Shown here: piece by piece, positions 1-64,000 of the stretch
Numbering within the stretch: the first letter of the stretch is position 1
How the letters are laid out: each line of letters opens with the position of its first letter
Source: a virus
DNA: 64,000 nt
IMG/VR virus record: IMGVR_UViG_3300001450_000023
Location: 1 to 64,000 of that record
Reading direction: 5' to 3' (one strand)
Notes under the pieces: model-generated
Databases searched by the model: none
The model's input: the letters and a program-made list of their open reading frames with translations, nothing else
What the model was told of the DNA's origin: nothing
Translations under genes and position numbers: made by a program

Positions 1-1
1 A

Positions 2-187
2 CCATTTCCAGAGATAGAAGAGTTCAAAGCTTTTGAAACAATAGGATATGGAGATGAAAGGTTTGATGATTGTTCTGATATTTATGTAATTACATATGGA
101 ATAACATATGATAATGATACATTAATGATTAGAAAAAGAATGAAATATAATTGTGGAACTTATGATTATGCCACATGGACAGATTAA
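2..187 (+). CDS. Partial hypothetical protein (3' end only)
   Basis: Open frame from the window edge (PFPEIEEFKAF...YATWTD) ending TAA at 185-187. Confidence 0.6.
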   Translation, partial: PFPEIEEFKAFETIGYGDERFDDCSDIYVITYGITYDNDTLMIRKRMKYNCGTYDYATWTD

Positions 188-191
188 TCAG

Positions 192-297
192 GTTTTAGGG
201 AGTTTAATTATGCAGTACCTTGAGTGAGAAATAACAGCTGATTTCTCAAGTTTCTTTAACAGGATGTTAAAGATAGAAAACTCTAAAAAAACTCCCA
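192..297 (+). ncRNA. Candidate structured RNA (three-way junction)
   Basis: gggagttt 198-205 pairs with aaactccc 289-296, enclosing hairpins tgagaaat/atttctca (225-248) and tctttaac/gttaaaga (253-273). Confidence 0.35.
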
Positions 298-399
298 CTT
301 TTTATTATTATTAACTGCCACTCCATTTAACTATGAAGAGTTGTAATATATAATGGATAATATATATTAAGGCAAATGTTATAACTCAATTAAAATCAG

Positions 400-432
400 G
401 TAATCTCTGTTATTCAGAGATTACTTTTTTTA
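400..432 (+). terminator. Intrinsic terminator
   Basis: gtaatctctg-ttatt-cagagattac followed by a T run. Confidence 0.75.
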
Positions 433-434
433 CT

Positions 435-468
435 ATAAACTTTACTTTTTCCCTTTACCAATACTGGA
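435..468 (+). promoter_or_regulatory. Conserved upstream motif, copy 1 (candidate phage early promoter)
   Basis: ataaactttactttttccctttaccaatactgga; near-identical copy at 1675-1708; both lie between a terminator and a gene start. Confidence 0.55.
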
Positions 469-494
469 ATAATATTATTATAAACTTAATAACT

Positions 495-1280
495 ATGCAA
501 ATTATGAAAGGAAATTTAAAAATACATTTACATTCAAGACAAGGAATGTATAATGTTGATTCAATAGGAAAAGCATCTATAACTTGTAGTACAAAACATT
601 ATAGTTTTAGAGTATCACATAAAGATTTTAAATGTTTTGCTGGTGGAAATAATGATTCAAGTACTGAGTATGAAAAAGAATTATTTAGAACTGCTATAGA
701 TTCAGATGGAATAAAAAGAGATTTAATTAGATTAGAAGCAACTTATAGAGAAATTAAGAAAGCTGCTGAAACTGGAGTAAATGATTATTATACTAAATTA
801 GAAGAAAAAGCATCTGCAAATAATTTAGAAGATGAAATTCAAGATTATAAATTTAATAAGGCTGTAGAAATATATCAGCATAATATAGATTTATCTAATT
901 ATGAAAATTCTAAAGGAACTAAATTTATAATTCAACAATATGATGACTTTCCTCTTAACCATTTAGAATATAGAATGTTCTTTGACCCATTTAATTTTGT
1001 TGTTAATTTTCATTCTAGTTTACATCAAATTACAGAAGATATTAGAGATAAAACTGATAGTGAAAATTGGTGTACAATTAATGGTGGTCACTTAAAAATA
1101 ATAGATAATACTGTTGTATTATATGGACAATCAGGTGATTATGGAGTATATAATGATGAAATAGCAGTTGAATGTGCAAGAAAATTATTTCCAAATAAAA
1201 CTATATTTTCTTATGCTGGACATTCATTTAAAAAGGAAATGTTATTTGGAGAAGTTATTGAAGATGAACTCCCATTTTAA
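495..1280 (+). CDS. Protein with C-terminal Janus/Ocnus (PHPT1 phosphohistidine phosphatase)-like domain
   Basis: GTKFII...FHSSLH...NGGHLKI...VVLYGQSGDYG...ARKLFP matches in order PHPT1 GVFKYVLI...YHADIY...GGGRI...IHVYGYSMAYG...KAKYP (recalled sequence). Confidence 0.6.
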   Translation: MQIMKGNLKIHLHSRQGMYNVDSIGKASITCSTKHYSFRVSHKDFKCFAGGNNDSSTEYEKELFRTAIDSDGIKRDLIRLEATYREIKKAAETGVNDYYTKLEEKASANNLEDEIQDYKFNKAVEIYQHNIDLSNYENSKGTKFIIQQYDDFPLNHLEYRMFFDPFNFVVNFHSSLHQITEDIRDKTDSENWCTINGGHLKIIDNTVVLYGQSGDYGVYNDEIAVECARKLFPNKTIFSYAGHSFKKEMLFGEVIEDELPF

Positions 1281-1329
1281 AGAGTATTTTGTATTGCTTG
1301 AGATACACTAAATAAGTCAAGTAAACTGT

Positions 1330-1563
1330 TGATTTAAAATTGCAATAAAAAGGTGTACTTGTGAGTGGGCTATGGTGTGATACAAACTCTCATTGCAATT
1401 TTTAAAATCAGGTTATCACTTAGTATAGAACAATTAGATGTAAGACCTATGGAGGAAACTCTGCTAGAGCATTCATGGCTAAGTATCATTCCCATAGGAA
1501 GTATAACTGTGATACCTTTGGAATGTGGGTATCAATTTTATATTAAACTTTAAGGGTTTAGTA
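1330..1563 (+). ncRNA. Candidate structured ncRNA with possible pseudoknot
   Basis: Stems 1330-1346/1392-1410, 1411-1416/1503-1508, 1446-1452/1492-1498, 1510-1516/1528-1534 and 1541-1563; crossing helix 1418-1424/1478-1484. Confidence 0.45.
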
Positions 1564-1577
1564 ATTAATTAATCATT

Positions 1578-1613
1578 GAGTTAGCCTATTAAATGTTTAG
1601 GCTAACTCTTTTT
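1578..1613 (+). terminator. Intrinsic terminator
   Basis: gagttagccta-loop-taggctaactc followed by ttttt. Confidence 0.75.
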
Positions 1614-1634
1614 AAGAAGCATGGTGTTAAGTTT

Positions 1635-1670
1635 AAAAGGACTTTCTGTAAAAGGAAAGTTCTTTTTTTT
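1635..1670 (+). terminator. Second intrinsic terminator
   Basis: aaaaggactttc-loop-gaaagttctttt followed by a T run. Confidence 0.65.
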
Positions 1671-1674
1671 ATAA

Positions 1675-1708
1675 ATAAACTTCACTTTTTCCCTTCACTA
1701 ATGTTGGA
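1675..1708 (+). promoter_or_regulatory. Conserved upstream motif, copy 2 (candidate phage early promoter)
   Basis: ataaacttcactttttcccttcactaatgttgga; 29/34 identical to 435-468 and all differences are transitions. Confidence 0.55.
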
Positions 1709-1774
1709 TAGTATTTGCTATTATTATAAATATGAAAACTAAAATTATTTTAAACAATTAAACAATTGAAAATT

Positions 1775-2314
1775 ATGGAAACTACTAAAGAATTTGGTAA
1801 AATTATGGTTACTGAAGTTAAGACTTCAGATTATCAAAAGCAAGGTACTGTAACAGCAGTACTAAAACAAGTTGTATCAACTAAAACTACTTATGCAAGT
1901 AATGGTACAAAAGATAATTTATTTGACACATCAGAATTTTCTGAGTTAGAAAGTTCTGAATACACAAATGATGAAACAAGAGTATATTTTATGGATATAC
2001 CTGCAGGTTCTACTTTGCAAGATGTACAAGTAAAGATGAATCTTCCTAAGTTTGCTAATGCAAGATTAGTTAAGATTTTATCTAACAGACCTATTCTTGA
2101 TGATGGTCAAAGGTATGCAATTGCTAATTATGGCAAGAGTGAAATGTCTTTTGCAAAAAGACAACTTGTAAAAGATGGTTCAGGTAATCATGTACTCCGA
2201 AATGGAGAAAATTGCTATAGAAAAATAGAATTTTCTATTCATGGTGGAGAAGATGAAAATCTAATTCATGAACAAGGACTTGTTTATTCAACTCCAGAAA
2301 GTGTACTTGCATAA
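1775..2314 (+). CDS. Hypothetical protein
   Basis: ORF with its own upstream motif and downstream terminator; ATG 1775 preferred over TTG 1766. Confidence 0.75.
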   Translation: METTKEFGKIMVTEVKTSDYQKQGTVTAVLKQVVSTKTTYASNGTKDNLFDTSEFSELESSEYTNDETRVYFMDIPAGSTLQDVQVKMNLPKFANARLVKILSNRPILDDGQRYAIANYGKSEMSFAKRQLVKDGSGNHVLRNGENCYRKIEFSIHGGEDENLIHEQGLVYSTPESVLA

Positions 2315-2318
2315 ATTT

Positions 2319-2358
2319 AATAAGCTACTGTAATTTTGCAGTAGCTTATTTTTTTTTT
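2319..2358 (+). terminator. Intrinsic terminator
   Basis: aataagctactgtaa-tt-ttgcagtagcttatt followed by a T run. Confidence 0.8.
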
Positions 2359-2377
2359 AATTTTAAAACAATAAGAG

Positions 2378-2794
2378 ATGAAAATAGTTTTAAATAGATG
2401 TTTTGGAGGATTTAGACTCTCAGATAAATGTGAAGAAATGCTTGAAAAAAAAACAGGTGGACTTTCTTTTGAATCAGAAAGACATAATGAACATCTGGTT
2501 TCTATTGTAGAAATGTATGGTAAAAATGCATCAGACAGTTTAGTTTCACAATTAGAAATTGTGGAAATACCAGATGGATGCAAGTATCATATAGATGAAT
2601 ATGATGGAATGGAATCAGTAAATACCTATATAGAAATTACTGAAGATGACCTTTTTATTGGATTAAATTTAGAAAGATTAGAACTTGCTAGACAAGTTGA
2701 TTTTATTAAGCTAATAAAAGGAGGATATGAAAAGTGTTTAGAAGAAAAAGCAGACTCTGATATATCAGTAATGAAAGATGAAGGTCTGTTATAA
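2378..2794 (+). CDS. Conserved phage hypothetical protein (KIVxNxCFGGF family)
   Basis: MKIVLNRCFGGFRLS...LVSIVE...LEIVEIPDG...IDEYDGMESV, a recurrent phage protein pattern. Confidence 0.75.
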   Translation: MKIVLNRCFGGFRLSDKCEEMLEKKTGGLSFESERHNEHLVSIVEMYGKNASDSLVSQLEIVEIPDGCKYHIDEYDGMESVNTYIEITEDDLFIGLNLERLELARQVDFIKLIKGGYEKCLEEKADSDISVMKDEGLL

Positions 2795-2912
2795 ACTATA
2801 ATTATGAAAACAATAAAAGAATACAAGATATTCACAATTTATTTTTTAATTTTTAAATTATCTTTTGTCGTAAGAAAGGCTTAAGATTTTTTTTACCATT
2901 ACCAATAAAATA

Positions 2913-4835
2913 ATGAAATATATCTATGACATTGAGATGTACCCTAACTTGTTTTTTGTTTTATTTTATGATATTGTAAACAAAAAGTATCATAAGTTTG
3001 AAATAAGTCAGTTTAAAAATCAAAAAGATGACTTGGCTAAATTTCTTGCAAAGAATAAAGGGTGCACTCTAATAGGTTATAATAATGTAAGATATGATTA
3101 TCCATTATTGCATTACTTTATAATATTATTAGGTAAAAAACTTACTAATAAAGAAATTGTTACAAAACTTTTTAATAAAAGTGGTCAATTAATAAAAATA
3201 AAAAGTCCTGTAGGAAAACCTTTATTCAGAAATATAGACTTACTATTAATAAATCACTTTGATAACAAAGCAAAGATGGTAAGTCTAAAGGAATTAGAAT
3301 TTAATCTTAGGATGGAAAACATTCAGGATCTGCCATATCATTTTACTAAAACATTAAGTAAAAAACAAATAGAAGAAGTTACACTATATTGTAAGAATGA
3401 TGTAGATGCAACTTATAACTTTTATTTGGAATGTAGAGATAGCATAAACTTCAGAGAGAAAATGTCTGAAAAATACAGTATGGATTTCACTAATTACAAT
3501 GATGTAAAAATAGGTGAAGCTATACTAATAGATGCTCTTTCTAATAAGATGAATGTAGAGAAAGAAGTTATAAAATCCATGAGAACCCGTAGGAATGTAA
3601 TGTCTATTAAAGATATTATGGTTAACTATGTAAAATTTTATGGAGATGCTCTAAAAACTTTTGTTGATTGGTGGAAAACTAAAGTAATCACCGAGACAAA
3701 AGGACAATTTTCTAAGATACCTGTTGAAGAAATAGAAGATATCTTTGAGTATACTAATCAAAAGTTATGTATGAAAAATACAATGTTGAAAAAACTCAAC
3801 ATAGTACATAAAGATTTTCAGTTTGACTTTGGTACAGGAGGTATTCATGGAATTTTAAAGCCAGGTAAATGGAAAAGTGATGACAATAACAAGTTAATTC
3901 TTGTAGATGTGTCATCATATTATCCTAATTTATGTTCTAAGAATGGGTTTCATCCAGCTCATTTTCCTAAAGACATTTTTATACAAGTAATTGACATGCT
4001 ATATAAGCAGAGAATGCAGGGTAAGAAAGATGGAGATAATGAAATTGTAAAAGCAATTAAGTTAGCTCTTAATGGAGCTTTATATGGGAAAAGTAATGAT
4101 AAATTTTCTTGTATGTATGATCCACAAATGATGATGAGTGTATGTGTAAATGGACAATTACTACTTGTAATGTTAGCAGAAAAACTTATAGATTTAGGTT
4201 TTGAAGTAATTCAAATAAATACAGATGGTATTTTATTATCATCTTCTAATGAAAAAGAAGATATATTGAAAATAGTCTGTAATAATTGGATGAATCTAAC
4301 AAAATTGAAACTTGATTATGATTATTTTGATCTTGTAGTACAAAAAGATTGCAATAATTATATAGCAAGATATACAAATGGAAAAATTAAGAGAAAAGGT
4401 GCTGCTTTTAACTATAAATTAGAGTGGCATAAGAATCATTCAGCTTTAGTAGTACAAAAAGCTGTAGAAAAGTATTTTCTTGATGATATTCCTATAGAAA
4501 CTTTTATAAAAAGTCATAAAAACATTTTTGATTTTATGCTTAGAGTAAAACTCAATAGAGGAAGCTCTTTAAATGCTATTACTGATGGTGAAAAACTACA
4601 AATGCAAAAGATTACTAGATATTTTATTGCAAAAGAAGGTAATTATGTGTTTGAAAAAGAACTTCCACCATTAAATGGTAAACGTAGGTTTACTGCAGTA
4701 GAAAAAAATTATAATGTTATCCCTTGTAACAATATTTCATCTCCTTTTTGGTCTGATGAGTATATATTTTCTGAGATAAATTATGATTATTATATAGAAA
4801 AAGCTAATAAAATAATAGAATCATGTATGATATAG
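2913..4835 (+). CDS. polB: DNA polymerase family B
   Basis: ExoI YDIE, ExoII GYNNVRYD, ExoIII YCKND; polymerase motifs DVSSYYPN, KLALNGALYG, QINTDG. Confidence 0.95.
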   Translation: MKYIYDIEMYPNLFFVLFYDIVNKKYHKFEISQFKNQKDDLAKFLAKNKGCTLIGYNNVRYDYPLLHYFIILLGKKLTNKEIVTKLFNKSGQLIKIKSPVGKPLFRNIDLLLINHFDNKAKMVSLKELEFNLRMENIQDLPYHFTKTLSKKQIEEVTLYCKNDVDATYNFYLECRDSINFREKMSEKYSMDFTNYNDVKIGEAILIDALSNKMNVEKEVIKSMRTRRNVMSIKDIMVNYVKFYGDALKTFVDWWKTKVITETKGQFSKIPVEEIEDIFEYTNQKLCMKNTMLKKLNIVHKDFQFDFGTGGIHGILKPGKWKSDDNNKLILVDVSSYYPNLCSKNGFHPAHFPKDIFIQVIDMLYKQRMQGKKDGDNEIVKAIKLALNGALYGKSNDKFSCMYDPQMMMSVCVNGQLLLVMLAEKLIDLGFEVIQINTDGILLSSSNEKEDILKIVCNNWMNLTKLKLDYDYFDLVVQKDCNNYIARYTNGKIKRKGAAFNYKLEWHKNHSALVVQKAVEKYFLDDIPIETFIKSHKNIFDFMLRVKLNRGSSLNAITDGEKLQMQKITRYFIAKEGNYVFEKELPPLNGKRRFTAVEKNYNVIPCNNISSPFWSDEYIFSEINYDYYIEKANKIIESCMI

Positions 4836-5026
4836 AAATTAATGCTTTAGTAGTACCAGAAGGAATAAATAAAGCAAAATTAATAAATCAATTGTTAGAA
4901 AATGTAATGATTCCTATATCAATACAAGAAGATGTTTTAGATCTTCAAAATGAACTTGGTTTAGATGGATCTATTGTTAATGAAGTAATACATTTTATAA
5001 AATATAAACAAAATTTTGAAGCATGA
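4823..5026 (+). CDS. Small hypothetical protein
   Basis: 67-aa ORF overlapping the polB stop and coupled (ATGA) to the helicase. Confidence 0.65.
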   Translation: MYDIEINALVVPEGINKAKLINQLLENVMIPISIQEDVLDLQNELGLDGSIVNEVIHFIKYKQNFEA

Positions 5027-6123
5027 AAAGAGATGAAATTCAACAAGAAGCTTTAGATGCAATTGTTAAAAACAAATTTAGAGGAATAATAGATGTAGCA
5101 CCCAGAGTGGGTAAGTCTAAGATAGCAATTGATGCTATTAAAAAATTAAATAAAAAAAAGGTGCTAATAATAGCACCTTTTAATCCCATTTTAGAAACAT
5201 GGGTACAGGAATTCTCAAAGTGGGGATTGGACTTTAATGGGGACTTAATAAATCAAAGGTCTTTGGATAAAATTAATTTACCTGATTATGATTTAGTTAT
5301 TGCAGATGAGGTACATACTTTGTCAGAATATCAAAGATTTTTACTCAAAGACAAGAAAATTTTAGGTTTTTCAGGTTCAATTTCAAGTAAAACTAAGAAA
5401 ATACTTTCAGAAGAACTAATGATTAAACCTATTTTTTCTTATAAAGTTGAAACTGCAATTAAAGATGGTATTATTTCAGATTATGAGATAAAAGTCATAT
5501 CTTGTAATCTTGACACTAAAGACAAATATATCCAAGTGTCAACCAAAAAAGCCAACTTTAAGACTACAGAGTGGAGCAATTACCAATTTTTAGATTCTCA
5601 ATTTACAAAGTTTAAAAGAATGTCTTGGGGTAACCCTAGACTAAATCCTATTAAGATGCAAATGGCATCTAAAAGAGCAAACTTTCTATATACTTCAAAG
5701 ACAAAATTAGAAGCATGTAAGAAATTTGTAAATTCTTTAGATGAGAGATTGCTAGTATTTACAGCAAGAACAGATGCTGCTGATAATCTTGGTATTAATT
5801 CTTACCATTCTAAGAGTAGTGGAAATAATTTAAATGAATTCTGCGAAGAAAATATAGATAAATTAGCAGTATGTGAAATGACTTCTATGGGCATAACTAT
5901 CCCTAATTTAAAGATAGGAATCTTTCATCAATTAAAATCTTCTGAAGAAGGTGCAATTCAAAAAATTCTAAGAATGTGCAACTGGGAAGATGGAGAAACT
6001 GCTAAAATATATATATTCCAATATACAAATACACAAGATGAGATCTGGGTGCAAAAAGCACTAGAACCATTTGATAAAAGTAAAATTGATTATGTAAGTT
6101 TAAACAAATTTGAATATGCTTAA
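5023..6123 (+). CDS. Superfamily 2 (DExH) helicase
   Basis: Walker A APRVGKS, DEVH, motif III SGS, motif VI-like QKILR. Confidence 0.88.
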   Translation: MKRDEIQQEALDAIVKNKFRGIIDVAPRVGKSKIAIDAIKKLNKKKVLIIAPFNPILETWVQEFSKWGLDFNGDLINQRSLDKINLPDYDLVIADEVHTLSEYQRFLLKDKKILGFSGSISSKTKKILSEELMIKPIFSYKVETAIKDGIISDYEIKVISCNLDTKDKYIQVSTKKANFKTTEWSNYQFLDSQFTKFKRMSWGNPRLNPIKMQMASKRANFLYTSKTKLEACKKFVNSLDERLLVFTARTDAADNLGINSYHSKSSGNNLNEFCEENIDKLAVCEMTSMGITIPNLKIGIFHQLKSSEEGAIQKILRMCNWEDGETAKIYIFQYTNTQDEIWVQKALEPFDKSKIDYVSLNKFEYA

Positions 6124-6652
6124 CAAAAAACTGTTAGATATTCTAGAAGAAAATAGGATTCCAGATACTGGGATCCTTTATCTTTTAGCTATCTATTATA
6201 ATTTAGATGCACAGCATCTTGTTGATGATGAAGTTCAGAAAAAAGTGAACATGTTAAAAATTGTTGAAAGAGATTATGATTCAGATGAATTTACCATTAA
6301 ATGGAATGTACCTTTACTTCAAGGAGACAAGCCAACAGTAAGTCATTGGGACTGGGTAGATGACTGGAGAAAGCTTTTTAAACAAGTAAATCCTGAAAGA
6401 ACAGGAGTAAAACAATATTGTATTGCTAGGATGAAAAGATTCTTTTCTAAATATCCTAATTATAGGCAAGATGATGTAATGAAGGCTACAAGAGCCTATT
6501 TATCAACAGTTGTTGATCCTAAATATTGTAAGAAATCACACAGATTTATATATGAAGATAGTGGTGTAAATGAGTATTCTCTTCTACTTGAGTGGTGTGA
6601 AAGAACAAAGAGTTCAGATAAATATTTAAAATATAAAAAGATGGGAGAATGA
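6110..6652 (+). CDS. Putative replication initiator / helicase loader-like protein
   Basis: Lies between the two helicases; C-terminal FF.KYP...ATRAYL...YCK..FI pattern resembles replisome organiser C-termini. Confidence 0.45.
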   Translation: MNMLNKKLLDILEENRIPDTGILYLLAIYYNLDAQHLVDDEVQKKVNMLKIVERDYDSDEFTIKWNVPLLQGDKPTVSHWDWVDDWRKLFKQVNPERTGVKQYCIARMKRFFSKYPNYRQDDVMKATRAYLSTVVDPKYCKKSHRFIYEDSGVNEYSLLLEWCERTKSSDKYLKYKKMGE

Positions 6653-7749
6653 ATTTCATAGAAAAATTTAAAGCAGGTCAATTAGGTAAAAACTTTGGAC
6701 TGCCAACAGGATTAAAATCATTTGATCTTGCTATTGATGGTATTCAAAGGAAGTCAATGTATGGAATAGCTGCTGCCCCAAAGGTAGGTAAGACTACTTT
6801 TACAGATTTTTCTTTTGTTATTAATCCAATTTTGTATTGTTTAGAAAATAAGTTGAATATAGAGTTTCATTATTTCTCATATGAGATAGATAGGATTAGA
6901 AAAGAGTTTGATTTTGCATCATATTTCTTTTATAAAGACTACGGAATCAATTATTTAGAACATAATGAAAATAGATATCCTATAGGTAGTAGATATTTTT
7001 TAGGTAAGTTGAAATGTAAAGATACTAATGAAATAATTCCAGTATCTAAAGAACATAAAGACTTACTTGGCAAAATATACTTAGATAGGATAATACCTAT
7101 ATTTGGTGAGTATGATTCTCAAGGTAAAAAAGTAAAAAAAGGTATAATAAATTTCATTGCAGATAGAGACAACCCAACAGGGATGAGAAATCTGCTATTG
7201 AATTATTATAAAGACAATGGACACTTTATTTATGAAGAATATACTGTTTTACAAAACAATAGAAAGGTTAAGCAACAGAAGATTAGTGGCTATAAATCTA
7301 ATGATGAGTCTAAATATCATATAGTGATAACAGATCACATCAGAAAATTAAAAAGAGAGAGAGGATTCTCAATGAAAGAGAATATAGATAAGTGGATAGA
7401 ATACACAGTTGACTTAAGAAACTGGTGTGGTTCTACATTTGTACACATATGCCATTTAAATAGGGCTATAGGGGATATAAACAGGATAAAATATGAATCT
7501 GAGACATTGCATCCAACAGGTGATGATGTTAAAGATACAGGAAATTTATCAGAGGAGTGTGATTATTTAATTACACTTTTTAATCCAACAGAAGAAAGGT
7601 ACAAGTTAGAGAGTCATTTTGGAAATGATTTATCAATGTTTCCAAATTATAGGAGTATTCACTTAGTAGAATCAAGAGATACAGAGTGTCCACAGCATTT
7701 GTTTACAGAAATGCATGGAAATATCAAAAATTTTATAGAAATTTATTAA
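6649..7749 (+). CDS. dnaB: DnaB-like replicative helicase (SF4)
   Basis: GLPTGLKSFD, Walker A AAPKVGKT, FSYE, Walker B ITDH, HLNR, DTGNLSEECD. Confidence 0.9.
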   Translation: MNFIEKFKAGQLGKNFGLPTGLKSFDLAIDGIQRKSMYGIAAAPKVGKTTFTDFSFVINPILYCLENKLNIEFHYFSYEIDRIRKEFDFASYFFYKDYGINYLEHNENRYPIGSRYFLGKLKCKDTNEIIPVSKEHKDLLGKIYLDRIIPIFGEYDSQGKKVKKGIINFIADRDNPTGMRNLLLNYYKDNGHFIYEEYTVLQNNRKVKQQKISGYKSNDESKYHIVITDHIRKLKRERGFSMKENIDKWIEYTVDLRNWCGSTFVHICHLNRAIGDINRIKYESETLHPTGDDVKDTGNLSEECDYLITLFNPTEERYKLESHFGNDLSMFPNYRSIHLVESRDTECPQHLFTEMHGNIKNFIEIY

Positions 7750-7765
7750 CTTTAAAAACAGAAAC

Positions 7766-8479
7766 ATGGCAAAAAGTGTTGCAATTGTTGCAGATTCAGG
7801 ATTTGGTAAGTCTACTGCTATAGCAAAAATAGAAGCTATAGGTCACAAAGGACTAGATCCAAAAACTACATTAGTAGTTAATGTTAAAAACAAACCTCTA
7901 CCAATCAAAGGGTGGAAAAACAGTTTTAAACCAATTAATAATAAGGAAGATCTGAAGAAAGGTAATTACCTTGCTACTTCAGACTATGGTGTCATTATAG
8001 ACACTATGAATTATTTTAATGAACATAGAAAAGAAGTTGTTAATGTAGTCATAGATGATTTTCAGTATATTATGGCAGACAATTTCATGAAAGATGCCTT
8101 AAAAACAGGTTATGATAAGTTCAACAAGTTAGCAAAGAGAACTTATGATGTGTTGAATACAGGTATTTCTATGAGAGAAGATGTTAATTTTATTATTCTT
8201 ACTCATTCTGAGATAGTAGAAACCCAAAACTTTGGTACTACTTATAAGATGAAAACTATAGGTAAGATGTTAGATGACAAAGTTAAGTTAGAAGGTCTAT
8301 TCACTATAGTATTATATGGTAAATCTTCTTTTGATACTAAGAAAGGAGTACAGAGAAGTTTTGTAACTAATATGGATGGACAGTTTCCAGCTAAATCTCC
8401 ATTTGGAATGTTTGATGAATTATATATTAAGAATGATTTAGGTCTAGTAATAGATACTATGAATGAATATTATAACTAA
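7766..8479 (+). CDS. AAA/P-loop ATPase (Sak4/AAA_24-like recombination protein)
   Basis: ADSGFGKST, VVIDDFQY, ILTHSE, AKSPFGMF. Confidence 0.8.
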   Translation: MAKSVAIVADSGFGKSTAIAKIEAIGHKGLDPKTTLVVNVKNKPLPIKGWKNSFKPINNKEDLKKGNYLATSDYGVIIDTMNYFNEHRKEVVNVVIDDFQYIMADNFMKDALKTGYDKFNKLAKRTYDVLNTGISMREDVNFIILTHSEIVETQNFGTTYKMKTIGKMLDDKVKLEGLFTIVLYGKSSFDTKKGVQRSFVTNMDGQFPAKSPFGMFDELYIKNDLGLVIDTMNEYYN

Positions 8480-8490
8480 AAACTTTAAAA

Positions 8491-8730
8491 ATGAGTGATA
8501 TAACTGAAAAATTACAAAAAATAGTAGATGAAGAATCTGCTAAAGTAGAAAAAACTGGAAGATCACATATTGAAACCTGTGATGCTAGCTATTATGGCTG
8601 GGACACAGATATATGGGATCATAGACATACTATTATGAATGCATTTATTAAAAGAGGGTATCATGTATCTTCTAAAAGTAATCATGGTGTATTAGATATT
8701 GTCATTGTAAAACCTATAGAAGTATCATAA
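8491..8730 (+). CDS. Hypothetical protein
   Basis: 79-aa ORF in the operon. Confidence 0.7.
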   Translation: MSDITEKLQKIVDEESAKVEKTGRSHIETCDASYYGWDTDIWDHRHTIMNAFIKRGYHVSSKSNHGVLDIVIVKPIEVS

Positions 8731-9596
8731 GGAGTGTAGAAAGAAAAACATTTAAAATAAGACCATCAGGAAGAAGTAGTGATTACATTACTCCTTCTTT
8801 TGGTTATGGATGTTTATTCAAATGTAGTTATTGCTATATGAAAAGACACTTAAAAGAAGGACTTTCTATAGCTACAAATACTGAAGATATACTTGGGCAT
8901 ATATTTGAACATGCTAAAACTTTAGGAGATAAAATTCCTAATCAAACATCAAAACAATTCTGGACTTATGATATTAGTTGCAATGAAGATTTTGCACTAC
9001 ATTTAAAGTATCACAATGCTAGAATGATATTTGATTTTTTTACTTATTCTGATTTACCTATAATGGCTACAATGGCTACTAAATATGTAAATCCTGACTT
9101 AATAAATTATGATGTTCAGGATATAAATGGGAATAGTAGAATAAGAATAAGATTTAGTCTTATGCCTCAGAAATTATCTGATGTTTTAGAACCTAATACT
9201 TCTAAAATTATTGATAGGATAAAAGCTATTGATGCTTTTATAGATGCTGGGTATGATGTTCACATAAATTATAGTCCTATAGTAGTATATAAAGAATGGT
9301 TAGAGGATTACAAATATTTATTTCAAATGGTAGATGATTATGTAGATTATAAAAATCAAGTTCAATCAGAAGTTATATTTTTAACTCACAATGAACAAAA
9401 ACACATAGATAATTTAAAAAACAATTTACCTAAAGAAAATATATTATGGAATCCTCAAATACAGGAAAGTAAAGTTTCTCAATATGGTGGTGCTAATGTT
9501 AGATACAAGCACAACTACAAGAGAAAATGGATTATTCAATTCAAAAATTTACATAATGAAATTATACCTTGGAATACAATAAGGTATATTTTTTAA
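8724..9596 (+). CDS. splB: Spore photoproduct lyase-like radical SAM enzyme (true start lies upstream of the ORF-track ATG)
   Basis: In-frame upstream sequence reads IIRSVERKTFKIRPSGRSSDYITPSFGYGCLFKCSYCY-MKRH (CxxxCxxC at 8811-8834); also DISCNED, ATKYVN, RIRFSLMP, GYDVHINYSP. Confidence 0.85.
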   Translation: MIRSVERKTFKIRPSGRSSDYITPSFGYGCLFKCSYCYMKRHLKEGLSIATNTEDILGHIFEHAKTLGDKIPNQTSKQFWTYDISCNEDFALHLKYHNARMIFDFFTYSDLPIMATMATKYVNPDLINYDVQDINGNSRIRIRFSLMPQKLSDVLEPNTSKIIDRIKAIDAFIDAGYDVHINYSPIVVYKEWLEDYKYLFQMVDDYVDYKNQVQSEVIFLTHNEQKHIDNLKNNLPKENILWNPQIQESKVSQYGGANVRYKHNYKRKWIIQFKNLHNEIIPWNTIRYIF

Positions 9597-9606
9597 AAAC
9601 TTAAAA

Positions 9607-9960
9607 ATGGGAAGATATATAACAGGAGATATAGACCATAAATTTTGGTTTGCTGTTCAATCATCTGATGCTGCTTCTAAATTTGGAGGTGAAATGGAAC
9701 ATTCTTATATCCAATATGGATATGATGATATGGAAGATTTTAATATAGAAACTTTAGATGCTTTAATAAAAACATTCAATACTGATTTTGATGAAAAAGT
9801 AGATAAATCAACAGATCCAGAATGGTTTAATAAATGGTATAATAGCAAAAGAGGAGTTTCAGAATCAGCAGCAGAATTAGTAGCAGATGTCCAACTTGGT
9901 ATAACAATATACCAATGCCTTCTTGAAGAAGGACAATGTTATTTTGAAGCAGGATTATAA
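9607..9960 (+). CDS. Conserved phage hypothetical protein
   Basis: MGRYITGDIDHKFWFAVQSS...GQCYFEA, a recurrent phage pattern. Confidence 0.75.
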   Translation: MGRYITGDIDHKFWFAVQSSDAASKFGGEMEHSYIQYGYDDMEDFNIETLDALIKTFNTDFDEKVDKSTDPEWFNKWYNSKRGVSESAAELVADVQLGITIYQCLLEEGQCYFEAGL

Positions 9961-9996
9961 TAAGGAATTAAATTTTTAACATAAATCAATTTTATT

Positions 9997-10428
9997 ATGC
10001 AAAAACAAATCACAGTAAGCCAGATTCTAGAAGATCTAGAGAATGGTATGACAAGAACTCCTTCTGATAAAAGATATAACTCAGAAGTAGGAAGCATTAT
10101 GGAAAAGTATAACCTTACAAAGTTTGAGGTTATATTATTATTTAAGAATGAAAAGTTGAAAGGCAAGAAAACTAAACAGCCCAGACAATTATCATTTGTT
10201 TTAGTAGATGATACAGAAACTACAAATAATGTAGTTGAAGAACCTTCTCCTGAAATTATTGTAGCAGTAAACTCAATGACAGGACAAGAAATTCAAGATG
10301 TTTTAGAAGATTCAAATGTAGAACAACCTGTAGAAGAAACAACTAATGATGTATCTTTTACTCTTGTAGAAGAAACAGAAGAAGCAGAAGTTGTTGAAGA
10401 AGAAAATAATGACCAATTAGGTTGGTAA
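9997..10428 (+). CDS. Hypothetical protein with N-terminal HTH-like region and acidic tail
   Basis: ITVSQILEDLENGMTR...IMEKYNL; E/D-rich C-terminus ending in W. Confidence 0.7.
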   Translation: MQKQITVSQILEDLENGMTRTPSDKRYNSEVGSIMEKYNLTKFEVILLFKNEKLKGKKTKQPRQLSFVLVDDTETTNNVVEEPSPEIIVAVNSMTGQEIQDVLEDSNVEQPVEETTNDVSFTLVEETEEAEVVEEENNDQLGW

Positions 10429-10439
10429 GAATATTCATA

Positions 10440-10468
10440 ATAGAGTCTAAATAGGCTCTATATTTTTT
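10440..10468 (+). terminator. Hairpin / weak terminator
   Basis: atagagtcta-aa-taggctctat then atttttt. Confidence 0.5.
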
Positions 10469-10487
10469 AAATTTTAAATATATAATT

Positions 10488-11255
10488 ATGTTATTTGGTG
10501 GATATGAAAGTAATGAAAGAAAATCCTCAATACATTTTGGTCTTAATCAAGGTGTAAAATTACAAAAGTTTGAGTATAACCCAAGCATTGAATTTGCTAA
10601 TGGTAATACTGCAGAAGGTGTAGAAATAGAATTCAACGTAAGTGGTTCTGTTGTTAGAAGTAACATTTACCCTCCTACAAAAGTTTATGATGGAGGACAA
10701 GAGATTACAGATCCTACACACAAAGCATTTAAGAAAGCAATTATTGAATTCAAGAAAAGAATTTATCATATTGCTGAATCTTTTATGTCTAGAGAAGCTT
10801 TAATTGAAGCTATTTCTGTTCCTAAACCTTTTGGAGAATTTATGGAATCTATAATAAGTTCTTTTGAAGAAGGATGGCAAGAAAAGCCAATTGACTTGTT
10901 CTTACAATATCAATGGCAGCTAAGAGAAGGAGCAGAAAGAAAATACTTAGAAGTACCAAAGAAAACTTCTCAAGGTCCATTTATTATGCCTGCACTTGCT
11001 GGTGACTGGAAAAAAGTCCTCATTAGTGAAAGTGGTGATGGTTCATTAAATGGAGTTGCTTTTGGTAAACTTAAAGGTAAAACATTTACTACTGACAATG
11101 GTCTTGAAATTATTTTCAAAACTAAAGATACAGGAATGTTTTACATAAATGATGACAATGAAGTTCATCCATTTGTAAGGTCTAGCTGGTTTATGGAAAA
11201 TGGTTGGGCAGCTGCAGATGATGAAGCTGAAAGTACATTAGATAGCTGGGCATAA
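10488..11255 (+). CDS. Putative single-stranded DNA-binding protein
   Basis: Beta-rich N-terminus, acidic aromatic-ending tail (DDEAESTLDSWA), immediately upstream of primase. Confidence 0.5.
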   Translation: MLFGGYESNERKSSIHFGLNQGVKLQKFEYNPSIEFANGNTAEGVEIEFNVSGSVVRSNIYPPTKVYDGGQEITDPTHKAFKKAIIEFKKRIYHIAESFMSREALIEAISVPKPFGEFMESIISSFEEGWQEKPIDLFLQYQWQLREGAERKYLEVPKKTSQGPFIMPALAGDWKKVLISESGDGSLNGVAFGKLKGKTFTTDNGLEIIFKTKDTGMFYINDDNEVHPFVRSSWFMENGWAAADDEAESTLDSWA

Positions 11256-11266
11256 AATCTTATAAT

Positions 11267-12268
11267 ATGTTATATGGAGGATTAAATGGTCTAATATCAC
11301 TAACAAAGAATGAAATATTAAAGAGGATATCTCAGCAAGAGATATTCTCTATTTTGTTTGGTGATATAGATTACAAAAGTAGATATGTAAATCCTATTAG
11401 GAATGATGAAAAGGCAGGATGTTTTTTTTCATGGCATAATGGAATATTATGGTTTTCTGATTTTGCAGACATTAAAGTTAATAGGGATTGCTTTGAGTTA
11501 CTCAAAGATGCTTATAATTTAAATTTTTATGAAACTCTACAATATATAGATGAATATTTTGGATTAGGAATACAAAATGGTAATCCAATAAAACCTAAAA
11601 TTGTAGATAAGATAGTAGTAAAAAAATCTACTAAAAGTAAAACCCTTATAACATATCAAAAAAGAACTTTTGATAGACATCACAAAAAGTACTGGTCTAA
11701 TTATGAAATTACTCAAGAGCAATTACTACAAGACCAAGTATTCCCTACAGTTTATTTTAAAATTCATTCTAGAGCAAAAGATAAATGGGTAACCATAAGA
11801 CCTTTTGCTAATGAAGTAACTTTTACTATAGACCAATGGGGAGGTGATGCTATTAAAATATGCAGAGCATTACACAAAGGAGATATGAAATGGATTACAA
11901 ACTGTACAAAGAATCATATAGGTATTGATAATGGTTTTCAAGGTGAAAATTTAATTATAACTAAATCTTATAAAGATTGGAGAGTTTTAAAAAATCAAAA
12001 TCTATCTGCAATATGGCTACAAAATGAGGGAATGTTTCCTAAACAGGAATTATTAGAATCATTGTGTATGACATATAATAATATATATGTATGGTTTGAT
12101 AATGATGATCCAGGAATTAAAGCAGGAAAAAAGTTAAAAGAAATAATATCTTCTTTTCATGACAATGTAGAACACATTTATTTACCTGATAAAAAGGTTA
12201 AAGATCCTGCTGAGTGTATATTTAAAAATAAAAAACTATTTTACAATTTTATAAAATTATTATTATGA
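11267..12268 (+). CDS. dnaG: DNA primase (TOPRIM)
   Basis: NPIRNDEKAGC (degenerate Zn-finger region), FSDFA, ITKSYKD, WFDNDDPG (DxD), KDPAE. Confidence 0.88.
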   Translation: MLYGGLNGLISLTKNEILKRISQQEIFSILFGDIDYKSRYVNPIRNDEKAGCFFSWHNGILWFSDFADIKVNRDCFELLKDAYNLNFYETLQYIDEYFGLGIQNGNPIKPKIVDKIVVKKSTKSKTLITYQKRTFDRHHKKYWSNYEITQEQLLQDQVFPTVYFKIHSRAKDKWVTIRPFANEVTFTIDQWGGDAIKICRALHKGDMKWITNCTKNHIGIDNGFQGENLIITKSYKDWRVLKNQNLSAIWLQNEGMFPKQELLESLCMTYNNIYVWFDNDDPGIKAGKKLKEIISSFHDNVEHIYLPDKKVKDPAECIFKNKKLFYNFIKLLL

Positions 12269-12891
12269 CAACTAGAAAAGTTAGAATTTTTTCAACAAAA
12301 GTTAAAGCTCAAATAGATACTGATGTAACTAACTGGGGAGATCTAAAAAATATTTTAAGAGACAGACAAATTCCATATAGTGGAATGACTGCAGCTCTAA
12401 GTGGTTCTAATTTATCATTAGAATCTAATGCTGCTCAATTACCTAATACAGATTTTGTTTTGTATCTAATGCCACAGAAAACTAAAAGTGGTATCAATGT
12501 AGAAGCATTTTCTTATATGGATTTAAGACAAACAATTCAAAGCATTATAGAAACTACAGGAGATGTAGCTAAGAATTTTTTTAATGATGAATTGAATTAC
12601 ACTAGAAAAAATGCATCTCAATTAAGAGTTTTATTGCAAGAATGGAATAAACAAGTTCCTGTAGCAAGTCAAGAAAATGTTGAGTTGACAAACCTTATTG
12701 CAAATTTAAAATCTTTAGAAACCAAACATCAACATTTAGTTGATCAAGCAATAGTATTACTCGAAAGAGTAATGCATGCTTGGGATGATGAAGAAGAAAT
12801 AGAAGCAGAATTTGAAAAATTAAATTCTGAATTTAATCCACCTGAATGTGAAGATTTTCGTGAAGAAGCATCTTCAGAAGATTATTTTTAA
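12265..12891 (+). CDS. Ubiquitin-like (beta-grasp) protein precursor: Ubl residues 1-76 ending KTKSG plus C-terminal helical domain
   Basis: Pattern RKVRIFST / AQIDTD / TNWGDLKNIL / MTAAL / QLP / DFVLYLMP-QKTKSG; adjacent to E2-like, JAB and E1 genes. Confidence 0.7.
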   Translation: MTTRKVRIFSTKVKAQIDTDVTNWGDLKNILRDRQIPYSGMTAALSGSNLSLESNAAQLPNTDFVLYLMPQKTKSGINVEAFSYMDLRQTIQSIIETTGDVAKNFFNDELNYTRKNASQLRVLLQEWNKQVPVASQENVELTNLIANLKSLETKHQHLVDQAIVLLERVMHAWDDEEEIEAEFEKLNSEFNPPECEDFREEASSEDYF

Positions 12892-12893
12892 AC

Positions 12894-12917
12894 AAAGGCT
12901 CTTAATTGAGCCTTTTT
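12894..12917 (+). terminator. Intercistronic hairpin / attenuating terminator after the Ubl gene
   Basis: aaaggctc-ttaatt-gagccttt plus additional T. Confidence 0.6.
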
Positions 12918-12929
12918 AAATTTTATATT

Positions 12930-14129
12930 ATGACAGAAGAATTTGTTAAAGATATACTTGAACTTAAAAGACAAGAGTTTGAGAAACAAGACATGTTAAG
13001 TAAAAATAATTATTCACCACCAATTTATGAAGTAATTAGTAAAAAATATCATTCTTCTTTGTCAAATATAATAGAAGTATTTGATGAAGTATTTGGTAGA
13101 GAATATTGGGATATGCAAGTAGAACCTAGAGCTTATCATAATTTAGGTGGTAATAGTGTCTATAACAAAGAATTAAATGTAGTTGTCCGTTTTCCTGAAT
13201 TAACAGTAACTAATGAAAATGAAAGATCTATTTTATTAGAAAATTTCTTTTTAAGATTAGTTTTTAATGGTAGAAGAACATATAATTTAGAAACTTCAGA
13301 TTATACATATTTCTTTGATATGAGAGCAAATCTAGAAGGTAAATTAAATACTCCTAGTGCTCAACAATTATATAAAGATTATCACCATAGCCATATTCAT
13401 AGTAGTGCTGATAGAATAAATTTTCAATCATTTTGTACAGGTAGAAATTTCTTTTCAGACCTTTATAGAGGATATAATAATGACCCTTGTAAAGAAAATT
13501 TATTCATGTTAGCTAAATATATGATTAATATGGCTAGTACAGAATCACTAGCTGGTGTTCCTTATATAAAGATGGACACAGTATTATTTACTGACCATAG
13601 TAGAACTCTTGATGAATCAGTATTTCATAATTTAAATCAATATGTAAAATATTTGAAAATAAAACCTGTTGATTGGACATTTAAAAATGGTTTTTTAAGC
13701 ATTGTAGATAATGAAAAGTTTGAAAGAAATCTATATGAATTAGTTATGAACTCAATAGATGAATTAAACATGGAAGAAACTAATACTACTTGGTTAATTA
13801 ATAATATTAAATGTAGAAAAGACAATTTAGGTAACTATTATTCAATAAGACAAGATTTTGATAATGATTACATACAAACTTATATAAGAGATCAGAATAC
13901 AAATAATACTTTTTATTTTAAAGGCAGTAAGTTTCCAATCTCTTTGAGTAAAGAAACATTTATTAATGAAGATAATTTTTATTTAAATCAAAAAATTAAA
14001 AAGCATGCAAAACAATATATTGAAAGACAAATTAATGAAAAAAAGCTTACCTCTTATTTCAAATCAAGAAGTAATAGAAGTAAGATTGAACAAGACAATA
14101 ATGTCAAAAATAAAATACTTGTGCAATAA
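12930..14129 (+). CDS. Prokaryotic E2 (UBC-like) conjugating enzyme candidate
   Basis: YHHSHI...FQSFCTG resembles the E2 HP(N/H)...C signature (Cys codon 13434-13436); lies between Ubl and JAB/E1; ATG 12930 preferred over TTG 12906. Confidence 0.55.
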   Translation: MTEEFVKDILELKRQEFEKQDMLSKNNYSPPIYEVISKKYHSSLSNIIEVFDEVFGREYWDMQVEPRAYHNLGGNSVYNKELNVVVRFPELTVTNENERSILLENFFLRLVFNGRRTYNLETSDYTYFFDMRANLEGKLNTPSAQQLYKDYHHSHIHSSADRINFQSFCTGRNFFSDLYRGYNNDPCKENLFMLAKYMINMASTESLAGVPYIKMDTVLFTDHSRTLDESVFHNLNQYVKYLKIKPVDWTFKNGFLSIVDNEKFERNLYELVMNSIDELNMEETNTTWLINNIKCRKDNLGNYYSIRQDFDNDYIQTYIRDQNTNNTFYFKGSKFPISLSKETFINEDNFYLNQKIKKHAKQYIERQINEKKLTSYFKSRSNRSKIEQDNNVKNKILVQ

Positions 14130-15027
14130 AATTTCACAGGTTGAATGGTCAGGAGTATTATTTTACTCCTTGAAAGGCAATATAAAAAATCCTTCTAAGA
14201 TGGTTTGTGTAATAGAAGATATTCTACCTATGGATATGGGTTCAGCAGCATATACTGAATACTCATTTGATGATAGAGTAGTTACTTTTTTGCAAGAAGA
14301 AGAGGAGAGATTTGATTGGCATATAGGTCACATACATTCTCACAATAATATGAAAACATTTTTTTCAGGAACTGATATGTCAGAATTAAATGACAATTCT
14401 GAAAATCACAATTTCTATTTATCTCTTATTGTGAATAATGCAATGGATCTTACAGCTAAGGTAGCTCAAAGAATCAAGTTAAAAGATATTTCATTTCTTG
14501 CTAATGATAGAGATGGCAATACATATTCTAAGAAACTAGCTAATGATAAAGAAGTTCTTATGATATATGATTGTAACATTAAAATCCCTAAAAGTGAATT
14601 GTTAGAAAACTCTTTCATAAGATCTGTTGATAAAATAATCAAAGATAATGAAGAGGCTAACAAGAAAATGAAATCTAATAATAATTTAGCATGGGATTTT
14701 AATGAAAATGTAGATTTAGAATTTGATTTTACAGATGATATAGAGATTGAGAATGCACTTGTGTATTGCTTAAGAAAAGGAGTAACTTTTAGAGATGATA
14801 CATTAGAAGATTGTCTTGATGACATTTTTGAATTTAAAAACTGGGATGATTATGATGATATTGAATATTATTTGAAAAGATATTGTTTGAAAACAAGCAA
14901 TCTTTATAATTCAACTGATTATGATAAATTGTTAAATCAAATGATTTATAAATTAAATGAATTTGTAATTGTATATCCAGAAATTAAAAACATTTTAAAA
15001 CATTTTAAACATGAGTCAGAGATTTGA
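14035..15027 (+). CDS. JAB/MPN+ metallo-isopeptidase (deubiquitinase-like)
   Basis: EWSGVLFY...GHIHSHNNMKTFFSGTD gives the full E-HxH-x7-S-xx-D JAMM motif; start either 14005 or 14035. Confidence 0.88.
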   Translation: MKKSLPLISNQEVIEVRLNKTIMSKIKYLCNKISQVEWSGVLFYSLKGNIKNPSKMVCVIEDILPMDMGSAAYTEYSFDDRVVTFLQEEEERFDWHIGHIHSHNNMKTFFSGTDMSELNDNSENHNFYLSLIVNNAMDLTAKVAQRIKLKDISFLANDRDGNTYSKKLANDKEVLMIYDCNIKIPKSELLENSFIRSVDKIIKDNEEANKKMKSNNNLAWDFNENVDLEFDFTDDIEIENALVYCLRKGVTFRDDTLEDCLDDIFEFKNWDDYDDIEYYLKRYCLKTSNLYNSTDYDKLLNQMIYKLNEFVIVYPEIKNILKHFKHESEI

Positions 15028-15706
15028 TAGATTTAAAGATGCAGAATGGTTTGGTGATAGAACTGTTCTTATAGGTGGGTGTGGTGGAATAGGCTCTTGG
15101 TTGAGTCTATTTCTATCTAGGGCAGGATTTACTCAAGTTATATATGATGATGACAAAGTAGAAGAACATAATATTGGTGGACAACTGTATGGTATCAAAA
15201 ATGTTGGTAAAACAAAAGTAGATTCTATGGTTGAAATTATTCATCAGTTTACTGGAGATAATAAAGTGCATGTGTTTTGTGAGAGAATGGATAAAACATC
15301 TCCTACTAATAATTATGTATTTTCTGCTTTTGATAATATGAAAGCTAGAAAAGAGTTATTTCACAACTGGCTTGAGTCACATGGTAAGAGTAATGATGCT
15401 ATATTTATAGATGGTAGATTAGCAGCAGAAAGTTTGCAAGTATATACTGTAAAAGGAAATGATTCTGATTCTATTAAAAATTATGGAGAATCTCTTTTTG
15501 ATGATTCTGAAGTAGAAGAAGAACCATGTACTTTGAAGCAAACTACTCATATGGCTGCAATGATAGCATCTATAATGACAGGTTTTTTTACAAATTATAT
15601 TGTTAATGTGAATGAAAAGGAAGAAGTTAGACAAGTACCTAACTTTCATTCTTATTATTTACCAAACCATTATTACAATGCAATCAATAGCACAAATTTT
15701 AAGTAA
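15011..15706 (+). CDS. ThiF/MoeB/E1-like adenylating enzyme
   Basis: RFDRF arginine finger, GCGGIG, YDDDKVEEHNIGGQ, GKTKV, AFDNMKAR, IDGR, candidate catalytic Cys in EEPCT. Confidence 0.92.
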   Translation: MSQRFDRFKDAEWFGDRTVLIGGCGGIGSWLSLFLSRAGFTQVIYDDDKVEEHNIGGQLYGIKNVGKTKVDSMVEIIHQFTGDNKVHVFCERMDKTSPTNNYVFSAFDNMKARKELFHNWLESHGKSNDAIFIDGRLAAESLQVYTVKGNDSDSIKNYGESLFDDSEVEEEPCTLKQTTHMAAMIASIMTGFFTNYIVNVNEKEEVRQVPNFHSYYLPNHYYNAINSTNFK

Positions 15707-16277
15707 TTTTGTAGAACCAAGATACTATGGAGATATATATAGCATTTCAAGAGTAAATATTTATGGATGTTCTTTTACTTCCAAGTTTATTCCTGTATTT
15801 GCAATGTTTAAAAGTTCAGGTAGTTTATTCTTGGAAGGTAAAGAAATTATTTATCATCATTTATATGCAGATAACAGAGAACCTCTTAAAAAGTCTTACA
15901 ATATTATGTATAGTACTTTTTGTTATGGTATGAAAGCTAAATCATATAGAAATAAAGATGGTATAATTTTAATTAGAAAAGGTCTTGTTACAGATGAAAA
16001 TTTTAATATTAAGATGGTTTTATGTTTTAAAGATTTTAAAAACATAGACAAGAATAATGTAACTATTAAAGACTTTATCTTAATTGTTAACAAACAGTAT
16101 TTTAATTCTTTATTGTTTAAAAATTTTAATAAAAAAAACTGTTTTGAAGATATAGATATGTTGTTAACAGATAATGTAGAGGAGTATTGTTTTAAATCTC
16201 CTAAAATTATTCCTAAATTTAAAGATATTGCTATAATGCAAGAATATTTAAATGATGTAAATAAATTATTATTATGA
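15678..16277 (+). CDS. Hypothetical protein (possible fifth gene of the Ubl module)
   Basis: Overlaps the E1 3' end and is coupled (ATGA) to the resolvase; start 15678 or 15612. Confidence 0.65.
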   Translation: MQSIAQILSNFVEPRYYGDIYSISRVNIYGCSFTSKFIPVFAMFKSSGSLFLEGKEIIYHHLYADNREPLKKSYNIMYSTFCYGMKAKSYRNKDGIILIRKGLVTDENFNIKMVLCFKDFKNIDKNNVTIKDFILIVNKQYFNSLLFKNFNKKNCFEDIDMLLTDNVEEYCFKSPKIIPKFKDIAIMQEYLNDVNKLLL

Positions 16278-16690
16278 CAGAAAAGAAAAAGAAGAAGAAT
16301 TTAGGAAAGATTAACAGAAGAAAAGGGCATAATGCTGAAAGGCATTATGCTAATTGGTTTAAACAGTTAGGTTATAAATTATGCCAAACTTCTAGATATG
16401 GAAGTAGGTTATATGATGATTGTGGAATAGATTTAATAAATATTCCATTTCTAGTACAAGTGAAAGCAGGTAAGCAAAAAAATTTAAATATTATATCTGA
16501 ATTAAAGAATATAAAAGAAAAAGTTGCAGAAAACTTTCCAAAAGAATCTAGAGAACAAGAATTACCTAAAATGTTAATCCACAGAAAGGATGTAGGCAGA
16601 GGTAGGAAGAGAACTTCTTATGATGACATTATTACAATGACTGCTGAAGATTTTAAAATATTAATTAAATTAATTTCCAATGATAGTTAG
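16274..16690 (+). CDS. Holliday junction resolvase-like PD-(D/E)XK nuclease
   Basis: NRRKGHNAER...GIDL...LVQVK, Hjc-like layout. Confidence 0.78.
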   Translation: MTEKKKKKNLGKINRRKGHNAERHYANWFKQLGYKLCQTSRYGSRLYDDCGIDLINIPFLVQVKAGKQKNLNIISELKNIKEKVAENFPKESREQELPKMLIHRKDVGRGRKRTSYDDIITMTAEDFKILIKLISNDS

Positions 16691-17774
16691 AACTTCAAGA
16701 AAAATAGAAATGGATTACAGGCTTGATGAGGCTGTATCTCAGTCTAAGTTAAAATATCTTTTAAGAGGTGTTTCAATATATAATACTGTTGAAGAAGATG
16801 ATTCTGATGAATACTATTCTGAGAAAGCACATTTTATTATAGGATCTGCAGTAGATACTTTGATAACTATGGGTGAAGATACATTCAAAAAAGAATATTA
16901 TATTTCTCAACTTGAAAAAAAGCCAGGTAAAACAATAATGTCAATTATTGTAGAAACATTTGATTTTCAGATGGCAGCTTCTCATGGTAATTTAGATTAT
17001 GAATCTTTTACTTCTGACAGAGTAAAAAGATCTATCATGATGGCTGTAAATAATCATCAATGGCAAAAAAGATGGAATGATGATACTAGGTATAATAAAA
17101 TTATATCTTTAGGGCAAGAATATTGGGATTCTCTAATAGATGCACAGGGTAAAAAAGTTTTAAGCAATGAACAGTATATAACTGTTATTCATGTGTACCA
17201 GTCATTAATGGCTAGTCCATTTACTGCTCACTATTTTGAAGATGCAGAACATTTAGAGTTGTATTTCCAGTTACCAGTATATTTTCAATATAATGGTGTA
17301 AGCTGTAAAGGTTTATTAGATCTTGTTATTGTAGATCATGCTAAGGGGAAGATATATCCTATAGATATTAAAACTATGGGAGATTATACTATTAGATTCC
17401 CTTATTCTTTTTATAAAAGAAGGTATGATTTTCAAGCAGCATTTTATACACAAGGATTGATGAATTCTAATTTCAACAAATGGTGTTATGACATTGAAAA
17501 CTTTAAGTTTATAGTAGAATCTACTATAAATCCAGGCACTCCTTTAGTGTTTACTTGTACTCATGAATTACTTCTGAAGAAAGGTAAATTTGGAATTCCT
17601 GATAAAAGAGTTGGAGATGTTGTAATAAGAGGTTGTAGAGGATTTCATCAAGCTATTGAAATATACAAGTGGCATTTGAAAAATGGTTTTGAATTAGATA
17701 GAATAGTTTCTATTAATGAAGGTAACTTATTATTGGGCATAGAAGGAATAATAGATGAAAATACAAGTAAATAA
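16680..17774 (+). CDS. PD-(D/E)XK exonuclease (RecE/ExoVIII, DUF3799-like)
   Basis: VSQSKLK, FIIGSAVD, CKGLLD, IDIKT, YDFQAAFY. Confidence 0.85.
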   Translation: MIVRTSRKIEMDYRLDEAVSQSKLKYLLRGVSIYNTVEEDDSDEYYSEKAHFIIGSAVDTLITMGEDTFKKEYYISQLEKKPGKTIMSIIVETFDFQMAASHGNLDYESFTSDRVKRSIMMAVNNHQWQKRWNDDTRYNKIISLGQEYWDSLIDAQGKKVLSNEQYITVIHVYQSLMASPFTAHYFEDAEHLELYFQLPVYFQYNGVSCKGLLDLVIVDHAKGKIYPIDIKTMGDYTIRFPYSFYKRRYDFQAAFYTQGLMNSNFNKWCYDIENFKFIVESTINPGTPLVFTCTHELLLKKGKFGIPDKRVGDVVIRGCRGFHQAIEIYKWHLKNGFELDRIVSINEGNLLLGIEGIIDENTSK

Positions 17775-18324
17775 TATTTATATGAATAAAACATGGAAAT
17801 ATTTATTTCCCATGTTAAAAGATTACAATGATGATGTGTTAATGGCTTTATTAAATTCATTGCACATCTCAGCAACAGGTATTGGAGATTTTCTCATAGA
17901 GAAAAATTTAGAACAGCATATTTTTATACTTATAAATCAAAGAAGTAATCCAAGACTATTTAGTAATTTAATTAATTACATAATAGATAAAGATTTTTTT
18001 GAAGATGACTATGTATTTGATAATATAGCAACAGGTTGTTTACATATGGTAATTTTAAAGTTACCTAAAAATGTTGTGCCTACTTTTTTTGATGGAAGAT
18101 ATTCTCATTTATATACTTATACAGAAAGAAAGAAGTTTTTTAGGAGAGAAGATAAAGCTTATAGTGTTATTAACAAACATTATAACTATAAACTTGAATT
18201 TATAAATCAACTGAAAGAAGAATTTGGAACTGTATTAGAAATAGATGAGATAGGAAATAGAGAATTAGATTTGCCTCCAAAGAAAGAAGAAGAAATATTT
18301 AATTATAAGAAAGAGCCTGAGTAG
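17755..18324 (+). CDS. Hypothetical protein
   Basis: 189-aa ORF coupled to the exonuclease; NKTWKYLFP...FFDGRYSHLY. Confidence 0.75.
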   Translation: MKIQVNNIYMNKTWKYLFPMLKDYNDDVLMALLNSLHISATGIGDFLIEKNLEQHIFILINQRSNPRLFSNLINYIIDKDFFEDDYVFDNIATGCLHMVILKLPKNVVPTFFDGRYSHLYTYTERKKFFRREDKAYSVINKHYNYKLEFINQLKEEFGTVLEIDEIGNRELDLPPKKEEEIFNYKKEPE

Positions 18325-18334
18325 GCTCTTTCTT
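18308..18334 (+). terminator. Hairpin terminator
   Basis: aagaaagagcct-gagt-aggctctttctt. Confidence 0.6.
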
Positions 18335-18357
18335 AACAATAATACAAATAAACAATT

Positions 18358-18807
18358 ATGAAAGCTATTAATAAAAGTACATGTTTAAAACAAGAAATAA
18401 AAATTTCTGTAGATAAATTTGATAATGAAAATAATATTATCAATTCTTCAGAAGATATTTGTGATTATTTTAGAAATATCATTCCTGTAGATATTAATAC
18501 ACAGGAATGTTTTATTATTATTTATTTAGATAAGAAAAGTGATGTTATAGGTTATAATGTAAATTCAATAGGTGGAATTGATCAATCAATTGTTGATGTA
18601 AGATTAATTTTTGCTGTTGCATTAAAATGTTTAGCAAGTGCTATAATATGTATTCACAATCATCCATCAGGTAATTTAAAACCTAGTAAAAGTGATGTTC
18701 AAGTAGAAAAACAAATTAAGAAAATTGCTGATTATCATAGCATTTCTTGTCTTGATTTTTTAATTGTAACAGAAAATGGGGATTACTCTTTTGAAGCAAA
18801 TAAATAA
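18358..18807 (+). CDS. radC: RadC-like JAB domain protein
   Basis: QECFIIIYLD...GGIDQSIVDVRLIF..AL...ASAIICIHNHPSGNLKPSKSD...LDFLIV. Confidence 0.9.
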   Translation: MKAINKSTCLKQEIKISVDKFDNENNIINSSEDICDYFRNIIPVDINTQECFIIIYLDKKSDVIGYNVNSIGGIDQSIVDVRLIFAVALKCLASAIICIHNHPSGNLKPSKSDVQVEKQIKKIADYHSISCLDFLIVTENGDYSFEANK

Positions 18808-18809
18808 TT

Positions 18810-18959
18810 ATGAATAAAAAAGAATGGAAAAGAATTTATAACACTATGGTTGAATGTAAACTGAAAGGTGCTTTTATTTCTCCTAAAGGATTAATATATA
18901 AGACTCATCAAAAAGATTCAGTTTATTATTCAATCAAACAAATAAAAAACAAATTATGA
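18810..18959 (+). CDS. Small hypothetical protein (49 aa, not in ORF track)
   Basis: MNKKEWKRIY...IKNKL; fills the gap and has an ATGA overlap with the next gene. Confidence 0.6.
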   Translation: MNKKEWKRIYNTMVECKLKGAFISPKGLIYKTHQKDSVYYSIKQIKNKL

Positions 18960-19288
18960 ATAACCTATTTGGAAAGTATCATTGTTTAAAAAATAAAATA
19001 AATAAAAATACTGGGTATGAAAATTGTTTATACAAACCAACAGTAGAAGAAAGATATTATATATATGGAATAATGAAAAAAAATGGCCATCACAATAATA
19101 TTTGGACTTTGCTAAAAGATGGTGATAAATTAACAGTTACACCAGGTTATAATGTATCTGCTACAAGAGTAGGACATTTTGTAACTTTAGAAAATAGAAA
19201 AAAGATATTAGATGAAAATAATGAATTTGAACTAACAGTTGATGAAAATATGATTTCTTTAATTTCAGATGAAACACTTAATAAATAA
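18956..19288 (+). CDS. Hypothetical protein
   Basis: 110-aa ORF. Confidence 0.7.
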   Translation: MNNLFGKYHCLKNKINKNTGYENCLYKPTVEERYYIYGIMKKNGHHNNIWTLLKDGDKLTVTPGYNVSATRVGHFVTLENRKKILDENNEFELTVDENMISLISDETLNK

Positions 19289-19291
19289 GAT

Positions 19292-19510
19292 ATGGGAAAA
19301 ATGAAAAAAATATTTATGGAAAAAAGAGAAAAAGAATTAGAAGAAGATTTTCTTAAAGATCAATATAAATCTAATATATTATTTACTAGTACTGAGCATG
19401 ATATATTAATAAATTTGATTGATAAAAAAATAAAAGAACTTTATGCATACCCTATGCTTTTATCTGAATTAGAGAATCTTAAAATAAAAATAAATTTAAA
19501 TACAAAATAA
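19292..19510 (+). CDS. Hypothetical protein
   Basis: 72-aa ORF starting MGKMKKIFME. Confidence 0.7.
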   Translation: MGKMKKIFMEKREKELEEDFLKDQYKSNILFTSTEHDILINLIDKKIKELYAYPMLLSELENLKIKINLNTK

Positions 19511-19589
19511 CTTTTTATTATTATTTTATTTACCTATATTAGTAAAAGGTAAATAAAAGTTTTAAATTTTGTATAATAAGTTTTGATTT

Positions 19590-19621
19590 AAAAGGGTAGA
19601 TTTTATCTACCCTTTTTTTTT
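19590..19621 (+). terminator. Intrinsic terminator
   Basis: aaaagggtaga-tttta-tctacccttttttttt. Confidence 0.75.
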
Positions 19622-19676
19622 ATACTATTTCTAATATAACTGATAATGAAAGTATAATTAATTACTAATTAACTTT

Positions 19677-19702
19677 AAAGGTGCTAATAGCACCTTTTTT
19701 TT
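19677..19702 (+). terminator. Intrinsic terminator
   Basis: aaaggtgcta-a-tagcacctttttttt. Confidence 0.65.
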
Positions 19703-19714
19703 AAATTAAAAATA

Positions 19715-19891
19715 ATGTCAGGTAAAAAAAAGAAAATATATATATTTACTAAAATAGTAAAGAGATCAAATTCAGAATACACAATATCTTTACAGAAAAA
19801 ATTTAAAGATGTTACTGAAGCAATTTCTTATGCTAAAGATAATAATTATACTATCATTGATAATGTAGGTAAGGTTATTAATAAAAATTGA
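19715..19891 (+). CDS. Small hypothetical protein (58 aa, not in ORF track)
   Basis: MSGKKKKIYIFTKIVKRSN...VINKN; fills the gap before 19896. Confidence 0.6.
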   Translation: MSGKKKKIYIFTKIVKRSNSEYTISLQKKFKDVTEAISYAKDNNYTIIDNVGKVINKN

Positions 19892-19895
19892 GAAT

Positions 19896-20078
19896 ATGGA
19901 AAACAATGAAAACAATATAAAAATTGCAGAATCATGGGATGAACTAATTCCTGTATTAAAGAAGTGTTTAAAAGGTAAAAAAGAAAATATTTTTGCTGAT
20001 GCTTTAAATACAATGAATAAAAAAATAGTTCATAAAGCAATAATAGATTTTATGAAAACTGAAAAACTGAAAATATGA
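19896..20078 (+). CDS. Small hypothetical protein
   Basis: 60-aa ORF with SWDELIPVLKK; ATGA-coupled to the next gene. Confidence 0.65.
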   Translation: MENNENNIKIAESWDELIPVLKKCLKGKKENIFADALNTMNKKIVHKAIIDFMKTEKLKI

Positions 20079-20326
20079 GTAAAGAAGAAATAATAACTAA
20101 GATATGGGTAAATAATAACTGGAAAAATGTAGACCCAAATAAACCTCCTATTAGTTCTAGAGAACTAGATTCTTTTCTATTTTATAACAATGCTCCAAAA
20201 TGTTTTATGAAAACTAATGGTTATTGGTTTAAAATTAAAAAAGATGCTACTTTAATAAAAGTAGGTAGAGTTTTATATACATTATCATTACAAGATTGGT
20301 TAAAAATTTCATTAAAAAATGAGTAA
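20075..20326 (+). CDS. Hypothetical protein
   Basis: 83-aa ORF. Confidence 0.65.
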   Translation: MSKEEIITKIWVNNNWKNVDPNKPPISSRELDSFLFYNNAPKCFMKTNGYWFKIKKDATLIKVGRVLYTLSLQDWLKISLKNE

Positions 20327-20468
20327 AGAAGAAATAATAAAAGGTTTAATGATAAAATTAGCTGATGAAAATATTAATGTCACAGCTTTAGCTAAAAGAG
20401 TTGGTTATAAAAATTATAAAAAATTTGAAAAAGCTTTAGAAAAAGCATTTGAAATTATTGAAAACTGA
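20319..20468 (+). CDS. Small HTH-like protein (49 aa, not in ORF track)
   Basis: MSKEEIIKGLMIKLADENINVTALAKRVGYKNYKKFEKAL; VTALAKRVGY resembles an HTH. Confidence 0.55.
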   Translation: MSKEEIIKGLMIKLADENINVTALAKRVGYKNYKKFEKALEKAFEIIEN

Positions 20469-20480
20469 AAAACTGTAAAT

Positions 20481-21308
20481 ATGAAAACTGAATTTAATCC
20501 AGGTGATACTATCACTTGGGAAATCAAAAAGAAAAGTAAATTAACAAACCTAATCCTATTAGCATTAATAGGATTATTTATTTATTGGTTTAGTATAGGA
20601 TTTAAAGATAAAAATTATCCAATACTTGATCCATGTGAAACTGTCTATGAAGAAATACCTCAACTAATTTTTGTTGATAAATCTGATACTGTTGTCACTA
20701 AAAAATATGACAATATAGGATTACCAACTTTTAGAAAATGGCTTACAAGTAATGAATGGAAAGGTAAGCATTTAAAAGATTCTTGTTCCAAAATGAAAAA
20801 ATCATTTTCAAATTGGAAAGAAAATCATAAAAGAAGGTTTTTAAAAGAATGGAAAATTTGTGCTATTGAAGAAAGTAAAGTTTCAGGAATTCCTGCTGGC
20901 ATTATAGTGGCACAAGCAATGCTTGAGTCTAATTGGGGAATCTCTAGATTAGCTATAGAAGCTAATAATTTCTTTGGACACAAATACAAAAACAAAAGAA
21001 GCAATAAATATATAATTGCTGCTGATGATTCTCCTACAGATAAATTCACAGTCTATAAAAGTAGGTGGTGGTGTGTCAGAAAACATTCTAATATATTAAA
21101 TGGCAGGTATGCTAAAAGGCTCAAAGGAAAAACACTTGAACATTGGTTAGAGGCCCTTTGTGGGGGAGTTACTGTACAAGAAAGTAAAGATTTTGTCAAA
21201 AGTGGTGGTAAAGTTTATGCTACTAGTTGTATGACTAAACCTTGCTATGCAGAAAAACTTTTAAAAATAATTCTTGATTATAAATTATATAATCAAGAAA
21301 TTATTTAA
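20481..21308 (+). CDS. GH73 glucosaminidase/muramidase (FlgJ-like) with N-terminal TM helix; candidate endolysin
   Basis: LILLALIGLFIYWF TM segment; IVAQAMLESNWG, NNFFGHK, YATS. Confidence 0.85.
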   Translation: MKTEFNPGDTITWEIKKKSKLTNLILLALIGLFIYWFSIGFKDKNYPILDPCETVYEEIPQLIFVDKSDTVVTKKYDNIGLPTFRKWLTSNEWKGKHLKDSCSKMKKSFSNWKENHKRRFLKEWKICAIEESKVSGIPAGIIVAQAMLESNWGISRLAIEANNFFGHKYKNKRSNKYIIAADDSPTDKFTVYKSRWWCVRKHSNILNGRYAKRLKGKTLEHWLEALCGGVTVQESKDFVKSGGKVYATSCMTKPCYAEKLLKIILDYKLYNQEII

Positions 21309-21336
21309 ATTTAAGCTGTAAAAATAAAACACTTTA

Positions 21337-21344
21337 TATATTTG
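21337..21344 (+). promoter_or_regulatory. Candidate Bacteroidota sigma-A -7 element (TAnnTTTG)
   Basis: tatatttg 14 nt upstream of the aaRS-like ATG; a short motif in AT-rich DNA, so weak. Confidence 0.3.
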
Positions 21345-21358
21345 AAAAAAATCTAATT

Positions 21359-22189
21359 ATGAAACAGACAAAAACTTACCATGAAATCACTCAAAAATTG
21401 AGAGATTTTTTTTTATCTAAAGGATTCATTGAAGTGCCTTCTCAAAGTAGAAAATCTATATTAGCTGCTTGTGAGAACCCACATTCTGTAGCAACATTTA
21501 AGTATGATAACTTAGTATGGCCTTTGCCACAAACTGGTCAAATGTGGTTGGAATATGAATTGTTAAAAAATCCTGATTGGAAAGGATGTTTCTGTGTATC
21601 AACTTCTTATAGAGATGAAAAAGAACCAATTCCTGGTAGACATGAAAAGATTTTTCCAATGTTTGAGTTTGAATCAAAAGGTGATTTTGAAGCTTTAAAG
21701 AAGTTAAACATTGAAATGGCAGAGTATTTAGGATTTGATACACCAGTACAAATTGATTATGATGAAACTTGTGAGAAATATGGTGGTGTTGAAATTCTTG
21801 AAGATGAGCATGAATCAAAAATGTGGAAAGAATTAGGACATTCTATATCACTAGAAACTTTCCCTATTAGAACTTCACCATTTTGGAATATGAAATATAT
21901 TGGAGATGGTAAGTTTAACAAATGTGACATTATTCTATTTGGACAAGAAACATTTGGAACAGCAGAAAGAAGTTGTGATGCAAAGGAAATGAGAGACTTC
22001 TTTTATTCTATCATGGAAGGAACTTACTGTGAAAAATTATTTGAACTGTTTGGTAAAGAAAGAGTAGAAGCTGAATTAGAAGAATTTTTAGCTAATGATT
22101 TCTTTCCAAGATTTGGAGGGGGCATTGGTTTAACAAGATTAGGGAGAGCATGGGAAATGCTTTCAGAAATTAAACATGAACTAGTATAA
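21359..22189 (+). CDS. Stand-alone class IIb aminoacyl-tRNA synthetase catalytic-core paralog (Asn synthetase AS-AR / EpmA-like)
   Basis: Motif 1 LRDFFLSKGFIEV, LPQTGQ, motif 2 SYRDE...RH..FPMFEFE, motif 3 GGGIGLTRL; no N-terminal OB anticodon domain. Confidence 0.85.
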   Translation: MKQTKTYHEITQKLRDFFLSKGFIEVPSQSRKSILAACENPHSVATFKYDNLVWPLPQTGQMWLEYELLKNPDWKGCFCVSTSYRDEKEPIPGRHEKIFPMFEFESKGDFEALKKLNIEMAEYLGFDTPVQIDYDETCEKYGGVEILEDEHESKMWKELGHSISLETFPIRTSPFWNMKYIGDGKFNKCDIILFGQETFGTAERSCDAKEMRDFFYSIMEGTYCEKLFELFGKERVEAELEEFLANDFFPRFGGGIGLTRLGRAWEMLSEIKHELV

Positions 22190-22200
22190 AAACTTAAATT

Positions 22201-22341
22201 ATGAAAATAAAAAGATTGTTATTGTTTTTATTAATATTAGCAATCTTTTTGTTATTTTCACATAAGATGTTTTTATATTTTATAATTATATACTTAATTA
22301 TATGGGTTATTATAAATGCCTATAAAACAAACTATAAATAA
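22201..22341 (+). CDS. Small membrane protein (46 aa, not in ORF track)
   Basis: MKIKRLLLFLLILAIFLLFSHKMFLYFIIIYLIIWVIINAYKTNYK; TAATG overlap with dut. Confidence 0.55.
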   Translation: MKIKRLLLFLLILAIFLLFSHKMFLYFIIIYLIIWVIINAYKTNYK

Positions 22342-22844
22342 TGATAATTACAATTAAAAAAGTAATAGACAATATAGAAATACCTAGATATGCAACAGAA
22401 GGTTCAGCAGGGTTTGATCTAAAAGCAATGAGAGTTATTGCTTTATATTCAGGAACTAAAAAAATAGATCTTGCTGAGAAAATGAATAAAACAATAAGTG
22501 AAGGCAAAATTACACTTAGACCTAATGAAAGAGCATTATTTGGAACTGGTTTAGCATTTGAAATACCAGAAGGTTTTCAGATGGAAATCAGAGATAAAAG
22601 TGGAATATCACTTAAAAAAGGCTTAAAAGTCTTTAATGCTCCAGGCACTATTGATAGTGATTATAGAGGAGAAGTTGGAATTATTTTATATAATTCTACT
22701 CCTTATCTTGCTACAGTCAACTTGGGAGAATATATTGCACAAGCTGTAATAACTCCTTATTTTAAAGTTGATTTTGTAGAAGCTGTTAAAACTACTGCTA
22801 CTGAAAGAGGTAGTGGTGGCTATGGCAGTACAGGACTAAAATAA
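22341..22844 (+). CDS. dut: Trimeric dUTPase
   Basis: GSAGFDL, RDKSG, GTIDSDYRGE, IAQAV, RGSGGYGSTG. Confidence 0.96.
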   Translation: MIITIKKVIDNIEIPRYATEGSAGFDLKAMRVIALYSGTKKIDLAEKMNKTISEGKITLRPNERALFGTGLAFEIPEGFQMEIRDKSGISLKKGLKVFNAPGTIDSDYRGEVGIILYNSTPYLATVNLGEYIAQAVITPYFKVDFVEAVKTTATERGSGGYGSTGLK

Positions 22845-22871
22845 TTTCCGTTTTCATATTGTTTTGATTAG

Positions 22872-22906
22872 GGTAAGTAAGTCTTAACAGGCTTACTTAC
22901 TTTTTT
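22872..22906. terminator. Terminator at the convergence of the two transcription arms
   Basis: gtaagtaagt-cttaacag-gcttacttac followed by tttttt, between the dut stop and the 1572-aa gene stop. Confidence 0.75.
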
Positions 22907-22909
22907 CCA

Positions 22910-25900
22910 TTACCTACTAGGATATTTTTTCAAAAGATATGCACTTATTTGATTTTTTATCTTTTTTCTTTCTTGAGCAGTACTTCTTCTATTTTTTCTT
23001 TCTTCAAATTTTGTAATTAGTTTATCAACCAGTTCTCCTTTTTCAGTAGCTCTTTTTTGTTTATTTTCTCTTTTTCTTGTTTGTTCTTCAGTTTCATCAT
23101 AATATTTTAATTTTTTTGAAAAACTTTTTGGATTAAATATTCTTTCTGTTTGACTTCTTAATCCTAAACCAAAGGGTTCTCCTTTAACAACATCTTTAAG
23201 TATTCCTGGAAGAAAAGTTTTACTTATAGCTACTCCAAGTTTACTTTCCCCGCGATATATACCTGTAGTATATATATCATTTCCCATAGACCACTCTGTA
23301 TATGCATCTCCTATTTTTCCAATATCCTTAATAGTTTTCCAAGCTGCAGGAACTGCAGCTTCACCTAAAGCTGTAATATTTGCATTATATTGAGTTATAG
23401 TTTGAAGAGAAGCATCTATTTTATTCATTAAAAGATTATAAGCTTGTCTATCTGGATCATCTTCATCATCATCTTCACCCCAAAATGTAGCATGAACCAT
23501 TATCATCATTGCTATTTTTTGTAATGCTAATGCTAATTCTGTCATATTAGCACTCATATTTTTAGCATCTCTTTCAGTAAAAGTTTCACTTATTCTTGAT
23601 TCATAATTTCTAGAACCAAATTTTGAAACAAGATTTGAATCAACTTTTGCTATTGAAAGTATTCTTTGAATAGGCATTCCAATAGATTTTTGTAATAATA
23701 TCATACTAGAATATGCTAAATCTTGAATGTAACCAAATGGACCACTAAATGCTACTGGTTTTTTTTGTCCATGTTTTTGCATCCACTTATTACTTATAGT
23801 ATTAGTCCATAAAATTGATCCCCCAAGTCCAGCCATTGCTGCTGCACCTACACCTCCTGTCATAAATCCTAAACTACCAAAAAATAAAGCTGATGATGGT
23901 GCTGTAAAACTATGATATCTACCTTTATATCCTTTTATACCTCCTAATAAATTATCTTGAGGTACTGCAAATCTTGAATATAAAGCATTTGGTAACCAAG
24001 TTTTAAACATACTAAATGCTCTACCTATAACATTATCTTTTATAAGCATTCCCCTATTAGTATTATAGTTACCATGTGCTTGGTTAATAGCAGATTCTAC
24101 TCTAGTTTTAAAAGTTCTAAACTCTATGGTATTCATATTTTCCCATGAGTTAATATTATCAGCTGTATTATAAGGAGGTCTTAAATTACCTTTTTCATCC
24201 ATAGCATCCCATACTGATGTTTCATTTTCTCCATTTACATCTGTTATTTTTTGTTCTAATAACATTGAAACAAATACTGGAGATTGAATAACATACTCAG
24301 TTCTCCTATTTAATTCCATTGGATGTAAATTATCTAATATAGTTGAAAATTCAGATACATCAGATGATTTTTGAAGCTCATTAGCTGAATCTTGTAAGAT
24401 ATCAACTTTCTTCATTAATTTTTTTAATTTATTACCATCTTTCCAAAATTGTGGACTTTGAGTGGCAAATGTTCTAGTTACAATACCTTTTGCTCTCCAA
24501 TAATTTGCTTCAGAAAAATAATCACCTTGTGCAGCAAGAATTAAATTAGAAGCTTCTCCTTCAGTATAATTAGTTATAGAAGATGAAACATTCCAACCTA
24601 AATTTTTAGTCCTTATTGCTGAAAGAAGTCCATCTATTGTACTAGTTATTGTCCATTGTCTACCTAATGAATTTATTTTATCTTTATATTCTTTTATTTT
24701 TTTAGGATCTTTTTCATCTGAAACTAATTTTGTAAGAGTTTCTTTTAATCTTTTTTCTTCTTGATTTAGTATTCTGTTAAATGTAGTTTTATCTCCATTT
24801 ATTACTGCTTGTGTTTTTTGTAACCAATTTTTAGCAGATTTTTTATCATCACCAGTAAATTCATCAGTAAGATCAATACTTGCTTCTCTATCAAAATTTA
24901 ATAATACTACCCTATTATACCAATTTTGATATCTTGCTTTTGCATTTTTTCTTTCATCATCACTATTACTTTGTCTACCAGCAACTTTAGTTAATGAAGC
25001 ATCTTTAATAGAATCATAATGAGATTTTAATAAATCTATAATAGGCTTACTATTAACTCTTGATCTATATTTAGCTCCTAATTCAGAATACATTTTTAAT
25101 ACTCTAGGTAAATCAAAAGATTTATTTTCAGCAATTTTGTGTTGAGCTGCTGATTTAAAAAATACTTTAGGTGAAAATGATTCTGGTAATTTTGATTTAA
25201 CTTTACTAAGTTCACCATTAGTTAAATTTAAATTATGTGCTAAAACTTCTAATGCAGTATCTTTTACTGAACTAAGTGCTATTTTTCCTGATGGCAATTT
25301 ATCACCATTTCTTTCATATTCTTTTTTAAATAGCTCATATTCTGCATTTGCTATATTATTTATAGTAGTTAAATTTTGAGATAAAAATGAAGAGTTTACT
25401 TCATAATTAGTTTTACCTGTTATATAATTTATTTTAGCATGATTTATTTGATTTTCTATACCTACTGTAAAAATTTCTCCTAAATTTCGCCACATTGTTG
25501 TAGCACCTTTTAAAAATTTATCAAGAGGTCCAACAGATTCTGCTGTTATTTCATTAAATGCTTTTTTAAATGCAGGTATAGAATTTACATTTAATTTATC
25601 TTGTATTTCAACAGGAAAACCTTCTTTAACTTCTTTAAGAATACTCATCATTTCTGTATAAAAATTATACAAATTTGTATTTCCATCAATTTTGTTAAAA
25701 TTAGCATCATAATAATCAGTTTTATTATCTGTATCTGATACTACATATTTTTTATTTTTTGTAGAAAGTTTTGCAGTATTTTTTCTAGGAATACTAATAT
25801 TATATTCCATTCTAGGTAACATATCTATACCAAAAGTATTACCTACAGAATTTGAATATTCAATTGCAATGAATGGTGAATTTTGTATGAGATATTTATC

Positions 25901-27628
25901 ATACTCTTTTTTATTATCTTTTAATTCTTTTTTTATTACTTCAGCATTTAATAAGAATTTTTTTACTAATCTTTTTTGTTTAGCTATTTCTTCTTTATAA
26001 CCATTTTCACCAAGATTATCTTTTAATTCTTTTATATGTGCATCAATTTGTTCTTGAGTTGCACCACTTTCAAATAAAGGATTATTTTTAAATTCTTCAA
26101 TTATTTCAGGAATTAAACTAGGATTAATTTGAATAGTATTTTTTAAATACCATTTTTTTCTTTCTTCTAAAGCTTTATTTAAAGCTTTTTGTCTTTGAGC
26201 TGGGTTAACTATATTTCTAGCTTCAGTAATTTTATAATCAAAATCATCTTCCATGACATTTCTATCATTAAAGAATTTAGTAGCATATCTATATATAAGA
26301 TCACCAGTATTATTTCCAAATTCATCTATTTGTTTAAATATGTCCCAGCTTTTAATTTTTTTATTAAAAAATATTCCTCCTGAAGAAGCATCACCTAAAC
26401 CTTCTTTAGCTTTTTCAGAAAGTTTTTCAATTCTTTCAACTTGTTTTCTTGATATTGCTAATTCTTTATTTTCATCATCTTGTAATATAGCTAAAGATAC
26501 ATCAGGTAATACTGCATCTTCAGAAAAAATACCCATAGTAATATCCATTACAAATTTATCAACCCAATTAATATCTATTAAACTTTTAGTTATATCTTCA
26601 TAACTAAATTCCTGATCTTTTATATTTTTAAATTGGCTATTTTCATTTACTATTTTTGTTACTCTTTCTTGTTCAAGTGCAGCTATTTTATTTTGATATA
26701 CATTAGCTTTGAGATATAATTCATTATATAAATCTTTTTCAACTTTATCAATTTCATTATATAATTCAGAAGTAGAAAAATTTTCACCATATATAGAATG
26801 AGTTTTACCTTTTTCCATATTCATTCCATGATAGAAATCTACAATTTGATTAATTTCAATTAACTCAGAAGCAGTTCTTGTTCCTGGTTTATTCATTAAA
26901 TAATCAAGCCTTTGAAAATCAGCTTCTGCAACAGACTTTAATGATTTTAAAGTTTTATTTTCTGTAAGCTCTTGAAGTTCATTTTCTATATCAGATAATG
27001 TTTTATTTAATCTTAATTCTACTTTTACAGCAGTTTGTAATAAATCTTTAAATCTTTGTTTTTGTTCAGGAGAACTTGCTTTAGCAGACTCTATTTGTTT
27101 TTTAGAATTTTTAATTTTAGCTATTCTATTTCTAACTATATTTTTTTGTCTAATTTTATATTGTATTAAATTAGAATGACCATCTCTTGTAGCAAGAGTT
27201 ACATTTTCATAAAATTCATCTGGATTGTTAACATTAAAATTTATTTTTTCAAATTCAGGATTAACACTTAATAAAGGTTTTATATCACCTAAACTTTCTA
27301 CAGTATAAACACCATCTTCTACTATACTACTATTTACATATACAGGTTCATTGTTTGGAAATTTTGTAAATTTAAGTTTAGAATTATCTGTATTATTCTT
27401 ATCTAAATATAAAAGAAGAGGTTCACCATTTACATCTACAGCTTTAGAATCACCAAACCAATCTATAAAATCATCAGTATAAGTTGTCATCCATGCATTT
27501 AAAGCTGCATTTTTATTACCTAATAGTTTATTTAAATCTGAAAATAATTCAGATTCTTTACCATTAGCAGCACTAACTTTTTCTATTTCGTTAGTCTTTT
27601 TATTTGTTACAAAACATGCTTTAGCCAT
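22910..27628 (-). CDS. Large virion cargo (ejection) protein, crAss RNAP-cluster associated
   Basis: 1572 aa, coupled to the RNAP gene; N-terminal F.DWFGD.SK.VD.NGEP motif; helical C-terminal region (HGNYN, FKTWLP) with glycine-rich hydrophobic segment. Confidence 0.7.
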   Translation of the reverse strand: MAKACFVTNKKTNEIEKVSAANGKESELFSDLNKLLGNKNAALNAWMTTYTDDFIDWFGDSKAVDVNGEPLLLYLDKNNTDNSKLKFTKFPNNEPVYVNSSIVEDGVYTVESLGDIKPLLSVNPEFEKINFNVNNPDEFYENVTLATRDGHSNLIQYKIRQKNIVRNRIAKIKNSKKQIESAKASSPEQKQRFKDLLQTAVKVELRLNKTLSDIENELQELTENKTLKSLKSVAEADFQRLDYLMNKPGTRTASELIEINQIVDFYHGMNMEKGKTHSIYGENFSTSELYNEIDKVEKDLYNELYLKANVYQNKIAALEQERVTKIVNENSQFKNIKDQEFSYEDITKSLIDINWVDKFVMDITMGIFSEDAVLPDVSLAILQDDENKELAISRKQVERIEKLSEKAKEGLGDASSGGIFFNKKIKSWDIFKQIDEFGNNTGDLIYRYATKFFNDRNVMEDDFDYKITEARNIVNPAQRQKALNKALEERKKWYLKNTIQINPSLIPEIIEEFKNNPLFESGATQEQIDAHIKELKDNLGENGYKEEIAKQKRLVKKFLLNAEVIKKELKDNKKEYDKYLIQNSPFIAIEYSNSVGNTFGIDMLPRMEYNISIPRKNTAKLSTKNKKYVVSDTDNKTDYYDANFNKIDGNTNLYNFYTEMMSILKEVKEGFPVEIQDKLNVNSIPAFKKAFNEITAESVGPLDKFLKGATTMWRNLGEIFTVGIENQINHAKINYITGKTNYEVNSSFLSQNLTTINNIANAEYELFKKEYERNGDKLPSGKIALSSVKDTALEVLAHNLNLTNGELSKVKSKLPESFSPKVFFKSAAQHKIAENKSFDLPRVLKMYSELGAKYRSRVNSKPIIDLLKSHYDSIKDASLTKVAGRQSNSDDERKNAKARYQNWYNRVVLLNFDREASIDLTDEFTGDDKKSAKNWLQKTQAVINGDKTTFNRILNQEEKRLKETLTKLVSDEKDPKKIKEYKDKINSLGRQWTITSTIDGLLSAIRTKNLGWNVSSSITNYTEGEASNLILAAQGDYFSEANYWRAKGIVTRTFATQSPQFWKDGNKLKKLMKKVDILQDSANELQKSSDVSEFSTILDNLHPMELNRRTEYVIQSPVFVSMLLEQKITDVNGENETSVWDAMDEKGNLRPPYNTADNINSWENMNTIEFRTFKTRVESAINQAHGNYNTNRGMLIKDNVIGRAFSMFKTWLPNALYSRFAVPQDNLLGGIKGYKGRYHSFTAPSSALFFGSLGFMTGGVGAAAMAGLGGSILWTNTISNKWMQKHGQKKPVAFSGPFGYIQDLAYSSMILLQKSIGMPIQRILSIAKVDSNLVSKFGSRNYESRISETFTERDAKNMSANMTELALALQKIAMMIMVHATFWGEDDDEDDPDRQAYNLLMNKIDASLQTITQYNANITALGEAAVPAAWKTIKDIGKIGDAYTEWSMGNDIYTTGIYRGESKLGVAISKTFLPGILKDVVKGEPFGLGLRSQTERIFNPKSFSKKLKYYDETEEQTRKRENKQKRATEKGELVDKLITKFEERKNRRSTAQERKKIKNQISAYLLKKYPSR

Positions 27629-30600
27629 TACCTACAGTTATTTTCTGATTTATCAATAAGATTTTCTATTTGTTTTTTATTACCTGCTTCCATTACAGCT
27701 GCTTCTATTCTATTTTGTGCATCATAATATCCCCATTCTCCTTCCAATCTCCCTTTAATAATATCACCAGCTAGTGTTTTATTATCTGTATCATTGCTTT
27801 CATATAATTGAACTAAGTTATTTATTTCTTCTTCTGAAAATTGATTATTTATATCTAATTTTTTAATAATTTTTTCAAAATCAAAAGGAATTATATCTTG
27901 ACTAACTATAACACCATATCCTGTTGTTGAAGCATTAGAAAAAGCTTCACGATATTCTTTTTCAGATATTTCTTCAACTTTACCATAATCTTCAAGACCA
28001 TATTGATTATTTTCATAATATTTATTATCTGAAGTTTTAAAATAATTTTGATATCGATTATCACTACCAAATTTTTCTACAACACTTTTTAAAGGAATCT
28101 TAACTCTTATTGTAAGATTTTGCATTTCTGGTGGAAATAATTCAAAAATTGTAGCCATATTATTACCAAGACTAAATAATTCTAATTGATTTATAGGATT
28201 ATTAATAATTGTTTTAATTTCATCAGAAATTTTATTTTGTTTAATTATATCACTTTCAATTCCATAATATGTTTCACGATCTCCATATCCCTCCATTTTC
28301 CATTCTAAATCCATAAATTTATCTGTCAAATTATTTAATGATTCAATAACTGATGAATCATCAATTGATGGAGAAAATAAAGTTAATTGTTCTCCACCAT
28401 TTTTCTTATCTTTTTTTAATTCAGTTAATTCATTTTCTAAAATTTTAATTTCAGATTTTAATGCTACCATTTCTGAATTTTTAACATCTCCTCTAAGTTG
28501 TTTATATTTCTTTTTACCTGTTAATAATATTTCAATTATTTCATCTCTAATTTCCATTTCTGATAAAACAACACCTGCTTTTTCTGCAGGAATCATCATA
28601 TCTTCTGCAGCTCTTTCAACACTAACTCCCTTTTTACCTATAAAAGAAGGGTTAATATCTTTTTTAGAACCTATTTTTCCACCTGTTTCTTTTTGTGCTG
28701 AATCAGGAGTTATTTTAGGTAAATTATCTAAAATAAATAAATAAGGATTAGTATCAAGCATTTCTGATTCCATTTGCAATTGATTTAATTCCCTTTCTTT
28801 TATTGCTATTTCTTGCTCTTTATTTTCTATTTGTTCATCAATTTGCAATTTAGATTGTATGATAGGTTTTCCTGCATAAAGATTTCTTAAATCTTGACCA
28901 GGCTCTCTTAATTCTTCAACAACTTTATTTCTAGATATAACTAATGCTTTATTATTATCTATCATAAATACATCATTACCTGCATAGGTTGTAATGTTAT
29001 TTTTTTGTAGATCATTATCAGAAAAGAATCTTTTATTATATTCTGATTTATCATATTGATATAAATAATTAGCTACACCTTTTGCTATTTGTAATTCATC
29101 AGTTATTTCTTCTTGAGAAGAATTAAATAATTTTGGATTAGTATTAACATCTTTTATTGTATATGGTAATTTACCAATTGTAATATTAAATTCATCTTTT
29201 TTAGTATCTAATAAATTATTAACATCATTAATAACTTTATCAGCATCATTAATATCAGGTTGTATAGAAGTAATTTTTTTCTTAGTTTGTATTTCTGCTA
29301 TTTGGAATAAAGAATCAAATGCAGCAGATAAAACATCTACATTTTCTGCATCTAAATTAAGACTTGTTTTTACATTATTTACTAAATCAATTAATACTTT
29401 TTTAATTCTTTGTAGAACAGATTCACCAGAATTTTTATATCCCATTTTATCTAACTCTGCTCTAAAATTATCATTTGATAATAAAGATAAAAACTCTTTA
29501 AGATTAGTAAGACCATAAGCAGTATATTCATTATTACTAAGTCCTTCAAAATTATCTCTTTTAACTATAGTAGATGCAATTACTCCTGGATTGTCTTTTT
29601 CAAATTTACCTCTTGCATAATTGAATACAGTTACTAAATCTCTAACTGGTTTAGGAATATCAGGAACACTTTTTAAATTAGCTCTACCATCTTGTTCTAT
29701 TTCTACATATTTCTCTAAGGTAGTTTCAGTTACAGCATGTATTAATTCATGAATTAATTTTTCAGCAACTGTACTTTCATCATTTGTATTTAAAAATTTT
29801 GAATCAATATAAATAGTATTATTAAGATAAGCTCCAGCTGCTTTATATTTAGTTAAATCTCTAACTACTAATTTAATATCATCAGGTAATATTTGATTTA
29901 ATGTTTCAGCAAGATAAGATAAATTACCTAAATCAGCATTAACTATAGAGTCTATACTTTTTTGTAAATTTCCATCTTTAATATGATTTTTAGTATTAAC
30001 AGCAGAAGATTCTTCTATAGAATCTGAAGAACTCTCCATACCAGCATATTTATCTTCTATTCCCTTTTCTATTAAATCATTTTTTTCTTCTTTTGATTTA
30101 AGAATTGTAACTATAGAATCATTACTAGTATTTATATCATATTCATTAGTACCAAAAGTACTTAATTTATCAGCTCTTTTCCACTTATTAGGACCTATTC
30201 TATAAAATGGATATCTTTCTCCTTCAACTTTAAACTTATACATTCCAGCATAATATTCAAGTTCTGCTTTATTTTTAGAATTTGCTAATGGGAAACTTAT
30301 TGTTTGATCTTTAGAATTATATTTTGGTTTTCTAGGAGGAGATTGTAACTCATTAGTATTATGTTGAAAATATTGAATTTGCCATCTAGATGGATATTCA
30401 TTTTTATTTTCATCAGATGCAATAGGTTGCACCATACTATTTAAATCACTATTTTCATTATAAGCAACACTATCATATCCAGTTGCTAATAAATATGATA
30501 CAGGGATAAATTTAGAAAATTGTATAGCTTCTTGTACACCACCTTCTAATAAAGAATAATTTACAAGATCTTGTGCTAACATTCTTGTAGTATATGGTTT

Positions 30601-33600
30601 TCCATTAAATGGAGGTAATGGTAAATTTCTTTGAATTAAAGTAGGAATAGAATTATATAATCTTGTTTTATCTAAATCTTGACTTGTTGCATTATTATAT
30701 TTAATTAATGATAATCCATTATCATTATCTATTTCATACTCAAATGATTTAATCAATGGATTTTTTAATACCATTGCTTTTACAATCATATCATCAGAAC
30801 CATTTAAAGAATTTAAATATTTAGCTAATGATTCACCATCTTTTTCAGTAAATGATCTTTGTCTTTCATCAAATACATTGTCTGTACTAAATAATGATAA
30901 ATTACTACTGTTAATTAATTTAGTAAATTCTTTTTTAGTTTTTTGATTAGCTTCAATTACTTGTAATTCATTAGTAGAATCTATATTCCTTAAACTTGCT
31001 ATTTGACTAAGAGCATTACTTAAATTTCCTTGATCATATGGAAAATGTTGTTGCCATAATTCATGAGCAGAATACACAGAATTAGCTATCATTTTACCTG
31101 CTATAGTAGTTGGAGTAAATGTTAATACTGTTCCTTCTCTTTCTAAAATTACAACATCACCTTCTTCAGCTTGAGATTTCTCTGAAACTTTTCCAAATAA
31201 TTTTAAAAATGGAGAATAAACTTCTTTTGATTTTCTTACATCTGCTCCAGCAATTTTAGATAAACTTGGATCTTCTAAAAATAAAGATTCAAATTTTTGT
31301 TTTTTAGCTATAACATCAAAGAAAGATTTACCTAAACCTTGTGAATCTATATTTAATAAAGATTGTACTTTTCTTAATTGTTTTCCTTGAGTATTATAGT
31401 CTAAAAATCTTTCTAAAATTAAATATTGTGTTTTAGGATCATTGCCTTTATTTTGAATTTGTTGCTGTAAAACACTTCCATTTATTTCTTTAAATTCATT
31501 ATCAATAGCTCTTTTAATAAGTGCAGCATCTTCTGGCATTAAAGCATTTTTTAAATCAAATTGTGATAATATTAATAATGTATCTGAATCATCTCCAATA
31601 TATTTATCATAAACTATCTTTAAAGCTTCTGCTTGTTTATCTTCAACATAAGGAGCTATAATTGAATTTAAGTTTATTAAAGTGTTTACATAATCTCTAA
31701 TAATAGGTTGATTTAAAAATAATCCAACTATAGAATTACCATTTTCATCTTTATCAAATCCCATTAAAGTCATTACTTTATCTACATCAAATGTTTCTTT
31801 ATTTAAAAACAATTTTTCTAATGCCTGTTCTTTAGCATTATCTGTAGCTAAGTTTTGTCTTGCTGTTAATACATCAGAAATATCTCTTTGATTTGGTCCT
31901 GCTGTTTTTAAATCACCATAAAATTTATTAGATGTAATACTTCCAAAAGAATTTTGTGAAGTTGCAATAGAATTTTGATTTAATAAAGAATGGAATACCA
32001 CATCTATTGAATATGCACCAATACCTACTTTACCAGATGCACCAAGTTTTACTAAATTTTTCTGATAACTATCAGATAACATAGTAAATGATTCTCCAGT
32101 ATTAATATCATCAGCATTTGCAAAAGTAACTAAATCATCTATTTTTTGAGCTTGTCCTTTTTCCCATTCCATAGATAATGCTTTACTTATCTTGGATTGC
32201 ATTTTAGGATTAGATAATACAGAAGAATGTATTTTAACAATATTATTTTTATATATTTTTTTAAGTCTATCCTTTAACTCTTTTATCCTTTCAGGACTTT
32301 TTGGAGTTTTTGAATCTAACTCACTTTGTATTTTTTCTACATTATCAGAAATTACTTTTATATTACCATTTTTATCTACATAATGATATAGACTGTAATT
32401 AGTTTGTTTATCAATATCAAAATCAAGACCTACTTGAGTAAGAGTATTTCTAGGAACAACCATTAAATCACCAGCTTTAGGTGGTAAAAATCCTACAATT
32501 TCTACATCTAACATAGATTGGTGTGATGAAGTAGGAGTTCTAAAAGATATATTAGATAATAATTCTTTATCAAATTTATCTTTTTTAAGCACATATTTAT
32601 CATTTTTTAATTCTACATATCCATCAAATAAATCTATTAAATTACCTTTACTATCTTTAAATCTAGAAGGAAGATAAACTTGTGTTTTATGAACTATAGA
32701 ACCATCTTTATTTATTTGAATTCCTTTTAAATCTCCATCAAAATTTTCATCTAAATAAATAATTTGATTCTCAATATCTTCTGAAACTTCAGTTACTTGT
32801 TTATAACCTTCTGGAGAAGATACTACAAAAGTATTTCCTGGAAATTTTAATTTAGCTATTCTATTTGAAACTACAGAGTTAAGTAATGCTTCTAAATTAT
32901 TAGAACTTGGAGATAGCCATAATGGTAATTTAAATTGATATCCTGTTATTTTTCCACTACCATCTTTTGCATAAGTGTAATCTATTTCTAAAGAATCAAC
33001 AACCTGTTGTTCATAATTTCTTTCTTCAGCTTCCTCTTTTAATAATTTTTTTAATTTATTAGCAGTTTTTTCAATATCTTTAGGTATTCCAGTTTTAACA
33101 TCAATACCTAATTCATCATATAAAGTTTCTTTTTCAAGATCTAAAAGGTCATTAAAATTATCAAAGAATTTTCTTTCTAATGCAGAACCATCAATAGATT
33201 CACCTTTGTATTGAAAACCTTTCATACTAGTTACACCATTACCAAATAACAGTTTAGTAGTTTGTGTACCTTGTGATACTGTATCTTTTTTGCCTTTATA
33301 TGGAACTTCTTGTTGTATTCTGAAATTTTTTCTATCTAATAATAAAGAAGAATTTTCAAATTCTTTTACTAAGGTGTCAACATCATTTTGCATGATATTG
33401 CCATTATCATCAAATATAGTTGCTGAATTTGAATTTGCTCCTACTTTATTTGCAGTATTATATGATAATCTAACTTTTTTATCACCACTCTTTGCTTCAA
33501 GTTTTTCCATTGCTTGTCTTACTACATCTAATTGTGTACCTTCAGTTATCTGAGGAAGCAATGGGATAGAAGATGATTTTATATATACAGTTCTAAATAA

Positions 33601-36600
33601 AGGATTGTCTTGTGTTCCTTCTATAATTTGACCTGTGTATACAGGTTTCATAGGTTGATATACAAATGCAATTAATTCTTTTTCTTCAGCATTCATATCT
33701 TTTAATGCCTTACCTGATTCTACTAATTCTATTGCATTTTCTAATCTTGCACTATCAATTAATCCAGGATTTGCTTTACCTAATTTTTCTAATACATGAA
33801 CATGCTCTTTCCAAGTTGTATATTCTTGGGCATCTGTACTTTCTATATTAAAGAAAGGTTTTGTATTAGGATATTTATTAATAAATGCATCTAATTTATC
33901 TGAATCATTTTTTACTCTATCATATTCATTTTGATCAAAAGTTTTGTTATCTAATAATTTAGTTAAAGATGCTAAGTTATTAGCAGGACCTTCTAAATCA
34001 TTTACAAAAATTTGAATATATTGTTCTTGATCTGAGTCAGCAAGTTTATTACCAGGAGCTATCATTGCTGCTAATCTCTTATTAATATTTTCAGCAGTAT
34101 TTTTAGATATATCAGCAAAATTATCAGCCTTAGATCTTTTATAATACATTGCAGGATCTCCTGCTAATAGCATAAACTGATTAGAATTTGATATCATATT
34201 ATTTACAACAAATTCTATTGCTGAATATATAATTTTATTATTATCAGAAAGATTAGGATCAATAGAATTAAATTTATTTAAATAATCTACATCTAATAAT
34301 TTATTATCATAAACTTTAAGTTCTCCTAAAGGACTAGATTCTACAATATTATAAGTTTCCCAATCATTTAATTTTTGTTTATATTGAATTCCAACAGTCT
34401 TAGTTAAATAATTTTTTGCTTCTTTTTCAAAATTTTCTAAAAAATTAAATTCATCAGGGTTTGTATTTTTTAAATTTTCTTTATCATTATTTAAATATTG
34501 TTGCATTAATTTTGGAAATCCTTCTATATCATTAGCTAACTCTGTTAATGTTTTTTTCTTTCCTTTATAATCAATAATTAAAGAATTTAAGTTAGGGAAC
34601 ATTAAAAATGATCCAGCACCTTTATTATATCCTTTTATATTTGAACCAATTTTTTCATTTAAAAAATTAGTAATTCTTTCAAATTCAGGTAATACAGTTT
34701 GTTCATATAATATATTAATCATATTTTCCCCAGGAACAACATCCCCATCTTCTTTTAAGATAAAATCATCAGCTTTTCTAAAATCTAATGTGGGCATTGA
34801 TATTGTATTAATATTAGACTTATCAGAATTAGTTAATCCTAAATAAGTAGCTGTTCTTAATAAAACACCTTGATAATTTTGCCCTTTAAAAGCACCTTGT
34901 TTCATATCAGTATATAAACCAAGTTTAACCATTTCATGGTCAGCTTCACTAAGGTCTTGTAACTTTGTTCCTTGATATGCTTTTTGCTTTCTTTGCTTTA
35001 TAGATTCTAATGATAAATAATCTATACTAAATGTATTTCTAAGTTTAGTATTTTCAAGCAATTCTAATAACATAGAATGTTTAGAAAATGCTTGCTGTAA
35101 TAATTGTTTTCTTAAAAAAGGATCATTTTTTAATTCCTGCTCTCTTTCCTTAATATATGTTTTATTAATATGAGTTTGCAAAGTCTTTTTTGCAACTCTA
35201 AAAGAAGTTGGACTTATAGTATTTGCAAATAAAGCTTCTTCTATTGCATAATTTTTTAATATTGTTTCTTTTAAAATATTATTATCTTCTACAAGATTAT
35301 TGTCTTTATTAATACTTGATAATTTATCTTTAATAATTTTTATTAAAGATAAAGGACTAGCTTGACCAAAACTTTCTTGAAAAGTTTTTCTACTATTTTC
35401 TGAATTTATATAAATACCATTATCAATAATATTTTTAATATTATCACTTGATAATACTATACCTACTTCTTCTAGAACAGATTGTAATTCTTTTATACTA
35501 TTATCTAAATCTATTTTTTTCCCAAGTCTATCATATAAACTTAAAGCACTAGGAGTTTCTTTTACTTTATCATTAACTATAGAATATACTTTATTATCTT
35601 TAATAAAGGTAGAACCTTCTGTTAGTTGAATACCTGCTTTTTGTAATGATGCTAAATTTTGATTTTTTATATCTTTATCAAAATCATCTATTTTAGCTTG
35701 TGTTCGTTTTCTAACAATTTTACCCCCAGGTTTTTCATAAATATTATTTAATCTTTTAATAACTCTATCAACTTCATTTATATTATATGTATAAACACCA
35801 TTGTCATCTCTTTCAATTAAAGAAGAGTCTTTAAGATTATTTTCAAATCTTTTTAAAATAATATTTGCAACTTCACTAGAATTAGAATTCATCACTTTAA
35901 CATGAGGTTTTCCTTTTGAGTCTATTGAAAACATTACAAATTTCATATTCAATTTGCTCTTATCAAAAAATGATAAAAATTGATTTTGAACTTTTTCAGG
36001 TTCAGCATTAAATTTATCTATAACCTCTTGTAAAAATGGGAATGCTTTTACATATTGATTAAGTGTAGCTAATTGTACTTTTTTAGAGCCACCAGCATTT
36101 GATAATATTTGTTGTAATATTTCTACAGTTGTATCTACAGGAATAACAGATGGTAATCCTAAAAAGTCAGTCATTGTATTAAAATCTTTATCAACTTCTT
36201 TAATACCAGTAAGTAATTCTCTTACTTCTGCTGAAATAGAATTTTTACCACCCTCTTCTAAAGCATTTTGAGAATAATTTTTTTCTTTTTGATTTTCTTC
36301 AGATTGATTCTCTTCAAATTTATCAGGAGTTGAGACTTCTTTTAAATTTGTTTTTTTAAGAGCTTCCTCAATTATACCTTCTTTATTATTTGATATATTA
36401 TTAAGATAGTCTATTAGATGTTCATATTTTCTAATATATTCATCTTTTTGTTTTTCATCCCCAATTAATTCTTTTATTTGCTCAATTCTTTCTAAGTAGT
36501 GTTGTTTTTTTACATCTACATAATTAGATAATTGATTGTCTATTTCTTCTTTAAGTTCTGATGCAATTAAAGGTTTATCTCTATTATCTCTTTTATATTT

Positions 36601-39600
36601 TGTAATTGCATTATAAGAATAATCTACTAATGAATTAAAATGATGAACTTGTATTCCTGAATGTTTATTTAAAACTTCTGATATTTCTTCTGCACTTTCA
36701 CCTGAAATTTCAACTGGTGAAAAAATCATAAGCTGACCTTCTATTTCATCAATACTTCTTAATTCATTATCAATTTTATTTTGAAGTGCTTGTTTAGAAA
36801 TTTGAGTTTTATATATAACTAATTCTCTATTTGTTTTAGTGTCATTATTTATATACCCAATTAATGAAGTATATCCTGCATCTAACATTCCCTGCCTAAC
36901 AGCTTCATTTTTTTCTTGCATAGTAGAGAAAGTCTTACCCTCCTGTGCTCTTTGGGAAATCTTCATAAACTCTTCTTGACCTTCTTCTGTAGTAGCATCT
37001 AAATTTTTTGAAGCATCATATTGTATTTCTACTTCTGTAACCTGCCCCTCTGTACTATCTTGAAATGCTTCATCTAAAGCAATATATCTTCCAGCACCTC
37101 TTTGAGCATTTTCTACTTTTGAAGAGAATGTTCCTTCTGTTCTAAACCCTTTTACTTTTACAATTTCAGGTTCAGTTTTATTTCCAGATTGTTCTTGTGC
37201 TTTTAATTTTTTTAATATTTCTTCTACTTCAGAAGTTTTATTATTTAATATTGCTTTTTCTCTAGAAGTTAACTGCTCATCATTTTTAATTTTATTTGCA
37301 ATACTATTAATTCTATCTTCTGTTACAACACCATTATCAACAAAGTTATTATACTCTTCATCAAGTACTACATCTTTAACTTCATGTACTTCTTCTAATA
37401 CTTGTTCATTAGAAGCTGGTTGTACTTGAGCTTCATCAGATTCTATAGAAATTTCTATTGATGGATTTGTAGTAAATGTAGTTTTACTTTTTCCATCTCT
37501 TGTTTCATATTGAAAAGGTTTTAAATTTATTTCTAAATTGTTTGATATATGTTCAATATAATTAGAATGAGTTTTCTTAAAAGTTAATTCTTCATTACCT
37601 GTAATATCAAATGTAGGTAAATCTATTCTATTATTTAAAGTTTCAAAATTAGAAGCACCTGCTAAATCTTTAATGATAGATGAGTTATCATGAAACTTTT
37701 TTATTCTTTCATTAAAGAAATTATTAAATTGATCTTGAGTTTTTAAATTTTGAACTTGTTTAGCAATTGAATATTTTCCAAACTTTAAAGTTTTAGTAGT
37801 GCCATCACTCATTTTTTTCCCAACAAGAATCATATATTGATGAGTAGCTGATCCAGTTTTTGGCATACTTACTAATAAACTATCTGCTGAACCATTTTTT
37901 AATGCTTTATCAAAATTATTATTTTCAATTGAAGGATTTCCTTTTGCTATACGGGTTGTTTTTTTAAAAATATTTTTAATAGTATTTGCATCAGTTAAGT
38001 CAATACCAACTGCTTTAGCTGCTTCTACCATTTTATCAAACTGATTCATAGTTGGAAGTTTTGTATCATTTTCACTATTATAAGTGTCAACAAAACTATC
38101 ATACATAGTTCTATATTCATTTTTACCACTATAGAACATGTGGAATAACATTAAATTCTTTAATGTATCAGATTGATTTTCAGATATTTGAGAATTAAGA
38201 GTAGGGTAAATTACATATTTAGGAACATTTTTATCACCAACTTTTACAGATGTATTTCCAGGTACAACTACAAAAGTAAAATTACTTTTACCTTTAATTG
38301 TATGATCTCCTGTTTGTGCTTCAGGTAAATTTACTACTTTACCATTTTTATCATAATAAATAAAATCACCATTTCTTGCTTTTATAGCTATATAATAATC
38401 TTTAAGTTCTGGAATTTTAAATGTTCCACTTTCTCCTGCTGCACTTTGTGAAGCTCCTAAACTACCATTAGTTTTATTTGTAATTTTTGCTGTTAGCTTT
38501 AAATCTTTATCTGTATTACTATAAAGATTTTTTAACTTAGCTCTTATATTATTTAATTTTTCTATTTGCAATAATCTATCTTCTACACCTAAACTTTTAT
38601 TATTAGAATTTTTTAGATAAGAAGGATCTTGTATTATAGCTATAATATTTCCAGATGCATCTGATACAGCTAATGGTATTTTTTTCCAGTAAAGATCATC
38701 TGCAACACTTATTTTATATTTTTCTACAAACTCTTTAAAAGTTATATATGATTGTTCTTTATCTTCTTCAGGAGAATAAGTATCAGTATCTGATAATGTA
38801 GATTTATTATCTATTTCATCATCTAATACTAAAATATTATCTATTTTATCTGTTGAAAATGGTTGAATAGTTAATTGTTCTCCTGGTAAATAAGATGATG
38901 GATCTAATATATAATTTGCTCCAGGAGTATCTGTACCAGGTTGTAATTTTGAATAATCATAATTACCATTTTTATCTTTTTGAAAGTTTACAAAAGTTAG
39001 AGGAACATTTTCTACAGAATATGAAGTTTCAATTGCAGATTCTTCTTGAGATACTTCTTCAACTCTATCTGAAACTTTATCAATAAGTTTTTTTGATTCA
39101 GTTTTATTTTGATATCCTGAATCATAATCTAATAAAGAAAGTATATCTTGTTCAGGTCCTACAAAATATTTATTATATATTTCTTTAAAATTAGCATCCC
39201 CTTTTACTAATTTATATCCTTTTGTAATAAAATCCCATTGAGTTTCTACCCTATCTTTACCAGCAGTATCTATAAAATATTTTACAAATGTTTCAAAAGT
39301 AGGTTCAACATTATTCTCTTGAATAGAGATTTTATTTATAACATTTTCAAATTGATTTTTTAATTGCTCTTCTGTTAATACAATAGGAGAAAATGAACCA
39401 GCTTCTAAATCATTTTCTAATTCACTTTCTGTTTCAGAACCTTCTGTAGAAGTAATTGGTTTATCATTTGGAGTAATACCAAGAAGATTATTTATACCAC
39501 TTTTTAATTCTGAATTTGTATTATTAATACCTTGTTCAATAACATTACTCTCATGTGCTTCTTCATCAGTATAATTCTCTTCATGAAATAATTCATATAA

Positions 39601-42387
39601 TTCATTATTTTCATTTTGATCTTCTTCAGATAAATTAGCTATATCTTTACCAAGCTCTTTATTTTCCTGCTTGATTGCTTCTTTTTTATTTTTCTCAGCT
39701 TCTTCAAGTTTATCTTTATAATTTTCTTTAAGATTAGTTAAAACTTCATCATCAATTTTACCTTTGTATTTTTTAGAAACATTATCAACAACATCTTGAA
39801 TTTCATTAGCTTTACCTTCAGTTTGTAAAATAGATAATTGTTTTCTTTTATTTTTAAGTTCTTGTATTAATTTAGATTCATAATATAATTCAAGTTGTTT
39901 CTTTTTAGAAACAAAATCATTATATTGTTTATCAACAATTGATTGTTTTCTTTTTAAAAAAGATTGATTAAAAAGTAAAGATTTTAAACCTGCAACTGAA
40001 TCTAATTCAGAAGCTGATTTTTGATATTCATTAAATACTCTTTGTTCCTCTTTTGTTTCAAATTCTTGACCTTCTAATATATTATCTAATGAAGCATCAA
40101 CTTTTTGTTTAGCTTCAGGTATAAATGTTTTTTCTTCTAATTCAGAAATATTTTTATCTTTATCTTTAGAAAATTTATCTAATTTTTTACCATCTCTGCT
40201 AATAATTTTATCATTAATTGATATTTGATTTTCTAATTTATTTATATCAATTGCATTAGCTTCTTGTTTAGATATATTAGAATCTAATTCTGTTTTTAAA
40301 TTCTTATCTTCAGGATTTTGTTTTACTTTTTGTTTTAAAGCTTTTTCTTCTTTTCTTAATTGTATATTTTCACTATTAAGAGTTTTAATTTCTAATTCAC
40401 CTTCTTTATTACTTTCTTGTAATGTTCCAATATTATTATTTAAATCTGATGAATTTTTTTCAAATTCATCTTGCAGTTGTTTCTTTTCTTTTTCTAAATT
40501 TTGTTTAGCTTCTTTATTTGCTTTTCTATTATCTACTTCTGTAGTTGGTAAATTAACTTCATTAGTTAATAAATCTTTTGCAGCTAATGTTCTTTGTTCA
40601 GATATTTTAGTATCTAATTCTGAAATACCTTTCTGCACCATCATTGAATTAGCTCTATTTATATAGACAGCTTCAGCATTATAATAATTTTTATCATAAA
40701 CTTCATTATAAATTTTTTCAAATGATTTAATTTCAGAAACTATTTCAGATGCTCTTCCCCTGACATCTGAATTAAAAGATTCATTACCAGCTATAGTTTC
40801 ATATACTTCATATAATCTATCTGCAGTACCTGTTCTAAAATTTTGTAAAGCTTGGTGATATACAATTTCTTTTTCTAATTGTTCTGCTTGTTCTACCTTA
40901 CCTTGATTTCTTAAAGCTTGAGCATCTTGTCCAATTTCTGCTATTTTTTCATAAGTATTTTGTAAACCTATAACTTGATCAACTGTTGTATTGCCATTTA
41001 TTTGAGGTAATAAATTATTAAGATCACTTACAGCTTTTTCTGCCTTTTCTGCTGCTTCTTTTCTTTTATTATATGTCATTGCATTAGTAACTCCAATTTG
41101 AGTACCAGAACCTATAACAGCAAAGAAAGCACTTTCTAAAGTTTCTTTACTAAAAAAATCATTCCAAGCATCTGATCTATTATAATCCTGTCCTTTACCA
41201 TATGCAGTACCTATTTTAGAAGCATATCTTTCTATAACTGCTTCTTCTATAACTTCTTGTCCAGCTTCAAATGCAAAAGTCTTTGCAAAACCTTTTTGTC
41301 CTCCAAGTAATCCCCCCAATCTAGCTGCTTGTGTTGGAGCACCTTGTGATACCATTCCTGCAATACCTCTTGTTGCTAATAAACTCCCAGTAAAATTTAA
41401 AAAGAAAGAAGCTGCATTTATTTTCATAGTTAAATCAGCACCAGCAATAGAATTATCTCTTGCTTGTTGAACTATATCAGCATTATCTTGCACCCATGCA
41501 GAACCCCATTCTTCTGAAGATTGTTGAGCAAATTCTTTAGCAGCAGTTTGTAATTGTTCAGGAGAAAGTTTATTTTTATTTTTTTGTGCAAAATCAGCAT
41601 AGGCTTTTCTATATGCATTTTCTTTACCTGAAGTATATCCATTTTCATCCATATGATGTTTAAAAACAGTATCATATGTTTCTTTACCAAGCATTGATGA
41701 TATACCTTGTGTCATTAATGCAGAAGTAACAGCCCCAGTAATTCTCTTCTTAGCTTTTTCTCCTAGTTTTGTAGCTTTACCTAATTTACCAAGTCCTTTA
41801 AATGTTGCTTGACCAATTTTTGTACTAATACCACCAAAACTTGCTAAACTACCTATTACAGCAGAAGTTCCATTTAAACCCCAATTTAACCAATCTGATC
41901 TAGTATTTATTTGATTATCTTGAACAAATCCTTTTATTGCATCATTGACATCATTATTAGCTATCCAATTACCTACATAATCTTCCCCATCCCCAATAAA
42001 ACTATTGTCTATTAATTTAGATATTTCAGATAATCCTTTTGTTCCTGTTACTATTGATAAAGCATTACCAACATAAGGTATTTTTTCAACAGCATCTAAT
42101 GTATGATGCCAATCACCAACATCTAAAATTCCACCTACAAAATCTAAAGTAGAACTTAATATAGTACCAACAGTATTACCAGTAAGTTTAGCTCCTGTAG
42201 TAAAAAAATTATCATATTCTTTAGGATTTTTTTCAGCTTCAGCTATTTTTTTTTCAGCAACTTTTTTTGTTACAACAGGAGTAAATGATGTAAGTTGAGG
42301 TAAACCAGTTCCAGCTTCAACTGCTTCTTTTTCTGAAGTCTGCAAATCATTACTTATACTTTGAAGTATATTATTAGGATCTGACAT
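27628..42387 (-). CDS. Giant virion-packaged RNA polymerase polyprotein (crAss-like vRNAP with zincin and ART-like domains)
   Basis: 4919 aa; RTPTSSHQS followed by GLDFDIDK (32410-32424), TDAQEY, QPMKPVY; HELIH zincin at 29737-29751; DFDID is the known active-site variant of crAss-like phi14:2 gp66. Confidence 0.9.
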   Translation of the reverse strand: MSDPNNILQSISNDLQTSEKEAVEAGTGLPQLTSFTPVVTKKVAEKKIAEAEKNPKEYDNFFTTGAKLTGNTVGTILSSTLDFVGGILDVGDWHHTLDAVEKIPYVGNALSIVTGTKGLSEISKLIDNSFIGDGEDYVGNWIANNDVNDAIKGFVQDNQINTRSDWLNWGLNGTSAVIGSLASFGGISTKIGQATFKGLGKLGKATKLGEKAKKRITGAVTSALMTQGISSMLGKETYDTVFKHHMDENGYTSGKENAYRKAYADFAQKNKNKLSPEQLQTAAKEFAQQSSEEWGSAWVQDNADIVQQARDNSIAGADLTMKINAASFFLNFTGSLLATRGIAGMVSQGAPTQAARLGGLLGGQKGFAKTFAFEAGQEVIEEAVIERYASKIGTAYGKGQDYNRSDAWNDFFSKETLESAFFAVIGSGTQIGVTNAMTYNKRKEAAEKAEKAVSDLNNLLPQINGNTTVDQVIGLQNTYEKIAEIGQDAQALRNQGKVEQAEQLEKEIVYHQALQNFRTGTADRLYEVYETIAGNESFNSDVRGRASEIVSEIKSFEKIYNEVYDKNYYNAEAVYINRANSMMVQKGISELDTKISEQRTLAAKDLLTNEVNLPTTEVDNRKANKEAKQNLEKEKKQLQDEFEKNSSDLNNNIGTLQESNKEGELEIKTLNSENIQLRKEEKALKQKVKQNPEDKNLKTELDSNISKQEANAIDINKLENQISINDKIISRDGKKLDKFSKDKDKNISELEEKTFIPEAKQKVDASLDNILEGQEFETKEEQRVFNEYQKSASELDSVAGLKSLLFNQSFLKRKQSIVDKQYNDFVSKKKQLELYYESKLIQELKNKRKQLSILQTEGKANEIQDVVDNVSKKYKGKIDDEVLTNLKENYKDKLEEAEKNKKEAIKQENKELGKDIANLSEEDQNENNELYELFHEENYTDEEAHESNVIEQGINNTNSELKSGINNLLGITPNDKPITSTEGSETESELENDLEAGSFSPIVLTEEQLKNQFENVINKISIQENNVEPTFETFVKYFIDTAGKDRVETQWDFITKGYKLVKGDANFKEIYNKYFVGPEQDILSLLDYDSGYQNKTESKKLIDKVSDRVEEVSQEESAIETSYSVENVPLTFVNFQKDKNGNYDYSKLQPGTDTPGANYILDPSSYLPGEQLTIQPFSTDKIDNILVLDDEIDNKSTLSDTDTYSPEEDKEQSYITFKEFVEKYKISVADDLYWKKIPLAVSDASGNIIAIIQDPSYLKNSNNKSLGVEDRLLQIEKLNNIRAKLKNLYSNTDKDLKLTAKITNKTNGSLGASQSAAGESGTFKIPELKDYYIAIKARNGDFIYYDKNGKVVNLPEAQTGDHTIKGKSNFTFVVVPGNTSVKVGDKNVPKYVIYPTLNSQISENQSDTLKNLMLFHMFYSGKNEYRTMYDSFVDTYNSENDTKLPTMNQFDKMVEAAKAVGIDLTDANTIKNIFKKTTRIAKGNPSIENNNFDKALKNGSADSLLVSMPKTGSATHQYMILVGKKMSDGTTKTLKFGKYSIAKQVQNLKTQDQFNNFFNERIKKFHDNSSIIKDLAGASNFETLNNRIDLPTFDITGNEELTFKKTHSNYIEHISNNLEINLKPFQYETRDGKSKTTFTTNPSIEISIESDEAQVQPASNEQVLEEVHEVKDVVLDEEYNNFVDNGVVTEDRINSIANKIKNDEQLTSREKAILNNKTSEVEEILKKLKAQEQSGNKTEPEIVKVKGFRTEGTFSSKVENAQRGAGRYIALDEAFQDSTEGQVTEVEIQYDASKNLDATTEEGQEEFMKISQRAQEGKTFSTMQEKNEAVRQGMLDAGYTSLIGYINNDTKTNRELVIYKTQISKQALQNKIDNELRSIDEIEGQLMIFSPVEISGESAEEISEVLNKHSGIQVHHFNSLVDYSYNAITKYKRDNRDKPLIASELKEEIDNQLSNYVDVKKQHYLERIEQIKELIGDEKQKDEYIRKYEHLIDYLNNISNNKEGIIEEALKKTNLKEVSTPDKFEENQSEENQKEKNYSQNALEEGGKNSISAEVRELLTGIKEVDKDFNTMTDFLGLPSVIPVDTTVEILQQILSNAGGSKKVQLATLNQYVKAFPFLQEVIDKFNAEPEKVQNQFLSFFDKSKLNMKFVMFSIDSKGKPHVKVMNSNSSEVANIILKRFENNLKDSSLIERDDNGVYTYNINEVDRVIKRLNNIYEKPGGKIVRKRTQAKIDDFDKDIKNQNLASLQKAGIQLTEGSTFIKDNKVYSIVNDKVKETPSALSLYDRLGKKIDLDNSIKELQSVLEEVGIVLSSDNIKNIIDNGIYINSENSRKTFQESFGQASPLSLIKIIKDKLSSINKDNNLVEDNNILKETILKNYAIEEALFANTISPTSFRVAKKTLQTHINKTYIKEREQELKNDPFLRKQLLQQAFSKHSMLLELLENTKLRNTFSIDYLSLESIKQRKQKAYQGTKLQDLSEADHEMVKLGLYTDMKQGAFKGQNYQGVLLRTATYLGLTNSDKSNINTISMPTLDFRKADDFILKEDGDVVPGENMINILYEQTVLPEFERITNFLNEKIGSNIKGYNKGAGSFLMFPNLNSLIIDYKGKKKTLTELANDIEGFPKLMQQYLNNDKENLKNTNPDEFNFLENFEKEAKNYLTKTVGIQYKQKLNDWETYNIVESSPLGELKVYDNKLLDVDYLNKFNSIDPNLSDNNKIIYSAIEFVVNNMISNSNQFMLLAGDPAMYYKRSKADNFADISKNTAENINKRLAAMIAPGNKLADSDQEQYIQIFVNDLEGPANNLASLTKLLDNKTFDQNEYDRVKNDSDKLDAFINKYPNTKPFFNIESTDAQEYTTWKEHVHVLEKLGKANPGLIDSARLENAIELVESGKALKDMNAEEKELIAFVYQPMKPVYTGQIIEGTQDNPLFRTVYIKSSSIPLLPQITEGTQLDVVRQAMEKLEAKSGDKKVRLSYNTANKVGANSNSATIFDDNGNIMQNDVDTLVKEFENSSLLLDRKNFRIQQEVPYKGKKDTVSQGTQTTKLLFGNGVTSMKGFQYKGESIDGSALERKFFDNFNDLLDLEKETLYDELGIDVKTGIPKDIEKTANKLKKLLKEEAEERNYEQQVVDSLEIDYTYAKDGSGKITGYQFKLPLWLSPSSNNLEALLNSVVSNRIAKLKFPGNTFVVSSPEGYKQVTEVSEDIENQIIYLDENFDGDLKGIQINKDGSIVHKTQVYLPSRFKDSKGNLIDLFDGYVELKNDKYVLKKDKFDKELLSNISFRTPTSSHQSMLDVEIVGFLPPKAGDLMVVPRNTLTQVGLDFDIDKQTNYSLYHYVDKNGNIKVISDNVEKIQSELDSKTPKSPERIKELKDRLKKIYKNNIVKIHSSVLSNPKMQSKISKALSMEWEKGQAQKIDDLVTFANADDINTGESFTMLSDSYQKNLVKLGASGKVGIGAYSIDVVFHSLLNQNSIATSQNSFGSITSNKFYGDLKTAGPNQRDISDVLTARQNLATDNAKEQALEKLFLNKETFDVDKVMTLMGFDKDENGNSIVGLFLNQPIIRDYVNTLINLNSIIAPYVEDKQAEALKIVYDKYIGDDSDTLLILSQFDLKNALMPEDAALIKRAIDNEFKEINGSVLQQQIQNKGNDPKTQYLILERFLDYNTQGKQLRKVQSLLNIDSQGLGKSFFDVIAKKQKFESLFLEDPSLSKIAGADVRKSKEVYSPFLKLFGKVSEKSQAEEGDVVILEREGTVLTFTPTTIAGKMIANSVYSAHELWQQHFPYDQGNLSNALSQIASLRNIDSTNELQVIEANQKTKKEFTKLINSSNLSLFSTDNVFDERQRSFTEKDGESLAKYLNSLNGSDDMIVKAMVLKNPLIKSFEYEIDNDNGLSLIKYNNATSQDLDKTRLYNSIPTLIQRNLPLPPFNGKPYTTRMLAQDLVNYSLLEGGVQEAIQFSKFIPVSYLLATGYDSVAYNENSDLNSMVQPIASDENKNEYPSRWQIQYFQHNTNELQSPPRKPKYNSKDQTISFPLANSKNKAELEYYAGMYKFKVEGERYPFYRIGPNKWKRADKLSTFGTNEYDINTSNDSIVTILKSKEEKNDLIEKGIEDKYAGMESSSDSIEESSAVNTKNHIKDGNLQKSIDSIVNADLGNLSYLAETLNQILPDDIKLVVRDLTKYKAAGAYLNNTIYIDSKFLNTNDESTVAEKLIHELIHAVTETTLEKYVEIEQDGRANLKSVPDIPKPVRDLVTVFNYARGKFEKDNPGVIASTIVKRDNFEGLSNNEYTAYGLTNLKEFLSLLSNDNFRAELDKMGYKNSGESVLQRIKKVLIDLVNNVKTSLNLDAENVDVLSAAFDSLFQIAEIQTKKKITSIQPDINDADKVINDVNNLLDTKKDEFNITIGKLPYTIKDVNTNPKLFNSSQEEITDELQIAKGVANYLYQYDKSEYNKRFFSDNDLQKNNITTYAGNDVFMIDNNKALVISRNKVVEELREPGQDLRNLYAGKPIIQSKLQIDEQIENKEQEIAIKERELNQLQMESEMLDTNPYLFILDNLPKITPDSAQKETGGKIGSKKDINPSFIGKKGVSVERAAEDMMIPAEKAGVVLSEMEIRDEIIEILLTGKKKYKQLRGDVKNSEMVALKSEIKILENELTELKKDKKNGGEQLTLFSPSIDDSSVIESLNNLTDKFMDLEWKMEGYGDRETYYGIESDIIKQNKISDEIKTIINNPINQLELFSLGNNMATIFELFPPEMQNLTIRVKIPLKSVVEKFGSDNRYQNYFKTSDNKYYENNQYGLEDYGKVEEISEKEYREAFSNASTTGYGVIVSQDIIPFDFEKIIKKLDINNQFSEEEINNLVQLYESNDTDNKTLAGDIIKGRLEGEWGYYDAQNRIEAAVMEAGNKKQIENLIDKSENNCR

Positions 42388-42404
42388 TAATATTTATTTT
42401 TTAA

Positions 42405-45400
42405 TTAATCTACAAAATTTGTTCTAGCAGTATAAAAGTTATTTATACCTTGTATGCTTGCAGGTTTTATTCCATCTTTATATATAATATTTCCATCTTT
42501 ATCATATATAATATTTCCATCTTTATCTTCTTTTGGTGTTGCTTTAATAAGTTTATCTAATTCAGCATGATCTGTAAAGTTTGTTAATGATTGAAATGGA
42601 ACTACATAAAATACAGCTTGCCCATTTTCAACTTTAGTTACAGTCATATATTTTTTATTATTACCTTTATGTACAAAGGTACTATTTGGTACTTTCATAA
42701 TCAAATTAGAACTAGAATTACTTTTGGTTTGGCTTTCTATACTTTCTTTTGCTATAGCAAATGGGGCAGTTTGTGAAAACTTTTTCATATGCTTATTATA
42801 TCTTTCTGGACTAATTGCATCTGTCATTGCATCATAGTTTGCCCCTTTAACATCTGGCCCTAATGTTTGAGTTATTGTATGCTTTCTAACAGTTCCTTCA
42901 GGTATTGTTTCTGTTTTACTCTTATCTACTTCAGGTGAATTTTCTTTAACTGGTTCACCAGCTTTATTATAATATTGTTTAACTTCATCATTAACACCAA
43001 TTTCAATATCATATACTAAATGCATACCTGGTTGTCCATCTATTACAGTTTCTGTAACCATAGGACTACTTATATAAAAGTTTACAGGAACACCATTAGA
43101 TACAAACCCAATAGTATTTACTGCTGTTTCATTAGTTAGTTCATTCATTTGACCTTCTGTCACTTGTTTTACAGCCACTTGTTCAGTTATCATATCTTGT
43201 GTAAGATTATCAAAATTTGTAAGAACTGTTCTTAGTGGACTATTTTCATCATATTTATTAGCAAGTAATTTTATCTTTGTACCAAGATTATCTTTTACTT
43301 TATTGATTGATATTTTCTTACCATCATAAACTCTATCATGTAACCAGTTTCTAAAGTTTTGTTTTGTTTGATCATTAACAAAAGTTTCATTCTTACTATC
43401 TGTTTTTGTTGGTAATATTTCAATAGGAGTATTAGTTCTAGTACTTTTTGTTTTATTAATATTATCACTTTGATTTAAATAACCTACAGTAGTACCAAAA
43501 AGATTCTTATTAAGCCATTTTGAAGCACCTTCATAATCCATTTGTTCAGAACCTCCTGGATCTACAAAAGTTTGACTAATATGAGAATATGCAGAATTCA
43601 TTTCTGAACCAACACCATTAACATATGATTCTTGAAAAGGTATATTTGAAACAATATTAGTGTTTAATAATCTTTGTAACTCAGGATTTGCTTTAGTAGC
43701 TTGTTTCATTTCTGCTTGTAAATTTCTTTGTAATTTTTCTTTCTCAAGTAATTGATTTTGATATGCAACACCTCCTGCACCTGCTGCATAATCAGCATCT
43801 AATTTATCTAATTTTTTGTCATAATCCTTCATTATTTTTTGTGCCTCAATATAATGTACTGGCCAAAATCCTTTTCCTCTTTCCATCATTAATTGAGTTG
43901 TATAGCCACCTCTTCCCCCTCTTGCTTTCGGATCCCATACTCTAATTTTGTTTTTTGCTGAGACGGTAGCTTTCATCTCAGCTAGTTGTTTAACTCTTTC
44001 TTGCCATAAGGCTTTCTTCTTTTTAGAATGATCCTCATGTAAATTCATACCCTTATCCCATCTATCTTGTAGAGTTAAAGTTTCTTTTAATTCTTCTGGA
44101 ATATTATGATAATCTTCTGTTAAAATATCATAGTCTGAATTACCAGCTAAAATATCATTTTTAATTCTATCTAACTCTTGAAGATTATCATTAGTTCTAT
44201 CTGTTAAACCTTTAATTTTAGCTATATTATTTTCTCTAGTTGTTACATAAGATTCATTATATTTTCCAAACTGAGCTATATCATTATCAGTTAACTTAAT
44301 TAATGGGTTAGCTTTAAAAAATGCTTTTTTATCATTAACCTGTTTGTATGTTTTATTAATATTATCAGCTTCCCATTTTGCTAAAGCTTTTTCTGCATAA
44401 TCCTCATTAACTTTTTCTATTTCTTTTTTGTAACCATCCCAATTACCAGTTCTTTGACTTTCACTTTTTGCTTCAAATAATTGATTTGTATAATTAACAC
44501 CACTATCATCTCCTAATGTAGCTGAAGCAATTTCTTGAGCACTATTATGTTTTAAATCTAAAGTTTGATCATATTCTACTAAATCTTCAGCTTCAGTTTT
44601 AATATTTAATAATGTTCCTGAATAAGTACCACTAATTGGCTTATTATTAGCATCATAAGCATCAGAATTTTTAGCACCTTCAGGAGTTACTGGATCTACA
44701 TATGATCCAATATCAGAAGTAATTTCCAAACCTCTAGAAGTAGAATTTATTTGAGTTCCATCTGATGAACCACTACCAGATCCTGTAGTATCACCTATTT
44801 TTTTCTTAGTTGCTTCTTGTTCTTCATAAGCATATTTAGATATACCATAATCTATCATAGCTTGCTTTTTAGCTAATACTTGTTCTGATAAAAATCCTGG
44901 TATGCCTTGTGCTTGTCTAGTTCCAAAATATTCATTAATAACAGGATTAGCATTAATATATTCAACAATTATATTATTAACTTCAGTTTCTGTTAATTCT
45001 TTTTTTGATCCTGATTCCAAAAATGTTAATTTACCTTCTGGTGTTTCTTCTACTGTTACACCTGATCCTACATTTTGAAGATAAGTATTAATATTAGTAC
45101 CTTTCATTGCTTTATCTACTTCATTAGTACCTATAATAGCATCAGAAACAAATCCAGTTTGATATGCACCTGACATATCTCCTGCTTCACCTTTAGTTCC
45201 AAATTTACTAAAATCTGCATCAAACTTATTTAACAAAGCATCTGCATGTGATTGACTTATTCCAGCTTCACCTTTTGCTGCAGTAAATGCTTCAACCATT
45301 TTATCTAACTTTTGTTTATAAGTTTGCCTTGTTGCATAATTAGATTCAATAGCTGCCCAGGTTCCTCTGGTTTTATCTTTCCATATTTCTTTACTAACTT

Positions 45401-45683
45401 TTGAAAGTTCTCCAGGATTATTTATATACTTTAAAGCATTTTCTCTTAGGTCAGTAGTTTTTTCATCTATTATACCTTCATAATCAGAAATTATTTTTTT
45501 ACTTAATTCATCATCAGCACTAAGTTTATTCATTTGTAATTTTTGATACAAAGTATCATAACCCATTTCTTGTTGAGCTAAACTTTGATCAGCTACTTGT
45601 TGAGCCTTTAATAACATATTACTAGGCTGCTGATACATGAAATCTAAATAATTTCCTTTAGTACTTTTATAAAATCTTCCCAT
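42405..45683 (-). CDS. Virion cargo protein
   Basis: 1092 aa in the cargo cluster upstream of vRNAP; helical N-terminus MGRFY...Y.QP. Confidence 0.65.
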   Translation of the reverse strand: MGRFYKSTKGNYLDFMYQQPSNMLLKAQQVADQSLAQQEMGYDTLYQKLQMNKLSADDELSKKIISDYEGIIDEKTTDLRENALKYINNPGELSKVSKEIWKDKTRGTWAAIESNYATRQTYKQKLDKMVEAFTAAKGEAGISQSHADALLNKFDADFSKFGTKGEAGDMSGAYQTGFVSDAIIGTNEVDKAMKGTNINTYLQNVGSGVTVEETPEGKLTFLESGSKKELTETEVNNIIVEYINANPVINEYFGTRQAQGIPGFLSEQVLAKKQAMIDYGISKYAYEEQEATKKKIGDTTGSGSGSSDGTQINSTSRGLEITSDIGSYVDPVTPEGAKNSDAYDANNKPISGTYSGTLLNIKTEAEDLVEYDQTLDLKHNSAQEIASATLGDDSGVNYTNQLFEAKSESQRTGNWDGYKKEIEKVNEDYAEKALAKWEADNINKTYKQVNDKKAFFKANPLIKLTDNDIAQFGKYNESYVTTRENNIAKIKGLTDRTNDNLQELDRIKNDILAGNSDYDILTEDYHNIPEELKETLTLQDRWDKGMNLHEDHSKKKKALWQERVKQLAEMKATVSAKNKIRVWDPKARGGRGGYTTQLMMERGKGFWPVHYIEAQKIMKDYDKKLDKLDADYAAGAGGVAYQNQLLEKEKLQRNLQAEMKQATKANPELQRLLNTNIVSNIPFQESYVNGVGSEMNSAYSHISQTFVDPGGSEQMDYEGASKWLNKNLFGTTVGYLNQSDNINKTKSTRTNTPIEILPTKTDSKNETFVNDQTKQNFRNWLHDRVYDGKKISINKVKDNLGTKIKLLANKYDENSPLRTVLTNFDNLTQDMITEQVAVKQVTEGQMNELTNETAVNTIGFVSNGVPVNFYISSPMVTETVIDGQPGMHLVYDIEIGVNDEVKQYYNKAGEPVKENSPEVDKSKTETIPEGTVRKHTITQTLGPDVKGANYDAMTDAISPERYNKHMKKFSQTAPFAIAKESIESQTKSNSSSNLIMKVPNSTFVHKGNNKKYMTVTKVENGQAVFYVVPFQSLTNFTDHAELDKLIKATPKEDKDGNIIYDKDGNIIYKDGIKPASIQGINNFYTARTNFVD
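42480..42527. repeat. 24-bp perfect tandem duplication (DKDGNIIY x2)
   Basis: atatataatatttccatctttatc twice, in frame. Confidence 0.85.
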
Positions 45684-45739
45684 TATCTATATTGTTGTAA
45701 ATTTTAAAATCCTTGTTTACTAGTAACACTAGTTTTTTA

Positions 45740-48700
45740 CTAATTACTTTTTTTCACCTCTGTTGTTGCATCTTCTTCAGTTGTTGTTTCTTTTTTAGCT
45801 GTTTCTTCTTGTTCAAATTGTTTAATTATTCTTTGCACTTCTTTTGCAGTAGATGATGTACCAGTTGCTACTTGATAATATTCATAATTTCCTCTAGCAT
45901 CTTTTCTTATACCAATACCATATGGACTAAGCATAGGCATTAATTTATTAATATCTCTATCATATTCTTTAGCATTTAATCCTTTACCACCAGCTTGCAT
46001 TGCAGCACCCATGTTAGCAACATCTTGATTAAGAGCTGTAAAGAATGCATCTTTATCTGCTGTATCTTTATCTGCTGCTTCTGTAGCACCTTTAGCTTCA
46101 TATAATCCTTGTTGAAATTTAAGTTGTGAAAGTTGATTATCTACACCTACCATCCCAACAGCATATTGTTGATATGCTTTATTTAACATATCATTAGCTT
46201 GCATGTTACTCATTTGCCCTAAAGATCTTTGTTGATTAACACTTCTAGCAGTACTATTAAATCTTCTTCTAGCATTTCTAGCAAATTCACCAATCTTAGC
46301 TTCTTGCATATTAAACTGTTGTCCTAAGAAACCTTTTGTTCCTTCTAATGTATTAATAGCTTCTTGTCCAAATTGTTCATAAAAGTTTTGATTAGGTTTA
46401 TCAGTAGCTCTACTCATAAATGTTGTAGCCATAGGTCCAAGTCCACTTACAGCAGTTCCCATTAAACCTAATTTATCACCTAAAGTAAATTCATAAGGTT
46501 TTTCTTCTTGTCCTTGTGTTGTACTTGCAGCTTTTTCAGCAGCTATTTCATCTAAAAGAGATGTAGTATCTTCTGAGAATTTATTATTACTTAAAGGTTC
46601 ATCAATAAGTTTTACTGTAGTAGGATCATAATTTGTACTTATAGATTGTACATCAATAGGCTTCATTTTAATTGGATCATAGTTTTTTGTACTTGTATAT
46701 TCAAAATCAGTAGGAACATTAATACCTAAATCAACAGGTTTCATTGTAATAGGATCATATTTTTTTCTACTTGTATCTGGAACTGTAGTAAATGCTGCAA
46801 ATTCATCACCAGGGTAATTAATATTATTTTGTGCTATTAAATTTTCTAAATCTTCAGCTTCTTTATTTCCTTGAGCAGCATATTGAGCACCAGATACCCA
46901 CTCTGACATTGTCATATTATTTTCTCCAAAGTTATTAAAAATACTAGGATATGTTCCATTTTGATATTTATGAACTTTACCACCATTAGCATAATCCATA
47001 TTTTTAACCATTCCACCACCAGGATATTTCATTTCCCTAGTCATTTTCCTAGTCTTACCTCCATACTTAGAAAGATATGTACCTAAACCTTTTAAGTTTT
47101 CTATAGCACTAACTTCTGCCTGAACTCTTTGCATTGCTCCATCTTGAATTTCTACAGTTTCTTTTGCTCTATTGTAACTTGCTAATAGTAAAGGATCAGT
47201 TGGATTTTCTTTAATTTTATCTTCTAAAGATTTTATATATCCTGCACTCTTTAATTTTTCAGCTGCCATAGTTTTATTTTTTTTATTTTTAATTCTTTTA
47301 GAATATATTTCAGTTTCTTCAGGAATTATTTCATTAGTCATATTATCATCTTTATCACCAACTTGAAACTTAATTCCACTTTCTTTTGTAGGATCATCAC
47401 TATGGTCAGGTCCTACAAATTCTCCAACTTCACCATTAGGTGTTTCAAAAGCTTCACCACCTTCTACTTCTGCTATTGTTTCTTTTTTAATATTACCACC
47501 AGCATAAAATTTAGCAGTTAATCCAACATCTGCCCCTTTAAATCCTTTTTTAAAATCTCCTTTAACACTACCTGTTATATCAATATTTTCAGTTAAAGGA
47601 TATTGTCCTTTAACTTTAAAATTAGGTGAAAAAGTTTCATCATATATATTTTGTTCTAAAGAACCTGATACTGAACCATCACCCACTTTTCCTTTTGCAG
47701 AAACAAACATATTTCCTGGATAAGACATTCCTGTATTAAATTTAAGATTTGGATCATTTTTCTTTGAATATATAGGTAAATTTAATTCAGGAATACCATA
47801 CATATCAACAAATGACTGTTGTCCTAAAAAATCAATTGAATTATCAGCTGTATTTTTAAGAGGATCTCCTTCTATTTTACCACCATCAGCATAAAATTTA
47901 AACCAATCAAGTCCTCTTTTTTGATTCATATTAGGCATTTGAGAAGATTTAGAAGGTGTTGTTTTAATAAGTGAATCATCTTTTTTAGAAGTTTTCTTTT
48001 CTGAATAAGTTTCTGGAGCATTAACACTTCCACTATATTCTTGCAATTCTTCAGGTGATAAAAGTTCACTTTTTTCTACTTGCTCTTGTCTTTCTTGTAC
48101 TGGTTGTTGTTGAGTAGAACCTTGTGTATTATTTTTTGTATTATTTTGTGTATTACTTGCTCCTTGAATTTGAACTCCCATTCCTGGAAAGTATTCTTCT
48201 AATATAGGTAATGTAGTATTATTATATAAATTAATAAGTTTTTGATTATAAGTAGGAGAAGTAGCATATCCTCCTTCTGCCACAGCAGTAAAATATTTTC
48301 CAGGATCTCCTAAACTTTCTGCACTACCTCTTTTTGCATATCTAGGTATAGTAATTAATTTTATTTGTGCCATCATCCCCTCTTCAGGAGTTTCAAATTT
48401 TCTAAAAGGAGTTTTTACTTTATATTCAAGTTTACCAGTTTTTTTATCTACTTTACCAGTAGGCCCCATAAGACTATTTTCTTTTCTTTTAGCTGCCCAC
48501 TTGTCAGCTTCTTCTTTATTTTTAAAATACTCTCTTGTTTCTTCTATTGTAAAAGGTTGTTTACCTCTAGCTTTAATTCCACCATAATTATGATTTTTAG
48601 TTGCTAAACCATTACCTTCTACATAACCAGTTTCAAGAGCTACTTGAGTTGCAACAGCACCAACATCTACATTGATACCAAGTTTTTCTGCTGCTGCTTG

Positions 48701-49450
48701 AATAGCTGGAATATATTTTTTAAAATATCTTTCTTGTTTAGATTCTTGTTTAGATTTTTTAATAGGTTTTCCTTTTTCAACTGTACCACCATCTTTATAA
48801 ACTTTACCACCATGTTTAAGAACTTGACTTGCACCTTTAAAATCAGGCATGTTTTTATATCTTTCATCACCTTTTCTATTTAATAACTCACCTATTTCTG
48901 CACTAGCAATAGCAAATCCCATTTCTGCACCCATTTGACCTAATGCATCCATTCCTCCTCCCATTTCTCCTCCTCCCATTGCTTGTTTGTTTTCTTTTGT
49001 CATCGCAGCATTTTTACTTCCATCAGCGTTATATGCTTTTCCTGTTTCACCATCTGAAAAACCCCCTCCGCCAATATCTTGCCCTGCTAAACCATCTCCT
49101 CCCCAACTATCCATTGCAGAAGATTGTGTATTTGGTTCAGTAGTTTTTGCTTTTTTATTCTTAGAACCATTACTTTCACTACTTCCACTACCCATGTCTC
49201 CCATTCCACCTGTAAGTGAACCTAACATTGCTGACAAACCTGCAGATAAATTCCCACCAGGATTAGCTGCTTCTTTATCTTCTTCTGCAGAATAATAATC
49301 AATAGTAGTACCCCAAGCATATCTCATAATAGAATTATATGCATCATTTATAATGGTACCATCATCTATAGGTGTATATTTTTCTATATAATTATCTAAA
49401 GGTTTTTTATATTTCTTACCTTTATACTTATTATTTTTTCTCCTGTTCAT
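45740..49450 (-). CDS. Virion cargo protein with GH73 peptidoglycan hydrolase domain and YxxGG-delimited modules
   Basis: QVALETGY...HNYGGIK...GGYATSPTY; AEVEGGE...GPDH motif; about nine YxxG(G)-type motifs. Confidence 0.78.
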   Translation of the reverse strand: MNRRKNNKYKGKKYKKPLDNYIEKYTPIDDGTIINDAYNSIMRYAWGTTIDYYSAEEDKEAANPGGNLSAGLSAMLGSLTGGMGDMGSGSSESNGSKNKKAKTTEPNTQSSAMDSWGGDGLAGQDIGGGGFSDGETGKAYNADGSKNAAMTKENKQAMGGGEMGGGMDALGQMGAEMGFAIASAEIGELLNRKGDERYKNMPDFKGASQVLKHGGKVYKDGGTVEKGKPIKKSKQESKQERYFKKYIPAIQAAAEKLGINVDVGAVATQVALETGYVEGNGLATKNHNYGGIKARGKQPFTIEETREYFKNKEEADKWAAKRKENSLMGPTGKVDKKTGKLEYKVKTPFRKFETPEEGMMAQIKLITIPRYAKRGSAESLGDPGKYFTAVAEGGYATSPTYNQKLINLYNNTTLPILEEYFPGMGVQIQGASNTQNNTKNNTQGSTQQQPVQERQEQVEKSELLSPEELQEYSGSVNAPETYSEKKTSKKDDSLIKTTPSKSSQMPNMNQKRGLDWFKFYADGGKIEGDPLKNTADNSIDFLGQQSFVDMYGIPELNLPIYSKKNDPNLKFNTGMSYPGNMFVSAKGKVGDGSVSGSLEQNIYDETFSPNFKVKGQYPLTENIDITGSVKGDFKKGFKGADVGLTAKFYAGGNIKKETIAEVEGGEAFETPNGEVGEFVGPDHSDDPTKESGIKFQVGDKDDNMTNEIIPEETEIYSKRIKNKKNKTMAAEKLKSAGYIKSLEDKIKENPTDPLLLASYNRAKETVEIQDGAMQRVQAEVSAIENLKGLGTYLSKYGGKTRKMTREMKYPGGGMVKNMDYANGGKVHKYQNGTYPSIFNNFGENNMTMSEWVSGAQYAAQGNKEAEDLENLIAQNNINYPGDEFAAFTTVPDTSRKKYDPITMKPVDLGINVPTDFEYTSTKNYDPIKMKPIDVQSISTNYDPTTVKLIDEPLSNNKFSEDTTSLLDEIAAEKAASTTQGQEEKPYEFTLGDKLGLMGTAVSGLGPMATTFMSRATDKPNQNFYEQFGQEAINTLEGTKGFLGQQFNMQEAKIGEFARNARRRFNSTARSVNQQRSLGQMSNMQANDMLNKAYQQYAVGMVGVDNQLSQLKFQQGLYEAKGATEAADKDTADKDAFFTALNQDVANMGAAMQAGGKGLNAKEYDRDINKLMPMLSPYGIGIRKDARGNYEYYQVATGTSSTAKEVQRIIKQFEQEETAKKETTTEEDATTEVKKSN
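46601..46773 (-). repeat. Three degenerate peptide repeats (YDPxxxKPxD)
   Basis: KYDPITMKPVD, NYDPIKMKPID, NYDPTTVKLID. Confidence 0.7.
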
Positions 49451-49481
49451 ATTAATATGAATTTGTAAATGTAAAAATTAA

Positions 49482-52400
49482 TTACCTGAATGATTTGTTC
49501 TCTATTTCAAATGTATAGTTAGTAGTAAGTTTAACATCATCTAAATTATCAAAAATAAACCTTATTATCAAATATTTGTCCCTTAATGGTTGTAAATCAA
49601 ACCAATCTTTAGTAAAACTGATACTAGAAGTATTAATAACTTTATCTATTGGAAATTCTACTTTTAAACTTGTCCAATCTTTTGTGAAAATAGATTTTGT
49701 ATAATCAATCCTATAATCTCTAAGTTCATTAATTTTCCAATCTCTTTCACTTCTATCTATAGTGATTTCATTATTAGCTGTATTCTTAACTTGATTACTT
49801 AAATAATCAGAAGTATCTTGATTTTTAGGTGTTAAAGTTAATTGACCAGTTGTCTGTCTAGAATTATGAAGCATTGCTTTATTAAATGTAACAAATCTTT
49901 CATCAATAAATTCCTGATTTGCAGTAGAATATTTTTTAGCAATTGTTTGCAATATAATTTCATCAAACAATGTTGTTTCAATAGGTGAAGATAATGATAT
50001 ATATTCTAGTATATGTTTATACCTTGTACCATAAAATTTTTGATAAGTCCCTACAACACCATGTTTCCAAAGTTGGTGAGTATTACTCCATGCAGTAAAT
50101 GCAGTTCCTTCTGTAGAGCTAACACTAATAAAATTATTATGGATAGGATACATATACAAAGGAATATAAGAATGGAAACTTACCCAAGTATTTGATAAGA
50201 ATGAATAAGATAAAGTCCAAGACTTATTTTCAAAAATTGATTGATCATGAAATCCTTTAACAAGTTCTGTATAAGTAGTTGTACCAGTTCCTAAACCAAA
50301 TTTACCAGTATAACTACTATATACTAAGCCACCATCTACTAACCCAGAAGCACTTCCTGAAGCTTTATCTGTAAATTTAAAATCATCAGTTTGAGTACTT
50401 ACTATTTTATAATCCCTTTTAGTTAAAATTATTCTTTTATGTCTATAATCATAAATAGCATGCATTCCTATACCATTAGGGTTAGCAGGATTTTGTGTAT
50501 TTGGAAACTCAGATCCTATTAATTCATAATATTGTTGAGCAAAAATTAATTTTAAATTTTCTTTAAAGAAATTTCTCATACCTATAATTGCAGGTTGTAA
50601 TCCCTTAGCAGTAGTTAAAAAAGCTTGTCCAGTATTTCTATCTACAAAGAAAATACCATTAGGTGTTTTTACTGTTGCCCATTTATCTACAGATCCTGCA
50701 GTACCTATATCATCATCTACCATTAATCTTGGAGGAATACTAAAATATTCTCCTGTACCTATAAATGATATTAAATCATCTGTAACTCTTTCTTGAACAT
50801 TTTGTGGTAAAACATATAATGATTCTTCAGTATGTATTAATAAATTATTTTTACTTCTAATAAGATTAGTTATTTCTCCTTTTTCAGCTTCAATATCTTT
50901 ATAATTATTAGCTAAAAATACTCTATAATTATCTCCAGCTTCTTCTTGAAAACTTTGCTGAGAATAACTTACCCTTGTTGGAAAAGACTCTATACAACCT
51001 GAACAACAATTATATGATTCTCCTAATGGGTAATATGCATTTAATTCATTAAATACAGAATAATCTTTATTATAAAGATAAGTTTCAGGAATACCTACAC
51101 TTTTAAATCCCCATGAATCTTTTGGAGGATTTCCTTCTCTAAAAAAGAAAAATCTATTTCTAACATGTTTTAACAAACCATCTATGTTAGCTCTAAGATC
51201 TTTAAAATATTCATTTCCTCCTTTATATCTTACATCATCTTGCCTTAAACTAATATTCATAGTAGATTCTACATATATATTTGAAGCAAATTCACTAGCA
51301 AAAATTAATGCATTTTTTGTTGTAAAAGTATCATAATCATGTACAGCACTTATATTACCAGTAACTATATTATTATCTCTTCTTGTAACCCATTCCATAC
51401 CTGCTATATATTGGTCATAAGCTTCATTAACAACTGCGGCAACAGTTCCTGCAGTTGCAGCAATAGCTACAGCAATTGTTAAAGGAGCTGCAGCTCCATA
51501 AGTAACTACTGTTAATACAACTGATGAAACAAGGCCAATAATAGAAGCTACAAGATCCCAAACAGAATTATTAACTCCCCAAATAAGAGTATTAGGTAAA
51601 TTTAATGGACTAATAAATGTATCTCCTCCATATATGTCATTAGTTGTACCTGTATTAATATACATACAATTATGTGTTCTAAAATAATTTATAGCAAAAA
51701 GATCTGGGTGTACATCTCTATCTATTTTTATAGATACATATGGTATGCAACTATTTGCAAAATTTGCAGACATACCTCTTATTATATTTCCAACACCACC
51801 ACCTGAAGCTATTATTTCAAGTTTTAATATTTGAACTGGATTAGTATGTGAAACATTAAATAACATTCTACCATCTATAAAATTTTCAGATCTTGCTAGT
51901 GGCATCATTACTAAAGATTCAGTAATAGGTCTTAACATTACTGGAGTTTGTACTGCTGGTACACCATTATAAGTCATATATCTAGCAGAAGATAAATATG
52001 CAGTTCCATCACCAAATACAGCACTACCATTTACAGAACCAAATTCTGTAAGATCATCAAATTCATCATTATATCCTTGATTTCCTTTTATCCATTTATT
52101 ATAAAATTGAAATTCATTTTCTTTTTTAAGATATCTTCCTATAGAACCTGTTCTATTAAATAATAGATCAGGGCCTATAAAATAACTATTAGTAGTAGAT
52201 CTACTATCAATATTAGGTGTTGTATTTGCAGGTGTACCTCTATCTGGACCTCCTCTAAGCCATGAGAATAAACTATAATTTACTCCTTCAGAAGTAGCTT
52301 CATTTAAAGGATTACTAATACCTTTATCAATAACAGTTCTGTTAAATTCATTTCTATCTCCTCTTACTATATAATGTCCTATAATATCAGCATGTGGGTA

Positions 52401-54800
52401 TATTATATTATCAAATTTAATTCCTAAAACATTTAATAAATTATGTTGGCTTTGTACTTGCGTAGGAGCTATGGTACTTAATGGTGTAGCTGTAACATTA
52501 AATCCACCAGTACTTGCTGTAGTAATTAAAGTACCAGTTGTTACTATTGATGTAATTCCTGTTGGAGTTGAAGATCCATAATTTATAAAAGCATATTCAA
52601 TTACTACTTCAAGTAAATAAGTGTGATAACTACTTGTTGTACTATCATATATAAAACTATTACCAGTAAGACTAAAAGTAAGTGGTGTTGCTGCTACAGC
52701 ACCACTTCCTCCATCAAAATTATAGTTTACAATAACTGTTCTTGCATTTGCAAGATCACCGCCAAATATACTTAAAAATTCTTGCTCAGTCAAAGTTGGA
52801 TCTGTAGCTGCAAAATTTAGGTTTAATGCTAATCTAGATACAAAAACTACTTTAGTTGGATTTGCTACAATATGAGGTATTAAATTTCTATCTGGAAATT
52901 TATGATGTCTTATAGCTTTTCCTCCTAAACTTGTTCCACAAAAATCTGTTCCCCAATAATCATTACCTGCACAATCTAATATTGTAGGATAATTAGCATT
53001 TTCAGCTTCCCAATAAGCCATTTGTCCACTAGTTGCTGTTAATGGTTTTGCTGTATTATATATTTGCCATTGCCTTAATTGATTTGCTGCAGATAAACTA
53101 TTATAAGCAGCTTCTTGTGATTGTGGATATATATGTGCTATATCTTCATTCCAAGGATCTATTTCTACATCTGGACATAAAACAGTATTTGTAATATTAG
53201 TTATTCTATAACCTGCAGTTGTTGAATCAATTATAGCAGTACAATCATTATTAGTAACTGTCCAAGAAGTTATAGCAAAAACATGAATATTACCTCCTAA
53301 AGAACTTTGAGAACAAGCTATATTTATCCATCCTAATGGATCTCCACAAGTAATATCTTTAGTAAATGTTTGTACTGCACCTGGTGTACCTGTTCCTGGA
53401 TCAATTGTATATTTTATTTCAAAAGATGTTTTAGTACCACTACAATTACAAGGATTATTTATATGTGAAGGACTAGCAGTAGTGTTAAGTCTTTTTATAG
53501 GTTTTAATTCAACTTGTAAACATGTAGTATGCAATACTCCTCCACCACAAGCACCACATGAATAGTTTGTTAAATCTCTTCCAGGAATATGATATGCAGG
53601 AGTTTCATAACCATCTTTAAAAATATATACTATACCAAAAGCATATACTTCATCTCCCATATATCCTCTATGATGCCAATAAGTATCAGGATCTTTAGAA
53701 TTACCTGTTTCAATTATTTCAGAATTTACAGTTTTTACTACATAACTACTTTTAATTAAAGATGCTTTTTTTTGAAAATCACAAAAATTTAAAGATTTAC
53801 CTATAGTGTTTGCTAAAACTAATCTATTTTCTAATTGTTCTATATGCTTTGCTGAAGATATAAAATCTGCATCAATAATTATTTCTGATATATCTATTTG
53901 AACAAATTCATCACTAGGTCCTCCATAGAAAAATTCTCCATTAATTACACTTTTTATACCTGATTGATATGCAATAGCTGGTAATCCATTATTATTAGTA
54001 AAATGGACTACACCAAATCTATAAGATTCATAAGTAGTATCAAGATCAGTTAAAAATATGTTTATACCTTTAGTAGAATGTCCTGTTCCACCAATACTAT
54101 CTGTAGCTATATTTGAAGAACCACTTATTCTTTTATAAGGTGATGTAAGTATACTTTTAAATATTGGTATAGGTTGTGATAAGTAACTCCACTTACTAGG
54201 GTTTAAATCTCTGTCTAAATATTGAATTGCAAAACAATATGTACCAGAGTCTAATGAGCCAGATTCAGTTAATTCAAAACTAGAAAAACAAGGAGGAGTA
54301 AATTCTAAAAATAATTTAAAAAGTTCACAATCCCAATGTACACCAGTTTTAAAATCATCTGGTAAATCAAAATTAAAATATCTTACTGGATTAATTCCAT
54401 CAGTAAAATATATAACTCTTTCACACCCTCTTCTAACTCTAAATACAGCTTCTATTTGATTTTGTATATTGAAACCTAAACAAGGTGCTGTATTATCATT
54501 TACTATTTCAGTATAAGTTCCTTTTTCATCTACAATACCTATTTCAGAATTAGTACCATTAGTACTAAATAATGCTGTATTATTATCTCCAATATATACA
54601 TCACCTATTAAAGTATACCCTGATTTTATAGCAGAAAAAGAAGCATTAGCTTCTTCATTAGATATAAAATTAGATTCCCCTTCTCTAGTTTCATTAATAG
54701 CATTCCAAGCCATAGTATAAGTTCCCTTTGGTTGATCTACAGAAGAAGAATCTGTAAATAAACCCTTATATGGTCTGTTTGAATTTTTATTAGTAGCCAT
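49482..54800 (-). CDS. Tail stabilisation / muzzle protein (P22 gp10-like, crAss Tstab)
   Basis: 1772 aa; KGLFTD start, IYFTDG.NP.RYFN, YMGDEVYAFGIVY, FPTRVSYS, KGEITNL, SWTLSYS...WVSFHSY; follows the tubular protein gene. Confidence 0.8.
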   Translation of the reverse strand: MATNKNSNRPYKGLFTDSSSVDQPKGTYTMAWNAINETREGESNFISNEEANASFSAIKSGYTLIGDVYIGDNNTALFSTNGTNSEIGIVDEKGTYTEIVNDNTAPCLGFNIQNQIEAVFRVRRGCERVIYFTDGINPVRYFNFDLPDDFKTGVHWDCELFKLFLEFTPPCFSSFELTESGSLDSGTYCFAIQYLDRDLNPSKWSYLSQPIPIFKSILTSPYKRISGSSNIATDSIGGTGHSTKGINIFLTDLDTTYESYRFGVVHFTNNNGLPAIAYQSGIKSVINGEFFYGGPSDEFVQIDISEIIIDADFISSAKHIEQLENRLVLANTIGKSLNFCDFQKKASLIKSSYVVKTVNSEIIETGNSKDPDTYWHHRGYMGDEVYAFGIVYIFKDGYETPAYHIPGRDLTNYSCGACGGGVLHTTCLQVELKPIKRLNTTASPSHINNPCNCSGTKTSFEIKYTIDPGTGTPGAVQTFTKDITCGDPLGWINIACSQSSLGGNIHVFAITSWTVTNNDCTAIIDSTTAGYRITNITNTVLCPDVEIDPWNEDIAHIYPQSQEAAYNSLSAANQLRQWQIYNTAKPLTATSGQMAYWEAENANYPTILDCAGNDYWGTDFCGTSLGGKAIRHHKFPDRNLIPHIVANPTKVVFVSRLALNLNFAATDPTLTEQEFLSIFGGDLANARTVIVNYNFDGGSGAVAATPLTFSLTGNSFIYDSTTSSYHTYLLEVVIEYAFINYGSSTPTGITSIVTTGTLITTASTGGFNVTATPLSTIAPTQVQSQHNLLNVLGIKFDNIIYPHADIIGHYIVRGDRNEFNRTVIDKGISNPLNEATSEGVNYSLFSWLRGGPDRGTPANTTPNIDSRSTTNSYFIGPDLLFNRTGSIGRYLKKENEFQFYNKWIKGNQGYNDEFDDLTEFGSVNGSAVFGDGTAYLSSARYMTYNGVPAVQTPVMLRPITESLVMMPLARSENFIDGRMLFNVSHTNPVQILKLEIIASGGGVGNIIRGMSANFANSCIPYVSIKIDRDVHPDLFAINYFRTHNCMYINTGTTNDIYGGDTFISPLNLPNTLIWGVNNSVWDLVASIIGLVSSVVLTVVTYGAAAPLTIAVAIAATAGTVAAVVNEAYDQYIAGMEWVTRRDNNIVTGNISAVHDYDTFTTKNALIFASEFASNIYVESTMNISLRQDDVRYKGGNEYFKDLRANIDGLLKHVRNRFFFFREGNPPKDSWGFKSVGIPETYLYNKDYSVFNELNAYYPLGESYNCCSGCIESFPTRVSYSQQSFQEEAGDNYRVFLANNYKDIEAEKGEITNLIRSKNNLLIHTEESLYVLPQNVQERVTDDLISFIGTGEYFSIPPRLMVDDDIGTAGSVDKWATVKTPNGIFFVDRNTGQAFLTTAKGLQPAIIGMRNFFKENLKLIFAQQYYELIGSEFPNTQNPANPNGIGMHAIYDYRHKRIILTKRDYKIVSTQTDDFKFTDKASGSASGLVDGGLVYSSYTGKFGLGTGTTTYTELVKGFHDQSIFENKSWTLSYSFLSNTWVSFHSYIPLYMYPIHNNFISVSSTEGTAFTAWSNTHQLWKHGVVGTYQKFYGTRYKHILEYISLSSPIETTLFDEIILQTIAKKYSTANQEFIDERFVTFNKAMLHNSRQTTGQLTLTPKNQDTSDYLSNQVKNTANNEITIDRSERDWKINELRDYRIDYTKSIFTKDWTSLKVEFPIDKVINTSSISFTKDWFDLQPLRDKYLIIRFIFDNLDDVKLTTNYTFEIENKSFR

Positions 54801-54806
54801 TTATTA

Positions 54807-55769
54807 TTAATTAGTATATCCTCTAAAATAATTATTTCTTTCATCTGGATCATTAAACTTTCTAAGTTCTTGTTTGTTTAATTTACCAAAAAATCCATAG
54901 TATCTTCTTTGTTTAGGTATCATGTGTAATCTTTGCTCTAACATGTCTTGGTAATCATCTTCACCTTTTAACATGATTGCATGATTTCCAGCTTGTTTAC
55001 AGTACCAATGCCAATCTCTTTCAGACTTCATCAATCTAGAATCACTTCCTTTTTCATTTCTATAAAACCTATATTCCATTACTTTATAAGTAATATATTT
55101 AGTAACTGCTGTAATATAAGAATAATGATCAGGAATCATAGGATATCCATCATCATCTAAATAAGGTCTTGTAAATGCCAATGCAATTGAACCTGTTTCA
55201 AAAGAAAATCTAAGTGAACTACCTCTATCTATTATTTTATATTCATCTGTAGAACCAACATAGATTTTATCTTCATTGGTCATACCATCAAAAAAATTAT
55301 TTGTACTTTGTCTTATTGGAGAAAAACAAGTATTATATAAAGGAGAATTTGCAAAAGGACTATATTCTGCTTGCAAATCATAATATGGTCTATAATATGC
55401 TAACTCATAATCATTTATTGGACTACCATTACAATCTAAAGCTACAGGAGTACTACTAGGTGAATCAGTAGTAGTTGTAGTTGCAGCTTCTACAGCAGTA
55501 CTTGGGCATAAAGGATTATCTTTGTGTGATTTAAAGCAATTATTTCTAGCTACTTGTTTTATTTGATATGTACCATTTGGAATACAGCAAGTATAGTTTT
55601 TAATTTCTATAAATGCTATAGCATCTTCATATTGTGTTATTGCACCTATTGCTTCTAGTGCTTCTGCTGACCATTCAATTACATCAGAAACTGACAATTC
55701 ATCTATCCTTAGATCTCTTCTAAGTTTGTCTAGTATTCTGTATATTGATACATATCTAAAATCTTTCAT
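54807..55769 (-). CDS. Tail tubular / ring protein (crAss Ttub-like)
   Basis: YVSIYRILDKL.RD...DVIEW..EAL...DDDGYPMIPD...WHWYCKQA; lies between IHF-like and Tstab genes. Confidence 0.75.
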   Translation of the reverse strand: MKDFRYVSIYRILDKLRRDLRIDELSVSDVIEWSAEALEAIGAITQYEDAIAFIEIKNYTCCIPNGTYQIKQVARNNCFKSHKDNPLCPSTAVEAATTTTTDSPSSTPVALDCNGSPINDYELAYYRPYYDLQAEYSPFANSPLYNTCFSPIRQSTNNFFDGMTNEDKIYVGSTDEYKIIDRGSSLRFSFETGSIALAFTRPYLDDDGYPMIPDHYSYITAVTKYITYKVMEYRFYRNEKGSDSRLMKSERDWHWYCKQAGNHAIMLKGEDDYQDMLEQRLHMIPKQRRYYGFFGKLNKQELRKFNDPDERNNYFRGYTN

Positions 55770-56281
55770 GTTACTAAAAATTCTTTACCTTGTTTTATCA
55801 ACCTTGCAAGATTTCTTTTTAAATCTCTTGCTGGTTTGAAATAATAAATACCTTTATTTTTAACTAATACATTTTTCTTAGACCATAAAAACTTGTATCT
55901 AATAGAATTAGTGTGTTCATTAAAGTGGAATACCAATTGCTTATCTTCTTTACATTCTTTACATTTTTCCCAAAGCTTTTTTGTTTCTTTCCAGTCTGGA
56001 GATAATCCTTTAATTTCTCCATCAACTAATTTTGGTTTTCTTTTTTTACCTATTATTTGCAAAGAACCCAACTTACAAGGTAATGCTATCTCTTTTGCAT
56101 CTAACAACTCATCTATTATATAGTCAAAAAATCCATATAGAATTTGTAAATAGTCTTTTAGTTCTAATGGATTTTCAGTTTTTTCTTTATATGTGTTATA
56201 GCTTTTTCTAGCTGTACATAAATTATTTTTCATTTGTTGCAGTATTATCTTTTGCATTATTGCTATGATCTTCTCTACCAA
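55766..56281 (-). CDS. IHF/HU-like DNA-binding protein (crAss tail-cluster IHF)
   Basis: IALPCKLGSLQI...PDWKETKKLW...HFNEHT...YYFKPARDLKRNLA; true start may be an internal ATG. Confidence 0.75.
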   Translation of the reverse strand: MVEKIIAIMQKIILQQMKNNLCTARKSYNTYKEKTENPLELKDYLQILYGFFDYIIDELLDAKEIALPCKLGSLQIIGKKRKPKLVDGEIKGLSPDWKETKKLWEKCKECKEDKQLVFHFNEHTNSIRYKFLWSKKNVLVKNKGIYYFKPARDLKRNLARLIKQGKEFLVT

Positions 56282-56957
56282 ATTGATTAAATTGACCTAC
56301 TAGTTCTTGCATTGTTAGTAAAATTAAATCATCTATCATTCCTTCTGCTATTGGAAAATCATAATCATACATTGATTTACAATCATCTATTTTGGTTGCA
56401 ACTGTTCCACAAGAATCAGGTTGCTCATTACAATAATTAGGAAAATTTATTACTTCTTCTTGATTTCCAAATAGTGCTTCTATAGTGATAACTTTAATTT
56501 TAATTGGGGATGAAATAAATAAATACTCATCTCTAATAAAAAAGTCAGGTTTTTTTGAAGTGTACTTAGCACCTTGTTTATATTGATACCCTTTCCATGT
56601 TGTTTCACCAAATTGTGTTTTTCCATCTAAGGATGTTACACTCTGAATAATATGATTAGAATATCCCATTAATGGAGCAGGTAATTTATGTTTACTTCTA
56701 TATATAGTACAACCAAGAGTAGGAATACAAGGGCATTCATGTATAGGTACTTCTATAAGTTCTACACATGGTAATACTTGATAAGACCATTGATTTACTC
56801 TCTGCTTTTTATTTTTTCTTTGTTCATATAATTTAGCAGTAGTAGTTAACAACTTATTATAAATATGTCTTGATCTTAATCTACTATCATCAGATTGTAC
56901 TCCTTTAGAATACATGCTCTGAACTCTCTGTATTATATCTTGATTTTTCATGCTCAT
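56223..56957 (-). CDS. Head-tail ring / adaptor protein
   Basis: SDDSRLRSRHIY...YQVLPCVELIEV...RSKHKLP...DFPI pattern of crAss ring proteins. Confidence 0.65.
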   Translation of the reverse strand: MSMKNQDIIQRVQSMYSKGVQSDDSRLRSRHIYNKLLTTTAKLYEQRKNKKQRVNQWSYQVLPCVELIEVPIHECPCIPTLGCTIYRSKHKLPAPLMGYSNHIIQSVTSLDGKTQFGETTWKGYQYKQGAKYTSKKPDFFIRDEYLFISSPIKIKVITIEALFGNQEEVINFPNYCNEQPDSCGTVATKIDDCKSMYDYDFPIAEGMIDDLILLTMQELVGQFNQFGREDHSNNAKDNTATNEK

Positions 56958-57633
56958 GTATTTTTAGAATATTTGTAAGATCAGAAGGGTAATATACTTC
57001 ATAGTCATCACCTTTTAACCAAACTAACATTCTGTTACTTATTTTAAAACCTAATTGCTCTAATAATATTTGATAATATGATAATTGTATTTGATATTTA
57101 TTATAAGAAGAATCTTTAAATATTTCAAAAGGTTTTAACATATTATTGTAAGACTTAAATAAATCTTTATTTGTCTTATAATCTCCTATTACTAAAGTGT
57201 TGTCTCTATTATCTAACAATATAAAATCAGTTGTACCTGCATATTTATATTCATTAGAATACATTTGTAATTCTACAAAAACTACCTCATAATATTTTGG
57301 CAATTCTTCCCAAAACTTAATTACAGATTTTGGTACATCTTCACTTACTATACCTAAACAATAATCTTCTGCATACTTATGTACTAAAGTACCATAGTCT
57401 GTAGCTTTCTTATTGTTTTCTTGCCATTCCTTAAGAACTTGCTGTTTAGTTTTATTGTGTTTTTTAGCAACAAATCCTGCTATTAAATCTGCTTTAAAAG
57501 GTTCATAGAACTGTTTTATTAATGCAGAAGTAGAAGGATATATTTCACCACTTATTTTATAAGTATGACTTAACTCATCAAATTCTAAACTGTTGTAAAC
57601 TTCTTTAGCTTTTTTTATTACTTTATCTTTCAA
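56905..57633 (-). CDS. PD-(D/E)XK nuclease (Cas4/RecB-like)
   Basis: FDELSHTY, GTLVHKYAE, ELQMY...YAGTTD...IGDYKTN, YQIQLSYY. Confidence 0.85.
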   Translation of the reverse strand: MKDKVIKKAKEVYNSLEFDELSHTYKISGEIYPSTSALIKQFYEPFKADLIAGFVAKKHNKTKQQVLKEWQENNKKATDYGTLVHKYAEDYCLGIVSEDVPKSVIKFWEELPKYYEVVFVELQMYSNEYKYAGTTDFILLDNRDNTLVIGDYKTNKDLFKSYNNMLKPFEIFKDSSYNKYQIQLSYYQILLEQLGFKISNRMLVWLKGDDYEVYYPSDLTNILKIHEHEKSRYNTESSEHVF

Positions 57634-57674
57634 TTTTACTTTTTTTACAAATTATTTAATAAATTTATTTATAA

Positions 57675-57682
57675 CAAATTTA
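57675..57682 (-). promoter_or_regulatory. Candidate Bacteroidota -7 promoter element (TAAATTTG)
   Basis: TAnnTTTG on the minus strand in the intergenic gap about 40 nt upstream of the nuclease/tail genes. Confidence 0.3.
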
Positions 57683-57743
57683 CAGTTTATTCTACGAAAT
57701 AAAAAATCTTTAGTTTACAGTAAAACACTTTTTTAAAAATTTA

Positions 57744-57902
57744 TTAGGTAGTACTAGTAGCATCTCCTAGCTCACAATTTTTATTAGGAGTTTCTTTGCA
57801 ATTACATTTTTCTTTAAGTTTTTTAATTCTTTCAGATTGCTTTTTAATAAACATTAAAAGCTTTTTGTTTGCTTCTTCGTAGTTTAATTCACCATTTAAC
57901 AT
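57744..57902 (-). CDS. Small hypothetical protein (52 aa, not in ORF track)
   Basis: MLNGELNYEEANKKLLMFIKKQSEEIKKLKEKCNCK...STT. Confidence 0.55.
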   Translation of the reverse strand: MLNGELNYEEANKKLLMFIKKQSERIKKLKEKCNCKETPNKNCELGDATSTT

Positions 57903-57913
57903 AATAATAAAGT

Positions 57914-58210
57914 TTATTCTAAAAATCTTAATTTTTCATTAAGCATAATTTGTATTGTAATTACAGCAGCAGTTACTTCTTCTAATGCTCCAAGTGTTTC
58001 TAGATCCCTTTCTCTGATATATGTGTTTAACTCTTTTAAATGAACTGCATGCCTTTCTTTTGTTTCTTTAATCTCTTTTCTTAGTGACTTTCTTTCATTA
58101 GTCATTTCTATTTTTGTTTCTTTTTTATCTTTCCACAATGCATAGATACCAACTCCCAAAGCTACTATAACTGGTGTTTGTTCCAGTAACGTAAATAATA
58201 ATTGATCCAT
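57914..58210 (-). CDS. Membrane-anchored coiled-coil protein (holin/spanin-like)
   Basis: N-terminal TM segment PVIVALGVGIYALW followed by coiled coil. Confidence 0.55.
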   Translation of the reverse strand: MDQLLFTLLEQTPVIVALGVGIYALWKDKKETKIEMTNERKSLRKEIKETKERHAVHLKELNTYIRERDLETLGALEEVTAAVITIQIMLNEKLRFLE

Positions 58211-58223
58211 AAGGGTTTAGTTT

Positions 58224-58463
58224 TTATTCTTCTTCTTTAATTTTTTTCTTTAAATCAATGTCTTTCAATTTCTCAAAAGATCTGCCTCCAAAATATGCAC
58301 CTATAACAGTAATCAATACTAGCTCTAACAAACTAATCCAATTGTCTGCAACATTAAACTTTGCAAAAATTCCATCTACAAAAATTAAAAGTATTGTCAT
58401 TAATACTAAAAATAACAATACAATAGGTCTTACATTTTTTGATAGCCAATTATCTAGTTTCAT
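58224..58463 (-). CDS. Holin-like protein (GTA 3TM-holin C-terminal-like)
   Basis: WLSKNVRP + TM + TM + AYFGGRSFEK + basic tail. Confidence 0.72.
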   Translation of the reverse strand: MKLDNWLSKNVRPIVLLFLVLMTILLIFVDGIFAKFNVADNWISLLELVLITVIGAYFGGRSFEKLKDIDLKKKIKEEE

Positions 58464-58669
58464 GGATTTTGATATTTAATAGTATCTATTTCAATAGTAT
58501 CTATTTTAATACTATCTATTTTTTTAGCATTTCTCATAATTTGTATTACATCTATATCAAGCACATCTAATTTTGTATTATTATATCCATCTGTAAAACA
58601 AGACTGTAGTAATACAAATAATAATATAATAGTTTTAAGTTTAATTAATTTTGGTAAATAATGTTTCAT
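58460..58669 (-). CDS. Small lipoprotein (possible o-spanin)
   Basis: Signal peptide with lipobox-like LLQSC; adjacent to holin-like genes. Confidence 0.5.
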   Translation of the reverse strand: MKHYLPKLIKLKTIILLFVLLQSCFTDGYNNTKLDVLDIDVIQIMRNAKKIDSIKIDTIEIDTIKYQNP

Positions 58670-58703
58670 TTTTTGGGTTTTATAGATTAAATAAAGTTTA
58701 ATT

Positions 58704-59918
58704 TTATCCTAAAGTTAAATAGCAACATGGTGCTCCATGTCCTGTGTATGGAAAAATTGAAAGCACTCCTGCAGCTATTGTTGCTGGTAATGTTGCTGTA
58801 TAAGTATAAGAGTTGTTATATAAATAAAAACCACTTTTATTAAGACTACCAGTCTGAAAACCAGGAAGCATATTTTGTAAATATTGCACATAATGCCCTG
58901 AAATATTAGTCTGTGCCCCATCTCCTAACATTGCCATCATATAGACTCCTTGTTCAAGTTTTTGAGTACTCCCTAAAGCAACTGATTGCATCCCTGTAAC
59001 TCCATTTGTAAATGGACCAACTTGTACAACCTTAGTCCAACTATCACTAGCATATACATATTTATATATACCACCAACAATATCATGTGCCATTGATGCA
59101 CTTGATTGTATTCCAATGTGTGTTACATTCATTTCTCCTCCTACCCAAAATAAGAGTCCATACCAATAGTTAGCAGTCATTGTAAATGCATTATAACTAT
59201 TAGTTGCTGTACCATTTCCACAAGGTAATACATTACCTTTTACTCTTATATCAGCAGAAGTTCCTCCTAAGAATGTAGCTATATCTCCTTTCTTCAATGT
59301 CCCTGAGTCATTGAGCAATACCTCCATTCCAGAAGCAGGTGTAACACTTGCTTTTCCTGTAATTGCAGCGGGAGCAACACTTAATGTAAGATCACTAGCA
59401 TTTTCTGTTATTGTTAATTCTGTAGAATTAACTTTTTTAAATTCAAAGTCTACTCCACTTTTTTGCTTATACCAACCTGCTCCAGAACCTACATTACTTA
59501 CAGTATTTGTTTCCCCTGCTGCAGCTGCTATTGTTATATCATTAGTGTTATTAGTTAGTGTAACATTTGTGCCTCCAATTAATGACTTAAATTCTAAATC
59601 TTCAAGAACTTTTTGCTTAAATACTCCAGAGCCACCACCAACATTTGAAGCAGTATTTGCTTCACCACCTGTATGACTAGAAGATGCAAAATATAATAAA
59701 GAATTAGCTTTGTTTAGTGTAACACCATTTTGTATAATTACTACTTTATCATTATTTATAGCATCTCCTAAAGAGTCTGCTTTAGCAATATCAGAAAAAG
59801 AAAAATCATCGGTAACAGGATATTCTTCACCATATGATATTGTTTTATTTAGCTCTTTTATATAAACTACTTGTTTAGTAGTAGAAACATTTTTTAATTT
59901 TACTTTTCCTGCACTCAT
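58704..59918 (-). CDS. Tail fibre / receptor-binding protein
   Basis: G/T/S-rich; two GE.NT.SNVG.G.G..KQK....EFK repeats; beta-rich C-terminal domain. Confidence 0.7.
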
Positions 59919-59920
59919 AG

Positions 59921-60325
59921 CTAATTATATTGTGATAAGTAATTAGTTATCATATCTAAATATTTAGTTTTCCTTTGTTGTGTAAATACAGTATCAGTAA
60001 CCATATTTTTAATATGATACTGTACACTTGTAACTGCACCTACTTGTGCAAAACTTAATGTTGTTGTAAACTTAGCCATTAAAATTTCTCCTTGTTCAGC
60101 AGTTACTTCAGCAATCCTGTTGTCTTGTAAAAAAATAGTTATTAAGCTATCACAAAAATCAATATCTGATCCCAACCTTTCTGCTGGTGTAGTAGGTACA
60201 TAAGGATATAAATATTCTACTGAATACCCTGTCCCTAAACTGTCAGCCTTAGCCTGAGCTTCTGTTATATTATTAAATTTAGATATAACTTGCCAACCTT
60301 CTTTATATATTTTGTAGTAATTCAT
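59921..60325 (-). CDS. Putative tail fibre assembly/accessory protein
   Basis: 134 aa between two fibre-like paralogs. Confidence 0.4.
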
Positions 60326-60329
60326 TTAT

Positions 60330-60998
60330 TTATGCCATTAATAAAAAACATCCTGGTATATCATCACCTAATGAACCACCTGCAGAAATTGCACTTTGAG
60401 CTAAACTAGTTGGCATAGTAGCAGAATAACTACCTGAAATAAAAAAATAAAATGAAGGCCTCGCAGCACCTGCTGAAAGTTGACCTGCAAAATTACCTAA
60501 GTTATTTACATCATATCCACTAACATCTGTTTGTACACCATCTGCAGTTATAGCTGTAGCATATAATCCTTGCTCTATAGTAATTAAACTACCTGTTACA
60601 TCTATTGAAATTATACCACTACCTCCTGTAGTAAATGGGCCAACTTGAGTCACTTTATTCCATTGATCATTACCATAATCATATTTATATACACCTGCTA
60701 CTATATTATGACTTAATTCACCATTAGTATGAATTCCTATTTTTGAAAAACTTATTTTACCTGGAAGAAAAAATGGAGTTAAATAAAGAGTACCATCAGT
60801 AGTAGCTGTATCACCATTTGTAAAAGCACTAGCTGTCATTGCTGCTGGGTATACTCTTGCTCCTTTTGTTTGCATAGCTGATGCAACCTCAACTACATCT
60901 ACTCTACTAGTTAAGCTAGTAAATTTAGTTTTTAAACTTAAAACTTCACTAATTACCCAACTTAATCTTCTTTGTATATCTTTTAATAATTTTCTCAT
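60330..60998 (-). CDS. Short fibre/spike protein, paralog of the 58704 C-terminal domain
   Basis: N-terminal coiled coil; KIGIH...HNIVAGVYKY...W.KV.QVGPFT shared with the 404-aa fibre. Confidence 0.65.
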   Translation of the reverse strand: MRKLLKDIQRRLSWVISEVLSLKTKFTSLTSRVDVVEVASAMQTKGARVYPAAMTASAFTNGDTATTDGTLYLTPFFLPGKISFSKIGIHTNGELSHNIVAGVYKYDYGNDQWNKVTQVGPFTTGGSGIISIDVTGSLITIEQGLYATAITADGVQTDVSGYDVNNLGNFAGQLSAGAARPSFYFFISGSYSATMPTSLAQSAISAGGSLGDDIPGCFLLMA

Positions 60999-60999
60999 T

Positions 61000-61950
61000 T
61001 TATAAACATGTTGCTTCAGTAGAACAATATATTCTAATGTAGTGAATTAATAAATTTCTTTTTGCATCATTACAACAATCTAAACCATAAATCATGGCAT
61101 CATGTTGTTTTTTTACTTCTAATATAACATTGCAAGTATCTTCTGTAGGATCACATGCAGTAGATGTTGTACAAGGTGCTACATGACAATTTATATATTG
61201 CTCTGCTTCAATACAAGATTCATTACCATTAACATCAACTTCACAAACTTTTACTTTATATAAACCAGGAATAAGTTGTGTTAAAGCAAATAAACTATTT
61301 AATTTTAATTGTCCAGCAGCTGCTTGCACTACATTTGCAGGAGGATTAGTTGCAGGTGTTGTTAATGGAAAAGATATTGGACTAGCAAAAGTTCCATCCC
61401 AGCCACAAGTTATTGTTGTATCTTGTGCTATTGTTAAATTACCAGCATATTTAAAACCTGCAGTAGTTGTTATTTCTATAGAAAATGCTTGTGAAGCATT
61501 TGCTTTATCTGTAGATATTACAAAGTTAGCAAGACTTGATTGAACTGTAAAAGCATGTGTTTGCAATGCTGCACCAAATGTATTAAATTTAATACCACTA
61601 ACTAAGTTACCATTTATACCATCTAGTTGAACAGTATATTTATTTTTTGCACCAGATGTTTGATGAGTACAACTTTTTTTAGTTATACCAAATACATAAG
61701 TAGGAGCAATCTCTACAGTATCACTACCAGCAGCCCCAGCAGTATTTCTACAATCTCTAGAGTATGTAATAGTATATTTTTTTACATCTTTAAAATCTTT
61801 TGATGTAGTATCAAAGATATTTGTAATATAGTCAAATTCAGGGACAGGTGATTCAAGAACAGCATGTACAGTAGTACATCTAGTTAACCTATTAGTAGTA
61901 TATCCAGTATTTATAATTATTAATTGACCTGAAGTTGATTTTACAGTCAT
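61000..61950 (-). CDS. Cys-rich virion structural protein
   Basis: Beta-rich, C-terminal YGLDCC; structural operon position. Confidence 0.55.
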   Translation of the reverse strand: MTVKSTSGQLIIINTGYTTNRLTRCTTVHAVLESPVPEFDYITNIFDTTSKDFKDVKKYTITYSRDCRNTAGAAGSDTVEIAPTYVFGITKKSCTHQTSGAKNKYTVQLDGINGNLVSGIKFNTFGAALQTHAFTVQSSLANFVISTDKANASQAFSIEITTTAGFKYAGNLTIAQDTTITCGWDGTFASPISFPLTTPATNPPANVVQAAAGQLKLNSLFALTQLIPGLYKVKVCEVDVNGNESCIEAEQYINCHVAPCTTSTACDPTEDTCNVILEVKKQHDAMIYGLDCCNDAKRNLLIHYIRIYCSTEATCL

Positions 61951-61959
61951 TTTATTTTT

Positions 61960-62520
61960 TTAAGTACAATTACATAAACAAGTTTCTGTATTATTTAGTA
62001 TGTTATACAACTTTGAATAAAGAGAACATAATTCATCACAATTACAATTGCAATTACTACCATTCACTAAACCAAAGTGTAACAAATGTGCTTCAACATC
62101 AGCAGGAGTTTTTAGAAGATTTTTTACATATTTAGCAACTTCACAAGAAGTAGAACAATCCATAAAGAAACAATTACTTTCTGTTGTTATAGGTGCTCCT
62201 CCAGATTCAATTTGAGTAATTACAACTTTGTATACTCCATCAGGAAATACTGTTGTTCCTGTACCTAATACACCAGGTAATATTTTAATTATTTTATCTT
62301 CAATACTATAATTAGTACCATCAACAGGTACTTTAGTGCCAGCATCTTGTAATATTGTTATAGGAAAACCTGTACAATCACAACAATTTTTAAATATAGT
62401 AAATTCAATTGTAGCACCTGTTGGGATTGCAGTTCCAGAACCTGTACCTGCAGCATTAAGAATAGTTTGAGTTACTATTAGTTGTGTGCAGTCTGCATTT
62501 TTAGATATTGTTAAAGCCAT
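61960..62520 (-). CDS. Cys-rich virion structural protein (crAss post-capsid gene cluster)
   Basis: FPDGVYKV, CNCNCDELC, CLCNCT. Confidence 0.6.
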   Translation of the reverse strand: MALTISKNADCTQLIVTQTILNAAGTGSGTAIPTGATIEFTIFKNCCDCTGFPITILQDAGTKVPVDGTNYSIEDKIIKILPGVLGTGTTVFPDGVYKVVITQIESGGAPITTESNCFFMDCSTSCEVAKYVKNLLKTPADVEAHLLHFGLVNGSNCNCNCDELCSLYSKLYNILNNTETCLCNCT

Positions 62521-62521
62521 G

Positions 62522-62920
62522 TTATAATATTATTATTTTACCTGTAAAGTCTATTTTATTTAAATTAATAATTTCTATATCCCCCTTCTTAGATAAATTG
62601 ATAATTACATCATTGCTAATATCTATAAAATTCTTTGTCCCTTTATAAATTTGAATTAAGGGATTCTTTCCTTTATTGTGTTCTTTTTGTTTAATATATA
62701 TCTTTTTTTCTTGCCAGTCAGCTATTGAAAAGTTAAGTATATATTTTAATTTTTTCCATGAGATTAGACTATTATTAATACCTAATATATCATCTTCATT
62801 ACCTTCTTTTAAAATACTAAGAAATTGTTTTATTAACTCTTTATTCTTAGTACTAAAATAGTTTATCTTTTTTTTAATTACTTCTATCTCTTCTATTACA
62901 TTGTATATTTTTCTTTTCAT
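62522..62920 (-). CDS. Hypothetical protein
   Basis: 132-aa Lys/Ile-rich ORF; HNKGKNPLIQIY resembles phage fibre-associated beta modules. Confidence 0.5.
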   Translation of the reverse strand: MKRKIYNVIEEIEVIKKKINYFSTKNKELIKQFLSILKEGNEDDILGINNSLISWKKLKYILNFSIADWQEKKIYIKQKEHNKGKNPLIQIYKGTKNFIDISNDVIINLSKKGDIEIINLNKIDFTGKIIIL

Positions 62921-62931
62921 GTATAGAAATT

Positions 62932-62969
62932 AAAAAAAAGAATTAGAGGGCATAACCCCCTAATTCTCT
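62932..62969 (-). terminator. Intrinsic terminator after the capsid-associated gene
   Basis: Minus strand agaattaggggg-ttat-gccctctaattct followed by a T run. Confidence 0.75.
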
Positions 62970-62985
62970 TATATGTTAAAGATTA

Positions 62986-63999
62986 TTAACAAGCACAATC
63001 ATCAGCAGTTGGTTCTATTACTGTAAAACCATTACCCGCACTTGTAGGAGTTACACCAGCTTGTTGAGTAACAGCAGCATCAAGTACTGTTAACAAAGCT
63101 GCACCAGCTTTCCCATCTATTTCACCACAAGGAAATACAAATTTGGTATTGAAATGATTTTCATAATCTAACCATCCACCATTTGAACTTACATCATAAG
63201 TAAGATCTACCATATGGTAATTAAGGCTTTTATCAATTACACTATTGAAATCTGAAAAAGCAACTCCAATCAAATCACCTGTTCTATAAACACCAGGTTT
63301 TCCAATAAAGCCACCAACTTCATATTCAATGTGTGCAAGATCATAACCAGCTCCTTCTCTCATTACAGGATCAGTAGTAGTTACAATTGTACCAGTACAT
63401 GCAAATCCAGTTTCTGCCACTTTAGAAACAACCATTAATGGAGTTCTTTGTTGGTAGTATTTAGTGTTAACATTACAGTAGCTATTAATAGCTTGAGTAA
63501 CACCAGTTAATCTTAGTGAAGGACATCCATCACCATGGGTTGCTTTGAATCCAGTAGCAGCATCTGTAAGGTCAGTAATTGTAGTTGTTTTTATTTTATC
63601 ACTATCATCAGCAGTAAATCCAGCAGCACCAGTAACAATACCAGAACTTACTGTTTTAATACCAGCAAATGCTGCACCTGCCATTGTAATTTTTACTGTA
63701 TCAACACCATCACTTTTTGCTGAAAAACCTGAAGTAGCATTAATTGCAACAGCTGCTTTATTAGCTATAGCTAATTTGCTATCACCATTTAAAACATCCC
63801 AAGCAATATCAATTCCATCAAGAGTTGCTTTTACAGTACCATTTCCAGTAACTGCAGCAGTATATTTAATACTACCAATATTTGCCCATGCAGAAGCAGT
63901 TACTAAACCATCTTCATCACCATTGATATCTGCAATTAGAAGTCTTGTAAGTTCTGCACAGTTTCCTGTACCACAACTTTCACAACCATCACAACATGC
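62986..63999 (-). CDS. Auxiliary capsid protein-like (crAss gene downstream of the major capsid protein); 5' truncated by the window edge
   Basis: Frame stays open upstream of ATG 63684 to the window end (ACCDGCESCGTGNCAELTRLLIADIN...); EGAGYDLAHIEYE motif; followed by a terminator. Confidence 0.6.
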   Translation of the reverse strand, partial: ACCDGCESCGTGNCAELTRLLIADINGDEDGLVTASAWANIGSIKYTAAVTGNGTVKATLDGIDIAWDVLNGDSKLAIANKAAVAINATSGFSAKSDGVDTVKITMAGAAFAGIKTVSSGIVTGAAGFTADDSDKIKTTTITDLTDAATGFKATHGDGCPSLRLTGVTQAINSYCNVNTKYYQQRTPLMVVSKVAETGFACTGTIVTTTDPVMREGAGYDLAHIEYEVGGFIGKPGVYRTGDLIGVAFSDFNSVIDKSLNYHMVDLTYDVSSNGGWLDYENHFNTKFVFPCGEIDGKAGAALLTVLDAAVTQQAGVTPTSAGNGFTVIEPTADDCAC

Positions 64000-64000
64000 T

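Follow-up and report, generated by a model that had tools for sequence, protein, structure and literature searches.

A phage-encoded ubiquitin-like fusion protein as the likely precursor of a protein modifier, encoded with its own JAB, E1 and E2-like proteins

Here, we describe a 208-residue protein, encoded next to the primase gene of a virus, whose status as a precursor of a ubiquitin-like modifier (Ubl) is well supported by sequence comparison. We propose that this protein is the pro-form of a phage-encoded modifier with a flexible, basic K-T-K-S-G tail, and that the JAB metallopeptidase encoded two genes downstream probably cuts the peptide bond that follows Gly76. In 152 of the 152 representatives aligned, the conserved glycine lies at the end of the fold but is internal in the gene product. 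E1 enzymes need a free C-terminal carboxylate on the Ubl; given that Gly76 is internal, a peptidase must therefore expose it for the E1, and Gly76 is the only conserved candidate for such a carboxylate. Cleavage by the JAB after this glycine is, in our opinion, the best reading because the glycine is invariant, the extension behind it is variable, the gene is naturally split at this point in one phage, and the enzyme neighbourhood is fixed.

The gene was analysed in a 64,000-nucleotide stretch of DNA (hereafter, the window), which is part of a 79.8-kb virus record whose closest named relatives are FpV4-type phages of Flavobacterium psychrophilum. The open frame (12265-12891, plus strand, 208 aa in the ORF list of the window) begins with an ATG at 12265 that overlaps the primase stop codon (ATGA). 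Counted from this ATG, the Gly76 codon occupies 12490-12492 and 132 residues of the product remain downstream, so that the ORF translation agrees with the position and the residue count given in the initial annotation. With the break placed after the glycine, the junction reads ...DFVLYLMPQKTKSG / INVEAFSYMDLRQTI... and, in a longer display, ...DFVLYLMPQKTKSG / INVEAFSYMDLR... The features of the gene and of its neighbours are listed in Table 1.

Table 1. Features of the Ubl-fusion gene and the genes that follow it (positions in the window).
Feature	Position	Strand	Basis or remark
Ubl beta-grasp domain, residues 1-76, ending in the invariant Gly76	12265..12492	+	AF2, Foldseek, VIA-align
Tail motif P70-Q-K72-T-K74-S75-G76; proposed site of the JAB cut and of E1 activation	12472..12492	+	alignment
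Hypervariable linker, residues 77-83	12493..12513	+	low pLDDT, entropy 2.4-3.3 bits
Conserved helical core of the extension, residues 84-130 (SYxELRxxI...NYTxK...LRxLL)	12514..12654	+	profile match ends, helices
Variable acidic helical tail, residues 131-208, with aromatic/acidic C-terminus; stop codon included	12655..12891	+	charge, motif
Terminator-like hairpin (8-pair stem, then T-run), directly 3' of the Ubl-fusion gene	12894..12915	+	
E2-like protein (putative), 407 aa	12930..14129	+	listed ORF starts at TTG 12906; ATG 12930 is the invariant Met of homologs
JAB/JAMM metallopeptidase	14005..15027	+	true start probably later than 14005
Small ThiF-type E1, 231 aa, single adenylation domain	15011..15706	+	Pfam ThiF E 1.5e-19, residues 18-217
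Conserved fifth gene of the block, 221 aa as listed	15612..16277	+	start probably near 15678

A profile search of 1.84 billion representatives yielded 1047 family members at E ≤ 0.001, and the best 150 of these were aligned with two close relatives using MAFFT (n=152), each of the 152 representing a cluster at 50% identity or less. Glycine is present at position 76 throughout this alignment; it is preceded by Ser or Ala at position 75 in 151 of the 152 sequences, by Lys at position 74 in 146 and by Thr at position 73 in 124, which corresponds to a family consensus of P-x-K-T-K-[S/A]-G. Column entropy amounts to 1.2, 0.96, 0.32, 0.81 and 0.0 bits at positions 72-76 and climbs to 2.5-3.3 bits at positions 77-81. 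As judged from these sequences, the conservation pattern at Gly76 far exceeds chance. In a separate alignment of 58 sequences, with a mean column identity of 18%, G76 and T113 are the only invariant positions. In relatives, 1-17 residues of freely varying sequence separate the glycine from the next conserved position. Thus, the anticipated contrast between a retained KxKxG and a variable extension is found among the homologs, where the glycine is invariant and the extension differs in both length and sequence, some lineages having another kind of extension. The further emphasis of the initial annotation on a glycine at "exactly" position 76 is accurate for the window copy but the number itself is meaningless: it is a coincidence of this copy, because the glycine sits anywhere from 74 to 103 in relatives, most commonly at 75.

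An AlphaFold2 (AF2) model of the complete protein, computed from a 13-row alignment (mean pLDDT 68), contains strands at residues 4-10, 14-19, 41-45 and 64-70 and a helix at 24-33. The predicted succession of strand-strand-helix-strand-strand over residues 4-70 is the beta-grasp order. When the Ubl model was run with VIA-align against 48,161 PDB chains, all 50 rows shown for residues 1-75 were beta-grasp domains, mostly ubiquitin (Ub), UBL and UBX; Ub, UBX, UBL, FAT10, ISG15 and MoaD structures were superimposed over 65-72 residues with Z 6.8-8.1 and rmsd 2.0-2.8 A. Foldseek concurs, with a probability of about 1 to Ub, SUMO and NEDD8, and the predicted structure of residues 1-75 accordingly has the beta-grasp fold that defines ubiquitin-like modifiers. 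The junction with the linker, which we take to be disordered, has pLDDT below 50 (residues 72-79). Past the linker, helices are predicted at 84-98, 100-106, 117-130, 136-150, 156-172 and 176-190; these six helices after residue 80, together with a net charge of -16 in the tail (residues 131-208; family median -8.5), agree with the original description of a Ubl followed by a helical domain and an acidic tail. The tail of ubiquitin is R72-L-R74-G-G76, and K72-T-K74-S-G76 of the phage protein shows the same basic-x-basic-small-Gly pattern, which is a likeness of pattern and not homology.

The Ubl fusion belongs to a gene block that we compared in IMG/VR loci (n=34) and GenBank phages. The order Ubl fusion, E2-like protein, JAB, E1 was found in every one of the 34 IMG/VR loci reaching far enough downstream, such that a ThiF protein, the candidate cognate E1 of the modifier, is present in all of them. 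The full block consists of a conserved 255-aa protein, primase, Ubl fusion, a 320-420-aa protein, JAB, E1, a protein of about 220 aa, a RusA-like resolvase and an exonuclease VIII-like protein; gp53-gp49 of FpV4 have the same order, and the cassette is located between the primase and RusA/exonuclease genes in all loci. JAB and E1 are encoded by separate, overlapping ORFs. The JAB is recognized by profiles (Pfam Prok-JAB, E 0.0024; PADLOC JAB, E 6.3e-8), and its JAMM motif (E...HSH-x7-S-xx-D) is intact, with E47, H111-S-H113, S121 and D124 invariant in 20/20 JAB sequences; comparison of the JAB family with PDB sequences yielded nothing significant. In the E1, the nucleotide-binding residues are retained, GGxGGI, D108, R113 and also C173 being invariant among 17 sequences, and searches against PDB sequences recovered weak matches to TcdA, PaaA and MccB only. 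From their motifs, both the JAB and the E1 look active. Eukaryotic E1s carry a separate catalytic-cysteine domain, unlike the E1 encoded here. The fifth gene of the block has no Pfam, PHROG or PADLOC match. A second JAB, RadC-like, is encoded at 18358-18807, outside the stretch compared among related loci. A scan of 185,579 species genomes with one pattern, the sensitivity of which is limited, produced no relative in cellular genomes.

The 407-aa protein has no sequence-level match in Pfam, PHROG, PADLOC or a PDB sequence search, and a Foldseek search with its model gave no clear match. VIA-align of residues 41-215 of the AF2 model retrieved the Tsg101 UEV domain (Z 5.7) and other UEV/RWD domains, a chain of the Citrobacter BubCD-BubB-BubA complex (Z 5.0), and Ubc9, UBE2J2 and Ubc13 (Z 4.3-4.7), with all top matches being UBC-superfold domains. 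Y159, H161, S162, H163, F176, C177, G179, E213 and S214 are invariant across 18 diverged sequences. E2s carry HPN...Cys after a four-strand sheet, and in the model the His...Cys pair follows a four-strand sheet at the same location. We therefore consider the protein, with moderate confidence and at the level of the predicted fold, to be E2-like.

The same gene set extends to crAss-like phages. Full-length matches to the E1, at 35-38% identity, were found in crAss001, DAC15, PhiCrAssBcn isolates and uncultured Crassvirales. In crAss001, the order of genes is the same: primase Gp80, Gp79, Gp78, Gp77 (annotated as a metalloprotease), Gp76 (annotated as ThiF) and Gp75. Gp79 is a homolog of the window Ubl fusion (hhalign 97.5%, E 5.8e-12), with the junction ...APEKKIKSG / AMSRAEAY..., and Ser-Gly is kept at the junction in all crAss-like copies examined. 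In the uncultured phage cr106_1 (MT774378), a free-standing gene for an HNH endonuclease interrupts the Ubl-fusion gene. The ORF in front of it ends with ...KKIKSGKF-stop, two codons after the invariant glycine; the HNH ORF begins two bases past that stop; and the second ORF begins, 15 bases past the HNH stop, at the first residues of the extension. Given that the gene is split at the junction, the two halves can be encoded as separate proteins, although the two extra residues behind the glycine would still need trimming. Among 52 close relatives, cr106_1 is the single one with a split gene, and viability of the phage, known from an uncultured genome, is assumed. Rfam detected no intron around the HNH insertion, and restoration of the fusion by splicing was rejected on this ground, an unmodelled intron being possible.

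In some lineages, what follows the glycine is a different sequence altogether. Among the best 150 of the 1047 members, most matches comprise the Ubl and the helical core and end near profile position 128-140. A scan of IMG/VR loci, for which an alignment of 20 sequences was used because the 58-sequence one was too diverse, identified at least eight loci that retain the Ubl and KTKSG but have an unrelated extension; there, the match stops at residue 76-82, after ...LYLMPxKTKSG, and the unrelated extensions span 70-90 residues and are either acidic helical or lysine/alanine-rich. The extension had originally been described as HeH/SAP-like and possibly DNA-binding, which finds no backing in profile searches: at the profile level, no Pfam family, SAP, HeH and Rho_N included, matches the extension, be it in the window protein, in 58 relatives or in 8 crAss-like copies, and the conserved core (residues 77-130) has an about neutral charge, followed by the strongly acidic tail. 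Partial SAP matches in 3 of the 58 relatives, at residues 25-46, coincide with the Ubl helix, for which reason we did not count them in favour of a DNA-binding extension. A search of the ESM Atlas with residues 80-208 gave no usable match. At the C-terminus, about half of the relatives have a short F-x-D-V-[KR]-type motif or an aromatic/acidic end. Because the core (residues 84-130) and the C-terminal motif are conserved, the extension does not seem to be a mere pro-peptide and could function while attached.

Eukaryotic ubiquitin-ribosomal protein fusions deliver a second protein in a fixed 1:1 ratio with ubiquitin. Tentatively, and with a rather low likelihood in our estimation, the extension could be such a second working protein, made 1:1 with the Ubl and docking on a replication or host protein. 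The core and the aromatic/acidic C-terminal motif would dock, the JAB would cut there, and the Ubl would be delivered to a nearby target. If so, this would be a virus-run tagging system in which the substrate adaptor is encoded in the precursor of the tag itself, common to Flavobacterium phages and the abundant crAss-like phages of the gut.

UBX/UBL-domain proteins carry a built-in Ubl domain that is not cleaved. The phage protein might, by the same token, remain uncleaved, with the Ubl domain docking a helical effector on the E1, JAB and E2-like proteins or on replication proteins, and with K-T-K-S-G acting as a binding or hinge motif. Indeed, apart from the split copy of cr106_1 (92 aa) and a match of 99 aa, all listed members of the family are fusions, and not one listed protein ends exactly at the glycine; likewise, a search of limited sensitivity among proteins of 30-89 residues found no Ubl ending at the glycine. 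The extension with its own conserved core and C-terminal motif, as well as the location of the gene between primase and recombination genes, are also compatible with an uncleaved adaptor. We nevertheless regard it as improbable. A hinge needs no invariant glycine after Ser/Ala in more than 150 diverged lineages with free variation immediately beyond; some lineages swapped the extension for an unrelated sequence while keeping the Ubl and the enzymes; the halves have separate genes in cr106_1; and the E1 and an apparently active JAB would be left without a substrate.

We propose that cleavage by the JAB yields two products: a Ubl of about 8.5 kDa, whose C-terminal glycine is free, and an acidic helical protein of 132 residues. 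The small ThiF-type E1 would then adenylate Gly76, and the Ubl would pass to Cys177 of the E2-like protein, probably via Cys173 of the E1, for attachment to targets; cleavage, activation, conjugation and any role of the released extension are steps that we infer. Co-folding of the JAB (residues 11-220) with the Ubl (residues 1-100) and Zn gave a score of 0.39 versus 0.00 for the best control, with a contact agreement between runs of at least 67% and a partner pLDDT of at least 72. Of 80 solved complexes, 58 attain the mark thus reached, as do 2 of 110 mismatched pairs; at scores of 0.60 or under, it is attained by only 7 of the 80 solved complexes and by both passing mismatches. The predicted complex is weak support for the JAB-Ubl pairing, and the pass may reflect likeness to known structures because JAB-Ubl complexes have already been solved.

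Alternatively, the Ubl could be a sulfur carrier of the ThiS/MoaD type that is trimmed by the JAB and adenylated, whereupon its thiocarboxylate would donate sulfur to a nucleotide or cofactor, with no protein being tagged. Points in favour are the small E1 of the ThiF/MoeB type, its annotation in databases as a thiamine biosynthesis protein, the presence of a MoaD structure in the fold matches, and the occurrence of JAB, Ubl and E1 sets in sulfur pathways (PMC1779556). However, the tail ends in Ser-Gly ([S/A]-G in the family) rather than Gly-Gly, no Pfam sulfur-transfer family is matched in the ten neighbouring proteins scanned, the conserved neighbour is UBC-like in fold with an invariant His...Cys pair, and most of the fold matches are to Ub, UBL and UBX structures, so that we consider a sulfur carrier quite unlikely. 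Least plausible is cleavage by another enzyme, either a host protease or the His/Cys protein (12930-14129) in the role of a cysteine peptidase: the 407-aa protein does have invariant His161, His163, Cys177 and Glu213, and its E2 assignment is at the level of the fold (Z 4.3-5.7), but its residues 41-215 match UBC-superfold domains in all top rows, and the JAB is the proven Ubl-maturing peptidase in Bil and Bub (PMC10557695, PMC11601596).

The proposed processing of the precursor by the JAB has close parallels in bacteria. In the type I Bub system (Ye et al. 2024, PMC11601596), the JAB domain of BubCD cuts BubAB, a Ubl-E2 fusion, directly behind Gly229. As in the phage cassette, a Ubl is fused to a second protein, and the E1 has no separate catalytic-cysteine domain; the Ubl is freed by the JAB of the operon at a conserved glycine, as we propose for the phage protein. 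The fusion partner in Bub is the E2 (BubAB), whereas here it is a helical acidic segment and the UBC-like protein is encoded by the next, separate gene; the Bub JAB is fused to the E1 (BubCD), whereas the E2-like protein, JAB and E1 of the phage are encoded by separate genes; Bub includes a DUF6527 serine protease (BubE) and involves serine oxyesters, whereas both the E1 and the E2-like protein here have an invariant cysteine; and Bub resides on bacterial chromosomes rather than in a phage. DUF6527 has no Pfam match in the fifth gene or its neighbours, among which a distant relative is possible.

The Bil system (BilABCD; Hor et al., bioRxiv 10.1101/2023.09.04.556158) comprises the same four roles, Ubl, E2 (here assigned at the fold level), JAB and E1. 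BilC cleaves BilA after Gly97 and also processes an artificial BilA-GFP fusion (PMC10557695), and we propose the same route of pre-processing after the glycine for the phage precursor. Unlike the phage protein, with its 132 residues past the glycine, BilA has one extra residue; BilD combines tandem adenylation and catalytic-cysteine domains, in contrast to the single 231-aa domain here; and Bil, which tags a phage tail protein, serves bacterial defence, whereas the present cassette is part of the replication module of the phage itself. No sequence-level match to Bil was found. Among phages, a close parallel in architecture, the level at which the two were compared, is TAPI of lambda/T1 with the JAB of protein K: TAPI is a phage Ubl with a conserved terminal glycine, a linker and a small C-terminal domain, and the phage JAB has been predicted to cut at the Ubl glycine (Iyer et al. 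2006, PMC1779556), but TAPI belongs to a tail-assembly module without E1 or E2, whereas the module described here is for replication and includes an E1 and an E2-like protein. Finally, eukaryotic ubiquitin precursors (ribosomal protein fusions and polyubiquitin) are likewise fusions of a beta-grasp domain of about 76 residues, which have to be cut to expose a glycine; they differ from the phage protein in that there is no detectable sequence homology, a single Gly follows Ser/Ala, a JAB is the proposed peptidase, and the fusion partner is unrelated. By analogy, the phage cassette appears to work like Bil and Bub while being a member of neither.

This maturation route is already proven in bacterial defence systems, and in the present case it would operate in a virus. 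Bacterial ubiquitin-like tagging has so far been known as anti-phage defence (Bil, type II CBASS and, probably, Bub). Here, the phage itself appears to own the whole set, namely, tag precursor, E2-like protein, JAB and E1. Our literature search, for the most part outside subscription journals, found no description of the phage cassette, and the main text of central crAss papers contains neither ubiquitin nor ThiF. In a large lineage that takes in FpV4-type Flavobacterium phages as well as cultured crAss-like phages of the gut (among them crAss001 and DAC15), the cassette is a fixed component of the replication module. The invariant glycine and the extension fused behind it offer a precise and cheap handle on whether such viruses tag proteins.

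In the Ubl-fusion family, in which a ubiquitin-like domain ending in an invariant glycine is followed by a helical extension, one gene is physically split close to the domain boundary. The copy of the uncultured crAss-like phage cr106_1 is interrupted by a gene for a free-standing HNH homing endonuclease, and the break lies two codons 3′ of the invariant glycine. Among 52 close relatives, this is the only split copy.

Partial matches to the Pfam SAP profile were obtained with three relatives of the Ubl-fusion protein (P0054, P0062 and P0050; best E 5.4e-6), at residues 25-46, equivalent to window positions 12334-12399. These matches cover only profile positions 8-27 of 37; they map to the beta-grasp fold, within its helix and loop, rather than to the extension, and probably represent a local look-alike.

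Further features of the block, its surroundings and related loci are collected in the table. The phrog_15339 protein consistently precedes the primase, in 33 of 34 related IMG/VR loci and in the Flavobacterium psychrophilum phage FpV4. The fifth conserved gene yielded no profile match and contains no conserved cysteine; the genes that occupy this place in FpV4 and the related locus L023 encode 362-410 aa. Translation of the window's copy probably begins close to 15678 rather than at 15612. The RadC-like gene is located 2.6 kb downstream of E1, beyond the span over which the related loci were compared. Jumbo Xanthomonas phages, represented by Ep026, also encode an E1, with 31% identity to that of the window, and no member of the Ubl-fusion family was found within 6 kb on either side of the Ep026 gene.

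Features in the window and in related loci
Feature	Location	Description
phrog_15339 protein	window 10488-11255	255 aa; 5′ of primase
Terminator-like hairpin	window 12894-12915	8-pair stem and T-run
Fifth conserved gene of block	window 15612-16277	~220 aa
Second JAB-fold gene	window 18358-18807	RadC-like; Pfam RadC E 1.2e-33
Split Ubl-fusion locus, cr106_1	L038:1722-2925 (MT774378.1 43376-44579)	
HNH homing endonuclease gene, cr106_1	L038:2002-2517	interrupts Ubl-fusion gene
E1-bearing locus L042, Xanthomonas phage Ep026	OQ603353.1 63893-76447	

Across the family (window 12655-12888; relatives P0017-P0165), about half of the proteins end in a short (E/D)-F-x-D-V-(K/R)-type motif. Others finish with a stretch of acidic residues capped by an aromatic one, reminiscent of SSB-type proteins, whose acidic C-terminal tails likewise end in an aromatic residue; the C-terminal end of the family may be a docking motif. 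Directly 3′ of the Ubl-fusion gene, the hairpin adjoins the stop codon and may set the level of the tag precursor above that of the downstream enzymes.
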